NCBI GenBank assembly: GCA_028448965.1
Contig: JAONQT010000001.1
Coordinates: 1-60,528 of the forward strand
Source of the DNA: Nitrosopumilus sp.
GTDB lineage: Archaea > Thermoproteota > Nitrososphaeria > Nitrososphaerales > Nitrosopumilaceae
DNA length: 60,528 bases
Direction of reading: 5' to 3'
The notes under the pieces are model-generated. The model saw only the letters and a list, made by a program, of their open reading frames with translations. It did not search any database and was not told where the DNA came from. The position numbers and the translations under genes are program-made. Below, piece by piece: positions 1 through 60,528 of this stretch; position 1 is the first letter of the stretch; every line of letters starts with the position of its first letter.

Positions 1-70
1 TGCATCACTGGGTTTGTTATTAGTACTCAATTTGAAATTCCTGTTATAATAAAATGATTTTATCTTTTAT

Positions 71-319
71 TTAATTTTTCAGGTGTTTTCCTTGTAAATA
101 GTCCTGAAATAATTTTTCAAGTTCATTATCAGAAGGGCATTTTTTGATTTGTTCAACCAAATCAGGTTCCTCAATCTCATAACAATTCATCATATCTTGA
201 GAATCTTTGAATACCAGCATAGCTTTATTTTTAAAAATACAGTGATAGAGTTTTTCTTTTTCCATTTTATCAGGATTAAAATTTACACCATTTTCATCAG
301 TAGTTACAGGATAATCCAT
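71..319 (-). CDS. hypothetical protein
   Basis: ORF 71..340; ATG at 319 (MDYPVTT...) is the more plausible start; protein-like composition, no recognised motif. Confidence 0.7.
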   Translation of the reverse strand: MDYPVTTDENGVNFNPDKMEKEKLYHCIFKNKAMLVFKDSQDMMNCYEIEEPDLVEQIKKCPSDNELEKLFQDYLQGKHLKN

Positions 320-425
320 AGTAGTACTAGATAATCTCAATATTTAGATATTAACTTGATAGGTTAAATGTAATTTTTAAATTCATACAAAATACAATAA
401 TAATCAAATTATCATAGACTCAATA

Positions 426-1517
426 TTGGAAAGAATAGTTTTCCACATAGATTTTGATTATTTTTATGCTCAATGTGAAGAGGTAAGAAAACCAGAATTA
501 AAAACAAAACCAGTATGTGTTTGTGTGTTTTCAGATAGAGGGGGAGATAGCGGAGCTATTGCAACTGCAAACTATACAGCTAGAAAATATGGAGTGAAAT
601 CAGGAATACCAATTTCATTTGCAAAAAAAAGACTTGAACAAAGAAATGATGCAGTATTTCTACCAGTAGATTTTGAATATTATTCTGAAATGACTAAAAA
701 AGCAATGAAAATAATGAAAAAAAATGCAGATATTTTTGAATATGTGGGTAGAGATGAAGCATATTTAGACATTACAAAAAGAGTGGAAGGAAATTTTGAA
801 AAAGCAATTCATCTTGCTCAACAAATTAAAAATGAAATAAGAGTAGAAGTGAAGTTAAGTTGTTCAATAGGAGTTTCACCAAATAAATTAATATCAAAAA
901 TAGCTTCAAATTATCAAAAACCAGATGGTTTAACAGTTGTAGAGCCAAATAGAATTGAGCAGTTTTTAAAACCTCTTAACATCAGAGTAATACCAGGAAT
1001 TGGGAAAAAAACAGAACAAAGATTTATGGAAATGAATTTAGAAACGATTAAAGATTTAAAAAAAATAGATGTGTTTACATTAAATAAAGAATTTGGAAGA
1101 AAGAATGGAACTTACATGTATAATGCCATCAGAGGAATTAACAATGAACCAGTAAAAGAGAAAGAAGAAAGTATACAATACAGTAAAATAATAACTTTAA
1201 AAAAAGATTCAAAAGATTATAAATTCCTATTAGAAAATTTACAGGAATTATGTAAACAGGTTCACGATGTAATTAAGAAAAATAATAAAATGTTTAAGTC
1301 AATAGGAATACATTTTGTACAATCAGATTTAACAAATAAATCAAAATCAAGAATGTTAAGAAACTCAACAAACAACCTAGAAGAATTACAAAAAAATGCA
1401 GAGCAACTACTACTAGATGCATTAGACAGCCAAACAATGACAATTAGAAGATTAGGAGTAAGAGTAGCAGATCTTACAGAAACTAAAGGACAAAGCGATA
1501 TTACAAATTATTTTTAA
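426..1517 (+). CDS. dinB: DNA polymerase IV (Y-family, DinB/Dpo4)
   Basis: FHIDFDYFYAQCE, ANYTARKYGVKSG, DEAYLD, SIGVSPNKLISKIAS..KPDG, IPGIGKKT. Confidence 0.95.
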   Translation: MERIVFHIDFDYFYAQCEEVRKPELKTKPVCVCVFSDRGGDSGAIATANYTARKYGVKSGIPISFAKKRLEQRNDAVFLPVDFEYYSEMTKKAMKIMKKNADIFEYVGRDEAYLDITKRVEGNFEKAIHLAQQIKNEIRVEVKLSCSIGVSPNKLISKIASNYQKPDGLTVVEPNRIEQFLKPLNIRVIPGIGKKTEQRFMEMNLETIKDLKKIDVFTLNKEFGRKNGTYMYNAIRGINNEPVKEKEESIQYSKIITLKKDSKDYKFLLENLQELCKQVHDVIKKNNKMFKSIGIHFVQSDLTNKSKSRMLRNSTNNLEELQKNAEQLLLDALDSQTMTIRRLGVRVADLTETKGQSDITNYF

Positions 1518-1526
1518 ATAAAAAAC

Positions 1527-2468
1527 TCAATTTTTCAGATTGTCAGATTCTAATTTTTTTAGACGCCTAGATTCTATAACTATAACGACCAAAATAAAAG
1601 CAAATAGCCATGGCAAAAACATTATTTCACCTGCAATTTTATGATATTCTTCCCATGCAACAGGATCAGTAGTAACTTTGAGAGCATACCACGATAATGA
1701 GAAAATACGAATTAAATTAACAACTATAGTTCCTACTATACCTAAAATAAAATAAACAATTTTACGATTTTTTGGAATATTCATTTTTAGCATAAATGCA
1801 CCAATTACTAATGAGAAAATGATAATACTGTGAACACCAGCAGAAGGCCAGAAAACTTGTAGTGCCATTGATCCATGATCACCACGTAAGAACATTATAT
1901 TATCACGAGCTATCGCAGTACCCAAATCAAGGAAAGTAATTATCCAAACATTAGCTTGAACAAAATAAGGAACAACGTATTGTAATGGACCAAGTGTATC
2001 ATAAGGAAAGAAAGCATCAAGTGAAAGGATTATTGCAGTTCCACTAAGAAAAATTGGACCAGCAGGTGCAATTCTTATCCAACGTTTTCCAAAGAAAATA
2101 CTTAAACCAACAACAATAAAAATTGCCATAACTATAAAATCCCACATCCAAGTCCAAGAGTAAATTAATTGAACATCAAATTGTTTTGCAGATTCAATAA
2201 GAAACTCTCTCAAACCATATTCTAATGAAAGCAAATAACCAATTGTCAATAACGCAAGAGGAATTACTGAAAATAATCGTTTTTTAGAAATCACAATTTT
2301 TAAACCAATTAATTCAGCAACAACAAAAACTAATGCAAAAAAGTAACCACCCCTACCCTCATTCCAACTCCAAGCAATGGAGTCAGGAAATGCGATCATT
2401 GCAAAAAGAATGGGACTAGAAATAATAAAAATACCAAAAAAAAGATTCCAATTTTGCATACAAAACAA
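1527..2468 (-). CDS. thaumarchaeosortase (archaeosortase/exosortase family)
   Basis: Multi-TM protein with WPSAGVHS, NLIRI and YHKIAG, matching the exosortase Cys(here Ser)-Arg-His triad layout. Confidence 0.85.
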   Translation of the reverse strand: MFCMQNWNLFFGIFIISSPILFAMIAFPDSIAWSWNEGRGGYFFALVFVVAELIGLKIVISKKRLFSVIPLALLTIGYLLSLEYGLREFLIESAKQFDVQLIYSWTWMWDFIVMAIFIVVGLSIFFGKRWIRIAPAGPIFLSGTAIILSLDAFFPYDTLGPLQYVVPYFVQANVWIITFLDLGTAIARDNIMFLRGDHGSMALQVFWPSAGVHSIIIFSLVIGAFMLKMNIPKNRKIVYFILGIVGTIVVNLIRIFSLSWYALKVTTDPVAWEEYHKIAGEIMFLPWLFAFILVVIVIESRRLKKLESDNLKN

Positions 2469-2543
2469 TCTAAAAATGCTAAATAAATATCTGGACGTAA
2501 TAATAAATTCTCAAGAATTTTAATATAAAATAGGAATAGAAAA

Positions 2544-2651
2544 TCAGTCTTCAGAATCGTCTATTTCATCAGGATCCGAATTTCTTCTGCTTGGACGAAT
2601 TGGAACAAAGATTATTGTCACACTCAATAGTATATTGACTTGCTCATACAT
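2544..2651 (-). CDS. putative 35-aa small protein (MYEQVNILLSVTIIFVPIRPSRRNSDPDEIDDSED)
   Basis: Translated by hand; ATG..TGA fills an intergenic gap, co-oriented with neighbours. Confidence 0.3.
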   Translation of the reverse strand: MYEQVNILLSVTIIFVPIRPSRRNSDPDEIDDSED

Positions 2652-2700
2652 TCCAAGGTTACAAAAATTTACCTAATTGGTAATTTCTAATTCATTAAAA

Positions 2701-3180
2701 CTAGAACTTGACTTCACATTCAGTTTTAAGAGATTTGATCGTTGTAAAATAAGTAATTACAAGAATTGCAATAGCAATTATACGAATTGGGATCTCATAA
2801 TTTGTTAGAAATGTAGTTGCAGTTGCACCTATAGAACCAAAAGTTGAGATTACAGCAAATCCAATAGGACCACAGCTACATGCACCTGCAGCAGAACCCA
2901 CAATAGTACCAAATATACTTCCACTCATTTTTTGTTTCGAATTTTTAAGATTAGTTATTCTAAATAGATTCATAGGAATTACCAATGCAGATAATCCAGA
3001 AAGTATTACAATTAAAACAAATCCTAATTCACTTCCAGAGGGAATATGAGTAGCAAAATAGGGTTCTAAAAAAATAAATTCAGAAATTAGTAATAAAATT
3101 GTCAACATGGATGAGAAAATTACCAACGATAAGATTAAAAATTTAAAATTAGAAAAAACAACTTTAAAGATTTCTATCAT
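2701..3180 (-). CDS. membrane protein with ACSCGP motif
   Basis: About 4 hydrophobic segments, CxC motif; abuts the DsbA gene with a 0-bp gap. Confidence 0.75.
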   Translation of the reverse strand: MIEIFKVVFSNFKFLILSLVIFSSMLTILLLISEFIFLEPYFATHIPSGSELGFVLIVILSGLSALVIPMNLFRITNLKNSKQKMSGSIFGTIVGSAAGACSCGPIGFAVISTFGSIGATATTFLTNYEIPIRIIAIAILVITYFTTIKSLKTECEVKF

Positions 3181-3846
3181 TTAGATCATGGAATCCAAAA
3201 TTCTCTGGAATACAGAAAATGGTTGAGCACCACCAATTTGTGTTTGATTATAATCAGAATCAACTATAAAGAAACCAGGAGTTCCACGAACACCGTTATC
3301 TCGTGCTTGCTGAGAATTATACTGAACACGTTTAGAATATTTTTCAGAATCAAGACATTCATTGAACATTTCCATATCAAGATTCAAATTAAATGCGAAA
3401 GCTTTCAATCTTTCAGAACTTGCCCATCCATTATCAATTTTAGATTCTTGTGAAGTGTATAGAGAGGTATGATATTCCCAATACATATTCTGATCATCTG
3501 CACAATAACTTGCCTGTGCAGCTTTTGGAGAATCTCTACCTAAAAATGCAAAATCAACAAAAACTAAATTTACTTTTCCAGTTTCAATATAATCACGCAT
3601 AATCATAGGTTTAGTATCATGAAACCAATTGTAACATTGATGACATTGGTAATCACCAAATTCAACAATAGTGATAGGAGCTAAAGGATCACCTAAAATC
3701 GGAGAACCCATAGCAGTAGAAATACTTCCATGAGTACGAGTCATATCAACATCAAATTCTTCATTACTTGAGGAAGACATGGATGCGATAATTCCAACAA
3801 TAACAGAAATTACAATTATACCTAAAATTGGGAGTTTTTTATTCAT
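3181..3846 (-). CDS. DsbA-family thioredoxin-fold oxidoreductase
   Basis: N-terminal TM anchor, EFGDYQCHQC, GVRGTPGF, GAQP. Confidence 0.92.
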   Translation of the reverse strand: MNKKLPILGIIVISVIVGIIASMSSSSNEEFDVDMTRTHGSISTAMGSPILGDPLAPITIVEFGDYQCHQCYNWFHDTKPMIMRDYIETGKVNLVFVDFAFLGRDSPKAAQASYCADDQNMYWEYHTSLYTSQESKIDNGWASSERLKAFAFNLNLDMEMFNECLDSEKYSKRVQYNSQQARDNGVRGTPGFFIVDSDYNQTQIGGAQPFSVFQRILDSMI

Positions 3847-3877
3847 TAATTATGGATTAAAAATGAGTTAAAAAAAC

Positions 3878-4075
3878 TTATTCTAGACTATGAGAAGATT
3901 TTTTTTTAAATATATTTAAAAATTTACCAATTATTGTATCAATTGGACAAACATCACATGGAATTGTAGATGAGTGAGTGTCAAGGTGTTTAAGGAATTT
4001 TTCACGAGAATTTAAAATTAAATCACATTTTTCACAGTATATTTTACCATTATTAGAATTAGAAGAATTTTTCAT
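3878..4075 (-). CDS. small C2H2 zinc-finger protein
   Basis: CEKC-x12-HLDTH plus CDVC. Confidence 0.7.
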   Translation of the reverse strand: MKNSSNSNNGKIYCEKCDLILNSREKFLKHLDTHSSTIPCDVCPIDTIIGKFLNIFKKKSSHSLE

Positions 4076-4127
4076 AATTAAATTTAAAATAATTACTTAT
4101 AAAGATCATGTAAAAATAAAAAGAAAA

Positions 4128-4520
4128 TTAAAGATAGTGAATTCTCATATGAACATTTAATTCAACTTGGTATTGAGTGATAAAACCACAATGAGTGCAT
4201 GAAAACATATTCCCATCTTGGGATTTAGATTCACTTTGCAGAACTTTGCCATTTACAGACGTAATGTTGATAAATTCATTATTAGAAATTACAGCAAAAT
4301 TAGAACCCTCATTAATGGAATCAAAATATTCCTTTATTGCAGATATTACAGATTCAACTTCCAAAACATCATCATCATCTAAAGTAGATAGAGTGAATTG
4401 GTGGTGTTTTAATGTAGGAATGGCTTCAACTTTGTCTGCAACATAGACTAATAATTCATTTTGAACAGATGAGACATCTTTACAATCAATTGTAAGCATA
4501 AAATTACAGATATTCATCAA
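4128..4520 (-). CDS. hypothetical protein with C-terminal C2H2 zinc finger
   Basis: FSCTHC-x12-HMRIH at the C-terminus. Confidence 0.8.
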   Translation of the reverse strand: MMNICNFMLTIDCKDVSSVQNELLVYVADKVEAIPTLKHHQFTLSTLDDDDVLEVESVISAIKEYFDSINEGSNFAVISNNEFINITSVNGKVLQSESKSQDGNMFSCTHCGFITQYQVELNVHMRIHYL

Positions 4521-4582
4521 TATTTTAGTTTAACATTAATGTGAAAATGATTATTATGGATCAATATTACAAATCATAGGGT

Positions 4583-4969
4583 ATGGGAAATTCTGAAACA
4601 TTTGGAGTTCAAAAAGGACATGGGAAACAAATAGTAGACTGGTTAAATGAACAAGCAAAAATACAAAATAAGAAACTAGAAGCAAGACTATACAATTATG
4701 AAATTTCAACAAAAAACTTTGGAGATTTTGAAATGTTTTCATGGATGGGAGATGTTCAAATTGCAAGAAAAATGATTATAAAAGCTAGTAAAAAATTTAA
4801 AATTAAAATAATTGAAGGAGGGTATAAACCAAAAGAAAAAGTGTTTAAAATGAAAAAATTTGATTTTGCTAAAGTCAAAAAAGGAGATAAAACAATAGGG
4901 CAGTTGGAATTGGCTGTTTCAAGATTTGGGAATGCCCAATGGGAAATACAAGATGAAGAACGTCATTAA
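4583..4969 (+). CDS. hypothetical protein
   Basis: 128-aa ORF with typical codon usage; no motif recognised. Confidence 0.75.
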   Translation: MGNSETFGVQKGHGKQIVDWLNEQAKIQNKKLEARLYNYEISTKNFGDFEMFSWMGDVQIARKMIIKASKKFKIKIIEGGYKPKEKVFKMKKFDFAKVKKGDKTIGQLELAVSRFGNAQWEIQDEERH

Positions 4970-4996
4970 TTTTAAGAATAATTTGAGGGAGAGTCA

Positions 4997-5875
4997 ATGA
5001 AAATAGGAATCATAGGAATTGGAATGTTGGGAGAATCAGTTGTACTAAATTTATTAAATTCTGGACACGATGTTTCAGTTTTCAACAGAACAAAACAAAA
5101 AACAATTGAAGTTGAGAAAAAAGGAGCAAAAGTAATGGATTCAGCAAAAACAATGGCAGAAAATGTAGAATTAATAATAATTGTAGTAAAAGATGCAAAT
5201 GCGGTAAGAGATGTGTCGTTTGGAGAAAATGGAATTATTGAAAGTAGAAATAAAAAATTAATTGTTGCAGATATGAGTACAATTGATTCAACTGAATCAA
5301 AAAACATTGCAAATCAATTTGAAAAAAATGACATTCAAAAATTGGAAATTCCAGTCATGGGAGGGCCAAATGTTGCAATTAAAGGAGAATTAGTAATGAT
5401 GGCATCAGGGCCAAAAACTAGTTTTGATTATTGTAAAACAATATTTGAACAAATTGCAAATAAAATATTTTTTTTAGGAGAACAAGGTATTGCAAATTCA
5501 ATCAAGCTTGCAATGAATTTACAAATTACAATGTTAGCATTGTCACTATCTGAAGGTATAACATTAGTTGAAAAATCAAATGTAGATCCAAAAATATTTC
5601 TAGAAGTTTTGAACTCAACATATTTCAAAACAGGAATGAGTGAAAATAAAGCATTTAAAATGATAGAAGGGAATTACGATCCAACATTTACATTAGCAAA
5701 TTTAAAAAAAGATATTACAACTATAACAAACACTTCAAAAGAGTTAGGAATAGAATTACCAATGATAAATAAAGCTGAAGAAATTTATAAAAATGCAATT
5801 AATGAGGGATTAGGAAATTTAGATTATACAGGAATCATAGAGTATATTAAAAAAAGTAGTAGTTCTAAAAATTAA
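4997..5875 (+). CDS. NAD(P)-dependent beta-hydroxyacid dehydrogenase (3-hydroxyisobutyrate dehydrogenase family)
   Basis: GIIGIGMLG Rossmann motif, FNRT, DMSTI, PVMGG, KLAMN, KKD. Confidence 0.9.
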   Translation: MKIGIIGIGMLGESVVLNLLNSGHDVSVFNRTKQKTIEVEKKGAKVMDSAKTMAENVELIIIVVKDANAVRDVSFGENGIIESRNKKLIVADMSTIDSTESKNIANQFEKNDIQKLEIPVMGGPNVAIKGELVMMASGPKTSFDYCKTIFEQIANKIFFLGEQGIANSIKLAMNLQITMLALSLSEGITLVEKSNVDPKIFLEVLNSTYFKTGMSENKAFKMIEGNYDPTFTLANLKKDITTITNTSKELGIELPMINKAEEIYKNAINEGLGNLDYTGIIEYIKKSSSSKN

Positions 5876-5988
5876 GAAATTAAATTATTTCTTTTAAGAT
5901 ATCTACGATAAGAGAATCCAAAAATAAGCATGGCAATTCCAGTAATACTACCCCACATAAAAAAAGAAGCAAGATCAAATTCAGACAT
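5872..5988 (-). CDS. putative 38-aa single-TM protein (MSEFDLASFFMWGSITGIAMLIFGFSYRRYLKRNNLIS)
   Basis: Translated by hand; hydrophobic helix followed by basic residues. Confidence 0.55.
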   Translation of the reverse strand: MSEFDLASFFMWGSITGIAMLIFGFSYRRYLKRNNLIS

Positions 5989-6101
5989 AATTTGTAAAAT
6001 ATTTTGAAACATCTAAAGTTTAGGATCATAGGGAGATATCAGACAGATCATCTATCGGATGATTCTGAAACATCTAAATAGATTTGAGAATGACAAGATT
6101 C

Positions 6102-6311
6102 ATGCCTGAATTTAGATGTGAAGATTGTGGAAAAAGACTATTTCATGAAAATGAAACAACATTAGAAATTGAAAAGACAATTCATTCAAAATTCTGTAGA
6201 AAAACCAAAGGTGAAACTCACAGTTTTATGCATAGGGATCCCGCACATATGGAAACATTCGATGTGGAAAGAGAAAACGACACAGCAGGCGAACCAGTAT
6301 TAAAAAAATAA
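6102..6311 (+). CDS. small zinc-finger protein
   Basis: MPEFRCEDCG...HSKFC; ATG 6102 preferred over TTG 6084. Confidence 0.7.
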   Translation: MPEFRCEDCGKRLFHENETTLEIEKTIHSKFCRKTKGETHSFMHRDPAHMETFDVERENDTAGEPVLKK

Positions 6312-6364
6312 AAAGGTAGCACATACCTCAAAATTATATCCTAGAGAATTCTCATGAAATTTAA

Positions 6365-7576
6365 TTGTCAGAAGAACACAATTATGATTTAGTTGTAGTT
6401 GGGGGAGGACCAGCAGGATCGTCAGCAGCATTTTCTGCTGCAAAAAATGGTATAAAAGTAGCATTAATTGAAAAAGAGAATTCAATTGCAGAGACAGTAA
6501 GAACAAGTGGAGTTACATGGATTGAAAGTATCAAGGAATTTGGAATTCCAGAAAATTGTTACAATCCAATTAAAAATTTTTCATTTGTTTCACCAAATAA
6601 TGAAGTCACTATTTCAGATGAAGTATCTACAGCAGCAGTATTAGATGTAAGAAAAACATATCGGTGGTTAGCTGATGAAGCAAAAAAAAATGGAGTAGAT
6701 ATTTTTGTAAAAACCAACATCAACGAAGTGATTAAAAATAAAGATAATGATATTGTAGGAGTTAGAGGTGCTGGAGTGAATGGAAAAATAACATTTCATT
6801 CTAAAGTAATTATTGATGCTACAGGATTTATTTCTACAATTTCTAAAGCAATGGGTTTTGTCACGCAGTGGGAAAGATTTGGGGCAGGAGCAGAATATGA
6901 AGCAAAAGTAGAAAATTCAGATCCAGAAACATGGTGGTTAATGGTAGGACAAGAATATACTCCTGCAGGATATGCATGGATTTTTCCATTAGGAAATAAC
7001 ATTGTTAGAATTGGTGTAGGCGTAGGAAAACCAGAATCGAATGTAGACCCAACTCAAAGACTTAAAGAAATAGTAGAAAAAAAATTAGGACCAATAAAAA
7101 AATTAGGAAAGATAACACCAATAGAATTTCATTATGGGTTAATTCCAAATGATGGATTATCGCGTAAAACAGTTTTTAATAATTTGATTTTAGTTGGAGA
7201 TACTGCAGGCCAAGCAAATCCATTAGTTCTAGAAGGTATAAGATATGCAATAAAATTCGGTAGAGTTGCAGGAGAAGTTGCAGCAAAAGCAATTAAAAAT
7301 AAAAAAACAGATGAAAATGCATTATATCCATATGAAGAAAATTGGAGAAATGCAATTGAATCTAAAATTAAATCAGCAGGAAAAGTTCAAGATAGATGGA
7401 TAGGTCTATCAGATAAAGAATGGGATAAAGAATTAGATATAATTAATGAATTAAAAACAGATGAGTTTTTAGATTTTATAAAAGCAGATTTTGGATTATC
7501 AAATATGGTGAAATTAGCAATGAGTCATCCAAAATTAGCAGTAAGACAATTGTTTAATTTAGTTAAAGGCAAGTAA
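6365..7576 (+). CDS. geranylgeranyl reductase family FAD-dependent oxidoreductase
   Basis: VVGGGPAG, IIDATG, GYAWIFP, LVGDTAGQANPL..EGI. Confidence 0.9.
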   Translation: MSEEHNYDLVVVGGGPAGSSAAFSAAKNGIKVALIEKENSIAETVRTSGVTWIESIKEFGIPENCYNPIKNFSFVSPNNEVTISDEVSTAAVLDVRKTYRWLADEAKKNGVDIFVKTNINEVIKNKDNDIVGVRGAGVNGKITFHSKVIIDATGFISTISKAMGFVTQWERFGAGAEYEAKVENSDPETWWLMVGQEYTPAGYAWIFPLGNNIVRIGVGVGKPESNVDPTQRLKEIVEKKLGPIKKLGKITPIEFHYGLIPNDGLSRKTVFNNLILVGDTAGQANPLVLEGIRYAIKFGRVAGEVAAKAIKNKKTDENALYPYEENWRNAIESKIKSAGKVQDRWIGLSDKEWDKELDIINELKTDEFLDFIKADFGLSNMVKLAMSHPKLAVRQLFNLVKGK

Positions 7577-7617
7577 CATATCAGAAAAAATTAACGAATG
7601 ATATAATAATTTAAAAA

Positions 7618-7833
7618 TCATGTCATAGCAAATGTAGGAATACAAATGCCAGACATGATTTTAGGCACAGACATGGTCTGGTTGGTTGGTTGGGGCACAC
7701 ATAACGAATGAAATTGATTAAGAGTCATTGTAAAACAGGTTTTACAAATCATAGATGTAGATTTGAAGCAATGTGAACAATTTGTTGCATCAATAAGACA
7801 TCCACCACAATTTCTACAAGATTCATCAGGCAA
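7618..7833 (-). CDS. Cys-rich double zinc-ribbon small protein
   Basis: CRNC, CSHC, CKTC, HxxC. Confidence 0.7.
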   Translation of the reverse strand: MPDESCRNCGGCLIDATNCSHCFKSTSMICKTCFTMTLNQFHSLCVPQPTNQTMSVPKIMSGICIPTFAMT

Positions 7834-7945
7834 TTTCTTTTCAAGATAATTTACTAAAAATTAGTTATAAACAGCACGTAGAATTTATTCGAATGAATCA
7901 TCAGTATCAAGAAGATTATAATTGAATAAAAAAATGTAATTAGAT

Positions 7946-8575
7946 ATGGATAAGGTTAGTAAAAAATTTGATGATTGGGCAATTAATGGAAAAGCAGAAT
8001 CAATGGAAAAAGGCCATGGAGTGAATGTTATCAAATTTTTAAAAAAAATTTCATTTGACGAATCTTTTTCATTTTTAGATGTAGGATGTGGAAATGGATG
8101 GGTTGTTAGGTATGTATCAGATATGTCAACATGCAAAAAAGCAGTAGGAATAGATAAAAGTAAAAAAATGATTATGCAGGCAAATAAAAAAATTAAAAAT
8201 AATAAAGAAAATTTTGTTTATACAGATATAGAATCATGGAAATATACAGGTAAATTTGATTTTATTTTTGCCATGGAGTCAATATATTATTCAAATTCAA
8301 TGGAAAAAGCAATTAAGAAAATTTACAAATTACTAAAACCTGGAGGACAATTCTTTTGTGGAACAGATTTCTATACAGAAAATAAAGCGACAACCAAATG
8401 GGCAAGTATAATGAAAATTCAAATGCATTTACATTCAAAAAAAGAATGGAAAGAATTTTTTAAAAATGCAGGTTTCAGTACAGAAACAAAACAAATCAAA
8501 GATTTGAAAAGTAATGAAAAATGGAAAAGAGAATTTGGAACATTATTCATAATAGGCACAAAACATACAAAGTAA
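7946..8575 (+). CDS. class I SAM-dependent methyltransferase
   Basis: LDVGCGNG, GID, FDFIF, LKPGG. Confidence 0.9.
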   Translation: MDKVSKKFDDWAINGKAESMEKGHGVNVIKFLKKISFDESFSFLDVGCGNGWVVRYVSDMSTCKKAVGIDKSKKMIMQANKKIKNNKENFVYTDIESWKYTGKFDFIFAMESIYYSNSMEKAIKKIYKLLKPGGQFFCGTDFYTENKATTKWASIMKIQMHLHSKKEWKEFFKNAGFSTETKQIKDLKSNEKWKREFGTLFIIGTKHTK

Positions 8576-8606
8576 TATTCAAATCACATTAGAAAATACC
8601 AGTTAC

Positions 8607-8890
8607 ATGTGAGCTGGAGAACGACACGCTGCTACGGCAGAGGAAACTCCTCCCTCCATACAGGAAATGTGATCTGGAGATAGATAATCAGAGATGGTTG
8701 GCAACGGAGCAGAAAATAATCCAATATGGCGCACAGTGATGGCGAAAACCTGAGGTTTCCATAAAAGGAATGAAACAGACGACCCACATGGAGCAAAGCC
8801 AAACAGAACCGTAAGTTCCTGTACTAGGTTCAGGTAGGCTGCAAAGCGAAATATCGTTAAAACAGAAGGAGGGTTACTCCCAGCACACAT
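8607..8890 (+). ncRNA. rnpB: RNase P RNA
   Basis: GAGGAAACTCC near the 5' end, GCAGAAA, GAAAC, GGAGCAAAG, AACAGAAGGAGGGTTA near the 3' end; terminal helix TGTGAGCTGG / CCAGCACACA; GC-rich island. Confidence 0.93.
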
Positions 8891-9052
8891 AATATTATTT
8901 TAAAATTAAATAGTAGACAGTTGAAAATGAATTATTATTTCATAATTTTATACTGTACAAAAATTTGAATTAAATTAGTAACTTTGAATAATATTTATAA
9001 GAATTCAATATATCAAGAAAATTTAATTAATTTCTGAAAAACAAAGAAAATG

Positions 9053-10393
9053 TTAGAAGCCTTTTGGTAATGTTCCTCTAGAAGATTTAGAGGGTTTATC
9101 TTTTGTTTCTTCTTTAGGTTCATCGGGTTTTGCTTCAAATCCTTTTGGAAGTGTAGGTTTTGGTTTAGCAGAATCATCCGGTGTTGGTTCTGGTTGAGTT
9201 GTTGGTTCTGATTTATCATCATAAACATTTCTTGATTGTTGATAATCAGTATCACTTTTCAATTGTGCTTCACCTCTATTGGTTTGATATCCACCTGAAG
9301 ATGCACTTGTTTGATAACCAACAAGATTGCCAGGGTCAATTCCTTGTTGTCCTTGTGCTTGATTTTTCATTGATCTACTACTGATAAAGAAAAATCCAAT
9401 ACCTGCTACGGCAGCCATTCCAGCCATTCCATAAATAATCATGATTGGGAAACCACCAGTTGATGTTGTCATGTAATCCTCAGGAGGAGTTGGAGTAACA
9501 CCAATAATTTCAACACCATCTAAAATATCTAAAGCACCAAATCCAATCGAAGACAAGTTTGCGGTATCAGTAGATTGAACACTTCTTACAGTATAAGTTT
9601 CATCTGCCATTACTTCAGCTTCAAAGACACGTTCAACTTGTCTACCTTCTCTAATACTACTTTCACCCATAGTCCAACTTGAAACAACAAAGCCTTGAAT
9701 TGAGTCATCTAATCCAAATGTATTTGCATCAGCATTGATTCCAGTTGGATCAAATAAGAAATGCCAATTAGTTAATGGTTGTTCTACAATAAAATGAGCG
9801 TTAATTAATTCTCTATTCAAAACATTTTCAGCTTCAGTATTAACAAAAGTATTGTAGAGAATTGGTTCTTCAGTTTTCAAAGTGTCTAAAGGAATATTGA
9901 TTTCAACACCATCAATAACAATAGAAGATGTTGTTGTTAATCCTCTCCATCCTAAATCAACTAATTTTTTTTGAGAATCTTCAGTAATAATATAATCAGT
10001 AATAGTTCCCTCTAAAATTACACGATAGTCAATAGATGTTTGTAAATTTCTACCAGTTAATTGAAATTCATATAATACGTTTAAGTCAGAAACTCTTGCT
10101 TGACTTCCATCTTGTTGAATTCCGTCGTTAAGTTCCATCATTAATTTTTTAACTCCAGGGTTTGTTGCATCAGCAGTTCCAGCAGTTTTCCATTGGGTTC
10201 CACCTAAGGCGTCAAACAAATCACCACCATTTGGATATTCAATAAAGACAGTTTTGAGATAACTCATTTTAAATGGAGATTCAGCATTATTTGGATTAAG
10301 TGTAGTGTCTAATTGTGCACCCCAAGCAGGTGCACTTGAACCAATAACAATAAGACCAGCAAGTAAAATGGTTAAAAATATAGCCTTAGCCAC
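9053..10393 (-). CDS. secreted, C-terminally membrane-anchored protein with Pro/Lys/Glu-rich cytoplasmic tail
   Basis: Signal peptide (..APAWG), acidic ectodomain, TM segment IMIIYGMAGMAAVAGIGFFFI, tail carrying TLPKGF twice. Confidence 0.8.
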   Translation of the reverse strand: MAKAIFLTILLAGLIVIGSSAPAWGAQLDTTLNPNNAESPFKMSYLKTVFIEYPNGGDLFDALGGTQWKTAGTADATNPGVKKLMMELNDGIQQDGSQARVSDLNVLYEFQLTGRNLQTSIDYRVILEGTITDYIITEDSQKKLVDLGWRGLTTTSSIVIDGVEINIPLDTLKTEEPILYNTFVNTEAENVLNRELINAHFIVEQPLTNWHFLFDPTGINADANTFGLDDSIQGFVVSSWTMGESSIREGRQVERVFEAEVMADETYTVRSVQSTDTANLSSIGFGALDILDGVEIIGVTPTPPEDYMTTSTGGFPIMIIYGMAGMAAVAGIGFFFISSRSMKNQAQGQQGIDPGNLVGYQTSASSGGYQTNRGEAQLKSDTDYQQSRNVYDDKSEPTTQPEPTPDDSAKPKPTLPKGFEAKPDEPKEETKDKPSKSSRGTLPKGF

Positions 10394-10526
10394 GACTAAA
10401 ATCCGCCAAATAGCCGTAATAAACTTATCCTAATATTTTGGAATAAATGGTAAAATGACGAAATTAGGATCTTGTAAAAAGTAATATGGAGTAAGTATAA
10501 TTGGAATATAGTTTTAAGGATATGAT

Positions 10527-11447
10527 ATGATTACAGTACTAGCAGGTGGAACAGGATCGGTCAAACTCGTAAGAGGTTTGGTGGCTCAAGAGAAAAAAGT
10601 TAACGTAATTAGTAATGTAGGGGACAACTATTGGTTATACGGACTTTATGTATGCCCAGACATAGATACCATCATTTATGGGTTAGCAGATTTACTTGAC
10701 CAAGAAAAAGGATGGGGGATCAAAAAAGATACATTCAATTTTTTACGTCAAATGGAAGTATTTGGAGAAGACACATGGTTTGGAGTGGGAGATAGAGATG
10801 CAGCAACTCATTTGATTAGAACAAACATGTTAAAGAATGGGAAAAATCTAAGTGATATTACAAAATGGATGTGTGAAAAATTTGCAGTTTCTGCAAATAT
10901 TATTCCAGTTACAGATAATACTGTTGAAACAAGAATAACCACAAACAAAGGAGAATTACATTTACAAGAATATTGGGTAAAACATAGAGGGATGGATCCG
11001 GTAGAAGGTATTCAATACATTGGTGCAGATAAAGCAAGACCAAACCCAGAAGCAATTAATGCAATTCATGATGCAGATATGGTCATATTAGCACCAGGTA
11101 ATCCACTGACATCAATTGGTCCAATGTTACAAATTAAAGGAATTAGAAAAGAATTATCAAAAATTAAGAAAAAAGTTATTGCAGTAAGTCCATTAATTGG
11201 AGATAATTCAATTAGTGGTCCAGCAGCAAAATACATGCAAGCTGCAGGAATAGAATCCAACGCATATGGGTTAGCAAAAATGTATTCAGATGTATGCTCA
11301 AAGGTAATTGTAGATACAAAAGATAAAGCACTTGTTAGTAAAATCCAAGGATTAGATATGAAAGCATATGAAACTAAAATTACCATGAAAAATAAATTAG
11401 CAGAAGAAGCATTAGCAAATTTCATTTTAAAACAAGTGCACGTTTAA
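10527..11447 (+). CDS. cofD: 2-phospho-L-lactate transferase (F420 biosynthesis)
   Basis: LAGGTG, NVGDN, CPDIDT, GDRD.ATH, QEYWV, PGNPLTSIGP. Confidence 0.95.
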   Translation: MITVLAGGTGSVKLVRGLVAQEKKVNVISNVGDNYWLYGLYVCPDIDTIIYGLADLLDQEKGWGIKKDTFNFLRQMEVFGEDTWFGVGDRDAATHLIRTNMLKNGKNLSDITKWMCEKFAVSANIIPVTDNTVETRITTNKGELHLQEYWVKHRGMDPVEGIQYIGADKARPNPEAINAIHDADMVILAPGNPLTSIGPMLQIKGIRKELSKIKKKVIAVSPLIGDNSISGPAAKYMQAAGIESNAYGLAKMYSDVCSKVIVDTKDKALVSKIQGLDMKAYETKITMKNKLAEEALANFILKQVHV

Positions 11448-11448
11448 T

Positions 11449-12081
11449 TTGAAAATAGCAGCAATAATTCCAGTAAAGACATTTTCAAACGCAAAAACAA
11501 GATTACAATTACCTACAGAAAAAGTAGAAGAATTATGTAAAATTATGTTAGAAGAAATATTACAAGTATTGTCAACAACATCAAAAATTGAAGAGATAAT
11601 TTTAGTGACAAAAGAACAAAAAGCAATTGAAATGGGTAAAAAATTTAACACAATTACAATTATAGATGAAAAGGAAGAAGGGGTAAATCAAGCAGTTTCT
11701 CTTACAGACAAATATCTACTAGAAAATAATTTTATTGCATCAGTTGTATTTCCTCAAGACATACCAAATATTAAAACAGAAGATGTGGATTTCATTTTAA
11801 AACATCAACTACATCCAAATTTTGCAATAATAGTTCCATCACGAAAGTTTGACGGAACAAATGCGCTAGTAAGAATGCCAATAGATCTCATGAAAACTCA
11901 CTATGATGACAATAGTTATAGAAATCATATGTTAACGGCAAAAGAACATACAATGAATGTTGCAATGGTCTTTGTTAAAAGAGTAATGTTAGATGTGGAT
12001 AGTCAAGAGGATTTAGAATTTTTATTAGAACAGAATGAAAAACCAGAATTAGTAGAGAAAATTAAAAAAATTCTAAATTAA
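11449..12081 (+). CDS. cofC: 2-phospho-L-lactate guanylyltransferase
   Basis: IPVKTFSNAKTRL, DIP, DGTNAL, LDVD; directly follows cofD. Confidence 0.93.
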   Translation: MKIAAIIPVKTFSNAKTRLQLPTEKVEELCKIMLEEILQVLSTTSKIEEIILVTKEQKAIEMGKKFNTITIIDEKEEGVNQAVSLTDKYLLENNFIASVVFPQDIPNIKTEDVDFILKHQLHPNFAIIVPSRKFDGTNALVRMPIDLMKTHYDDNSYRNHMLTAKEHTMNVAMVFVKRVMLDVDSQEDLEFLLEQNEKPELVEKIKKILN

Positions 12082-13053
12082 AGATTTTTTTAAGTAAAAT
12101 TTATTTAAAATTAAAATAATTACAGCCAAAATTCCAGATGATAGAAATAAGAATTCTAATGTAGACATTAATGGATTAGAAAATGCAATCTCCAAAGGAA
12201 CATAATTTATTTGAGAAATAAAGTGGGCATATGCGAAAATAAAATAATTTGTAGCCCAATGAATTAAAATAGATACAACAATCCCATATCTAAAATATAC
12301 CCAACCTAAAATAATACCACCCGCAGTTGCTTGCGCAAATTTACCTTCGCTCCATGAATCAGTAAATGCAATATGAGCAAATCCAAACGCGATACCTACA
12401 AAAACAATTATGAAAATTGCTTTTTTAGAATTAATTATATTTAATGAATTAGGATTCCACAAGCATTTTAAAAAATAACGTAGTGAGGCTCTGCCAGAAT
12501 ATATTACAAATAAAGGAATGCCAATCAAAATAATACGAAAAATAAATTCTTCAAGTAGAGGTGCAAGAGAAACATAGAAAAATTGAATCAAATTATTACC
12601 TCCAAGAGGAGGAATAGTAATTATTCCAAAAGACTCCTGAATAAAATTAATCACTGCAGAAACTAGAATTAGTATAGATAACCATTTTGCAACAGCAAAC
12701 ATATAATTTAATTTAACATCATAGTAACCCATGGAAATTAATGATGAAATAGATTTTAGAAAATTTTGTTTAGGACCAAGAATAGAAATAACAAAAATTC
12801 CAAGATAAAATATCCATAAAAGTACAAATGCATCACCAACACTCAGGTCAAAAGAAGATTGATACAAACTAGTTTCATGAAAAATATCCAAGTGAGTGAT
12901 AGGATAATCATAATTAATCTCATCTCCAATATTGGTTTCAAATACAATGTAAATTCCAATAGGAAAAGAGATTAGAAGTAAGCCAAAAATTACAGACAGT
13001 AAGGCAGTAAAAGGAATTCCAAATAATTGAAGTAACTTATTTCTATTTTGCAA
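12073..13053 (-). CDS. CPBP/Abi family intramembrane metalloprotease
   Basis: EEFIFR, FGFAH, HWATN. Confidence 0.9.
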   Translation of the reverse strand: MQNRNKLLQLFGIPFTALLSVIFGLLLISFPIGIYIVFETNIGDEINYDYPITHLDIFHETSLYQSSFDLSVGDAFVLLWIFYLGIFVISILGPKQNFLKSISSLISMGYYDVKLNYMFAVAKWLSILILVSAVINFIQESFGIITIPPLGGNNLIQFFYVSLAPLLEEFIFRIILIGIPLFVIYSGRASLRYFLKCLWNPNSLNIINSKKAIFIIVFVGIAFGFAHIAFTDSWSEGKFAQATAGGIILGWVYFRYGIVVSILIHWATNYFIFAYAHFISQINYVPLEIAFSNPLMSTLEFLFLSSGILAVIILILNKFYLKKSLI

Positions 13054-13060
13054 TTTTTTT

Positions 13061-13369
13061 CTAATGAAGTTCTATAGTATCTTCTGCAAAACCCAAATGA
13101 ACTAGAGTATCCTTAATTGTGTCTCTATGATCACCTTGTAAGAAAATATAGCCTTCTTTTGCGGTACCGCCACAAGCATATTTATTTTTAAGATCTTTAG
13201 CAACAGTTTCTAAATTATTTAACTTTGGATCGAGACCTTCAATCATAGTACCTTTTTTCTTAAATCGTCTAGTTTCTAATCGAATTATAATTTTAGTGCT
13301 ATCTTTTGCAAGTTCTCCACATGCACACAAGTCTTCAGGTAGACCACAAGTATTACAAATTACTGCCAT
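13061..13369 (-). CDS. translation initiation factor aIF-1 (SUI1 family)
   Basis: CGLPEDLC, LKNKYACGGT, LQGDHR. Confidence 0.93.
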   Translation of the reverse strand: MAVICNTCGLPEDLCACGELAKDSTKIIIRLETRRFKKKGTMIEGLDPKLNNLETVAKDLKNKYACGGTAKEGYIFLQGDHRDTIKDTLVHLGFAEDTIELH

Positions 13370-13467
13370 ACGTTCGAAATGAATTCAATGATACGCACTA
13401 TTAAGCCTTGTTTGACAGGAAAATAAAAAATAATCATATTTTTTACATCCAAAAATAATGAAAATGT

Positions 13468-13782
13468 ATGTCAGAAGAACTAAGGAAAAAAGCAGCTGAA
13501 ATGCTGTTAAACGGTGCAACGTTACTTAGTGAACCATGTCCATATTGTAAAGGAGTTAGAGTGATGAAAGAAGGACAAGCATTATGTACAAAATGTGGAC
13601 GTGAACCAGAAAAAAGAGAAATCATAATTGGAAAAAAAGATGAAAACCCTCTAAAAAAGACACTAGAGAGAAAATTAGAGTCATTATCAAAAGAATTAGA
13701 ACAAGAGATGAATCATGATAAACAGCAAGACATACTCAAATCTATTAATTCAGTATTAGAAATGATAGAGAAAATTAAATAA
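13468..13782 (+). CDS. autoantigen p27/UPF0148-like zinc-ribbon protein
   Basis: AEMLLNGATLLSEPCPYC...CTKC followed by a coiled coil. Confidence 0.85.
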   Translation: MSEELRKKAAEMLLNGATLLSEPCPYCKGVRVMKEGQALCTKCGREPEKREIIIGKKDENPLKKTLERKLESLSKELEQEMNHDKQQDILKSINSVLEMIEKIK

Positions 13783-13825
13783 AATAATAAAGTTTTTATG
13801 TTAAAATTCATTGTTTTGAATCATA

Positions 13826-13990
13826 ATGGCAGATAAAAAAGCAGCTCCACTTCCAGCATCAAGTGGAGGTCTTATGAGATTCTTTGAAGATGAAACAAAA
13901 GGTTTCAAGATAGATCCAAGAATAGTAGTTTCAATTCCAATTAGTTTAATTGCAATTTCATGGATAGCAGACCTATTTTTTGCTCCGTGA
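13826..13990 (+). CDS. preprotein translocase subunit Sec61beta (54 aa; missing from the ORF track)
   Basis: MADKKAAPLPASSGGLMRFFEDETKGFKIDPRIVV followed by a TM helix. Confidence 0.9.
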   Translation: MADKKAAPLPASSGGLMRFFEDETKGFKIDPRIVVSIPISLIAISWIADLFFAP

Positions 13991-13997
13991 AAAAACA

Positions 13998-15740
13998 ATG
14001 GAACAAGAATCAGATGACGTTTCAAATATTCATAATAGATTTTCACTTACTTTAGTAAATCCAGGATCAAAGTATTTTTCACTGGTAGGCTCATTAGTAG
14101 TAGGAATAGTAATTGTACTTGCAACATATTTTGGATATCTCGACTTAGAGTTCAATGAATTTTGGTACAAGATACCAATGGTATTAGGAATAATGGTAGC
14201 AATGCAAATGCTAGACATAAAATTTGCAAAGAAAAAAGAATATTCAAAATCATTACATTCATCACTTTTTGGAAACATGCTTTGGGTAGTTACAATCCTA
14301 ATGGGAATACTATCAAGTGTAGTATTATCAAAAGACACATCACTGTTTTTCATTACATTTGGAATGATACTTTTTGCAAGTTTTAGAATTGGTCTATACA
14401 CAACAACATTAGGGGCAAGTCTGAAAAAAGCATGGGCAATTGCATTCATTCAACCACTAGCAATGTTTTTGGTACTGATTCCACAAGAATCATGGATTCC
14501 AATGCTTACTAACCCAATTGCATTAGGATATGGATTTACATTTTTAATTATTGCAACTGCATGGTCAGTAGTAACAGATAGAGCTGGAAGACCAGGAATG
14601 AAAAGTACACATAAAACAATTCAAGCATATCTTGCATCTCAAGGTAACGATGTTAGTGATGCTGAAGAATTAATGGGAGAACATGCAACTGAAACAAAAG
14701 TAGGAACATTGCAAATTAGATTTTCTTCAGAAGATGAAACTAAATTTACAATGGTATTACCAGAGATACATCCAGGGCCGTATCACCCAGTAGGAGGCAG
14801 TAATATTCCATACTTAATTTATAAAAATTTATCATCATCTGCAATGATAATGCATAGTATTTCAGATCATGCATTAAATTTACCATCACGAAATGAAGTA
14901 GACAATTATCTAAAAAATCTACAAAATTATGAAATAAAGGAAAAAGGTATGAAATGTACAGAACCAGTAGTAGTACAAATCAATAAAGCAAGAGTTACAG
15001 GAATGCTTTTTGGAAATAATCCATTGTTATTGTTATCATTATCACCACACGGTATGGAGGATATTCCAAGTTACATGAAAAAAGAAATAGAACAATATGG
15101 TAAAAATAGAAATTTTACAAAAGTAATGGCAGTAGATTGTCACAATGCAATGGGAGAAGAAATATCAAAAGAAGATGGTGAAGATATGTTAAAAGCTGCT
15201 AAATCATGTTTGGATTCATTAATTACAAAAGAAAATTATCCAATTGAATTAGGATATGCCAATACAAATGACATGGATGTATGGACAGAAGATCTTGCAA
15301 ATGGAGGACTAGGAATCACATGTCTAAAAATTAATAATAAAAAATATTTTCTTGGATGGGCAGATGCAAATAATATGGAAAATGGGATCAGAGAGAAAAT
15401 TATAGAAAAATTTTCAAATAAAGGATATAATTTATTAGAAATTTGTACATCAGATACGCACTATGCAGCAGTTAAAGCAAGAAATAGAAATGGGTATTAT
15501 CAGTTAGGACTAATTACAAGCGGAGATAAACTTTCAAAGTGGTTTATGGAAATTGCAGAAAAATCACAGTCAGATATAAAATCAGCAAAATATGAAATTT
15601 TAGAAAATGAAACCAAAGTCAGAGTTATGGGTAAGAGTATCTATGAAGATTATTCAAAAGCTTTAGACAACTCATTGAAAATTACCAAAATTTTTGTATT
15701 TGCAAGTCTAGGATTATTCATCACTAGTCTGTTTCTATAG
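13998..15740 (+). CDS. DUF2070-family membrane protein
   Basis: N-terminal TMs, then IHPGP, MHSISDH, VDCHN, DANNM, TSDTH; ATG 13998 avoids overlap with Sec61beta. Confidence 0.85.
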   Translation: MEQESDDVSNIHNRFSLTLVNPGSKYFSLVGSLVVGIVIVLATYFGYLDLEFNEFWYKIPMVLGIMVAMQMLDIKFAKKKEYSKSLHSSLFGNMLWVVTILMGILSSVVLSKDTSLFFITFGMILFASFRIGLYTTTLGASLKKAWAIAFIQPLAMFLVLIPQESWIPMLTNPIALGYGFTFLIIATAWSVVTDRAGRPGMKSTHKTIQAYLASQGNDVSDAEELMGEHATETKVGTLQIRFSSEDETKFTMVLPEIHPGPYHPVGGSNIPYLIYKNLSSSAMIMHSISDHALNLPSRNEVDNYLKNLQNYEIKEKGMKCTEPVVVQINKARVTGMLFGNNPLLLLSLSPHGMEDIPSYMKKEIEQYGKNRNFTKVMAVDCHNAMGEEISKEDGEDMLKAAKSCLDSLITKENYPIELGYANTNDMDVWTEDLANGGLGITCLKINNKKYFLGWADANNMENGIREKIIEKFSNKGYNLLEICTSDTHYAAVKARNRNGYYQLGLITSGDKLSKWFMEIAEKSQSDIKSAKYEILENETKVRVMGKSIYEDYSKALDNSLKITKIFVFASLGLFITSLFL

Positions 15741-16359
15741 TTTTCATCTGATCAATGTTACCATAAAATTCATCAATAAATGAAGAGAATTGAAAAATAG
15801 GTACAATTGGAACCTTGTCAATAAAATCAATTTTGTCTTGATATAGAGTTACAATAACAGGTACAGCCATAGATCCAGGAGTTTTTTCAACATAGTGTTT
15901 TGTTCTTTCAATTTGTTTATGAACCGCAGATGTTAATGATGATAAACTATATTTTTTCCAATGTTTGCAATCAATCAATATTGCAATCCCCAATCTAATT
16001 CCAACAACATCAATTTCCATTCTAGGTTTTGTTAACATTAAATTTTTGATTACTGCAAAATTTTTTAAAGATAAAATTTCACCAGTTAAACCTTCAAAAT
16101 CTCTCCAATCAAGTGCAACTGAAATTTCATCTAAAGGAAAACCATTTTGAAGTAAAATAATAGCAATTCTTAATTTATCTCCATCTTCAAAATAATAAAA
16201 ATTATCTTTTAGAGTTCCAATACCATTATTGATAAAATTATTTAGAATATCTTCAGAATCATTCTCATCAATTTGAGTTACTTTAGAAAAATCCTTAACA
16301 GATACACCACCTTGAATGATACCATTTAAACCAACAATCATTTTAGGATGAGTTTTCAA
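15724..16359 (-). CDS. PD-(D/E)XK restriction-endonuclease-fold protein (Mrr-like)
   Basis: WRDFE...EIDVVG...IDCKHW. Confidence 0.75.
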   Translation of the reverse strand: MKTHPKMIVGLNGIIQGGVSVKDFSKVTQIDENDSEDILNNFINNGIGTLKDNFYYFEDGDKLRIAIILLQNGFPLDEISVALDWRDFEGLTGEILSLKNFAVIKNLMLTKPRMEIDVVGIRLGIAILIDCKHWKKYSLSSLTSAVHKQIERTKHYVEKTPGSMAVPVIVTLYQDKIDFIDKVPIVPIFQFSSFIDEFYGNIDQMKTIETD

Positions 16360-16458
16360 TTATAATTTTTGATTAATATCATAGATATAGGTTTTAGGTG
16401 ATTACTAAATCAAATAATTACGATATAGGTTTTATTACAACTACTAAAAAATAAGGGT

Positions 16459-18930
16459 ATGAGAAAAATGCTAGTAATCATACTAGCTCTTTCAATAATA
16501 GCAATTACACATAATGAATCATTTGCAGAAAAAAATACATTTGTAGATTCAATCAAATTTATCCAATATTTAGATGAAAATACAGCATTAGAAGAAGTAA
16601 GAAACGGTAATCTACATTTGTATTATAGCAAAATTTCATCAGATAGATTAGAAAATAATGAAGCACGAGAAGGATTGAAAATTTTTGATTCCACAGGTGG
16701 ATCATATAGTTTACTAGTAAATCCAGCAGAATCAAAAAAATTTAATCCATTTTCAAATAACGATGCTAGATTTGCCTTAAATTATTTAGTTGATAGAAAA
16801 CTAATTGTTAATGAATTAATGGGAGGATATGGTTCATCAATTATCTCATATTACGGACCAACGGATCCAGAATACCTTACAATAATCAAAGAGTTAGAAT
16901 CATTTAATTTCAAATATAACCCCACATTAGCAGAAGAAACTATCTCAAAATCAATGACAGAAAGAGGTGCATTGAAAATAGATGATAAATGGACAATGTA
17001 TGAAGAAGAAATTGAAATCAGGATTTTTATCAGAAGTGATGATCCAGTTAGAAAATCAATTGGAGAAATATTATCAGTAGAATTAGAAAAAATTGGATTT
17101 ACAGTAAAAAAAGATTATGGTGATTTGAATAAAGCATTTGTTGTAGTGTATGGTTCAAATCCAGCAGATTTGAATTGGAATCTATACACGGAAGGATGGG
17201 GACGTTCTGCATTTGTAAAATATGATTCAATAGGATTAGGTCAAATGTATTCACCATGGTTTTCAAATATGCCAGGCTTCAATGATCCAACATATTGGAA
17301 TTATGAAAATAAAAAGTTAGACGACATAACTCAAAAAATATACAAAGGGGATTTTGAAACTGCAGAAAAAAGATCACAATTAATTCGAGATGCAATAACA
17401 GAAGGAATCAACGAATCAGTAAGAATTTTTTTAGCAAGTAAAATAGATCAGTATGTAGTTAATGAAAATGTTGAAGGAGTGATTAATGATTTAGGTGCAG
17501 GAGTACCAAGTAGATTTACACCAATAAATGTAAAAATTAATGATGAAGAATTAGTAATTGGCGTAAAGCAAATTTATCAAGGAGCATGGAATCCAATTAT
17601 GGGCCTAACAGATACGTATAGTAGACAAATTTGGGGAATAATTTCAGACCCAGTAACATTCAAGCATCCATTTACAGGTGAAACATTTCCAGTTAGAGCA
17701 GAATGGAAAGTTGAAACATCGGGATTAAATGGAAAAATTAAGGTTCCAAATGAGGCTAAAATGTGGAATCCAACATCACAGGAATGGAATATTGTACCTA
17801 CAAATACACTTGCAACAAGTAAAGTAACTTTTGATTTTAAGTTCAGCAAATGGCATAATGGGGAATCAATGGATATGAAGGATATTTTACATTCATTATA
17901 TTTTACAATTGAATGGGGAACACAAAGTAACGAAAATGATAAAACATTTGATACAGAATTCACACCAAGGGCAACACAAAGTATTCAGACAATCATAGGA
18001 ATAAATCAAATTGATGAGGATACAATTGAAGTATATGTAGATTATTGGCATTTTGATGAAAATGAAATTGCAGAATGGGCTGCATTATGGAGTCCAGTTC
18101 CATGGGAAATAACAACTGCCATGGAAAAAGCAGTTATGGATGGAAAAGTATCATTTTCAAGATCAGGAGCTACAAGTAAAAATGTGAATTGGTTATCATT
18201 AATTGTTCCAAAAGATGCAGAAATAATTAAAGAAAATTTGGAAATATACAAAAAAAATAATTTTATTCCAAATGCATTAAAACAAAATGAGAGTGAACAA
18301 AAATATTATGAAAACAGATATGATTCATCAATTAAATGGATTGAAAAAAATAATCATGCAGTGATTAGTAATGGACCATTTTATTTAGAATCATATATTC
18401 CAGAAGCAAGAACAATAACAGTAAAAGCATTTGAAGATGACTCATATCCATTTAAAATTGGGAAATGGTCAGAATTTGAAAAAATACAATTCCCAAAGAT
18501 ACAAAAAATTAAAATGAATGAAATAATTCAATATGGGGAAAATATGAATATTGAAATTGAAACTGAAAATGCACATTCATTATTGTATTTTTTAGTAGAT
18601 GGTAAAGGTGAAATCCAAGCAGAAGAGAAAATAAAAATAAAGGAAAATATATCAGTCATAAAAATATCACCAAATTTAACCAAAAATTTGCAAATAGGTG
18701 CAAATAGTATCAAAATATTTGTAATTTCAGATAAAGTATTAAAATCAGATTTCTACGAATCAAGCTTTCTAGTTACTGAGAACAATGTAGACTTACCTAT
18801 GACGGCAATCAAGAGAACAAATATGGAAAACCAAATAAATTATGATTTATTGGTAATTCCAATCATAGTGATTGTAATAATTGCAATCACTACAATATAT
18901 GTAAAAATAAAATATCAGAGTAAATTATAA
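16459..18930 (+). CDS. ABC transporter substrate-binding protein, family 5 (peptide/nickel)
   Basis: Signal peptide, NPF..RFALNYLVDR, KWHNG, SNGPF, C-terminal TM anchor. Confidence 0.88.
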   Translation: MRKMLVIILALSIIAITHNESFAEKNTFVDSIKFIQYLDENTALEEVRNGNLHLYYSKISSDRLENNEAREGLKIFDSTGGSYSLLVNPAESKKFNPFSNNDARFALNYLVDRKLIVNELMGGYGSSIISYYGPTDPEYLTIIKELESFNFKYNPTLAEETISKSMTERGALKIDDKWTMYEEEIEIRIFIRSDDPVRKSIGEILSVELEKIGFTVKKDYGDLNKAFVVVYGSNPADLNWNLYTEGWGRSAFVKYDSIGLGQMYSPWFSNMPGFNDPTYWNYENKKLDDITQKIYKGDFETAEKRSQLIRDAITEGINESVRIFLASKIDQYVVNENVEGVINDLGAGVPSRFTPINVKINDEELVIGVKQIYQGAWNPIMGLTDTYSRQIWGIISDPVTFKHPFTGETFPVRAEWKVETSGLNGKIKVPNEAKMWNPTSQEWNIVPTNTLATSKVTFDFKFSKWHNGESMDMKDILHSLYFTIEWGTQSNENDKTFDTEFTPRATQSIQTIIGINQIDEDTIEVYVDYWHFDENEIAEWAALWSPVPWEITTAMEKAVMDGKVSFSRSGATSKNVNWLSLIVPKDAEIIKENLEIYKKNNFIPNALKQNESEQKYYENRYDSSIKWIEKNNHAVISNGPFYLESYIPEARTITVKAFEDDSYPFKIGKWSEFEKIQFPKIQKIKMNEIIQYGENMNIEIETENAHSLLYFLVDGKGEIQAEEKIKIKENISVIKISPNLTKNLQIGANSIKIFVISDKVLKSDFYESSFLVTENNVDLPMTAIKRTNMENQINYDLLVIPIIVIVIIAITTIYVKIKYQSKL

Positions 18931-19406
18931 TCATTTAAAATAATTTGAATTTGTTGCTCATTTTCAGCTTTAGAATAATCATTCAATAGATTCTGATTTA
19001 ATTCATAGAAAGTATGTCCCCACTTGAATTTATTTAATAATTCAAGACTTTGTTCTTTAAAACCAAGAATGAATAAAGAGCCCGATAAAGCTTCAGCAGT
19101 AGTCAATTTATTTAATTTGGAATAATTTACAGGGTTTCCAGCCAATAAGGGAGGCAATTTTCTTTTAATACCATTAAATTTTTGAGAGAATGCATGATCT
19201 GCCAGATTCCAAGAACAATCAATACCAACAATGGCGTTAACAACAAACCTGTCTTTTGGAAGCAAAGTTTTTTCTGAAAAAGGATCTAATACTAACCCCT
19301 TTGAACCAATTTTTTTAATATTTTTAGCAAGACCAAATTTGACCATTTTTGCAGCAGTACATTTCTTAGGATCATCTTGATAAAACATTAAAACTTGTAA
19401 TTTCAA
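18915..19406 (-). CDS. tsr3: 16S rRNA aminocarboxypropyltransferase (DUF367)
   Basis: DDPKKCTA, IDCSW, LPPLLAGNPVNY, KFKWGHTF. Confidence 0.93.
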   Translation of the reverse strand: MKLQVLMFYQDDPKKCTAAKMVKFGLAKNIKKIGSKGLVLDPFSEKTLLPKDRFVVNAIVGIDCSWNLADHAFSQKFNGIKRKLPPLLAGNPVNYSKLNKLTTAEALSGSLFILGFKEQSLELLNKFKWGHTFYELNQNLLNDYSKAENEQQIQIILNDYNLL

Positions 19407-19440
19407 TTTAATTAATTATAAAATTAGCAGTATTTTGAAT

Positions 19441-21483
19441 TTACTCTAAAGTTTTGTAAGTTATTTTATAATAAAATCTTGAAATTTCATCATTTTTAAT
19501 TACTTCTACATCCCAATTTGTATTAGGTAAGAATTCATCAGAAGATTTAGGAAGAATACTAAATTTTTCTAGACGTACATCAGGTCCACTATATCTTACA
19601 TTAAGATCCATTCCATCTACTTGCACAACATCAAATATCTGACCAGGTTTTCTTGTGGATTCAGTAACTAAACAATCAGCATCAGGTCCAATTATACAAA
19701 TTCCAGACTCAGACATAACTTGCAAATTAACATCAGATTGACGATCTTTATCAACAGTAATCATAGAACCGGATAAAACTCTAGGTTTTACAGGTTGATC
19801 AGAGATTATTTTTTCTTGAGTAGTAATTGAAATTAAAACATCAGAAATACGATTTACTTTTTCAATCATAGTTTTAATATTTGAAGAAAAATAACCATTT
19901 TCAAATTTTTCATCAGTAGAAGGTTTACCAGAAATAGATGAATTAGGATTACCAATAGAATTTGTGTCATCAGAGGGAGTATTATTTAAATTAGATTTTT
20001 CAGATACAATAGTGAAAGTTTTAGGTTCTGCAATTAGTGCACCATACTTTCCTTTAATCACATAATCACCTTCAGAAAAAGTATTAGGAAAAAGTCTAAC
20101 AGTAGTAGAAAAATCACCAGAAGTATCAGGAATAGCTGTAGCTGTAAAATCTACATCATGTAATTCATGCTCATCATTTTCATCAAAATGCCCCTGAATA
20201 GTTATAGATTTTCCATCAGAAGTAAAAAAAGTAAAGTCAACAACCCGATAATATATGGTGTTAGTTGAATCAAAATTAGAAATATTTCCAGAAATAATTA
20301 TTTCTTCATTGGACAAATAGTGAAAATCATTAAGATCAAAAGTTATAGAATTTGAGACAAGAATTTCAGAAGCTTCAACAATATTTTCAATCAAATTAAA
20401 AGTAGTAGATGTAGTTTGTTCTGAATATTCAGCTACAATATTGTAAGTACCATAAATTGGAGATACAGAAATTACTGAAAAAGATGTACTAAATGTTCCA
20501 TCAGTAGTAAATAAATTCCCACTTGTAATTTCTTCCCCGTTAGGATCTAATACAATAAATTTGATACTTTCAAAAGGAATTAACTCAGAAATCGTGCCAG
20601 TAAGGAAAACAGATTGTTCTAATAGATATTCAGGTTCATCAGTTTTAATATTAAATGAAGAAATGGTATCTTCAATAATTTCAGAGGTTTCAAAACCAAC
20701 AGAAAAACTAGTACTATCAGATGAATCTCCATAAGTAACAACTACATCATAACTGCCTTCATTTATTCCAAGTACTTGATCTAAATTCAAAGTAGTTTCA
20801 TAATTTAGATTCACATCAGGATACAAAGAAATAGATTGATAATAATTAGGTCCAGAAATATTTATTTTAATCGGTACAACTTGAAAAGTAGGTTTTTCAA
20901 CAAACAATTTTTCAGAAACAGTTCCTCCAATTATTGCAGTATCATCAAAGAGGTAGGATGTTTTATCAGGAGATACAGTTATCGTAACTAACAAAGATTC
21001 ATCAGGTATTGAAAATTTACCATTAGAACCACCAGGAGATCCAAGTGAAAATTCCCAATCAGTATAACCATCATAACTTCTTTGCCAAGATAAAAAATTA
21101 TTTTGTAAATCTGTGATTGAAGGAGTTGTATCAATTATAATTCCATCAGTATTTCTTAATTCAACTAATTCACCTGAATCAGTAAACCAAATTTTTGTAT
21201 TAGTAAATGTTAAAAATTTATCTGGCGAAATTATGGTTCCATCAGGAATAATAAGTGTTTTTTTCAAAACTGTTGTAGATGCAATTTCCCAACCACTAAT
21301 ATCAACATCTGAATCTGTAGGATTGTAAAGTTCAATCCATTCAGATACAGCTAACGAATCATCACCATTAGGATTAGTATCTATTTCATTAATTACAACA
21401 TTATCAGAAATTGTTTGGGCATATGCAGGAGCAGATAGTCCAACAACTAAAATCGCAGATAGTAAAAGTAGCAAGTAATTCAT
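19441..21483 (-). CDS. secreted lamin-tail-domain protein with Ig-like repeats
   Basis: Signal peptide, VVINEI..NP, EWIELYNPT..VDISGW, SPG..N; repeated TD..Y...V.I.G.V modules. Confidence 0.85.
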   Translation of the reverse strand: MNYLLLLLSAILVVGLSAPAYAQTISDNVVINEIDTNPNGDDSLAVSEWIELYNPTDSDVDISGWEIASTTVLKKTLIIPDGTIISPDKFLTFTNTKIWFTDSGELVELRNTDGIIIDTTPSITDLQNNFLSWQRSYDGYTDWEFSLGSPGGSNGKFSIPDESLLVTITVSPDKTSYLFDDTAIIGGTVSEKLFVEKPTFQVVPIKINISGPNYYQSISLYPDVNLNYETTLNLDQVLGINEGSYDVVVTYGDSSDSTSFSVGFETSEIIEDTISSFNIKTDEPEYLLEQSVFLTGTISELIPFESIKFIVLDPNGEEITSGNLFTTDGTFSTSFSVISVSPIYGTYNIVAEYSEQTTSTTFNLIENIVEASEILVSNSITFDLNDFHYLSNEEIIISGNISNFDSTNTIYYRVVDFTFFTSDGKSITIQGHFDENDEHELHDVDFTATAIPDTSGDFSTTVRLFPNTFSEGDYVIKGKYGALIAEPKTFTIVSEKSNLNNTPSDDTNSIGNPNSSISGKPSTDEKFENGYFSSNIKTMIEKVNRISDVLISITTQEKIISDQPVKPRVLSGSMITVDKDRQSDVNLQVMSESGICIIGPDADCLVTESTRKPGQIFDVVQVDGMDLNVRYSGPDVRLEKFSILPKSSDEFLPNTNWDVEVIKNDEISRFYYKITYKTLE

Positions 21484-21621
21484 TGGGATTTCCTATATTT
21501 TATGATAAAATGACTCATTTTAGAAATAGATGGAGAAAAAGTTGAGCTATTTGTTAAAGTCAGAGATCTTAAAATCATGAAAAATAAAGCAAATTATGGA
21601 ATATTAAGAGATGCGTACAAG

Positions 21622-21867
21622 TTATTCTTCAGATGCATCACAATTTGAGCACAATTTATTAACAATTTTAGAGCCACATTCCATACAAATTCCCTCACCA
21701 ACATCTTGCTCAATTAATTGACGTTTCTTTCCAACATAGATTTTGACACCAAAATATAGTCCAATCACAATAATTGCAGAATAAGCAGGTCCTAAGTATT
21801 GAATCAATGCAAGCATCACAAGTATCAAACCAGCAATTAAAATTAAATCACGACGCTCAAATTTCAT
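21622..21867 (-). CDS. small 2-TM protein with C-terminal zinc ribbon
   Basis: Two hydrophobic segments, CMEC...CSNC. Confidence 0.75.
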   Translation of the reverse strand: MKFERRDLILIAGLILVMLALIQYLGPAYSAIIVIGLYFGVKIYVGKKRQLIEQDVGEGICMECGSKIVNKLCSNCDASEE

Positions 21868-21898
21868 AAAAATTAATCAAATTGAATCGATAAAAACA

Positions 21899-21968
21899 TG
21901 CCGAGCTCAGTGCCATTAGTTTACTTCATTTTAAAGTCATTTCTCTAACTCGTCCTCATTGCTCGGCA
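21899..21968 (-). ncRNA. candidate box C/D sRNA
   Basis: Minus strand: UGCCGAGC-A-AUGAGGA(C)-12 nt-AUGA(D')-7 nt-AUGAAGU(C'-like)-12 nt-CUGA(D)-GCUCGGCA; 8-bp terminal stem. Confidence 0.7.
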
Positions 21969-22091
21969 ATATATTAAGAGAATAATTTCATAATAACTGA
22001 TCTATCATAACCTGAAGAAAATGAGAATAAATGATCTAAAAAAGATTAGGCACGAAAATGCTTATCTAAATTAAATTTGTGATCTTTTGTC

Positions 22092-22391
22092 ATGGGGATA
22101 TTTAGAAAATTCAAAGAGCATTGTCAGATATGTTTGAAAAAATTCAAAGTTGAGGAAAAATACAAACAGCATATTGAAACATTACATCCACTTGAAAAAC
22201 ACTGTACAAAATGTGATGAACTAATGGGGATTCCCAAATATCGTCTTATTCAAATGTGGAGAAAGGGATGGTAGTTTGACCCCGAGGTAAGAATTGCATC
22301 TGCATACGGATGTACAAAATGTAGGTTCATAGAATTTTATATGGCAAACCCACATCGCAAATTCTATCGTTCCCAGAATCCTAAATATTAG
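22092..22391 (+). pseudogene. C2H2 plus zinc-ribbon protein interrupted by an in-frame TAG at 22272-22274
   Basis: The frame stays open after the TAG: FDPEVRIASAYGCTKCRFIEFY..., supplying the second CxxC of the ribbon. Confidence 0.65.
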
Positions 22392-22486
22392 ATACTATAC
22401 TAGAAAAATATACTGCATCCCAATATTTCATATCTAAAAAGAAAAATTCTTTTTTAAAATTATACTTTTTTATATCTAATTTTAAA

Positions 22487-22711
22487 TTGACGAATAGATT
22501 GAAAATTATAATAAAAAATGGTGAATCAGTCGAAACATATCATAATGCGGGGGATGTAGTTGTTCTTCCAAAAAGTAAACTAGTTAGAAGGTTTAGTGAA
22601 TATGGTTCTTTGATTGAAGAATACAAACTTGTGGATAAAAAAATCACATTAGAGGATGACCTTGATAATGATCAAACAGAAATTGTTGTAACGTTACTCG
22701 TTAAAAAATAA
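22487..22711 (+). CDS. hypothetical protein
   Basis: 74-aa ORF with protein-like composition. Confidence 0.7.
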   Translation: MTNRLKIIIKNGESVETYHNAGDVVVLPKSKLVRRFSEYGSLIEEYKLVDKKITLEDDLDNDQTEIVVTLLVKK

Positions 22712-22846
22712 TAATTACAAATAGGAAACTAGTTGGAAAAAAGGAACAGAATAAAAAATCATCAATAATACCCCACGCCGAGCATTATCTTGTTGTAGGC
22801 ATAACTTTCATCAGTCAAAGATTGTTAGGTAATAAAATAATGATTG

Positions 22847-22923
22847 TGGTGGGATCGGCGAAATTTGAATTCGCGACCTCTGCGTCCCAAACGCAGAATC
22901 ATACCAAGCTAGACCACGATCCC
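22847..22923 (-). tRNA. tRNA-Pro(TGG), CCA encoded
   Basis: GGGATCG..., anticodon arm CTGCG-TT-TGG-GA-CGCAG, TTCAAAT T-loop, ...CGATCCC-A-CCA. Confidence 0.95.
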
Positions 22924-22995
22924 AGCGAAATACGAAAGTGCCCCAATTTAAGCTTCACAGATAATAATTTTAAAGGCAGGTGAAGGATCAAAAAT

Positions 22996-23895
22996 GTGTT
23001 AAATGAAGATTATGTCAAAGCAGGCAAAATTGCAGCTGAAGTTAGAGAAATGGTCAGAGTGAAAGATTGGATAGGTAAAACAGTTTATGAAATTTGTGAA
23101 GAAGTAGAAAATGAAATTAAAAAAAGGGGTGCAAAGTGTGCATTTCCAGTTAATGCAAGTATTAATGAAATTGCAGCTCATTATACAGCAGAACCAAATG
23201 ATCCAATTACAATCAAAGATACAGATTTAGTAAAAATTGATCTGGGTGCACAGATTAATGGATATATTGCGGATACTGCAGTAACAGTTTGTTACGATGC
23301 ACAGTTTGATGGATTAGTTCAAGCATCTGAAGAAGCGTTAGGTAATGCAATGTCAATGATCAAAACAGGTGTTAAAGCAAGTGATATTGGACGTACAATT
23401 GAATCTACAATTAAACAAATGGGATTCAAGCCGATTGCAAATCTTAGCGGACATTCATTAGAACAATATACAATTCATGCAGGAAGATCAATTCCAAATA
23501 TTTGGTCAATTGGAGGATTTTCACTTTCAGAAAATACAGCTTATGCATGTGAACCATTTGTAACAACAGAACAAGGAGGAGGGTTTGTAAGAAATGGAAA
23601 AATAAAAAATATTTTTGCCATAAATTCTAGAAAGAAAACAAAAAACGAGGAAGCTGATAAGTTATTGAATTTCATATGGGAAAATTTTAACATGTTACCA
23701 TTTGCATTAAGATGGATTACAAAAGAATGGGAAGAAAAAGAAGCTAGAGGGATATTAGATATTTTAATAAAGAAAAAAGCAGTACAAGCTTATCCAGTAC
23801 TAATTGAGGTTAATGAACAAAGAGTAGCACAGGCAGAACATACATTCATCCCAATGGAAAATGGAGTTACAGTAACGACAAAAGCATTAGCATAA
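22996..23895 (+). CDS. map: methionine aminopeptidase type II
   Basis: AFPVN, AAHYT, KIDLG..GYIADTA, NLSGH, EPF, QAEHT. Confidence 0.95.
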   Translation: MLNEDYVKAGKIAAEVREMVRVKDWIGKTVYEICEEVENEIKKRGAKCAFPVNASINEIAAHYTAEPNDPITIKDTDLVKIDLGAQINGYIADTAVTVCYDAQFDGLVQASEEALGNAMSMIKTGVKASDIGRTIESTIKQMGFKPIANLSGHSLEQYTIHAGRSIPNIWSIGGFSLSENTAYACEPFVTTEQGGGFVRNGKIKNIFAINSRKKTKNEEADKLLNFIWENFNMLPFALRWITKEWEEKEARGILDILIKKKAVQAYPVLIEVNEQRVAQAEHTFIPMENGVTVTTKALA

Positions 23896-23899
23896 AAAA

Positions 23900-24013
23900 A
23901 TGAGTGAAGAAATTAGACCATGTCCAAAATGTGGTGGATTAATGTTCAAAGAACAAGGTGAAGCAGTTTCTTGGTTTTGTCCAACCTGTAATGTGAAATT
24001 CAGAACAAAGTAA
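23900..24013 (+). CDS. 37-aa zinc-ribbon microprotein (MSEEIRPCPKCGGLMFKEQGEAVSWFCPTCNVKFRTK)
   Basis: Translated by hand; CPKCG...CPTC; starts 4 nt after the map stop. Confidence 0.75.
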   Translation: MSEEIRPCPKCGGLMFKEQGEAVSWFCPTCNVKFRTK

Positions 24014-24572
24014 TTTTTCGCTGACCATATTGCTCAAAAACAGAATTCAAAGAATTTTGAGCCTCAAATAAATTAGGAATTTTATTCTTATTCTCCACAA
24101 TTCCAGATTTAATTACACCAAGATATTTTATCTTGTATTTGACTTGAATTATTTTTTGTTTTTGGTTTAACTCAGAATTTTTTAAATCGGAAACATTTGC
24201 TAAAATATCAGCAAATTTGACAACCTTAGATTGCCATGAAGATTTAGAAAGTTGTTTTAGATAATTTTGTTCTTGTTGATTTTTAGGTAAACGAGTTTCT
24301 TTTGTTAAATCAGATACAATTTGAGCAATTTTTTTACCAAAAAATTTTGAAACATCATCATAATCAAAGGAAGTGTCTTCTATAGAATCATGTAACCATC
24401 CAGCACACAAAATAGATTCATCTTTAATTCCCATCATTTCAAGATTATTTACAACATCACGTAAATGATGCCAGTATGGAGTTTTATTGTTCTTACGATA
24501 TTGACCCTTATGTTGTCGTATAGCACATTGTTTTGAAAGAGTTAATTTATTTTTCATATCCAATCTATCCAA
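24000..24572 (-). CDS. stand-alone HD-domain protein of the RelA/SpoT hydrolase (Mesh1/SAH) type
   Basis: H.GQYRK..TPY.HH...V, AGWLHDSIEDT, FG..IA.IV..LT, VKFAD...N. Confidence 0.88.
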   Translation of the reverse strand: MDRLDMKNKLTLSKQCAIRQHKGQYRKNNKTPYWHHLRDVVNNLEMMGIKDESILCAGWLHDSIEDTSFDYDDVSKFFGKKIAQIVSDLTKETRLPKNQQEQNYLKQLSKSSWQSKVVKFADILANVSDLKNSELNQKQKIIQVKYKIKYLGVIKSGIVENKNKIPNLFEAQNSLNSVFEQYGQRKITLF

Positions 24573-24623
24573 TTGAGAAAAGTTACTGTATTTGTATAAT
24601 TACAAAATTAAAAAAATTGAAAA

Positions 24624-24806
24624 TCATTTTTGTAAAGTTTCACCATAAATTTTTTCAATAATAGTAATGCCATCACAAAAAGTACATTTTGAAGAGGAAT
24701 TAAACAAAACATCACCTTTACAAAAATCTCGTCTATTCAATTTCTCACATTTTGGACATTTTTCAACGGCATATGCCAGAATAATTTCTTCCTTAGAAAA
24801 AATCAT
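24624..24806 (-). CDS. small zinc-finger protein
   Basis: CPKC..RRDF..GD..CTFC..IEKIY; overlaps the upstream gene's stop. Confidence 0.75.
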   Translation of the reverse strand: MIFSKEEIILAYAVEKCPKCEKLNRRDFCKGDVLFNSSSKCTFCDGITIIEKIYGETLQK

Positions 24807-25918
24807 TGTGGAACTCCTGCAGTATTTCCCACACCAATAACTACAACAGATTGCCCCTCAAGAGTATTTTCAAGGATCATTTCATACACCTGTGAGCGCA
24901 CATTATCAGCCTGATCAGCAATTTCTTTAGTCATGAGAGTTATGGCTTCTTTTACTGATTGTTTTACAATAATTGAGAAAACAGGGATTTTATTTTGAGT
25001 TGCAATATCTTCAATTTGGAATTTTTCAGTGCCAATTCCACCAATTGCAGCACCAAAACCTCGAGCAATAGATGCAGAATCCTCACCTTCCATTTTTAAT
25101 GCAGCATCAATCATTATAATTGCATCAATTTTGTTATTATCCACAATTTTTTGTAATGCATCATCGGGTCTACCAACAGTAGAACCAGGACCTTCAGCTT
25201 TAACTAGAAATAATTTTCTTTGTTCATAATCAATGTTAGCAAGAACAGTTTGAAATGAAATTATTTCTTTTTCTTTATCTAACATCATTTTCCCAACTAC
25301 CATAGGTCCAATTCCATCACCAAGAGGTTGGCCAGTTTTGAATGCAGGTATAGATGCATCCATTGCTTTTGCATGCTCCATAATAAACGGCAGCATCATT
25401 TGTAATGGTAAAATCAAAGGATAGTTTTTTTGTTTTTTTGCAGTCAAAAACATATGATTTACAATTTTATGAATCATTTGTAAAGAAGAAGCAATTTCAA
25501 TTAAAGTTTGAACACGAGTTAATTCAATCTCATCCATGTTAGGAGATAATGACTTTACATGATTTCTAGTATAGTCTTCTCGGGATCTAACAGTATGTCT
25601 TACTTTATCCATAATTCCATTTGGATCCATATCAACAGGCATTATTGTAAAATAATCTAGAAATTGTTCAATTTTTTTTGTAGGGTCATCAATAGGATCT
25701 AAATTCTTCTTCACATAATCAATTAACTCCTTTTTAGAATCAGATCTAAATTTATCAAGTTTTTTAATTGCTTTTTTAATTTCACCAGAAGTCACCAACA
25801 GTTGAATTTGCTGTCCATAAAATACAAAAATAATTATCGGGATTATCCAAACTAACATCATCAAAGTGTCACCATCATCACCCATAGAGAATATTTGTTC
25901 AAAATCAGTAAAATTCAA
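24803..25918 (-). CDS. DUF1512-family protein
   Basis: PVDMDP.G, GDGIGP, IDAALKMEGE, GVGNT.GV. Confidence 0.85.
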   Translation of the reverse strand: MNFTDFEQIFSMGDDGDTLMMLVWIIPIIIFVFYGQQIQLLVTSGEIKKAIKKLDKFRSDSKKELIDYVKKNLDPIDDPTKKIEQFLDYFTIMPVDMDPNGIMDKVRHTVRSREDYTRNHVKSLSPNMDEIELTRVQTLIEIASSLQMIHKIVNHMFLTAKKQKNYPLILPLQMMLPFIMEHAKAMDASIPAFKTGQPLGDGIGPMVVGKMMLDKEKEIISFQTVLANIDYEQRKLFLVKAEGPGSTVGRPDDALQKIVDNNKIDAIIMIDAALKMEGEDSASIARGFGAAIGGIGTEKFQIEDIATQNKIPVFSIIVKQSVKEAITLMTKEIADQADNVRSQVYEMILENTLEGQSVVVIGVGNTAGVPQ

Positions 25919-26040
25919 TAAAAACTAAAATTTTCAAATCTAAATTAAATGATTCGTCATAATAACAAAATTTTAAGAAAAAGTACAAAAAAAATACTGA
26001 AAATAGTCCTTTTATATAGTAGAACAGAAAAAAACTCGTC

Positions 26041-26601
26041 ATGCCACAAACAAAACCAATGATCAGCGTAGTTAACGTTGTAGCTTCGGCATCAGTTGAT
26101 CAAAAAATGGATTTGAACGACATTACAAGAAAATTTCCAGATGTAGAATATCATCCAGATGTATTTCCAGGATTAGTCTTTAGATTAAAAACCCCAAAAA
26201 GTGCAACATTAATTTTTAGTTCAGGTAAAATGGTGTGTACTGGATCTAAATCTGAAGAATTAGCAAAGAAGGCAGTAAAAACAGTAGTTCAGCAACTTCG
26301 AAAAGGTGGAATTAAAGTAAAAAAAGATGCCGTAGTTTCAATTCAAAATATCGTATCTTCAATTAATCTTGGAGGCAAAGTCAACTTGGAGCAAGCAGCA
26401 AGAACATTGCCAAGAAGTATGTATGAACCAGAACAATTCCCAGGTTTAATCCATAGAATGCTTGACCCAAAAACTGTCATTCTGATTTTTGCATCAGGAA
26501 AGTTAGTTTGTGTGGGAGCTAAGCTTGAAACTGAAGTATATAGATCGGTAAACAATGTCCACTCGTTATTAGAAGAAAAAGACTTGATGGTATACGATTA
26601 A
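26041..26601 (+). CDS. tbp: TATA-box binding protein
   Basis: Two repeats NVVAS..FPGL..LIF.SGK.VC.G. Confidence 0.97.
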   Translation: MPQTKPMISVVNVVASASVDQKMDLNDITRKFPDVEYHPDVFPGLVFRLKTPKSATLIFSSGKMVCTGSKSEELAKKAVKTVVQQLRKGGIKVKKDAVVSIQNIVSSINLGGKVNLEQAARTLPRSMYEPEQFPGLIHRMLDPKTVILIFASGKLVCVGAKLETEVYRSVNNVHSLLEEKDLMVYD

Positions 26602-26634
26602 TTCAAAAAGAATAACTATTTTTAAAGAATTAAT

Positions 26635-26964
26635 TTATTTAATGGGACTTCCCAAAGCAACATCTTCAGTTACAGTCAACCAATATGGTTTATCATCAAC
26701 ATCTGCAGCTAATAACATTGCATTAGATTCAACTCCTGCCATAGTTTTTGGTTCCAAATTTGCAAGAACAATTACAGTTTTTCCAACAATATCATCAGGT
26801 TGAAAATATTGGGCACCGCCAATAATAACATCTCTTTGATCATCACCACCTAAATCAATTTTACCTTTAATTATTCGAGATTTACCTTCAATAGATTCAG
26901 TTGAAATAATTTTAGCAACTCTAATGTCTAGTTTTGCAAAATCATCATATGAAACAGTATTCAT
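26635..26964 (-). CDS. tRNA-binding OB-fold protein (Trbp111/CsaA/MetRS C-terminal-like)
   Basis: DFAKLDIRV, NLEPK.MAG.ES..MLLA. Confidence 0.9.
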   Translation of the reverse strand: MNTVSYDDFAKLDIRVAKIISTESIEGKSRIIKGKIDLGGDDQRDVIIGGAQYFQPDDIVGKTVIVLANLEPKTMAGVESNAMLLAADVDDKPYWLTVTEDVALGSPIK

Positions 26965-27001
26965 AATTTATCTAAATTTATCGGCTTAAAATGAATTTGC
27001 A

Positions 27002-27199
27002 TTATTGTAATTCTTTTTTTGTAATTCCACTAGTTTCAATTTCATATTTTAAAGCAGCTGGTAGTTCCATGTATTTTTTGTTAACCAATTCAATAACTTG
27101 ATCATCAGGAACATTCACTTTTTGTAATAATTTACCACGTTGATGAGCATATGCATTTTTCCAAAAAGTTCCAGCATCAAAAGTTTCAATTTTAGGCAT
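27002..27199 (-). CDS. hypothetical protein
   Basis: 65-aa ORF with ATG start and protein-like composition. Confidence 0.7.
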   Translation of the reverse strand: MPKIETFDAGTFWKNAYAHQRGKLLQKVNVPDDQVIELVNKKYMELPAALKYEIETSGITKKELQ

Positions 27200-27236
27200 A
27201 CAGCAAGTAAATTTGATGTTCTTTTAAATTTTAAGG

Positions 27237-27314
27237 GACTGTGACGGAAGAATGGTCAAGGCCATTAGAACCGGAGTTAATGTTCTGGATTTTAGGCGTT
27301 GGCCCATCACAGTC
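27237..27314. ncRNA. candidate structured RNA (strand uncertain, minus favoured)
   Basis: GC-rich intergenic island closed by GACTGTGA / TCACAGTC, with inner stems. Confidence 0.45.
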
Positions 27315-27370
27315 TGTATCGTTATGAAGTGGAATCTAATATATTTGATACAAAATGAATCAAATTAAAG

Positions 27371-27787
27371 ATGGCAATAATTGTGGTTCAAACAGAAATT
27401 AATGCCACATTAGAGAAAGTATGGAAAATTATTTCAGATATAGATAATGAACCAAAATTTTGGAAAGGTACGAAAGAAGTGAAAACATTATCAACAGAAG
27501 GGGATATCATCAAAAGAGAAATTACAATAGCATTTAGAGACCAAAAATGTTTACAAGAAATTCAATTAAACCCGAAAAAAACAATCAAAGCTAAATTTAC
27601 AAAAGGAATTTTAGATGGAACAAAAATAATTACATTAACTCCTAAAACTAATAGTGTGATTCTTGAAACATCATGGGACATCAAATTATCAGGAATGATG
27701 AATATGTTTACTGGTGTTATAAAAAATCATATTAAAAGTGGGACAGAGCAAGCAATGGAAAGTATCAAAAGAGAAATCGAGAAATAG
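27371..27787 (+). CDS. SRPBCC/START (polyketide cyclase-like) protein
   Basis: EINA..EKVW.IISD....PKFW, C-terminal helix. Confidence 0.88.
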   Translation: MAIIVVQTEINATLEKVWKIISDIDNEPKFWKGTKEVKTLSTEGDIIKREITIAFRDQKCLQEIQLNPKKTIKAKFTKGILDGTKIITLTPKTNSVILETSWDIKLSGMMNMFTGVIKNHIKSGTEQAMESIKREIEK

Positions 27788-27790
27788 AAT

Positions 27791-28999
27791 ATGGAATTAA
27801 TTATTGAAATAATCATATACATAGTTGTAGCAATTCTAATTGGAATTTGTGGAGCATGGATATATCTAATCAAATCAATGATTGAGACATTTACATTGAC
27901 ACCATATTTAGATAAATTTGAAAATACAAACAACAGAATACCTAAAGTTTCAATCATTCTACCTGCAAGAAATGAAGAAAAATATTTGTCAAAGTGTCTA
28001 GATTCATTAATTGATCAAGATTATCAAGATTATGAAATTGTGGTAATCGATGATTCATCAGAAGACTCTACAGGAAAAATAATTGCAAACTATGCAAAGA
28101 AAAATTCAAAAGTTATACATGTTTCAGCTAATACAAAACCGGAAGGATGGATGGGGAAAAATTGGGCATGTATGGAAGGATATAGGCAAGCAAAAGGGGA
28201 ATTACTTCTATTTACAGATGCAGATACAAAGCATTCAAAACAAGTAGTTTCATTATCAGTATCACATCTACTAAGTTTACAATTGGATGCATTATCAGCA
28301 ATTCCAAGATTACTTACATTTGATTTTTTAACAAAAGTCTCACTGCCAATGATATCAACATTTTTGCACACAAGATTTTCAGCAATAAACGTAAACAATC
28401 CAAAGAAAAAAGCAGCATATTTCTTTGGAAGTTTTTTCATAATTACAAAAAAAACATACGAACAAGTAGGAATGCATGAAGGAGTTAAACATGAAATAAT
28501 TGAGGACGGAGCATTAGGTAAAAAAGTAAAAGAAGCGGGACATAAGATGAGAATTGTTAGAGGAGATCATCTAATAGATGCAGTTTGGGCCAGAGATGCA
28601 ATTACATTATGGCATGCACTAAAAAGATTGATGATTCCTCTTTATTTACAAAGTGAGAAAATTGCAATTGGAAGTTTTCTTGCAGTATTATTTTTATTAT
28701 TTATTCCATTTCCAATATTTATAATTACAAATTTTATCCCAATAGAATCAATATCTACAAAAATATTATATGTTTCATCAGCAATTGCATCAGCGCTAAT
28801 TTACACTGGAGCAGTAATTGAAGTAAAAATGGGATTAAAGTTGAAACTAATTCATGCATTATGTGCACCATTAGGCGGATTAGTAGTTACTTTAGGATTT
28901 CTTACAGGATTAATTCAAGCTAAAGGTTCATCATCAGTATCTTGGAGAGGAAGGAGTTATTCAATGAAAGATCATACCCAAAGTTCACTTAGCATATAG
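27791..28999 (+). CDS. glycosyltransferase family 2, membrane-bound
   Basis: VSIILPARNEE, DDSSEDST, GWMGKNWAC, FTDAD, IEDG, WRGR.Y. Confidence 0.92.
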   Translation: MELIIEIIIYIVVAILIGICGAWIYLIKSMIETFTLTPYLDKFENTNNRIPKVSIILPARNEEKYLSKCLDSLIDQDYQDYEIVVIDDSSEDSTGKIIANYAKKNSKVIHVSANTKPEGWMGKNWACMEGYRQAKGELLLFTDADTKHSKQVVSLSVSHLLSLQLDALSAIPRLLTFDFLTKVSLPMISTFLHTRFSAINVNNPKKKAAYFFGSFFIITKKTYEQVGMHEGVKHEIIEDGALGKKVKEAGHKMRIVRGDHLIDAVWARDAITLWHALKRLMIPLYLQSEKIAIGSFLAVLFLLFIPFPIFIITNFIPIESISTKILYVSSAIASALIYTGAVIEVKMGLKLKLIHALCAPLGGLVVTLGFLTGLIQAKGSSSVSWRGRSYSMKDHTQSSLSI

Positions 29000-29045
29000 A
29001 AAAATAAGTAATACCTTTACATAGAAATAAGAAAGTAACGATCTT

Positions 29046-30209
29046 ATGGATAAATTAGGCGTGTTTGTAGGTGCAGCAGTAGGAAGTATCAGCATATTAA
29101 TCATATTTACAGTTCTATTCATCATACCAGGAGAATCAGATGAAAAAGTAATACAGATGCAAAATCAGATAAATGAAAATGAATTACAGATGCAAAATCA
29201 GATAGATAAAATAAATAAATTAATTTTAACAAAATCAAAAACACTATCATTAATTGAAATTTTTGAGAAATCAGAACCAGGAGTAGTTAGAGTCAATACA
29301 CAAAGAAACCAAACTGCAAATGAAACAGGAGGAGTAGGATCAGGTTTTGTGTTTGATAAAAAAGGCCATATAATTACAAATGCACATGTGATAGAAGGTT
29401 CAACAAAAATAATTGTCACATTTTTAGATGGTAGATCATATAATGCAGAAATTATTGGAATGGATGAATATACAGATATTGGCGTAATCAAAGTTAATGC
29501 AGATTTAAAATTATTACAACCATTATCACTTGGAGATTCATCAAATCTAGAAGTAGGAGAACCAATAACGGCAATAGGTAATCCATTTGGATTATCAGGA
29601 TCAATGACATCAGGTATAATCAGTCAGATGGGAAGATTACTTCCATCAGGTTCAGGGTATTCAATTCCAGATGTAATTCAAACAGATGCAGCTATTAATC
29701 CAGGAAATTCAGGTGGACCACTATTAAACATGAGAGGAGATATTGTTGGAATTAATACTGCAATACAATCTACAACAGGAGAATTCACGGGAGTAGGATT
29801 TGCCATACCATCACAAACAGTTGCAAAAATTGTTCCAACTTTGATCAATGAAGGAGAATACAAACACCCATGGATTGGAATTTCAGGCAGAGACATTGAT
29901 CCAGATATGGCAAATGTATTAGAATTAAAAGATGCACTAGGATTTCTAATTATCACAGTAGTAGAAAATAGTCCAGCATCAGATGCAGGATTAATCGGTT
30001 CAGATAAAACAATTGAAGTAGAAGGAAGGGAGTATCCAGTTGGAGGGGATATAATTCTTGCAGTAGATGGAATAGATGTTAGAAAAATAGATGATATTTT
30101 GATACATCTTCAAAGGGTAAAAACAGTTGGAGATGAAATGGATTTAGAAATTTTAAGAGATAATAGAACTACAAATATTACAATTATCCTTCAAGAAAGA
30201 CCAAATTGA
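29046..30209 (+). CDS. HtrA/DegP-type serine protease with PDZ domain
   Basis: GSGF, TNAHV, QTDAAINPGNSGGPL, C-terminal PDZ; N-terminal TM. Confidence 0.95.
   Translation: MDKLGVFVGAAVGSISILIIFTVLFIIPGESDEKVIQMQNQINENELQMQNQIDKINKLILTKSKTLSLIEIFEKSEPGVVRVNTQRNQTANETGGVGSGFVFDKKGHIITNAHVIEGSTKIIVTFLDGRSYNAEIIGMDEYTDIGVIKVNADLKLLQPLSLGDSSNLEVGEPITAIGNPFGLSGSMTSGIISQMGRLLPSGSGYSIPDVIQTDAAINPGNSGGPLLNMRGDIVGINTAIQSTTGEFTGVGFAIPSQTVAKIVPTLINEGEYKHPWIGISGRDIDPDMANVLELKDALGFLIITVVENSPASDAGLIGSDKTIEVEGREYPVGGDIILAVDGIDVRKIDDILIHLQRVKTVGDEMDLEILRDNRTTNITIILQERPN
29152..29204 (+). repeat. 20-bp direct repeat with 33-bp period, in frame in the HtrA stalk
   Basis: TACAGATGCAAAATCAGATA at 29152 and 29185 (QMQNQI twice). 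Confidence 0.85.
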
Positions 30210-30253
30210 AAAAAAATAGATACAAGCATAAATACATCCACTAAAAAATTCTT

Positions 30254-31426
30254 TTGATGACCAATTTGATATTAAAATCTGAAATCCTAAGTAATGTATT
30301 AGAAAACAAATCAGTTACACGTGAAGAAATTATAGATATTTATCAAAACTCAATAAATAATCCAATTGATCTATTTTTAACTGCACAAAAGTTAAGAATA
30401 AAAAATAAAAAGAAATCAGTTACATTTTCAAAAAAAGCATTTTTTAATATTGTAAATCTTTGTAAAGACACTTGTTCATACTGTACCTATAAAGCAGAAC
30501 CAGGAGAAGAAAAAATTTCTTTAATGTCAAAGCAACAAATTAAAGAATTATCACAATTAGCAAAAAAATACAAATGTGTTGAAGCACTTTTTGTGACAGG
30601 AGAACAACCAGAAAAAAAATATCCAGAAGCACGTAAATGGCTTAAAGATAATGGATTTAAATCAACAACAGAGTATCTGATACATTCATCAGAAATGGCA
30701 TTAGAGTTAGGATTGTTTCCACATACCAATGCAGGAAATTTGAATTTCGATGAAATGAAGGAACTTAAAAAAACTAATGTGTCAATGGGAGTAATGCTTG
30801 AAAATGTTAGTGATAGGTTAACAAAAAAAGGAATGCCACATTACTTAGCTGCAAGTAAAAAACCAAAAACTCGATTAAAAATTTTAGAAAATTCAGGTAA
30901 ATTAAAAATTCCAATGACAACAGGAATTCTGGTAGGGATTGGAGAAACAATAGAAGAGATCATAGATTCTATATTAGCAATTAAAAATTTACATAAAAAA
31001 TATGGAAATATTCAAGAAGTGATTTTACAAAATTTTCAACCAAAACAAGATACAATTATGAAAAATATCCCGTCAGCTAATGAGGAATATTTTAAGAAAA
31101 TTGTAGCATTATCAAGGATCATAATGCCACAAATGAATATACAAATTCCACCAAATTTATCACCAAAATCATATCAAAGTTTCTTACAAGTAGGAATTAA
31201 TGATTGGGGAGGAATTTCACCATTAACACCAGATTTCGTAAACCCAGAATTTCCCTGGCCAAAAATTAACCAAGTGGAAGATAATTCAAAAAAAGCAGGA
31301 TTTGATTTAAAATGTAGATTTCCAATATATCCAGAATTTTTTTCTTTTATTAGTAAAAAGTTAAGAGATAAAATAGCCGTTATTCAAAACGAAGATGGGT
31401 ACGTAAAGGAAGGATATTGGAGATGA
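30254..31426 (+). CDS. cofG: FO synthase subunit CofG
   Basis: VTFSK, CKDTCSYC, PHTNAG, TTGILVGIGE, QEVILQNF, QIPPNL, DWGGISP. Confidence 0.95.
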   Translation: MMTNLILKSEILSNVLENKSVTREEIIDIYQNSINNPIDLFLTAQKLRIKNKKKSVTFSKKAFFNIVNLCKDTCSYCTYKAEPGEEKISLMSKQQIKELSQLAKKYKCVEALFVTGEQPEKKYPEARKWLKDNGFKSTTEYLIHSSEMALELGLFPHTNAGNLNFDEMKELKKTNVSMGVMLENVSDRLTKKGMPHYLAASKKPKTRLKILENSGKLKIPMTTGILVGIGETIEEIIDSILAIKNLHKKYGNIQEVILQNFQPKQDTIMKNIPSANEEYFKKIVALSRIIMPQMNIQIPPNLSPKSYQSFLQVGINDWGGISPLTPDFVNPEFPWPKINQVEDNSKKAGFDLKCRFPIYPEFFSFISKKLRDKIAVIQNEDGYVKEGYWR

Positions 31427-32682
31427 CAAATAACATAGATTCGCTGTTTAGAAATGCAGATCCGATCGTATCTGAAATTTTAAACAATGCACTATCTGAA
31501 AAAGAAATAACATCCAAAGAGGGATTAACATTATACAAAACAAAAGGAATTGATTTCCACCTAGTAGGATTAGTTGCAGATGAATTACGAAAAAGGAGAG
31601 TAGGCAATATTGTATCGTATGTAGTGAATAGAAATATCAATTTTACAAATGTATGCATTAAACAATGTGGTTTTTGTGCATTTAGTAGAGATTTTAGAGA
31701 AGAGGAAGGGTATTTCCTGCCAACAGATGAAATTGTACGTAGAGCAAAAGAAGCTCACAGTTTAGGTGCAACAGAAGTTTGCATTCAAGCAGGATTACCT
31801 CCAGACATGGAAGGGGATTTGTATGAAAATATTTGTAGAGAAATTAAAAAAGAAATTCCAGACATACATATTCACGGATTTTCACCAGAAGAGATCCTCT
31901 ATGGAGCAACTAGATCAAATATCTCAATTGAAGAGTTTTTGAAAAGAATGAAGGAAGCAGGTGTCGATACACTACCAGGAACATCTGCAGAGATACTAGA
32001 TCAAAAGTTAAGAGACAAAATTTCTCCAGGAAGAATTACAGTAAAGCAATGGGAGGAAGTCATTAAAGCAGCCCATAAAATGGGCATAAATACAACATCC
32101 ACTATGATGTTTGGTCATTTGGAAACACTTGAAGAGAGAGTAGACCACATGGTAAAATTAAGAGAAATTCAAAAAGAAACACAGGGGTTCACAGAATTTG
32201 TTCCATTAAATTTTGTTCATTCAGAAGCACCAATGTATAAACATCAATTACATGAAGGAATACAAAAAGGAGGAAGCGGAAATGATGTCTTACTAACACA
32301 TGCAATTGCAAGAATTATGTTCAATAATTCAATAGATAATATTCAAATGTCTTGGGTAAAAGAAGGTCAAAAAATGTCACAATTACTACTGATGTGGGGA
32401 GCAAATGATTTTGGAGGTACCCTAATCAATGAAAGTATATCCACATCAGCAGGTTCAGAACATGGGCAATTATTAAGACCAAAAGAAATTAGACGGATGT
32501 CAAGAGAAATAGGAAGAATTCCAGCTGAAAGAAATACACATTATAAAATGTTAAAAAAGTTTGAAACAGAAAATGAAATCGAAGAAGGATTAGATAAGAT
32601 TACAGATTATTCACAATTTGGATCATATGCAGAATTGATTAAAATTAATAAATTTAGATACAAGAATCCAAGAGAAGAATAA
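31417..32682 (+). CDS. cofH: FO synthase subunit CofH
   Basis: NRNINFTNVC...CGFC, PGTSAEIL, TSTMMFGH, QMSWVK, GANDFGGTL. Confidence 0.95.
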   Translation: MEMTNNIDSLFRNADPIVSEILNNALSEKEITSKEGLTLYKTKGIDFHLVGLVADELRKRRVGNIVSYVVNRNINFTNVCIKQCGFCAFSRDFREEEGYFLPTDEIVRRAKEAHSLGATEVCIQAGLPPDMEGDLYENICREIKKEIPDIHIHGFSPEEILYGATRSNISIEEFLKRMKEAGVDTLPGTSAEILDQKLRDKISPGRITVKQWEEVIKAAHKMGINTTSTMMFGHLETLEERVDHMVKLREIQKETQGFTEFVPLNFVHSEAPMYKHQLHEGIQKGGSGNDVLLTHAIARIMFNNSIDNIQMSWVKEGQKMSQLLLMWGANDFGGTLINESISTSAGSEHGQLLRPKEIRRMSREIGRIPAERNTHYKMLKKFETENEIEEGLDKITDYSQFGSYAELIKINKFRYKNPREE

Positions 32683-34044
32683 TTGTCAGCCTTAGAGAAG
32701 GCAATAATTTATTCAAAAAGTATAGGAATAGAAGAATGTGAAGTTGTTGTTGTTAAAAAAAATATTACAACAATAAGAATTACAGATTCAGAAGTTACAG
32801 AGATCAAACAAAATTTTGATGAAAATTATGGTATAAGATTAATCCATCAAAAAAAAATTATCTCAATACAAACAACCAACAAAGAAAAAATAACAGATGA
32901 AATTACAAAAGGATTGAAAACAACCCTTAAGCTAAAACCTAGGGAATTTTGGAGAGGTTTACCAAGTAAAAAAGAAGTAATACAGTTGGAAGGAACATTT
33001 GATAAAAAATTGAAGCAAATTTCAGGTTCACAAGCAACGGATATCGCTCAGAATATGATTAATTCATCTGAAAATAAAAAAATAGATACAATTACAGGTT
33101 CATTAAATATAGTTCACGAAGATTTTGAATTAAGTAACTCTAATGGACTAAATTTTAATAATGAATCCACTTACATTTCAGGAATTATCAATGCAGAGTC
33201 AGAACAGAGCACATTAGCAGTTTCAGGGATTGGTCATGCTTGTGGAAGAACATTGTCAAAATTTTATCCAGAACAAATAGGATTTGAGGCAAAAAATATG
33301 TGCATAAATTCAATTAATCCACAAAAAATTAATTCAAATGTATATTCCATAATTTTTGATCCTTATTCAGTGGGAGAATTATTAGCATTTGTTGTAGCAT
33401 CAAATTTTAATTTTAAAACATTTAAAGAAAAAAAAAGTTGTTTTTCAAATAATTTTAAAGATAGGATATCAGTTAAAGAATTTAATTTAACAGATAATCC
33501 ACACATACCTGAAGGGATTGGAACAAAAATAATAGATGATGAAGGGACAAAAACTAAAAAAATAAACTTAATTCAAAATGGAATTTTTAAAAATATGTTT
33601 TCAAATCTTTATGATAGTTATAAAGAAGGAGAAGAAAAATCATCAGGTAATGCAATACGAATGGGTTCTCCTATGGGAAGAAGTGCAGAACCAATTCCAA
33701 TTTCAGCACCACATAATCTAGTAGTTACACCAGGCAATAGTTCACAGGAAGATATGATCAAGGATACTAAACATGGTTTGTTAGTTGGAAGGTTATGGTA
33801 TACATATGCAGTAAATCCAATAAAAGGAGATTTCTCGTGTACAGCAAGAAGTGGGATACAAATAATAGAAAATGGGAAAATAGTAGGACCAGGAAAATCA
33901 GTAAGAATTGTACACAATCTTCCAAAGATGTTAAACAACATTTCAGATATAGGCAAGGATCAAAAGAGAGTAATGCAATGGGCATCATTACCATCAATTA
34001 CACCGTCAATCAAAGTTGAAAATATCTCAGTTAATTCAATTTAG
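32683..34044 (+). CDS. TldD/PmbA family protein (PmbA/TldE-like)
   Basis: DDEG, GNA.R, N...GDFS, IENGKI; no HExxH. Confidence 0.88.
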   Translation: MSALEKAIIYSKSIGIEECEVVVVKKNITTIRITDSEVTEIKQNFDENYGIRLIHQKKIISIQTTNKEKITDEITKGLKTTLKLKPREFWRGLPSKKEVIQLEGTFDKKLKQISGSQATDIAQNMINSSENKKIDTITGSLNIVHEDFELSNSNGLNFNNESTYISGIINAESEQSTLAVSGIGHACGRTLSKFYPEQIGFEAKNMCINSINPQKINSNVYSIIFDPYSVGELLAFVVASNFNFKTFKEKKSCFSNNFKDRISVKEFNLTDNPHIPEGIGTKIIDDEGTKTKKINLIQNGIFKNMFSNLYDSYKEGEEKSSGNAIRMGSPMGRSAEPIPISAPHNLVVTPGNSSQEDMIKDTKHGLLVGRLWYTYAVNPIKGDFSCTARSGIQIIENGKIVGPGKSVRIVHNLPKMLNNISDIGKDQKRVMQWASLPSITPSIKVENISVNSI

Positions 34045-34064
34045 AGTTCAAATTTAGACATAAA

Positions 34065-35000
34065 TTATTTAACAAATGTGGTTATCAGGTACAAAACATA
34101 GCCTGTGGCCAAAATTATACCCATAGTTCGGTTAATTATTTTGGTTTTTAATCCAATTAACAATGAAATACTAAAAATAAGCATAATTGCATAATCCACA
34201 TAAACGTCAGCAGTAATCAAAACTCCACCAAGAGAAGCACCAACCCCCATAATCATTAAAATATTATAGATATTACTTCCAATAATATTTCCAATTCCAA
34301 TATCACTATGTCCTTTACGAATTGCAATTATAGAAGTAATTAATTCTGGAAGGGAAGTTCCAATTGCAATTACAGTTAATCCAATAATTTTTTCAGATAA
34401 ACCAAATTCACTTGCAATAACTACAGCATTGTCTACTGTAAGTATAGCTCCAATATACAAAACAACAATACCAATTGCAATTAATCCAATAGATTTTAAA
34501 TAAATATTATTTTTATTAGAATTAGAATCATCTTTACTTTTCTCTCTTTGTTTTAATGCACTTCTAAATGTATAAACTGCAAAAATACCCAATCCAATAA
34601 GAAGTAAAATACCATCATATTGTGAAAGTTCACCATCAATAGACAATAAAATAAGTAATGCAGAAACTCCAAGCATTATTGGAATTTCTTTTCGTAATAC
34701 AGATTTGTGAACTGCAAGTGGAACAAGAATTGCTGCAACTCCTATAACCATTCCAACGTTAGCAATATTACTTCCAACAATATTTCCCAAAATTATGGCA
34801 CTGTGATCTCCAGCAGCTGCAATACTTGCAGCAAGTTCAGGAGTAGATGTACCATATGCAACAATAGTCATACCAATTACAAGATTACTAATACGAAATT
34901 TTTTAGCAATGGTAACACCGCCACTAACTAACCAATTTCCACCAAAACATAACAGTATTAATCCAATTAATAATAATACGGCACTTAGTATGACTTCCAT
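34065..35000 (-). CDS. Ca2+/Na+ antiporter (YrbG-like CaCA family)
   Basis: Two alpha repeats: GTSTPE..GNIVGSN and GTSLPE..GNIIGSN. Confidence 0.93.
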   Translation of the reverse strand: MEVILSAVLLLIGLILLCFGGNWLVSGGVTIAKKFRISNLVIGMTIVAYGTSTPELAASIAAAGDHSAIILGNIVGSNIANVGMVIGVAAILVPLAVHKSVLRKEIPIMLGVSALLILLSIDGELSQYDGILLLIGLGIFAVYTFRSALKQREKSKDDSNSNKNNIYLKSIGLIAIGIVVLYIGAILTVDNAVVIASEFGLSEKIIGLTVIAIGTSLPELITSIIAIRKGHSDIGIGNIIGSNIYNILMIMGVGASLGGVLITADVYVDYAIMLIFSISLLIGLKTKIINRTMGIILATGYVLYLITTFVK

Positions 35001-35197
35001 AATGAAATTTTAGATACTGGTTGTTTAAAGGAGATGATTCATTATAATTTTACAAGTTTACCAATTCAAGTTAAGTTCAAAAAAATAAGTAATGTTAGAA
35101 AAATAATATCAATTATTCAACCTAAATTACAAAATTAGGTGTAAAAAAACCACTCAGAAGGATGAAAAATAAGCTAGTCAAAGACTAATAAGGTAAT

Positions 35198-35216
35198 GTA
35201 CCGTACCATACTGTAT
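35198..35216 (+). promoter_or_regulatory. palindromic operator-like element upstream of the wHTH regulator
   Basis: GTACCGTACCATACTGTAT between CTAATAAG and ATG 35218; 17/19 identical to the element at radA. Confidence 0.7.
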
Positions 35217-35217
35217 A

Positions 35218-35562
35218 ATGAAAGCAAGACTAACATATGTGCCACTAGAAGTGGCAGATCAATTTGAAGACTTTATCATAGAAAGAGAAGAGCAAGTTTT
35301 AGATGCAGTAAAAGCAAGAACCAGAGATTTCAGCACGTTATCTTTGTTAAAGTTGTTATACCAACTTAAAGGAAATCCAATGACATTTTCAAATTTATAT
35401 TCAAAATCAAAAATTAGAATGAAAAGATCATTTTTGAATTATTTACATTTGTGTGTAAATTATAATTTCATTGAAAAAGAAGCTGTAGGGCCAAATGTAA
35501 TCTATACAATTACAGACAAAGGAAGAGTAATGCTAAATTTATTCATGCAAAAAAGTAATTAG
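35218..35562 (+). CDS. winged helix-turn-helix transcriptional regulator
   Basis: PMTFSNL...SFLNYL...YTITDKG wHTH signature; short N-terminal extension. Confidence 0.85.
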   Translation: MKARLTYVPLEVADQFEDFIIEREEQVLDAVKARTRDFSTLSLLKLLYQLKGNPMTFSNLYSKSKIRMKRSFLNYLHLCVNYNFIEKEAVGPNVIYTITDKGRVMLNLFMQKSN

Positions 35563-35583
35563 ATAGAGTATTCGAAGCACACT

Positions 35584-36309
35584 GTGGAAAAAGAATTTCC
35601 AGAAGCAGAAATATTTTCAATTAAAAAAATGGAACTAAAAAATCCAATAATTTTTGCAGGGTTTGTTGGAGCAGGACTTGTAGGCCCTCTTTCAATCAAT
35701 CATATAATTACAGAATTAAAAATGACAGAAATAGCAGTTATGAGATCAAAGTACCTCCCACCATCAACGGTATTTATGAGAGGGAGATTACGTCATCCTT
35801 TTAGATTCTATGCAAATCCAGAAGGAACAGTTTGTGCAATAATTTGTGAAATTACATTAAGAATGGAAGGATTGTATTCATTAGTATCATCAATTTTAGA
35901 CTGGGCAGAAAACAACGGATCTAAAGAAATTGTAATTTTAGATGGAGTTGCAAGTACTGAACATGATGATAAAGCATACTGTGCAGCAGAAGAAGATTTG
36001 GTCAGAACAATGGCAGACAAAGATATTAGTTTAATTCCTCAAGGATTCATCACTGGGATTCCAGGAGGAATATTAAATGAATGCCTAGTAAGAGAAATTC
36101 AAGGATTAACATTATTAGCAAAAGCAAACAAAACAGAGCCAGATGCAGGCGCAGCTGCAACCCTAATTCATGCATTAAACAGATTTTATGAAATGGAAAT
36201 TGATACATCAGAACTTCAAAAGGAAAAAGACAGAATTCATTCAGAATTTAGCGAATTGTCTCAAAAATATGTAGAACACAGAGAAGAAATATCTGGAATG
36301 TATATGTGA
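35584..36309 (+). CDS. proteasome assembly chaperone (PAC2) family protein
   Basis: GFVGAGLVG, HPFRFY, G.PGG.L, PD..AA, C-terminal GMYM (HbYX). Confidence 0.9.
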   Translation: MEKEFPEAEIFSIKKMELKNPIIFAGFVGAGLVGPLSINHIITELKMTEIAVMRSKYLPPSTVFMRGRLRHPFRFYANPEGTVCAIICEITLRMEGLYSLVSSILDWAENNGSKEIVILDGVASTEHDDKAYCAAEEDLVRTMADKDISLIPQGFITGIPGGILNECLVREIQGLTLLAKANKTEPDAGAAATLIHALNRFYEMEIDTSELQKEKDRIHSEFSELSQKYVEHREEISGMYM

Positions 36310-36358
36310 TCGAAATAATAGGCAAATTCTTTTATTCACAATAAATGCGCAACAAACT

Positions 36359-37381
36359 ATGGCTTTAACATACAAAAAAGCAGGAGTAGATATTTCAAAA
36401 ATTAAACAAAGTCAAAAAGCAATTGGAAAATTAATTGTATCAACACACAAACTTCAGAAAAAAGCAAAGATGACACATGGATTTGGACATTATGCAGGGA
36501 TAGTTGAAATTCCAGGTGGAAAACTTTTAGCTACACATACAGATGGTGTTGGAACGAAAGTAGTAATTGCAAATATGATGAAAAAATACAATACAATAGG
36601 AATTGACTGTGTTGCAATGAATGTAAATGATATAATTTGTATTGGTGCAACACCAATATCATTTGTAGATTATATTGCTGCAAATAAAAACGACGCACAG
36701 ATATTTAAAAAAATTGTAGAGGGATTAGTAAAAGGAGCAAAAAAATCTTTAATGCCAATTGTTGGTGGCGAAACTGCAATCATGCCAGATGTAATTGAAG
36801 GAAAAGGATTTGCATTTGATTTAGCAGGTATGGTTGTAGGAATATTAGATAAAAAAGATATGATTTTAGGAAATAAAATTAAAACAGGTGATGCCATTAT
36901 TGGAGTAAGTAGTTCAGGAATTCATTCAAACGGATATTCACTTGCAAGAAAAGCTTTGCTAACAAAATATTCAGTTAAAGACAAAGTGAAAGGAGTAGGA
37001 ACATTAGGAGATGCATTACTAAAACCTACAGAAATCTATACAAACCCAGTTCTTGAAATTAATCAAAAATGTAAGATAAACGGATTGGCCCACATCACTG
37101 GAGGTTCATTTACCAAATTATTACGCCTCAAAAACGTAGGTTATCAAATAGATTCACTTCCAAAAATACCTCCAATTATGGGACTAGTAGAGGAACAAGG
37201 AGTCAAACCAGAAGAAATGTACAAAACTTTCAACATGGGAGTAGGATTCTGCATAATGGCACCAAAAGATCAAGTAAGTAAAATTGAATCAATATTTAAA
37301 AAACATAAGATCAAAAGCCAACAAATAGGTCAAGTGATTTCTAAAAAAGGAGTTTCAGTAAACTCGGTAAAAATTGCTTAA
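36359..37381 (+). CDS. purM: phosphoribosylformylglycinamidine cyclo-ligase
   Basis: YKKAGVD, DGVGTK, GGETA, HSNGYS, HITGG, TFNMGVG. Confidence 0.97.
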   Translation: MALTYKKAGVDISKIKQSQKAIGKLIVSTHKLQKKAKMTHGFGHYAGIVEIPGGKLLATHTDGVGTKVVIANMMKKYNTIGIDCVAMNVNDIICIGATPISFVDYIAANKNDAQIFKKIVEGLVKGAKKSLMPIVGGETAIMPDVIEGKGFAFDLAGMVVGILDKKDMILGNKIKTGDAIIGVSSSGIHSNGYSLARKALLTKYSVKDKVKGVGTLGDALLKPTEIYTNPVLEINQKCKINGLAHITGGSFTKLLRLKNVGYQIDSLPKIPPIMGLVEEQGVKPEEMYKTFNMGVGFCIMAPKDQVSKIESIFKKHKIKSQQIGQVISKKGVSVNSVKIA

Positions 37382-37455
37382 TTTAACAACAATAAAATAA
37401 TTTTTAGCTTGGTATCATCTTATATTACAGATTTCTTTGATTTTACTAGATAGCA

Positions 37456-38703
37456 ATGAGTGATGCCCATTTTATTGAAACGATAATCGGTGTAGGAATA
37501 CTGCTTTTTGCAGCAAAATTAATGGCAGAACTGTTCCTTAGATTAAAACTTCCGATTGTGTTGGGAGAGTTAATTGCAGGTATGGTTGTGGGACCATTTG
37601 CATTAGGTGGATTAGAAATAATCGATGGAAAACAATTGTTGCAAATTAATGATGAGATTAGAGTACTTGGAGAGATGGGAGCAATTGTAATTTTATTTAT
37701 GGCAGGACTAGAAATGACACCAAAAGAATTTCTCAAGGGAGGAAAAGCAGCATTTGTAGTAGGGACATTGGGAGTAGTTATTCCGTTCTTTGCAGGACTT
37801 GCAGTTTTCCAATTATTTGGATTTGATGTATTGCAATCAATGTTAATTGCAACTGCACTTACAGCAACAAGTATTGCAATTTCAATTCAAGTTCTAAATG
37901 AATTTGGAAAAATTAAAACTCCAGAAGCTAGACTGATCATAGGAGCTGCAATTGTAGATGACATACTAGCAATTGCAGTATTATCAGTAGTAACATCCAT
38001 GGCAGGATCAGAGGGAGGCGTAGACAACATAGACATTACAGAAATTACAATTACCATTTTGAAAGTACTAGGATTCTTTGCAATTATGTTAGTAGTTGCA
38101 GTTGTAGTAATACCAAAAATAATTACACCAAGACTATGGAAAGCAAAAGGAAGTGTTGAAGGAATAGCTACTGCGGCGTTCTTTGGTGCAGCAGCTCTTG
38201 CAGGTTCTATAGGATTATCACCGATTGTAGGTGCGTTTGCTGTAGGTATGGCATTATCAACAACCAAAGTATTTGAAAAGATAGAAAACTATATTGGAAA
38301 AATAGGGTTAATTTTTGCTCCATTATTCTTTGCAATAATTGGCGCTCAAGTAGATCTAAGAGCAGTAGATTTGAATATTCTCATATTAAGTGGAGCCATT
38401 ATCGTAGTTGCAGTTACAACAAAATTATTTGGATGTGGTCTTCCTGCAATGTATTTCTTAAAAAGCAAACAAAAAGGACTGCGTGTAGGGATTGGAATGA
38501 TTTCAAGAGGAGAAGTAGGATTAATTGTAGCAGGTGTTGGAGTAACAGCTGGAGTTCTCACATCTGAAGTATATTCTACAATAATAATCATGGTAGTAGT
38601 AACAACGATTATCACACCAATTTGGTTAAAAATTGAATACAGAAAAGAACAAAAAAACGACAGTAATGAATCAAATAAAACGGTAGAACAAAAATCAGAA
38701 TAA
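37456..38703 (+). CDS. cation:proton antiporter (CPA2 family)
   Basis: LFMAGLE, ATS, VDDI, GAF..G, SRGEV. Confidence 0.92.
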   Translation: MSDAHFIETIIGVGILLFAAKLMAELFLRLKLPIVLGELIAGMVVGPFALGGLEIIDGKQLLQINDEIRVLGEMGAIVILFMAGLEMTPKEFLKGGKAAFVVGTLGVVIPFFAGLAVFQLFGFDVLQSMLIATALTATSIAISIQVLNEFGKIKTPEARLIIGAAIVDDILAIAVLSVVTSMAGSEGGVDNIDITEITITILKVLGFFAIMLVVAVVVIPKIITPRLWKAKGSVEGIATAAFFGAAALAGSIGLSPIVGAFAVGMALSTTKVFEKIENYIGKIGLIFAPLFFAIIGAQVDLRAVDLNILILSGAIIVVAVTTKLFGCGLPAMYFLKSKQKGLRVGIGMISRGEVGLIVAGVGVTAGVLTSEVYSTIIIMVVVTTIITPIWLKIEYRKEQKNDSNESNKTVEQKSE

Positions 38704-38729
38704 ATTTTAACGGTGTAAGATTAACAATA

Positions 38730-40319
38730 TTGATGAATAAATTAGATCCACTAGAATCTAAAGCATATACTGAGATTACTCAAAATCTGCTAACGATTCA
38801 GGATCCAAGTAAAAAACAAGTAAAAGAAGAAATCATAAAAATTTGTACAAAATACTCATTAGATAGAATTCCAAAAAATTATGAAATATTATCAATGGCA
38901 AAAGAATCAGATTTTGATAAATTAAAAAAAGTTCTAATAAGAAAACCTGCAAAAACAGCATCAGGGGTATCAGTAGTAGCATTAATGCCAAAACCTTATG
39001 CATGTCCTCATGGAAGATGCACATATTGTCCAGGAGGAATTGAATCAAATTCTCCCAACAGCTATACAGGAAAAGAACCATCTTCATTAAATGCAATTGC
39101 AAATAAATTTGATCCTAAATTACAAATCACATCAAAAATTAAAAAATTAATTGCTTTTGGACATGATCCATCAAAAATGGAAATAGTGATTGTAGGAGGA
39201 ACTTTTCTATTTATGCCAAAAGATTATCAAAAAGATTTTATCAAATCATGTTATGATGCACAAAATGGAATAGACTCAAAGGATTTGGAAGAAGCAAAAT
39301 CCAACAATGAACATGCAGAAATAAGAAATGTAGGATTTACAATTGAAACTAAACCAGATTATTGTAAAAAAGAACATGTGAATTTAATGTTGAGTTATGG
39401 AATTACAAGAGTGGAAATTGGAGTTCAGTCATTACAAGAAAGAGTTTACAAAATTATCAATAGAGGGCATGATTATAATGATGTAACAGAATCATTTCAA
39501 ATTTCAAAAGATGCAGGGTACAAAATTGTTGCACATATGATGCCAGGGTTACCTACAATGACACCAGAAGGAGATATTGCAGATTTTAAGAAATTATTTT
39601 CAGATCCACAATTACGTCCAGACATGTTGAAAATTTATCCATCACTGGTTATTGAAAATACTCCACTTTATGAAGAATACAAGGAAGGAAAGTACACACC
39701 ATATTCAGATGAAGATATGATCAAAGTTTTAACAGAAGCAAAAAGAAATGTTCCAAAATGGGTCAGAATAATGAGAGTACAAAGAGAAATCACACCAGGA
39801 GAAATTATTGCAGGACCAAAAGCAGGAAACCTCAGACAAATTGTACATCAAAATCTTGCAAAACAAGGATTATCATGTAAATGTATTAGATGTAGAGAGG
39901 CAGGATTAACAAATAAAAAAACAGATAGAGGAGACGTAAAACTAAACAGAATAAATTATGATTCCTCAGGTGGGAAAGAGATTTTCTTGTCATATGAAGA
40001 TAAAAATGAATCAATTTACGGATTTTTGAGATTAAGAAAACCGAGTAATGAAGCACATAGAGATGAAATTAATGATGACACATGTATAGTCAGAGAAATT
40101 CATGTATATGGAAAATCATTGAAACTAGGAGAAAAAGAAACAGAAGAAATTCAACATTCAGGACTAGGAAAAAATTTGATGAAGGAGGCAGAAAAAATAT
40201 CTAAAGAAGAATTTGATGCAAAAAAAATACTAGTAATTAGTGCAGTAGGTACAAGAGAGTATTATCAAAAATTAGGGTATTCGTTATATGGGCCATACAT
40301 GTCCAAAATATTGAATTAG
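38730..40319 (+). CDS. elp3: tRNA uridine(34) acetyltransferase Elp3
   Basis: CPHGRCTYCPGG radical SAM plus GNAT domain (REIHVYG, QH.GLG, SAVGTREYY). Confidence 0.95.
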   Translation: MMNKLDPLESKAYTEITQNLLTIQDPSKKQVKEEIIKICTKYSLDRIPKNYEILSMAKESDFDKLKKVLIRKPAKTASGVSVVALMPKPYACPHGRCTYCPGGIESNSPNSYTGKEPSSLNAIANKFDPKLQITSKIKKLIAFGHDPSKMEIVIVGGTFLFMPKDYQKDFIKSCYDAQNGIDSKDLEEAKSNNEHAEIRNVGFTIETKPDYCKKEHVNLMLSYGITRVEIGVQSLQERVYKIINRGHDYNDVTESFQISKDAGYKIVAHMMPGLPTMTPEGDIADFKKLFSDPQLRPDMLKIYPSLVIENTPLYEEYKEGKYTPYSDEDMIKVLTEAKRNVPKWVRIMRVQREITPGEIIAGPKAGNLRQIVHQNLAKQGLSCKCIRCREAGLTNKKTDRGDVKLNRINYDSSGGKEIFLSYEDKNESIYGFLRLRKPSNEAHRDEINDDTCIVREIHVYGKSLKLGEKETEEIQHSGLGKNLMKEAEKISKEEFDAKKILVISAVGTREYYQKLGYSLYGPYMSKILN

Positions 40320-40328
40320 TGAAAAGAA

Positions 40329-41918
40329 ATGTCAGAAGAAAAAATTATTGGTAAAGGAACATGGATAGATAAATTAGCATCAGAATTAATTGAACGTGAA
40401 AAAAAAATAGGAAGAAATTTAGATCTAATAAGAGTAGAAAGCGGTTTAGGGGCATCAGGAATTCCACACATTGGAAGTTTAGGAGATGCAGTAAGAGCAT
40501 ACGGAGTAAAATTAGCATTAGAAAATCAAGGATACAAATCAGAATTAATTGCATATTCAGATGATCTAGATGGATTAAGAAAAGTTCCAGAAGGAATGCA
40601 AGAATTTGGTTTAGAAGAACATATTGGAAAACCAGTATCATTAATTCCAGACCCTTACGGATGTCATGATTCATACGGCATGCATATGAGCAGTATTCTT
40701 TTAGATGGATTAGAAAAAGTTGGAATAAAATATGAATTTAGAAGAGCCATAGACACATACAAACAAGGATTACTAAAAGATCATATTCATACAATATTAC
40801 AAAACAGTACAAAAATTGGAAATGCGATTTCAGAATTAGTAGGACAAGAAAAATATCAAAAATATTTACCATATTTTCCAGTTTGTGCAGAATGTAATCG
40901 ACTATACACTGCAGAATCTACAGAGTACATCAGTAATGAAAAGAAAGTCAAATACAAATGTCATGATACAGAAATTGGCTCAAAAATGATCAAAGGTTGC
41001 GGTCATGAAGGAGAAGCAGACATTACAAAAGATTTAGGAAAGCTAGCCTGGAAAGTAGAGTTTGCGGCACGTTGGTCTGCATTTGATATAAGATTTGAGG
41101 CATATGGAAAAGACATCATGGATTCAGTAAAAGTAAATGATTGGGTTGCAGATGAAATTTTACAAGTGCCACATCCACATCATGTAAAATATGAAATGTT
41201 TTTAGATAAAGGAGGAAAGAAAATTTCAAAATCATTAGGAAATGTAATTACAGCGCAAAAATGGTTAGAATTTGGAAATTCAAAATCAATTTTATTATTA
41301 CTGTACAAAAGAATTACAGGAGCTAGAGAATTAGGATTTGATGATATTCCAGGTTTAATGAATGAATATAATGAACTTGAAGACACATACTTTGGTAAAA
41401 TCAAAGTAGATAATCAAGCAAAACTAACTAAGTTAAAAGGACTATACGAATATGTCAATCTACTTAATCCACCAAAACAATCAAGCATTCATGTTAATTA
41501 CAGACTTTTAATTGAACTAACAAAAATTTTCAAGGAAGATAGAAATGAAAGAGTGATGAAGAAACTAATTGATTATGGTGTAATAAAAAATCCAGAACCA
41601 GAAATTGTAAAATTGATTGAAATTGCAGGAAATTACTCAGATGAATTTGATGAACAAGAAAAAACAGAAGTGAGTTTAGATGATATAGCAAAAAAGGCAT
41701 TAGGAATATTGGTTACAGCATTAGAAGAAGAAAAGGATCCTGAAGATATACAGAATACAATATATCAAATTGCGAAAGCAAATAATTTACAGCCAAAAGA
41801 TTTCTTTAAAATATTATATCAAATAATTCTTGGAACTTCCAGAGGTCCAAAAATAGGTCCATTCATTACAGATATTGGTAGAAAACAAGTTGCCAAAACA
41901 CTTTCAGAGTATCTATAA
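40329..41918 (+). CDS. lysS: lysine--tRNA ligase, class I
   Basis: SGIPHIGS, KISKSLGN, GPKIG. Confidence 0.96.
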   Translation: MSEEKIIGKGTWIDKLASELIEREKKIGRNLDLIRVESGLGASGIPHIGSLGDAVRAYGVKLALENQGYKSELIAYSDDLDGLRKVPEGMQEFGLEEHIGKPVSLIPDPYGCHDSYGMHMSSILLDGLEKVGIKYEFRRAIDTYKQGLLKDHIHTILQNSTKIGNAISELVGQEKYQKYLPYFPVCAECNRLYTAESTEYISNEKKVKYKCHDTEIGSKMIKGCGHEGEADITKDLGKLAWKVEFAARWSAFDIRFEAYGKDIMDSVKVNDWVADEILQVPHPHHVKYEMFLDKGGKKISKSLGNVITAQKWLEFGNSKSILLLLYKRITGARELGFDDIPGLMNEYNELEDTYFGKIKVDNQAKLTKLKGLYEYVNLLNPPKQSSIHVNYRLLIELTKIFKEDRNERVMKKLIDYGVIKNPEPEIVKLIEIAGNYSDEFDEQEKTEVSLDDIAKKALGILVTALEEEKDPEDIQNTIYQIAKANNLQPKDFFKILYQIILGTSRGPKIGPFITDIGRKQVAKTLSEYL

Positions 41919-41920
41919 TC

Positions 41921-42121
41921 ATGGTTCACGGAGAACATAACAAGAGTAGAAACAGTGGAGGGTTTGCACTAATAATTATGGGTGCATTAATGCTAATAAT
42001 AGGACCACAAGAGGCAATTGTTCCAAAAAGTCTGAGCGTAATAGTATGGGTTGGAGGAATAGCTATTGGTGGAATTGGATTTTATCTTAAATTTATCAGG
42101 AATAGAGTAAAATCCCAGTAA
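41921..42121 (+). CDS. small 2-TM protein
   Basis: Two hydrophobic segments; operonic spacing. Confidence 0.65.
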   Translation: MVHGEHNKSRNSGGFALIIMGALMLIIGPQEAIVPKSLSVIVWVGGIAIGGIGFYLKFIRNRVKSQ

Positions 42122-42158
42122 AGAAAGGTTCATCTTTTGGAAAAATATGTGAAGAATA

Positions 42159-42908
42159 ATGGGATTTTTTGGTAAAAAGAAAGAAGTAAAAATTGAGGAA
42201 AATGAGGAATTAGTTTTAAAAGAAAAATTAGAAACACAAGTAGAAAGCCTTCAAAATGAATTTAGGATAAAACAAGAAGGAATTATAAAAATTGAGGAAA
42301 AAATTCAAACAGTCAAAGAAGAGTACGATACGATAGTTAGTAATTTGATGTTAATCAAAAAAGAGTTTAATCAAAAAAAGATGGAATTAGATGTAGTACA
42401 AAGAGAATACAGAGAAATAAGAGAGAAAATTAAAAATTCTGAACAAATTAAAGATACAAAATCAATCAATGAGTATAATAAAACTGAAAAAGAATTCAAA
42501 AAGATAAAAGAAGAATTAGATAAAATGATAAAAGAACATAATCAGATTAAAGAGCAAATTATGAAAGGGCAATCATCATTATACGGAATAAGAAAGCAGC
42601 AAGTAGAAGTTGGAAAAGAATTGGATGAAGCAAATTCTAGATTATACAACGCTAAGGAAGAATTAGATAAAAAAGATCAATTTCAAGATACAAGTATTTT
42701 AACATCAAAAGAAAAAAAAGATATCAAAGGAGAAAATCCTAGTGAAAAAACTAATGCAGGGATAATAGAGGCAGCAAGTGTAGTTGTAGGATCCTTAAAA
42801 TCAAAATTAACCATAACACAAAAAGAATTAGAGGAAATACAAGGGCTTTTAGAAGAAGAGAGAGAAGCACATAAGAAAACAAGACAGGAATTGATGAAAA
42901 GAAGTTGA
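42159..42908 (+). CDS. coiled-coil protein
   Basis: MGFFGKK start, long E/K heptad repeats. Confidence 0.8.
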   Translation: MGFFGKKKEVKIEENEELVLKEKLETQVESLQNEFRIKQEGIIKIEEKIQTVKEEYDTIVSNLMLIKKEFNQKKMELDVVQREYREIREKIKNSEQIKDTKSINEYNKTEKEFKKIKEELDKMIKEHNQIKEQIMKGQSSLYGIRKQQVEVGKELDEANSRLYNAKEELDKKDQFQDTSILTSKEKKDIKGENPSEKTNAGIIEAASVVVGSLKSKLTITQKELEEIQGLLEEEREAHKKTRQELMKRS

Positions 42909-42921
42909 AGTTGGAAACTAT

Positions 42922-44166
42922 ATGGCAGAACCTCCAGGAATTTTTATTGGTAGAGGAGAACATCCGCTAAGAGGCAAATGGAAACCAAGAGTTACAGCAA
43001 AAGACGTTACACTAAACCTAGGAAAAGATGCAAAAGAACCAGTAGGAAGTTGGGGTAAAATTATTCATGACAATGATTCAATGTGGTTAGCAAGCTGGAT
43101 GGATTTTCTTACACAGAAAAGAAAGTATGTATGGCTTGCAGATACTGCAGGGCTAAAACAAGATAGAGACAAGGAAAAATATGAGAAAGCAGTCAAACTT
43201 GGAAATGAAATTGAAAAAATAAAGGATAGAATCGTTAAGGACATGAAAAGTAAGGATCCTAAAATTAACAAAATATCTACGGCATGCTATTTGATTTACA
43301 GAACTGCCATGAGGGTAGGAGACGAAAAGGACCCAGACGAGGCAGATACAGTAGGCGCAACAACTCTCAGAAAAGAGCACATCAAAATTACAGCAAATAC
43401 AATTGAGTTTGATTTTTTAGGTAAGGATAGTGTCAGATGGCAAGAAACAGTCGTAGCTGAAGGTCATGACAAGCAATTCCATGAAAATCTTAAAAAAATA
43501 ATTGAAAAGAAAAAACCTAAGGAGGAAATTTTTGAAGACATCACATCAAGACACGTTAATCAATACTATTCAGGAATTGTAAAGGGGCTAACTGCCAAGG
43601 TGTTTAGGACATATCTTGCAACAACAGTTGTTAAAAAATATCTAGTAGAACATGACAACATAAAGGGAAAAACAGCAAATGAAAAATTATACCATGCCAA
43701 GTTAGCAAACTTAGAAGCTGCTATGATGTGTAACCACAAAAGAACAATTCCTAAAACATATGAACTAACATTACAAAAGAAACGAGACACGCTCAAAAAA
43801 GTTGAAAAAGAACAAGTCTGGAAAAAAACTCAAGAGACTCTCATAAAAGTTGAATCAAAGGAAACAAAAACAGACACTCAAAAGAAAAATAAAACAAAGA
43901 GAATAAAGACGCTAAATGAACAGATCAAGAAACAAAAATCAAAACACAAAGAAAGGCTACAAAAATTAGAACTTCAATTAGACTTGTCAGAAAAAACCAA
44001 AGACTATGCAATTGGAACGTCCCTTAGAAACTACATAGATCCACGTGTTTTCAAAGCATGGACTGATGAAGTTGGAGCTGAATGGGAGAAATTATACACT
44101 GCAGCATTACAAAAGAAATTCCTCTGGGTAAAAAATGAGGACGTGGAATGGAAGAATCTAAAATAA
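42922..44166 (+). CDS. DNA topoisomerase IB, apparently N-terminally truncated
   Basis: EPPGIFIGRGEHP, MRVGDEK, FDFLGKDS, AKVFRTY, CNH, TSLRNYIDPR; all catalytic residues present. Confidence 0.92.
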   Translation: MAEPPGIFIGRGEHPLRGKWKPRVTAKDVTLNLGKDAKEPVGSWGKIIHDNDSMWLASWMDFLTQKRKYVWLADTAGLKQDRDKEKYEKAVKLGNEIEKIKDRIVKDMKSKDPKINKISTACYLIYRTAMRVGDEKDPDEADTVGATTLRKEHIKITANTIEFDFLGKDSVRWQETVVAEGHDKQFHENLKKIIEKKKPKEEIFEDITSRHVNQYYSGIVKGLTAKVFRTYLATTVVKKYLVEHDNIKGKTANEKLYHAKLANLEAAMMCNHKRTIPKTYELTLQKKRDTLKKVEKEQVWKKTQETLIKVESKETKTDTQKKNKTKRIKTLNEQIKKQKSKHKERLQKLELQLDLSEKTKDYAIGTSLRNYIDPRVFKAWTDEVGAEWEKLYTAALQKKFLWVKNEDVEWKNLK

Positions 44167-44253
44167 AATTCAGATATCATTAAAATCAAAAAATAAGACA
44201 TAATTTAGCACCGTAGAATCATTTAATTTCCCATATTTTTCACCATATAGTAT

Positions 44254-44368
44254 GCCGGGGTAGCTCAGCCTGGTTAGAGTGCCAGTTCAATTGGTAAACT
44301 CTAACGGTTCTCCAACTAAGGCAATACTCATAATCTGGAGGTCGCGAGTTCGAAACTCGCCCCCGGCA
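44254..44368 (+). tRNA. tRNA-Met(CAT), elongator-type, with a 40-nt intron (44286-44325) at position 30/31
   Basis: GCCGGGG/CCCCGGC acceptor stem; removing the intron restores CCAGA-CT-CAT-AA-TCTGG; relaxed BHB with UGCC/GGCA helix. Confidence 0.9.
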
Positions 44369-44432
44369 CACAGATTATTTTAAAAATCTTAAGATGGGGG
44401 TTTCTATGAAAAATTTTAAGATAATTTCAGGT

Positions 44433-44876
44433 CTAAGAGTAGTATTCTTTGAATCCTTTTTCAGTTGGTACTAATTCAGTCTTCATACCAAATAATCCAG
44501 ATTTTTGTTGGGCTTTCATTAATCCATTACTTTCCAAGTCCTCTAAAATGGAATTTAGTTCCTCAGTAGTTAGTCCAGTATTTTTTTGAATGTTTTCAAA
44601 TGATCTCATTCCTCTGTGTAGTTCACCTAAAACTAGCATGTTTTTGGTTTGAGGTTTTGAAGATTTTGGAGGTTCCTGAAATTCAGTAGTGTTTGATTCA
44701 AACTGTTCATCAGACTGTTTTTCAAACCTGCCAAAATCAGAACCGTATTGTCTTTCAGAGATTTCCTGAGACTCAATTCCACCGGATTTGAATTTCTTCA
44801 AAACACGAGGTAAAATACGTGCCAATGGAACCATTAGGAAAATTATCAAGTAAATCCATGAAAAGTCTGCTTCCAT
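44433..44876 (-). CDS. membrane-anchored protein with C-terminal winged HTH
   Basis: Probable start MEADFSW; TM segment, acidic linker, FENIQKNTGL..EL..IL..LE..GL...TEKG. Confidence 0.75.
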   Translation of the reverse strand: MEADFSWIYLIIFLMVPLARILPRVLKKFKSGGIESQEISERQYGSDFGRFEKQSDEQFESNTTEFQEPPKSSKPQTKNMLVLGELHRGMRSFENIQKNTGLTTEELNSILEDLESNGLMKAQQKSGLFGMKTELVPTEKGFKEYYS

Positions 44877-44981
44877 AATACTACTAAGAATAAACAAGAT
44901 AAATCTGTTGAGTATGGTCATTGCATAGTTCAAGAACAAAATTATGATGGGTATAATAATAGGAGAAATCGAGTATAGAAG

Positions 44982-45845
44982 ATGTCAAAGTATCAATCAA
45001 ATCCAGTTAAAGTAAACATGAGTGCAGCAAAAATAGTTCTTGCAGCAATTATTGTTCTAATTATCATTGGAGTTGTAGCTTCAGCATCAGTAAAAATTGT
45101 AGAATCAGGTAACAGAGGAGTACTCACACATTGGAGTGCTGTAGATATAACAGCATCACCGCTTGCTGAAGGTATTCACTTTGTCGTTCCATTTCAAGAT
45201 GAAGTAGTTCAAGTTGAAGTTCGTACACTAAAGTATGATAAAGAAACTAGAAGTGCATCAAAAGATCTTCAAACAGTTCAAACAACAGTAACTGTAAACT
45301 ATCAAGCAGATGGAACAAAAGTTAACTATCTTTACAAGGAAATAGGATTAGATTATGAAAATAGGGTTATTGGACCAGCAGTTGAAGAAACAGTAAAACA
45401 AGTTACTGCAAATTATAATGCAGAAGAATTAATTACAAAAAGACCATTAGTTAAGGGAGATATTGAAAATGCAATCAGAGACAGATTAAATCAATTCTAT
45501 GTTAACACAGAAGTAATTTCAATTACAGACTTTGAGTTTTCACCATTATTTGCGAAAGCAATTGAATCTAAAGTAGAAGCAGAGCAAAAAGCCCAAAAAG
45601 CAGAAAATGATCTGATTAGAATCGAAGTAGAAGCAAGACAATTAGAAGCTCAAGCAGTAGGTTTAGCAGCAGCAAACGTTGCAGAAGCACAAGGTGAAGC
45701 AGAGGCAATTTCAATTATCAATGACGCATTGTCAAATAATCCATTCTACATAGAATGGCTAAAGACCCAAGCATGGGATGGTAAACTTCCACTAGTAGTA
45801 GGAGAAGGTAGCACACCGTTTATCTCAATTCCAACTACACCATAA
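44982..45845 (+). CDS. prohibitin/SPFH (band 7) family protein
   Basis: EGIHFVVP, SKDLQ, AEELITKR, FAKAIE.K..AEQ, WDGKLP. Confidence 0.93.
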   Translation: MSKYQSNPVKVNMSAAKIVLAAIIVLIIIGVVASASVKIVESGNRGVLTHWSAVDITASPLAEGIHFVVPFQDEVVQVEVRTLKYDKETRSASKDLQTVQTTVTVNYQADGTKVNYLYKEIGLDYENRVIGPAVEETVKQVTANYNAEELITKRPLVKGDIENAIRDRLNQFYVNTEVISITDFEFSPLFAKAIESKVEAEQKAQKAENDLIRIEVEARQLEAQAVGLAAANVAEAQGEAEAISIINDALSNNPFYIEWLKTQAWDGKLPLVVGEGSTPFISIPTTP

Positions 45846-45900
45846 AATAACTAAGTAGAAATTATTTTTATCATAAAATAACTAAGTAGGAATTATTTTT
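45841..45900. repeat. 29-bp tandem duplication with 31-bp period between convergent genes
   Basis: CATAAAATAACTAAGTAG(A/G)AATTATTTTT at 45841 and 45872. Confidence 0.9.
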
Positions 45901-46195
45901 CTTTATTTTTATCGTTATCTCTAATTGCATCATACATTGCTAGAAATTGTTCTGGTTCATTTTTTGTATAATTTTTTTCAAGTTTCTGAATTTCTTGAGG
46001 AGACAATGGCTCTCCTTTATTCTCATAATATTCTTTAATTATTTGAGAAGGGGTCTTGTCAATATTGTATTTTTCAAGTGTTTGAGTTATTGATCGTTTA
46101 GATAACATATTTTGTAATAATAATTTGTATACTAGATATGAACAAAGTGCAATTACAGTGACTACCAAAATAGGTATTATGATAACAGGTGCCAT
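45893..46195 (-). CDS. single-TM hypothetical protein
   Basis: N-terminal hydrophobic helix plus soluble domain. Confidence 0.75.
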   Translation of the reverse strand: MAPVIIIPILVVTVIALCSYLVYKLLLQNMLSKRSITQTLEKYNIDKTPSQIIKEYYENKGEPLSPQEIQKLEKNYTKNEPEQFLAMYDAIRDNDKNKEK

Positions 46196-46310
46196 ACAAT
46201 ACTAAGGGACAATTGCATATTTCATTGTTATTCTTTTTCCAGTAGTAGGAAATTTCTTTTTAAGAAAATCAAGTTAATGTTAAATGTAGTATTTTGATAT
46301 TTTAAACGAA

Positions 46311-47507
46311 TTGGGAGAATTTCAAGAGTTTACTGACGCGTTATTTGGGCAATTATCAGTTGAAATTGATGAAGAAAAAGAAATTATCAAATTAGCAAGT
46401 AGGGCCAACGACGACATAGGCCAAAAAGTGAAATTTGATGCCTTGGAGGACATTGCAAAAGATGTTTTCTCCAATTATAAAACTAAAGTAGAAGAATTTC
46501 TAGGTGTAAAAGTACCAGAAGACATTGATTTAAAATTCCCAGAATTAACAGATTTGAAAAGATTGAAAGGTGAAAAAGTATTTGCAGACAAAGAATCTAA
46601 AGAATTTGTAACTGAATTATTCAATGCCGTTGCAAAAGAGGACAAAACAAAGATTGCAGAATTAATGCAACAAGATACAGCTAAATATTTTGTATATTCT
46701 ACATATGCAATTCAATATATTTCCAAAATTACAACAACGTATGGGGATTATCTAGATTCAACCATTTATTTGAATAAATTTATTCTATCAAGATATCCAG
46801 AAATAATTCTTCACAAGCAAGGAGAACCGTATGAATTAAATTTTGATAATGTGAATTCGGGATACATAGGAGCGGTAAAAATGACAGTAATTGAAGAATT
46901 GATTCATGCTGCTCAAGAAAATCTACAACAAGTAAATAAAAATGCGGCAATTGAGGTAAATAAAATAAATGAAGAGTTAGCAGGTATTATTTTATCATTG
47001 GATACTGAAACAGTTAACAAACTTTCAGAATATTGTCAATTACAAGCTGTGCCAGATGATTTTCCATTTGCAAAAAAAGCAAACCTATTTTTCTTTTTGA
47101 ATCCAGATCATTTTTTAATTGAACAAATAGGTCCAGATGTAATGACATTTACTCATGTACAAATAGATCCAAAAATAGGAGAATCAATTCCTCAACTTTT
47201 AGATATTTACAAAAAATGGCTAGTTCCAATACAACAACATCATGCAGCATTTACAGCAATGGAAGGAATGGCAGCTTTTGCAATTGAAAGTATCTTGAAA
47301 GAGGATAAAGATTTTCAAAATTATTTAACTACCTTTATGGGCACTGATTTTTCAGCATATCAAGTGAGAAAAAGCATGGGAAAAGACTTTACAAAAACAG
47401 CATATGAAAAATTAGGCACAAAGACATTCAAGAAAATGATTGAAGTTCCTCCAAATACAAAAGAATTGAAGGATCCTCAATTATATCTAAAAAAACTGAG
47501 TTATTAA
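46311..47507 (+). CDS. hypothetical protein, possible zincin-like fold
   Basis: EELIHAAQ and downstream MEGMA resemble the HExxH...EG.A pattern. Confidence 0.75.
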   Translation: MGEFQEFTDALFGQLSVEIDEEKEIIKLASRANDDIGQKVKFDALEDIAKDVFSNYKTKVEEFLGVKVPEDIDLKFPELTDLKRLKGEKVFADKESKEFVTELFNAVAKEDKTKIAELMQQDTAKYFVYSTYAIQYISKITTTYGDYLDSTIYLNKFILSRYPEIILHKQGEPYELNFDNVNSGYIGAVKMTVIEELIHAAQENLQQVNKNAAIEVNKINEELAGIILSLDTETVNKLSEYCQLQAVPDDFPFAKKANLFFFLNPDHFLIEQIGPDVMTFTHVQIDPKIGESIPQLLDIYKKWLVPIQQHHAAFTAMEGMAAFAIESILKEDKDFQNYLTTFMGTDFSAYQVRKSMGKDFTKTAYEKLGTKTFKKMIEVPPNTKELKDPQLYLKKLSY

Positions 47508-47510
47508 TAA

Positions 47511-48329
47511 TTGAGTGAAAAATTTGACCCATTAGTTGCAGAATGGATATCATTTGTAAAGAATCCAAACTTCAACATAGTTGAAAAATGTCTTAAATTT
47601 TCACAATTAATAGAATATCCAGATTTACAAGTTGATGAATATATTAAAAAAATTAATCAAATTGGAATGTCATTAAAGGAATCAATTAGTGATGTAAAAA
47701 ATCCCACATACCTTATTTCAATGCTAAATGAACATCTCTTTGAAAATTTAGGTTATGGTGGAGATGGTGATGATTACTATAATCCAAAAAATAATTTTCT
47801 AAATGAAGTAATAGATAAAAAAACAGGTTTGCCAATTACAGTATCCATCCTTTATGTTGAAATTGCAAAATTTATTGGGTTAGATCTTAAAATTGTAGGA
47901 TTTCCAAGTCACATATTAGTAAAATATAATGAAGAAATGATATTGGATCCATTTTATGATGGACGTTTATTAGATATTGAGGATCTGCAAGAAATCTTAG
48001 ATGCAAATTTTGGAGGAGAATTAGAATTCAAACCAGAATTTTTGGATGAAGTAAAATCAGAACAAATTCTCATAAGGATGGTTCGTAATTTAAAAAATTC
48101 CTACATACAATCATTTGTTTATGATAAAGCATTACGTTGTGTAAATATGTCATTAGCAATTGAGCCAGAGTCTCCAGAAGATATTAGAGATAAAGGAATT
48201 TTAGAACAAAGATTACTAAATTCGGAAAAGGCATTAGAGTATTTGAATAAATATTTAGAAATAAATCCTAATGCGGAAGATGTAGATTTTATTTTAGAAT
48301 TAATTAGAAGTATAAAGACAGAAAATTAA
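47511..48329 (+). CDS. SirB1/transglutaminase-like protein with TPR
   Basis: YYNPKN.FL..VI..KTGLPI, GFPSH, DPF..G, RM..NLK..Y, RDKG. Confidence 0.9.
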   Translation: MSEKFDPLVAEWISFVKNPNFNIVEKCLKFSQLIEYPDLQVDEYIKKINQIGMSLKESISDVKNPTYLISMLNEHLFENLGYGGDGDDYYNPKNNFLNEVIDKKTGLPITVSILYVEIAKFIGLDLKIVGFPSHILVKYNEEMILDPFYDGRLLDIEDLQEILDANFGGELEFKPEFLDEVKSEQILIRMVRNLKNSYIQSFVYDKALRCVNMSLAIEPESPEDIRDKGILEQRLLNSEKALEYLNKYLEINPNAEDVDFILELIRSIKTEN

Positions 48330-48496
48330 TCAATTATAGAATCAACATCTTTGCCTTCTTTAATCATAGATATTTCATGACGAGCAAGCTTATTTCGAAA
48401 TGCTCTTTTTATAATATCTAATTCACTTCTAAGCAGTGCAATTTCATCTTCAAGTTTTGCAACTCGCTCATAAATGGTTTCAGCATCTGTACTCAT
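48326..48496 (-). CDS. 56-aa coiled-coil microprotein (MSTDAETIYERVAKLEDEIALLRSELDIIK...)
   Basis: Translated by hand; leucine-zipper-like heptads. Confidence 0.7.
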   Translation of the reverse strand: MSTDAETIYERVAKLEDEIALLRSELDIIKRAFRNKLARHEISMIKEGKDVDSIID

Positions 48497-48568
48497 AATG
48501 AATTATGAATAAAAAATTGTCTTAAAAAGTTATGGGTGAATAATTTGATTTGTTATGTAATTTTTAAA

Positions 48569-48730
48569 TTATAATTCAAATTCTTGACGACATTTTTCAC
48601 ATTTTGCTCTTTCTTCACCAGGTGAGCCTAAGAGGAAAATTTTTCCAATTGTGTGACATAAAGGACACATTCCAGTGGTGGCATTTTTTGGACCCGTACG
48701 AATGATTTTTTGACTTTTTCTACGTCCCAT
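48569..48730 (-). CDS. Elf1-like zinc-ribbon protein (53 aa)
   Basis: MGRRKSQKIIR...CPLC...CEKC; basic N-terminus plus C4 ribbon as in transcription elongation factor Elf1. Confidence 0.7.
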   Translation of the reverse strand: MGRRKSQKIIRTGPKNATTGMCPLCHTIGKIFLLGSPGEERAKCEKCRQEFEL

Positions 48731-48766
48731 GAAAAAAACTCACCATAGCGGTCTATTAAGTTTTAA

Positions 48767-48853
48767 TGGCGCGGGGAGAGGGATTTGAACCCACGAGTTC
48801 TTGCGAACATGAAATTAGCAATCTCACGCCCTACCGGGCTAGGCGACCCCCGC
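48767..48853 (-). tRNA. tRNA-Ser(GCT), CCA encoded
   Basis: Anticodon arm TGAGA-TT-GCT-AA-TTTCA, long variable arm GTTC-GCAA-GAAC, GGTTCAAATCC, discriminator G. Confidence 0.95.
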
Positions 48854-48885
48854 ATAATTAAGACTAGATTTATCTGTAAATAAAT

Positions 48886-49632
48886 TCATTCGTTATCGTA
48901 TAAACTATAATTATTTACCATTTCATCCATGGACAATCTTTTACCACCAACAATTTTGAGATCTACATCTATTTTTTTGTCCAAGATTGTTAGAATGTTG
49001 TATGTATTTTCAAAAAATCCACGTACTCTTTCAGAAGTAGCTGTTCCAGCATTTACCACAGTTAAATTCCTAAAATTCCAAGCCCATGGTCGATGTTTAT
49101 GTCCACATAGTACAACATCAACATGAGTATCTAAAATAGTTCTTAAAACATCTCCAGCATCAACTACAGTTAATTGATCAGAACCAGTATCAGGGATTGC
49201 AATTAAGTGATGATGCATTGCTACAATTTTTATTTTGTTCTTGTATTTTTTCATAGTTCTATCTAACCAAATATTTTGTCGATAACCAACTTCACCATTA
49301 TTTCTATCAGGTCGTGCAGTACCGACTGTAACTAAAACAACATCATCAGATAATTCATTTACAGATTCAAAAGGGAAAAATTTTTTGAATAGTAAATAAC
49401 CAGTATTTCTATAATCGTGGTTTCCAGGCATAATAATGATTTTTTGTGTATTAAATTTTGATAACAATGATTTACATTTTTGATATTCTTTCATTAGTCC
49501 TTCATTAGTTAAATCTCCAGTAATTACAATTGTGTCAGGATTAAGTTCATTAATTTCTTGTACAAGTAAATCAAATTTATCTTCTAAAAATTGAGAACCA
49601 ATATGAAGATCAGATATTTGTACAATTATCAT
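48886..49632 (-). CDS. calcineurin-like metallophosphoesterase (Icc/CpdA-like)
   Basis: SDLH, TGDLT, PGNHD, HHH, GHKH. Confidence 0.93.
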   Translation of the reverse strand: MIIVQISDLHIGSQFLEDKFDLLVQEINELNPDTIVITGDLTNEGLMKEYQKCKSLLSKFNTQKIIIMPGNHDYRNTGYLLFKKFFPFESVNELSDDVVLVTVGTARPDRNNGEVGYRQNIWLDRTMKKYKNKIKIVAMHHHLIAIPDTGSDQLTVVDAGDVLRTILDTHVDVVLCGHKHRPWAWNFRNLTVVNAGTATSERVRGFFENTYNILTILDKKIDVDLKIVGGKRLSMDEMVNNYSLYDNE

Positions 49633-49727
49633 TAAAATTATTTTAATAAAATTAACTATTAAGTCATAACTATAGTTACAACAAAAACAAGGTAGAATTA
49701 ATTAGAAGTGTATAAAAAATTGCAATA

Positions 49728-50759
49728 ATGAGTAAGAAATCTGCAGTAATGAAAGGGGATGGTATTGGTCCAGAAGTTGTAGATTCAATGCTAAAAGTTC
49801 TAAAAGAATGTAATTTTCAATCAGAATTAATTTTATGTGAAGCAGGCTCAGAACAATGGGAGAAAAACGGTAGAAAAGACAAATCCTATATTCCAGATTC
49901 AACTATGCAAACATTAGAAGAGGTAGACTGTTGTTTTAAAGGACCAACTACAACAATACCAGTTCCAGGTGCACCGAAAAGTGTTGCAGTTACATTAAGA
50001 CAAAAATTTGAACTTTATGCAAATATTAGACCGACTAAAACTTATGATAGATTAACACCAAATCGAAAACTTGATTGTGTATGCTTTAGAGAAGCAACTG
50101 AGGGTCTCTATACAGGAGTAGAAACAAAGATTACAGATGATGCAGCAATTGCAATTAGAAAAATTACCAGAAAAGGAAGTAGAAGATTACTTGATTCAGC
50201 AGTAGATTGGGCAAACAAATTTGAAATGAAAAAAATGGTGGCAATTACAAAAAGAAATATCCTAAAACAAACAGATGGCATATTTTGGGATGAAACACAA
50301 AAGGCAGTTGAAGGAACTGGAATAGAATTATCTGAGATATACATAGACAACATGGCGCAACAAATGGTAATTGCAACTGAACAGTTTAACGGTTCAGTAT
50401 TAGTTAGTACAAATTTATTCATGGATATTATTTCAGAACTTGCATCAGCTCTAGTTGGCTCAATTGGATTAATTTATTCTGCAAATATTGGAGACAATTA
50501 TGCAATGTTTGAAGCAGCTCATGGAAGTGCACCGCAATTTACAGGACAAAACAAAGTAAATCCAACTGCAACTGTGTTATCAGGTGCATGGATGGCAGAT
50601 TATATGGGTGAAAGAGAAATAAGGGATGCAATATTTTCTGCGACTGAACAAGTCATCAATGAAGGTAAAACAGTGACATGGGATATCGGCGGTAATGCAA
50701 CTACTACGCAAATGACAGATGCAATAATCACATATGCAAAAAATAATTTAAGAAAATAA
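49728..50759 (+). CDS. isocitrate/isopropylmalate dehydrogenase family protein
   Basis: GDGIGPEV, LYANIRP, REATEGLY, NLFMDIISE, FEAAHGSAP, NPTA. Confidence 0.93.
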   Translation: MSKKSAVMKGDGIGPEVVDSMLKVLKECNFQSELILCEAGSEQWEKNGRKDKSYIPDSTMQTLEEVDCCFKGPTTTIPVPGAPKSVAVTLRQKFELYANIRPTKTYDRLTPNRKLDCVCFREATEGLYTGVETKITDDAAIAIRKITRKGSRRLLDSAVDWANKFEMKKMVAITKRNILKQTDGIFWDETQKAVEGTGIELSEIYIDNMAQQMVIATEQFNGSVLVSTNLFMDIISELASALVGSIGLIYSANIGDNYAMFEAAHGSAPQFTGQNKVNPTATVLSGAWMADYMGEREIRDAIFSATEQVINEGKTVTWDIGGNATTTQMTDAIITYAKNNLRK

Positions 50760-51296
50760 TTAATTTATTGCTTCCACAAGAATTAATTCTTCAAAAAAAA
50801 GTTTCTTTTTTGCAATTATTCTAGTTTTTAATCCTAATTTTTGTGCGTAATCTATGAGTTTTGAATAATTTGACAATGAAGAAGTGACAAAAATGAATTT
50901 ACCATTTTCTTTAAGATTGTTCAAAGCAGAATCAAATATTTTTTTTGGAATTTCAAATCCTTCAGCACCACCATCAGTTGCAATATCTAAAATTTTATCA
51001 GTTGCAAGATAGGGTAAATTACAAACAATAAAATCAAATTTTATTTTTAATGCATCTGAGCTATTACAACAAATCAAGTTATGTGTTTTGTAAGAACTTT
51101 GTTTTTGTAATACATTATAATTAATATCAGTTCCAATAACAAGAGAGAAATTATTACAAAGTAATTTAGTTAAATATCCAGATCCGCTACCAATATCTAA
51201 TGCATAATTTCCTTTTTCATTTTCAATATTGTTTGCAATAAAAAAAGTATCCTCGGATGGAGGATATTCATCATTTTTCAAGAATTTGTTTTGCAA
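50760..51296 (-). CDS. HemK2/N6AMT1-type methyltransferase
   Basis: YPPSEDTF, LDIGSGSG, NLPY, DGG..G, LFFEEL. Confidence 0.9.
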   Translation of the reverse strand: MQNKFLKNDEYPPSEDTFFIANNIENEKGNYALDIGSGSGYLTKLLCNNFSLVIGTDINYNVLQKQSSYKTHNLICCNSSDALKIKFDFIVCNLPYLATDKILDIATDGGAEGFEIPKKIFDSALNNLKENGKFIFVTSSLSNYSKLIDYAQKLGLKTRIIAKKKLFFEELILVEAIN

Positions 51297-51975
51297 GATT
51301 AACTATTTCATCTCCTGAAAGATCATCAACACGTTTCTCTATTGTACTTTGTTTATTGAATTGTTTTAAAATATTTTTTACGGTTTTTCGTCTATAAGAA
51401 AAAATATTATTAATTGTTGAAATTAACTTCTTATCTATAATAGTTTTTTTTGAAATTTTTAAAATTACTGAATCAACTTTTGGAGGAGGGGAAAAATTAT
51501 TCTTGCCAACATCAGATATTTTTTCTATATCAAATGCATAAGTTGCAATTATACTAATTGCCCTTCGATTTTTTGATGTTGCAACAAGTTTTTCTGCAAA
51601 TTCTTTTTGAACCATTATGATTCCATGAGAAAAAGAATTTTGGGCTAACCATTCAATTGCATCTTTGCTCTTAGAGTAGGGTAAATTAGAGACAAAAATT
51701 GAAAATTTATCCTTTTGTTTAAATCCATCACCCCATTTTAGTAGAAGATTATCAAGTTGAGTTAATTCAGATTTTGCTTTTTTTATTAAATTTCTATCAG
51801 CATCAACTGAGATAACTTTTTGAGCATTTTTACACAGTAATGAAGTTAGGATACCAAGTCCAGTTCCAATTTCAAAAACAACATCAGTTTTAGAAACTCT
51901 AGCTTCTTTAACAATTAATTCAGCAATAGATTTTGAATTAAGAAAATGTTGTCCCAATAATTTACGCTTTATCAT
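51271..51975 (-). CDS. rsmA: 16S rRNA adenine dimethyltransferase (KsgA/Dim1)
   Basis: LGQHFL, EIGTGLG, SNLPY, QKEFA, FSPPPKVDS. Confidence 0.95.
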   Translation of the reverse strand: MIKRKLLGQHFLNSKSIAELIVKEARVSKTDVVFEIGTGLGILTSLLCKNAQKVISVDADRNLIKKAKSELTQLDNLLLKWGDGFKQKDKFSIFVSNLPYSKSKDAIEWLAQNSFSHGIIMVQKEFAEKLVATSKNRRAISIIATYAFDIEKISDVGKNNFSPPPKVDSVILKISKKTIIDKKLISTINNIFSYRRKTVKNILKQFNKQSTIEKRVDDLSGDEIVNLAKQILEK

Positions 51976-52538
51976 TTCTTGACAAAGAGATTCATTCTAC
52001 TTTCACCAGAAATTTCATCCATAATTCGTTCAGAGATATGTTTGACTGGATCCTTAAACCCAACTCTATCTTGTAAATCTTCATAACTTTCAAATTTTTT
52101 CTTCTCTCTTTCTTCTAACATTGTTTTCATGTATGTTTTTCCAATTCCAGGAATTAATTCAAGTGCATGTATTCTTGGAGTTAATGGTCGTGAATTATTA
52201 AGATATTCCACAAATTTTGTTTCATTAGTAGTTACAATAGTTTCTACGACAGTAGATAGTTCACTTTGAGCAGCTGAAGAGATATTATCATATTCCATTT
52301 TTCCCAATACAGATGAAATTTTAGTTCTTCCTTCTTTACCAATGTAAATTTTTTCTCCGATTTCAAAACTTGAATTTTGAACCCCAAGAACTTCTAAAAG
52401 AGTTAAACGATCTTCGCCAATAGAAGTAATAATAATTCCATCTCGTCCTCGAACAGTAGTTGATTTTCCTCTGGGATTAAAATCTAAAACATATGCATAC
52501 TCTTCATATTTTCGAGGAGGGGATTGAGCCCGATACAA
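51972..52538 (-). CDS. DUF655 family RNA-binding protein
   Basis: EEYAYVLD, LTLLE, LELIPGIGK; conserved rpl21e-rpo4-DUF655-ksgA gene order. Confidence 0.92.
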   Translation of the reverse strand: MYRAQSPPRKYEEYAYVLDFNPRGKSTTVRGRDGIIITSIGEDRLTLLEVLGVQNSSFEIGEKIYIGKEGRTKISSVLGKMEYDNISSAAQSELSTVVETIVTTNETKFVEYLNNSRPLTPRIHALELIPGIGKTYMKTMLEEREKKKFESYEDLQDRVGFKDPVKHISERIMDEISGESRMNLFVKK

Positions 52539-52558
52539 AATTAATTACTCCGGAAAAA

Positions 52559-52885
52559 TTAAGAATGCTCCTGGATTATTTTGAGCATTTTTTCCAGGGT
52601 TTCGGCAAGAATTAATTTTTTCCAACCGAATGTAAATGAACGTAATTCAGCCATACTTGTTGGTCTGATATTTACAATTTCAACAGCTTCGTCTTCTGTC
52701 AATTCACAATCTTTGATAAGTTTCTTTTTCATTTCTTTTGCAACTTTAGAATCTATAGATACAAATTTTGAAACATAATCGTATGTCCAACGTTGTATTT
52801 GATCCATTTCTTCAACATCAACTTTACCTAAAATTTCTTTAACTTCAGAAAGAGAAATTGCTTTTTTTTGTTGTACTTCTTCCAT
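52559..52885 (-). CDS. rpo4: RNA polymerase subunit Rpo4 (F)
   Basis: IVNIRPTS..ELR; operon context. Confidence 0.92.
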   Translation of the reverse strand: MEEVQQKKAISLSEVKEILGKVDVEEMDQIQRWTYDYVSKFVSIDSKVAKEMKKKLIKDCELTEDEAVEIVNIRPTSMAELRSFTFGWKKLILAETLEKMLKIIQEHS

Positions 52886-52887
52886 AA

Positions 52888-53187
52888 TTATACACCGAAT
52901 GGTTTAATGTGATCTAATCTAGTGATTAAGGTTTTTGGTTTATTACCTAATTTTACACTCAAAGTGATAGCACGTCTACCAACATTTGTAATAAGACCTA
53001 CTTTTCCATGATATCTTCTATGTGGCAATCCCTTATGCTGTCGTGGATCAATGATAACAAGTGCTTGTTGACCTTCTTTATATTCACGTAACAAAAATGA
53101 CACTCCCCTTGGAGACTTTTTTGTCATTACAGATCTAGATTTATGTTTAAATCCATGTGAACGACCATGGGACTTCTTAGTTGCCAT
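52888..53187 (-). CDS. rpl21e: 50S ribosomal protein L21e
   Basis: GLPHRRYHGKVG, HIKP. Confidence 0.96.
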   Translation of the reverse strand: MATKKSHGRSHGFKHKSRSVMTKKSPRGVSFLLREYKEGQQALVIIDPRQHKGLPHRRYHGKVGLITNVGRRAITLSVKLGNKPKTLITRLDHIKPFGV

Positions 53188-53241
53188 GAGTCTAAAACCT
53201 TGGAAAGCCCTATTTTAACACTTAGGACATAATTCTAAAAA

Positions 53242-54297
53242 TTAACCAATAATGTCAGTTCTGAGTTGTCCACATGCAGCTGAGATCTCAGTACCTTTTT
53301 CAATTCTAATAGTACAATTAACACCTGCACTTGACAAAATTCTTTCAAATTCGTGAACTCGATTATTAGAAGGTCGTTTAAAATCCCCAGCTGTGGGATT
53401 AATAGGAATCAAGTTAACATGAGAACCATTACCTTGTAGAAGTTTAGCTAAAGTATTTGCAATTTCAGGGGAATCATTAATCCCATCCATTAAAGCATAT
53501 TCAAAAGTAACACGTCGGCCAGTTTTTTTAAAATAATTATAACCCAATTCAATTATTTCCTCAACAGAATTAGGGGTTGCAGTAGGAACTAATTTCTTTC
53601 GTAATTCATTAGTTGGTGCATGCAAAGATATTGCCAATCCTATTTGTAAATTTTCTTCAGCTAATTTTTCAATTCCAGATTTAATTCCAATAGTTGAGAT
53701 AGTTATATGACGTTGTCCCAATCCAAATCCTCTGGGATGAGTTAAAATTTTAACAGCCCTAATCATTTCGTCATAATTTGCCATAGGTTCACCCATTCCC
53801 ATGAAAACTAAATTTGTAACATGTTCATCTCTTTGTCGTAAAATCTCTTCAAAATGAATTACTTGTGATATAATATCTTCAGCTTTTAGATTTGTTTCAA
53901 AACCCATTTGTCCAGTTGCACAGAAAACACAGCCCATTGCACATCCAATTTGAGTTGAAACACAAATTGTTGATCTTGGGTGACCACCAATTTTGGTTGG
54001 GTCATATTGCATCAAAACAGTTTCAACAGAATTATTATCACTCAAATTAAGTAATAATTTAGTAGTATCCCCATCTTCACTTACAATACGATGAGTTTCT
54101 TTTGCAGAACCAATAGTATAACCAGATTCAATTAATTCAGTGATCAATTGTTTTGGAAGTTGTTTAATTTCAGAAATACTTTTTGGGAATTTATAATATA
54201 ATGGGAGTAAAATTTGATCTGCTCTGTAACGAGGATACCCCATATCAATTATTATTTTTTCCATTTCTTCAGGAAGAAATCGATAAAGATCAGTCAT
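53242..54297 (-). CDS. rlmN: RlmN-type radical SAM RNA methyltransferase
   Basis: CVSTQIGCAMGCVFCATG, FMGMGEP, ISLHA, FEY, ISAACGQL. Confidence 0.92.
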   Translation of the reverse strand: MTDLYRFLPEEMEKIIIDMGYPRYRADQILLPLYYKFPKSISEIKQLPKQLITELIESGYTIGSAKETHRIVSEDGDTTKLLLNLSDNNSVETVLMQYDPTKIGGHPRSTICVSTQIGCAMGCVFCATGQMGFETNLKAEDIISQVIHFEEILRQRDEHVTNLVFMGMGEPMANYDEMIRAVKILTHPRGFGLGQRHITISTIGIKSGIEKLAEENLQIGLAISLHAPTNELRKKLVPTATPNSVEEIIELGYNYFKKTGRRVTFEYALMDGINDSPEIANTLAKLLQGNGSHVNLIPINPTAGDFKRPSNNRVHEFERILSSAGVNCTIRIEKGTEISAACGQLRTDIIG

Positions 54298-54346
54298 GAT
54301 ACAAGATTACAATCCCAAATGATATTAGAATTTAATGAATTAGGAT

Positions 54347-54378
54347 AAAAGAAAAAGAAAAAGAAAAAGAAAAAGAAA
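54347..54378 (-). terminator. (TTTTTC)n hexamer tract, probable oligo-U terminator of radA
   Basis: About 5 copies of GAAAAA on the + strand, 11 nt past the radA stop. Confidence 0.6.
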
Positions 54379-54389
54379 TCTTCTAGAGG

Positions 54390-55535
54390 TTAGAAGTCAT
54401 CAGATGTAATATTTGCACCGTGATCTTCCACTATGTCTACTTCAGGTTCTACAGTAGCCTTAACTTCAGGTTCTACAGTAGCCTTAACTTCAGGTTCTAC
54501 AGTAGCCTTAATTTTTGGCTCCTTAGTTTTTTTAGTTGCTTTTTTTGCAGTCTTTTTTGGTTTTTTCTCTGCCTCTTCAGGATCAATAACTCCTGCTTCA
54601 CCTAAAGCAAAGATTACTTCTTCTTCAGGATGATGAGGACTATCTACCATTCGAGCAATTCGTTTCTTACCAGATTTCTTAAAGTAGATTCTGTAAGTAC
54701 TTGTATGTGCAACTACATTTCCACCAATAGGTCTAGTTGGATCTCCAAAGAAAACATCAGGAGATGCCATAACTTGATTGGTTGCAATTGCAGCACAATC
54801 ATATGTTTCTGCAATTCTAACCAACAAATGAACAAAATGATTTAGTTTTTGTTGTCTAACAGATAATGTTCCTCTTCCAAGGTATTCAGCACGGAATAAT
54901 CCAACTGCAGAATCTGCAACAATTAATTTAACATTGTTTTCTTCAATTATAGCACCAGCTTCTTCAAGAATTAAAACTTGATGTGCGCTGTTATATGCAC
55001 GTGCCACAATAATATTATCCAAAACTTTTTCTGGATCCATATCATGAGCTTGTGCAATTTGTACAATCCTTTCAGGTCTAAAAGTACCTTCAGTATCGAT
55101 ATACAAAACACCACCTTCAAGTCCACCTTCTTCTTTACTTTTTTGAACCATTACAGACATCGTATGAGCAAATTGTGTTTTACCACAACCAAATTCTCCA
55201 TAGACTTCTGTTAAGGCTCTAGTTTCAATACCACCATCAAATAATGTATCAAGACAATTTGTACCAGTTGTAATTTTGCCAATACTTTGTCGAGTTTTAT
55301 AGAGTTCACTTGCACTAATGAAATCTTTAGCAAGTAAGCCACCTTCAACTAAATGTTTTCGGGCTTTATTGACAATTTTTTCAGCTGTGTCCTTTTCCAT
55401 TCCAGTTATTTCTGCAATATCAACAGGACCTCTAACGATGAGATCCATGACGTTGTGGACACCTGCATCGGATAATTTTCTTGTAGTTACAGGACCTACG
55501 CCCTCTAAACTATCTAATCTTAAATCTTCAACCAT
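54390..55535 (-). CDS. radA: DNA repair and recombination protein RadA with low-complexity C-terminal tail
   Basis: TEVYGEFGCGKTQ, YIDTEGTFRPERI, ARAYNS, GRGTL..RQQ, TNQV, DSP. Confidence 0.97.
   Translation of the reverse strand: MVEDLRLDSLEGVGPVTTRKLSDAGVHNVMDLIVRGPVDIAEITGMEKDTAEKIVNKARKHLVEGGLLAKDFISASELYKTRQSIGKITTGTNCLDTLFDGGIETRALTEVYGEFGCGKTQFAHTMSVMVQKSKEEGGLEGGVLYIDTEGTFRPERIVQIAQAHDMDPEKVLDNIIVARAYNSAHQVLILEEAGAIIEENNVKLIVADSAVGLFRAEYLGRGTLSVRQQKLNHFVHLLVRIAETYDCAAIATNQVMASPDVFFGDPTRPIGGNVVAHTSTYRIYFKKSGKKRIARMVDSPHHPEEEVIFALGEAGVIDPEEAEKKPKKTAKKATKKTKEPKIKATVEPEVKATVEPEVKATVEPEVDIVEDHGANITSDDF
54439..54510 (-). repeat. three perfect copies of a 24-bp tandem repeat (KATVEPEV) in the RadA tail
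   Basis: ACTTCAGGTTCTACAGTAGCCTTA at 54439, 54463 and 54487. Confidence 0.95.
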
Positions 55536-55552
55536 ACCGTATAGTACGGTAC
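55534..55552 (-). promoter_or_regulatory. palindromic operator-like element overlapping the radA start
   Basis: Minus strand GTACCGTACTATACGGTAT(G); perfect TACCGTA-N3-TACGGTA; TTATAAAG lies 5 nt upstream. Confidence 0.75.
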
Positions 55553-55613
55553 CAGTACTTTATAAGAGTATTGTTGTAAAAACTAATTGTAAATCGTAAT
55601 AATGATTAAAACA

Positions 55614-55796
55614 CTAACGTCGTTTTCTTCTTTGACCAGGTTTGTTTTGTCCTGGATATCTACCTAAAGCAAATCGTTTTTTGAAATTACTTTTATTTGC
55701 AACACTAGAACTATCGCCTACAATTTTTCTACCTTCTACTTTAGGAGTTTGTCCTCTTACTTTACCTGCTTTAGTAAGTGATCCGTGAGTTGCCAT
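55614..55796 (-). CDS. rps30e: 30S ribosomal protein S30e
   Basis: HGSLTKAGKVRGQTPKV. Confidence 0.95.
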   Translation of the reverse strand: MATHGSLTKAGKVRGQTPKVEGRKIVGDSSSVANKSNFKKRFALGRYPGQNKPGQRRKRR

Positions 55797-55837
55797 GATT
55801 TAACCAATGAATTAGTGAATTTATGTATTTGGATAAT

Positions 55838-57571
55838 CTACCAATACTTTGCTTTGATAGTTTCAATGACTCTTTCGTGTTCAGGGCTTTTTCTACGTGC
55901 ATATTTTTCCATTGCACCTAGTGGAACTCCACCAAGAGATCTAGCAATTGCATTAAAGAAGTATCTTTGCGGTCCTCTTGCACCAGTCTTAGTCATGAAT
56001 TTTTGAATTGCATATTTGAAATTATGTTGCCATGTCTTGTAAAGAACACCTAGTTGGGCAGGAGTCATTTCTTGTCCAATGTTAAAGAATTGAGATGATT
56101 CTAACAATCCAATTGGGACAAAAGTTAGAGCAGTAGCAGTAAACATGGATTCAGGTTGCTCATGTTCTAATTCACTAAGCAATCTAATAGTTTCCCATGA
56201 ATCTTCAGGAGTTTCATCATTATCAAGACCCATAATCAAGGTAAATGCAGGAATCCAGTAATTTTCATTCATGGTTTTTACACCCTCTTTTACAACCCAA
56301 TGCCATTCAGATGGATCATATGGAGCAAGTTTTCTATCAGCGTATTTACCAATTAATCTAAGACTGCCAGTTTCTAATCCAGCTTGGACACCAATCATAT
56401 TATCAGGACCAGCTTTCATAATTCTAGATAAGTTTGGAAGAAGTTTTTCATCAGCGATTGCTCCAGCTAATGTACCGTGAGTTGGATTTGTGTGTTCAAC
56501 ACCAGTAGACATAATTGCAGTAAATAATTCCTCTAATGCTTCTCTATTTGGTTCCATTCCTTTTGCAGTTCTTGGATCCATACCATAGACAAAAATATCA
56601 TCACTGTGAATCCATGCAGACTTTGAACCACCTTTTTTAATGTTAACTTCAATTTCTTTTTTCACTTTTTCTGGAGAATAATATCTCAATGATCTTAATG
56701 TAACATCACAAAACTTACATCCCCTTCCACAACCACGCATTACTTCTACCATTCCATGCATGCTAGGTTCTACAATATCAGGAATCTCTTCTAACTCAGG
56801 TCTATCCCAGAAATTTACAAATCTTCCATGAATTTTTTTTCCTTCTCTTTCAAATTCTTTAATGTTAACTTTAAAGTCACTTCTTTTTCTGAAAGGATCC
56901 ATATTTTCAAAATCACCATTAATTAAATAATTGAAAAATCTTCCTGCATGTCCATCAATTTCAGGTGCAATGCCACCAAGCTCTCCCTCTAATATTGCAT
57001 AAATTCCAAACTCCTCAATTTTTGCAGGATCATAATTATATTGCCAAGTACCTGATGCACCAGAAATTACTTTAGCTTTACTTCCAGTTCTTGCTTTAGC
57101 AGCTTTAATTCTATGATGTAATTCTGCATTGTAAAATTCATCATAAGATGTCTGTTTTCTCCCATAAGTAAATGTCATAGTAACTGGACCCATTCCAAGT
57201 GGATCCATTTCATAAGTTCCAATAACTTCAGTTTCAGGACCAATAAATTTTTCAATATGATTTGGATGAGCAACAACAACATCTTTTCTTGCAAAGCCAT
57301 CACGTAACAAACCAGCTTCTAATTTTCTTAATCCATATGGAGCATATTTTGCTGCGCCATCAATATCAGGAGACCAATTGCAAATAAAATCAAATAGAAC
57401 TTTTGGAGTTACTTGTTTTCCAAGAATTTTATACCAAAAGCTCTTTGGATCTCTATTAGGGTCTAATGCAGGGGCACATCCGAAAAATGTTGCCAAAGAC
57501 AATCCCCTATACGGAGACATCAAAGTTCTATCAGCAGTTAAAACAATTTTTGGAGTTCCCATTACCTTCAC
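55838..57571 (-). CDS. B12-binding-type radical SAM protein, probable GDGT ring synthase (Grs) homolog
   Basis: IVLTADRTLMS, APYGLRK.EA.L, MDPLG.GP, RGCGRGCKFC, G.ETGS; Grs assignment is from family recollection. Confidence 0.7.
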   Translation of the reverse strand: MKVMGTPKIVLTADRTLMSPYRGLSLATFFGCAPALDPNRDPKSFWYKILGKQVTPKVLFDFICNWSPDIDGAAKYAPYGLRKLEAGLLRDGFARKDVVVAHPNHIEKFIGPETEVIGTYEMDPLGMGPVTMTFTYGRKQTSYDEFYNAELHHRIKAAKARTGSKAKVISGASGTWQYNYDPAKIEEFGIYAILEGELGGIAPEIDGHAGRFFNYLINGDFENMDPFRKRSDFKVNIKEFEREGKKIHGRFVNFWDRPELEEIPDIVEPSMHGMVEVMRGCGRGCKFCDVTLRSLRYYSPEKVKKEIEVNIKKGGSKSAWIHSDDIFVYGMDPRTAKGMEPNREALEELFTAIMSTGVEHTNPTHGTLAGAIADEKLLPNLSRIMKAGPDNMIGVQAGLETGSLRLIGKYADRKLAPYDPSEWHWVVKEGVKTMNENYWIPAFTLIMGLDNDETPEDSWETIRLLSELEHEQPESMFTATALTFVPIGLLESSQFFNIGQEMTPAQLGVLYKTWQHNFKYAIQKFMTKTGARGPQRYFFNAIARSLGGVPLGAMEKYARRKSPEHERVIETIKAKYW

Positions 57572-57613
57572 GCAAAATATTTGATGATGGATTTTAAACC
57601 TTACTGGTAAAAA

Positions 57614-58426
57614 TCAATAATCTTCAAGAATACCAGCCTTATTTCGATGAGAATATCCAAATTCCTTGTTTTTGGACAGATGATTACCATCAAAGATAGT
57701 TCCATCCTTACAAGCAAGATCCTCACCAACGCAACAACTACCACAAATTCCAATACCACATTTCATCATACGTTCAAGACTTGCTTGAACAAAGATACCT
57801 CGAGAATGAGCAGATTGAACAATTTTGTACATCATTTTTTCAGGTCCACAAGTATACACTCCGTCAAAATGAGATGTACTTACCAATTTTTCAGCTGCAT
57901 CAGTAACAAATCCTTTTTCACCATAACTTCCATCATCTGTAGAAACAATCACATTATGCGAATTATTTTTTAAAAGTTCATTTGCTAAAGTTTCAAAGAA
58001 AACTTCATCCTTAGATTTTGCACCAATTAAAACAGTTACATCATCGGTAGGTTTTACATGAGTAAGTAATCGCATCATTGGGACAAGGCCAGTTCCACCT
58101 CCAACTAACAAAAGTCTTCCTTCTTTAATATCAAAAGCATTTCCATAAGGTCCACGAATTCCAATTTTGTCTCCAGTTTGAATATTAAATAATCCAGTAG
58201 ATGCTAACCCGTGTTTTCTTACAGTGAATGCTGCCTTTCCAGATTCTTTAGAAATCATTACGCTCATAGGTAATTCATTAATTCCAGGAATCCAAACCAT
58301 TGCAAACTGTCCAGGTAAAACATTAGACATTATATGATCTGAAAAATATAAAGTTCTAACAGTAGGGGTTTCATCAATTACTTTTTCAATTGTAACGATA
58401 GTAGTATGGTTAGAATTTCTTTGCAA
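57614..58426 (-). CDS. pyrK: dihydroorotate dehydrogenase electron transfer subunit
   Basis: PGQF.M, RGPYG, GGG.G, CGP..M, MKCGIGICGSC...C.DG. Confidence 0.95.
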   Translation of the reverse strand: MQRNSNHTTIVTIEKVIDETPTVRTLYFSDHIMSNVLPGQFAMVWIPGINELPMSVMISKESGKAAFTVRKHGLASTGLFNIQTGDKIGIRGPYGNAFDIKEGRLLLVGGGTGLVPMMRLLTHVKPTDDVTVLIGAKSKDEVFFETLANELLKNNSHNVIVSTDDGSYGEKGFVTDAAEKLVSTSHFDGVYTCGPEKMMYKIVQSAHSRGIFVQASLERMMKCGIGICGSCCVGEDLACKDGTIFDGNHLSKNKEFGYSHRNKAGILEDY

Positions 58427-59321
58427 GTCCCACCATCTCCCCTATTGTAGAATAATTTTTCTTTTTCATGTATTGTAGAATACCTTTGTTAATATCATCA
58501 AAAACATTAATCCAATTATCACCAATAGCACTACCAAGTTGAATAGCAGAGGCACCAGCTAAGAAAAATTCAATTGCATCTTCCCAAGTAGAAATACCGC
58601 CACACCCAATTATTGGGACATTATATTTTGAAGCAATTTCATAAACGCATCTTAAAGCAATTGGTTTAATTGGAGTACCAGATAACCCACCAAATTTATT
58701 ACTAAGAATAGGTCGTTGAGTTTCAACGTCTATTGCCATAGCTCTAACAGTGTTAATTGCAGTAATAGCATCAATTCCAGAATCAATTGCAATTTTAACA
58801 GTATTCAGATAATGAGTAGTACCCAAACCAACTTTTGCAATTACAGGGACATCAGTAGAATTTTTTACAGTAGTTACAATTTTTTTTACTAATTCAGGAT
58901 CATCTCCAACTTCTAAACCAACTTTTGCTACATGAGGACAAGATAAATTTAATTCAAATGCAGTAACTTTACAATTTTTAAATTCATTTATCATCATTTC
59001 AAAATCTTTTGGAATAGAACCAACTAAACTTACCATAATTGGAACATTTTGATTTGATTCAATCATTTTAGCAAAATTTGTAGCTCCAGGATTTGAAAGA
59101 CCAACAGCGTTCATCCAACCACCTCCATTTACACTGAAAATAGTTGGATTTGGATAACCCTCCCAGGGTTCACTACTAAGGGACTTAGTAACAACAGCTC
59201 CAGCTCCTGAACGATATAATCGATTAAACACATCTAAGGAAATTCCTAAAATTCCAGATGCAAGCATAGCAGGTTTATTCAATTGAATTTTACCTATAGA
59301 AGTTGCAAGACTAGGTTCCAT
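58410..59321 (-). CDS. pyrD: dihydroorotate dehydrogenase 1B catalytic subunit
   Basis: LASG, VTKS, NAVGLSNPG, ELNLSCPH, INT, GGLSG. Confidence 0.96.
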   Translation of the reverse strand: MEPSLATSIGKIQLNKPAMLASGILGISLDVFNRLYRSGAGAVVTKSLSSEPWEGYPNPTIFSVNGGGWMNAVGLSNPGATNFAKMIESNQNVPIMVSLVGSIPKDFEMMINEFKNCKVTAFELNLSCPHVAKVGLEVGDDPELVKKIVTTVKNSTDVPVIAKVGLGTTHYLNTVKIAIDSGIDAITAINTVRAMAIDVETQRPILSNKFGGLSGTPIKPIALRCVYEIASKYNVPIIGCGGISTWEDAIEFFLAGASAIQLGSAIGDNWINVFDDINKGILQYMKKKNYSTIGEMVGLAKKF

Positions 59322-59406
59322 CAGGATAGATAAATCTAGTTTCGAATATAATAGTTGATTTGAGGGTCTAGTACATTTTTTAAAGGTGATCTAGGTTCAA
59401 CTATTC

Positions 59407-60528
59407 ATGTATTCAGTAATTTTAACAGAATTAGGAATATCAGTTTTTAATGATGGACAAGTTGATAAAGCATTTGCATTTTCAAATCCAGTTAAAGAAT
59501 ATCTTGCAGTAAAAAGCAAAGAGGCAAAATTAAATGAATTAATAAATTATTTAGCTAAAATTCAAAGAGGGGTTGCAGTAAGTGATGAATCATTACTTGC
59601 CATTTTAAAGAAATTTTCAATTGATTGTCATATAATGGATTTAGAACAATTAGAAAAAATACAAACAACAAAACCGCAAATAATTGTAGATTCAGGATTT
59701 GCATCAAATCTTCAAGATACTCTAGGGAAATTAAGAGAATTTGCTCTAGGATTTTCATCTTCGAAGGTTACAGAAGTATCACAAAGTCCAGATCTACACA
59801 TCATCCAAGCAATTAATTCATTAGATGAAATTGATAAAATTGCAAATGGATTAAGTTCAAGACTTAGAGAATGGTATGGGTTGCATTTTCCTGAATTGGA
59901 TAATATGATAGACAGTATTAACGGATATGCACAAATTGTAATGGCAGGTAAACGTGAATCATTATCAAAACAAGTTTTTGAAGAAGCAGGTTTTCCAGAA
60001 TCAAAAGTAGAAATGTTATCATTAATTTTATCAAAAAGTAGAGGTGGAGATATTTCAGATATTAATTTAACAATAGTTCAGTCAATTGCAAAACAAATTT
60101 TAGATTTTCATGAGTTACGTAAAAAACTTGAAGAGCATGTTGAATCAGAAATGCATGAAATTGCACCAAATGTTTCAGCTATACTCGGTAGTGCTGTAGG
60201 TGCAAGAATTTTAGGAAGAGCTGGAAGTCTCAAAAAAATGGCGTCAATGCCTGCTAGTACAATACAAGTGTTAGGTGCTGAAAAAGCATTGTTTAGAGCT
60301 TTAAAAACAGGATCACAGCCACCTAAACATGGATTGCTATTCCAGCATGCAATGGTACATGCAGCTCCTAGATGGCAAAGAGGTAAAATTGCACGAGCCG
60401 TTGCTGCAAAAGCAGTAATTGGTGCAAGAGTAGATGTTTACGGAGAAGGATTGAATCAAACTTTATTGGATAAACTCAACATCAGAGTGGATGAAATAGG
60501 TAAAAAATATGAAAATCCAACTGAAAAA
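59407..60528 (+). CDS. nop5: Nop5 (Nop56/58) box C/D sRNP protein, runs off the window end
   Basis: Translated by hand from ATG 59407: LREWYGLHFPEL, IAPN, PASTIQVLGAEKALF, PPKHG. Confidence 0.93.
   Translation, partial: MYSVILTELGISVFNDGQVDKAFAFSNPVKEYLAVKSKEAKLNELINYLAKIQRGVAVSDESLLAILKKFSIDCHIMDLEQLEKIQTTKPQIIVDSGFASNLQDTLGKLREFALGFSSSKVTEVSQSPDLHIIQAINSLDEIDKIANGLSSRLREWYGLHFPELDNMIDSINGYAQIVMAGKRESLSKQVFEEAGFPESKVEMLSLILSKSRGGDISDINLTIVQSIAKQILDFHELRKKLEEHVESEMHEIAPNVSAILGSAVGARILGRAGSLKKMASMPASTIQVLGAEKALFRALKTGSQPPKHGLLFQHAMVHAAPRWQRGKIARAVAAKAVIGARVDVYGEGLNQTLLDKLNIRVDEIGKKYENPTEK

Follow-up and report, generated by a model that had tools for sequence, protein, structure and literature searches.

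How is the recombinase gene radA controlled in archaea that have no LexA? To our knowledge this is still largely an open question. It concerns the ammonia-oxidising archaea, some of the most abundant cells in the sea, for whose radA we found no operator or regulator described in the literature. The locus considered here lies in a 60,528-nt stretch of Nitrosopumilus sp. DNA (contig JAONQT010000001.1; hereafter the window), from a partial assembly of 652,961 bases that is 54% complete (G000). A first-pass annotation, made from the letters alone, had noticed that radA and the gene of a 114-aa winged-helix (wHTH) protein share a palindromic element, and had proposed a two-gene circuit laid out like lexA and recA. 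Our analysis identifies a likely repressor site, which would give a first testable handle on radA control in LexA-less marine archaea, with a 17-bp site, five promoters as targets, two candidate proteins that can be named and lineages in which losses have occurred naturally.

Both elements lie where they had first been placed, with a TATA-like octamer 5 nt ahead in each case, and they differ from each other at two of 19 positions (Table 1). The TACNGTA cores of the wHTH operator occupy 35199–35205 and 35209–35215. No third copy had been noticed in the window; the perfect dyad does occur only twice, but the wHTH promoter carries in addition a one-mismatch box that keeps the 10-bp register of the pair, and such a box is also present in genomes G003 and G012. 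The promoters of wHTH orthologues have a similar TATA-like octamer at the same spacing. Only 21 nt separate the wHTH gene from the PAC2 gene, and the two are likely to be co-transcribed; one RNA-library contig spans the junction, which is no proof of a single transcript. The TATA spacing suggests leaderless transcripts at the wHTH gene and radA. RNA-library contigs from four runs cover the wHTH gene, PAC2 and radA and neither operator, and the three listed pieces over the wHTH gene begin at 35228–35242; since contigs give neither starts nor levels, they lend leaderless transcription no support.

Table 1. Features of the wHTH–PAC2 and radA loci in the window
Feature	Position	Strand	Basis or remark
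TATA-like octamer, wHTH–PAC2 promoter	35185..35192	+	sequence; putative function
Third box, degenerate (one mismatch)	35189..35195	+	over the TATA octamer, 10 bp before box 1
Putative wHTH operator, two palindromic boxes, 10-bp pitch	35198..35216	+	ends 1 nt before ATG
wHTH protein gene, 114 aa, HTH_45/ArnR1-like	35218..35562	+	candidate reader of the full pair
PAC2-family proteasome assembly chaperone gene	35584..36309	+	PF09754, E 2e-39
TATA-like octamer, radA promoter	55558..55565	-	sequence; putative function
Putative radA operator, two boxes, 10-bp pitch	55534..55552	-	second box over ATG
radA, recombinase, 381 aa	54390..55535	-	NF003301, 495 bits (cut-off 259); PF08423

The element is rare. 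A search of the window allowing up to three mismatches returned three matches against 0.04 expected, and none of 100 shuffles reached three. In the whole of G000 the 17-nt dyad TACNGTA-N3-TACNGTA occurs without mismatch exactly twice, at the wHTH gene and at radA. A weight matrix, whose training sites include these two, scored them at 29.0 and 24.8 bits, the best score in 20 resampled genomes being 16.4. A TACNGTA box lies within 35 nt of an ORF start at these two of 753 starts and at no others; a wider half-site regulon in G000 was considered and rejected. GTAC was also considered as a methylation site and rejected, its depletion being mild (0.74) and similar to that of GATC (0.75).

Among 40 genomes of the family Nitrosopumilaceae the perfect dyad is present in 36, and 35 of these carry two to five copies; the total is 116, against 12 for a reversed control pattern. 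At the level of the genus it was found in 45 of 46 genomes. It is absent from three genomes of other families, and none of 17 radA-like loci of other families has even one box, exact or of the type found in family f3 (below). This supports the element as a promoter motif conserved throughout the family. A position table of 85 sites makes each half-site a 9-bp palindrome of its own, RTACNGTAY. Some lineages have a 4-nt spacer instead of 3 nt, and a search with that spacer in five genomes gained only loci already known.

The surroundings were read for part of the dyad sites, and on these rests the grouping into five loci at which the read sites mostly fall: radA, the wHTH–PAC2 operon, an operon that begins with a 35-aa ORF, a 62-aa zinc-ribbon gene and the gene of a 128-aa RHH protein. 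The two-gene circuit first proposed is therefore too small, at least five loci having been found. The 35-aa ORF is of zinc-finger type (CxxC/HxxxH) and is followed by a 440-aa coiled-coil gene; the fourth site lies in the gap between the 62-aa gene and, usually, trpE (by eye); and the site at the RHH gene is usually one mismatch away from the perfect dyad. At four of the five loci, including radA and the wHTH gene as first proposed, the pair stands after the TATA box and before the start codon, and at the zinc-ribbon gene it stands on the opposite side of the TATA box. With up to one mismatch, G012 has six matches and G003 five, all at or overlapping the five loci. The 440-aa, 35-aa and 62-aa proteins match no family above cut-off. 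The two zinc proteins were found almost only in Nitrosopumilaceae, and the 35-aa ORF was not found in 14 genomes of other families. The element is real, and the putative operator and mini-regulon are apparently undescribed: the literature searched, which included few subscription papers and no supplements, does not describe the element, and the accessible part of PMC7554672 does not mention it.

Two side observations concern the third locus. The 35-aa ORF (L095:1521-1625, + strand; CxxC...HxxxH) recurs family-wide, starts about 4 nt behind the pair and is short enough for gene callers to miss. The 440-aa protein encoded downstream has a Lys-rich N-terminus.

The 114-aa protein matches no Pfam or NCBIfam family at E 0.01. 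Against HTH_45 (PF14947) it scores 14.2 bits (cut-off 25.5), 32 of 50 homologues match that family at E 0.05, and its automatic Atlas cluster name is 'ArnR1-like'. The predicted model has a confident winged helix at about residues 40–111 behind a low-confidence N-terminus of 37 residues, and it matches AspA, HlyU and MarR/ArsR-type folds (best E 6e-4), in line with the wHTH assignment of the first-pass annotation. The recognition-helix region is kept among homologues only 30% identical. An RHH domain at the N-terminus was considered and discarded (profile comparison probability 1.3% over 21 columns; a deeper alignment showed no RHH pattern).

The wHTH gene was found in 34 of the 40 family genomes and 42 of the 46 of the genus, and 30 of 33 of its own promoters have both boxes perfect (24 with the 3-nt and six with the 4-nt spacer). 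The six family genomes without it have 0, 0, 0, 0, 1 and 2 perfect pairs. We compared 48 radA promoters (the 40-genome set, G000 and seven genus genomes picked partly by their wHTH state), of which 35 have a perfect pair: 33 of 37 where the wHTH gene is intact, against two of the 11 genomes that lack it or carry a diverged or broken copy. In the 40-genome set the figures are 29 of 33 and one of seven. The Fisher p of 2e-5 for this association is overstated, because related genomes are not independent. On a quick RadA tree the losses fall on about seven branches, four of which have an intact close relative that keeps the pair; the sister comparisons G006/G030, G001/G025, G144/G135 and G003+G027/G165 all go in the predicted direction, and a sign test on these four alone gives p 0.06. 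GC-rich genomes that have the wHTH gene (G037, G006, G001 and G144) retain the radA pair. At the promoter of the RHH gene, too, a pair with up to two mismatches is present in 12 of 12 wHTH-intact genomes and three of 10 others. The wHTH gene and the second box are thus lost together.

There are exceptions on both sides. The radA pair is perfect in G004, whose wHTH gene has no start codon and is frameshifted, and in the draft G174, where no wHTH gene was found; it is broken in G014, G036, G031 and G002, in which the gene is present. Drafts of 100 to 210 contigs make up six of the 11 genomes without an intact wHTH gene, and some losses may be assembly gaps, because the adjoining PAC2 orthologue also was not found in G017, G030, G039, G174 and G175. 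In G011, G033 and G135 the last few wHTH-like codons seem to remain before PAC2, which indicates deletion.

In G135 the wHTH gene (L092:10925-11900) is replaced by about 900 nt between direct repeats of its last codons. The RHH gene of the same genome (L280) is cut by a short tandem duplication; its first copy, of about 57 codons, keeps the RHH domain and the second copy is broken. This damage to the two genes may be real decay or an assembly error.

The first-pass annotation had tied the pair to the wHTH protein. This tie is supported for the pair at radA, but single boxes and some perfect pairs outlast the protein. A wHTH dimer on two boxes 10 bp apart could by itself repress its own gene, radA and the other loci; a 10-bp pitch fits a winged-helix dimer, and the joint losses at radA and the RHH gene, the two boxes at its own promoters and the conserved recognition-helix region all agree with this. 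Single boxes left behind would then be slow decay or a basal promoter feature. However, the TATA-side box is still exact at radA in eight of nine wHTH-less or diverged genomes, and one exact box is kept at the zinc-ribbon gene in eight of eight wHTH-less genomes, with diverged flanks; at the 35-aa gene an exact box within 45 nt is present in five of six. Nor is the box a general promoter feature, because no other of the 753 ORF starts in G000 has one within 35 nt. G135 (a single contig from which the wHTH gene is deleted; four pairs, reversed control three), G165 (wHTH 40% identical; six pairs) and G030 (two pairs; no wHTH gene found) also retain perfect pairs or have them at new loci. A similar box, moreover, precedes RHH orthologues of another family, f3, in which no close wHTH orthologue was found. 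We therefore consider it unlikely that the wHTH protein acts alone.

The RHH protein was found in all 22 family genomes searched besides G000, including every wHTH-less one; its gene is absent from the G000 assembly, which is 54% complete. When its N-terminal domain was put through a wide structure search, the 19 highest rows were all RHH proteins (Z 5.8 to 4.1), the best match having Z 5.8 and rmsd 4.8 over 57 aligned residues and TraM having Z 5.5 and rmsd 2.1 over 48; the fold is a predicted one, and Z values below 8 are not decisive alone. By sequence the TraM match is weak (E 0.26), and Foldseek with the model returned nothing at E 0.001. The C-terminal part, barely covered by the wide structure search, has a conserved Cys/His pattern, which may resemble SWIM.

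All 80 of the closest RHH-gene promoters have one perfect box and, 3 nt away, a partly degenerate partner. In f3, a one-mismatch GTACNGTAC box follows the TATA box in all five close orthologues, against a background of 1.3% per window, and a second GTAC stands just before the start; these five promoters are kin rather than independent cases. Among distant homologues, four of 26 have TACNGTA without mismatch in the 80 nt read, against a background of 2% per window (p about 0.002). It follows that a related box accompanies the RHH gene beyond the range of the close wHTH orthologues. The recognition strand is nearly unchanged where the second box decays. An attempt to predict a complex between the RHH and wHTH proteins scored 0.00 in two runs, which is evidence for neither side. 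In two f3 genomes, G063 (L396/L081) and G054 (L401/L114), distant RHH and wHTH homologues are divergently transcribed neighbours.

The RHH protein might therefore be the sole reader, with one dimer on each palindrome and two bound cooperatively to a pair, as with aCcr1; the wHTH gene would then be a target, and a lineage that relaxes the response would lose it and the tight control of radA together. Its presence in every family genome searched, the element at its own promoter and the related boxes before homologues outside the family favour this, and palindromic single boxes with 3- or 4-nt spacers suit two separate dimers. But the regular decay of the second box at radA and the RHH gene upon wHTH loss is left unexplained, and the f3 genomes have close RHH orthologues but no radA box. 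We rate this reading on a par with that of the wHTH protein alone.

A third factor could instead read the element, for instance one of the small zinc proteins (the 35-aa finger or the 62-aa ribbon), a TFB paralogue or another regulator, the wHTH and RHH genes being mere targets. Both zinc proteins stand behind or beside the element and are nearly restricted to the family; G030 has a pair before a TFIIB-family gene, and G165 has pairs before three related zinc-ribbon genes. However, the 35-aa gene was not found in four of 13 family genomes searched and the 62-aa gene in five of 19, some genomes without one or the other keep perfect pairs, and the zinc proteins explain neither the coupling to wHTH loss nor the boxes before RHH homologues elsewhere; a third factor is quite improbable. 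That no protein is involved, and the element is a hairpin or cruciform, a chance match or a low-complexity repeat, can practically be dismissed: it is palindromic with a 5-bp period, and similar simple repeats occur in unrelated virus contigs, but its promoter position is fixed, its excess over the control is 10-fold, 76 distinct sites show no pairing co-variation (positions 5/15 complementary in 45%, 37% expected; positions 9/11 in 25%, 38% expected), and Rfam returned for five loci nothing but a distant tRNA match.

We tentatively favour a composite operator shared by the wHTH and RHH proteins. The two 9-bp palindromes behind the TATA box and ahead of the start codon would form a composite repressor site; the 114-aa wHTH protein would occupy both boxes, the 128-aa RHH protein would bind a single box beside the TATA box, and both would keep transcription from initiating at radA and at the genes that encode them. 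Repression is proposed because protein covering about -20 to +1 would stand in the way of RNA polymerase. A signal would then release the repressor. Release cannot be self-cleavage of the LexA type, because the wHTH protein has no protease domain, and none of the Pfam matches of its 50 homologues is a peptidase family. The likeliest sensors, both at a guess, are the zinc-type Cys/His domain carried by the RHH protein and proteasomal turnover, the latter proposed because PAC2 is in the wHTH operon.

The nearest known layout is the aCcr system of Sulfolobales, with a different box sequence. According to the accessible parts of the publications, RHH repressors of Sulfolobales bind 9-bp palindromes, one to three of them, that follow the TATA box and precede the start codon (PMC9976878, PMC9976892), aCcr proteins bind the radA, gins and orc1-2 promoters in vitro (PMC13199686), and the tfb2 promoter is occupied (bioRxiv 10.64898/2026.09.06.749720). 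As far as these parts go, aCcr1, aCcr2 and aCcr3 resemble the present case in 9-bp boxes built of GTA and TAC between TATA box and start codon, here with an RHH candidate reader; in their targets, the radA, gins, orc1-2 and tfb-paralogue promoters there and gins-mcm, Cdc6-like and TFIIB-family pairs in single genomes here; and in virus-encoded homologues of the RHH protein. By the same sources they differ in the box (the aCcr1 box has a GTA-N-TAC core, AGTATTA, against GTAC-N-GTAC or TAC-N-GTA here) and in the protein, which has about 59 aa there and 128 aa with a C-terminal Cys/His domain here. A further difference is the winged-helix partner, which here tracks the second box. In our data cdvA is not among the annotated sites carrying the pair.

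LexA itself consists of a winged-helix domain and a C-terminal self-cleaving S24 protease domain. The lexA/recA layout first proposed holds in that the same dyad operator covers the promoters of the recombinase and of the winged-helix regulator itself, and extra copies precede genes of mobile-DNA type (Panacea antitoxin, TnpB and Cdc6-like); it does not hold in that the wHTH protein has no S24 protease domain, and hence no self-cleavage, and that there are only four to six sites per genome, with radA the sole recurrent repair gene found. A cell-cycle circuit would fit the layout as well as an SOS-like one. The LexA/RecA regulon is summarised in the accessible part of PMC2556686, which also gives for Halobacterium radA1 an 11-bp motif, TTTCACTTTCA, that forms a direct repeat ahead of the TATA box, and shows induction by UV. 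From what is given there, that motif is likewise conserved, common to radA and a few other promoters and without a known binder, but its sequence is unrelated and its place is upstream of the TATA box. Sta1 of Sulfolobus solfataricus, in the part of PMC2175319 available, activates the radA paralogue sso0777 and needs TTATT, CANGNA and TTATT motifs; on that account it too is an archaeal regulator at a radA-family promoter in a DNA-damage context, whereas the element here has none of these motifs and sits behind the TATA box of radA itself. CCTF1 of Sulfolobales, to judge from the accessible part of PMC13736083, is an ArsR-family protein with an AT-rich palindrome and is tied to PAN; it is alike as a small winged-helix regulator linked to proteasome genes (PAN there, PAC2 here) and different in having no motif in common with the present element.

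As the signal we lean, without much confidence, to DNA damage or replication stress; cell-cycle timing is a serious possibility, and a signal of any other kind is rather unlikely. For damage we count radA as target and the single-genome sites before a Panacea antitoxin gene, a TnpB gene and a Cdc6-like gene. For the cell cycle we count that no other repair gene recurs (up to one mismatch, G012 and G003), the presence of PAC2 and of a long coiled coil and, in single genomes, the pairs at gins-mcm and a TFIIB-family gene. Our literature search found no expression data from damage-treated cells. If the damage role is true, the response has converged on the SOS layout; if the cell-cycle role is true, this is the first cell-cycle-type regulon in the lineage. 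The widest reading would be a LexA-independent switch, in which an RHH protein with a zinc-type sensor and a winged-helix co-repressor hold radA and a small cassette off from one operator until damage or the cell cycle releases them, with mobile genes plugging in and a viral RHH copy steering the host; this we find doubtful.

Several genomes have pairs of their own. In G165 (L248, L281, L282) perfect pairs lie behind the TATA box and ahead of the start of three related zinc-ribbon genes, TFB-like by eye and, for L248, without a Pfam match; in G030 (L050) one lies likewise before a TFIIB-family gene. A perfect pair stands behind a TATA box in the divergent region between rfc and gins-mcm of G135 (L085; G135:C1:671588), 389 nt before the GINS start, with apparent inserted DNA between. 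Seven further loci (L103, L021, L253, L087, L047, L094 and L001), several of them apparently mobile DNA, have extra pairs in single genomes; their neighbours are a Cdc6-like gene, Panacea/DarG-like antitoxin genes, TnpB, a 43-aa RHH-like ORF, a 339-aa ORF without assigned function and a P-loop NTPase gene. A metagenome scan returned one weak locus.

Two virus contigs (L406:3001-3369 and L407:3001-3369) encode, inside operons, copies of the host 128-aa RHH protein that are 73–76% identical to it and recall the viral homologues of aCcr1. Two others (L408:2486-2869 and L409:2387-2749) have distant homologues of the 114-aa wHTH protein, likewise inside operons and with no upstream boxes. The pair occurs in none of these four records. 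A scan of viruses gave 25 stretches with a pair, several of them coding or simple repeats and none with the order TATA box, pair and start before a recognisable target. In three related AT-rich virus contigs (L291, L301 and L307), two perfect pairs lie 31 nt apart beside a TATA-like sequence.

Around radA itself, the C-terminal tail of the protein (window 54390-54580, - strand) comprises 60 aa, is Lys-rich and acidic, contains three copies of an 8-residue repeat and differs in length between relatives. Just upstream of the radA promoter, at about 55614-55787 of the window (- strand), lies a small basic ORF, shorter than the 80-aa limit of the ORF list, that by eye resembles ribosomal protein S30e.
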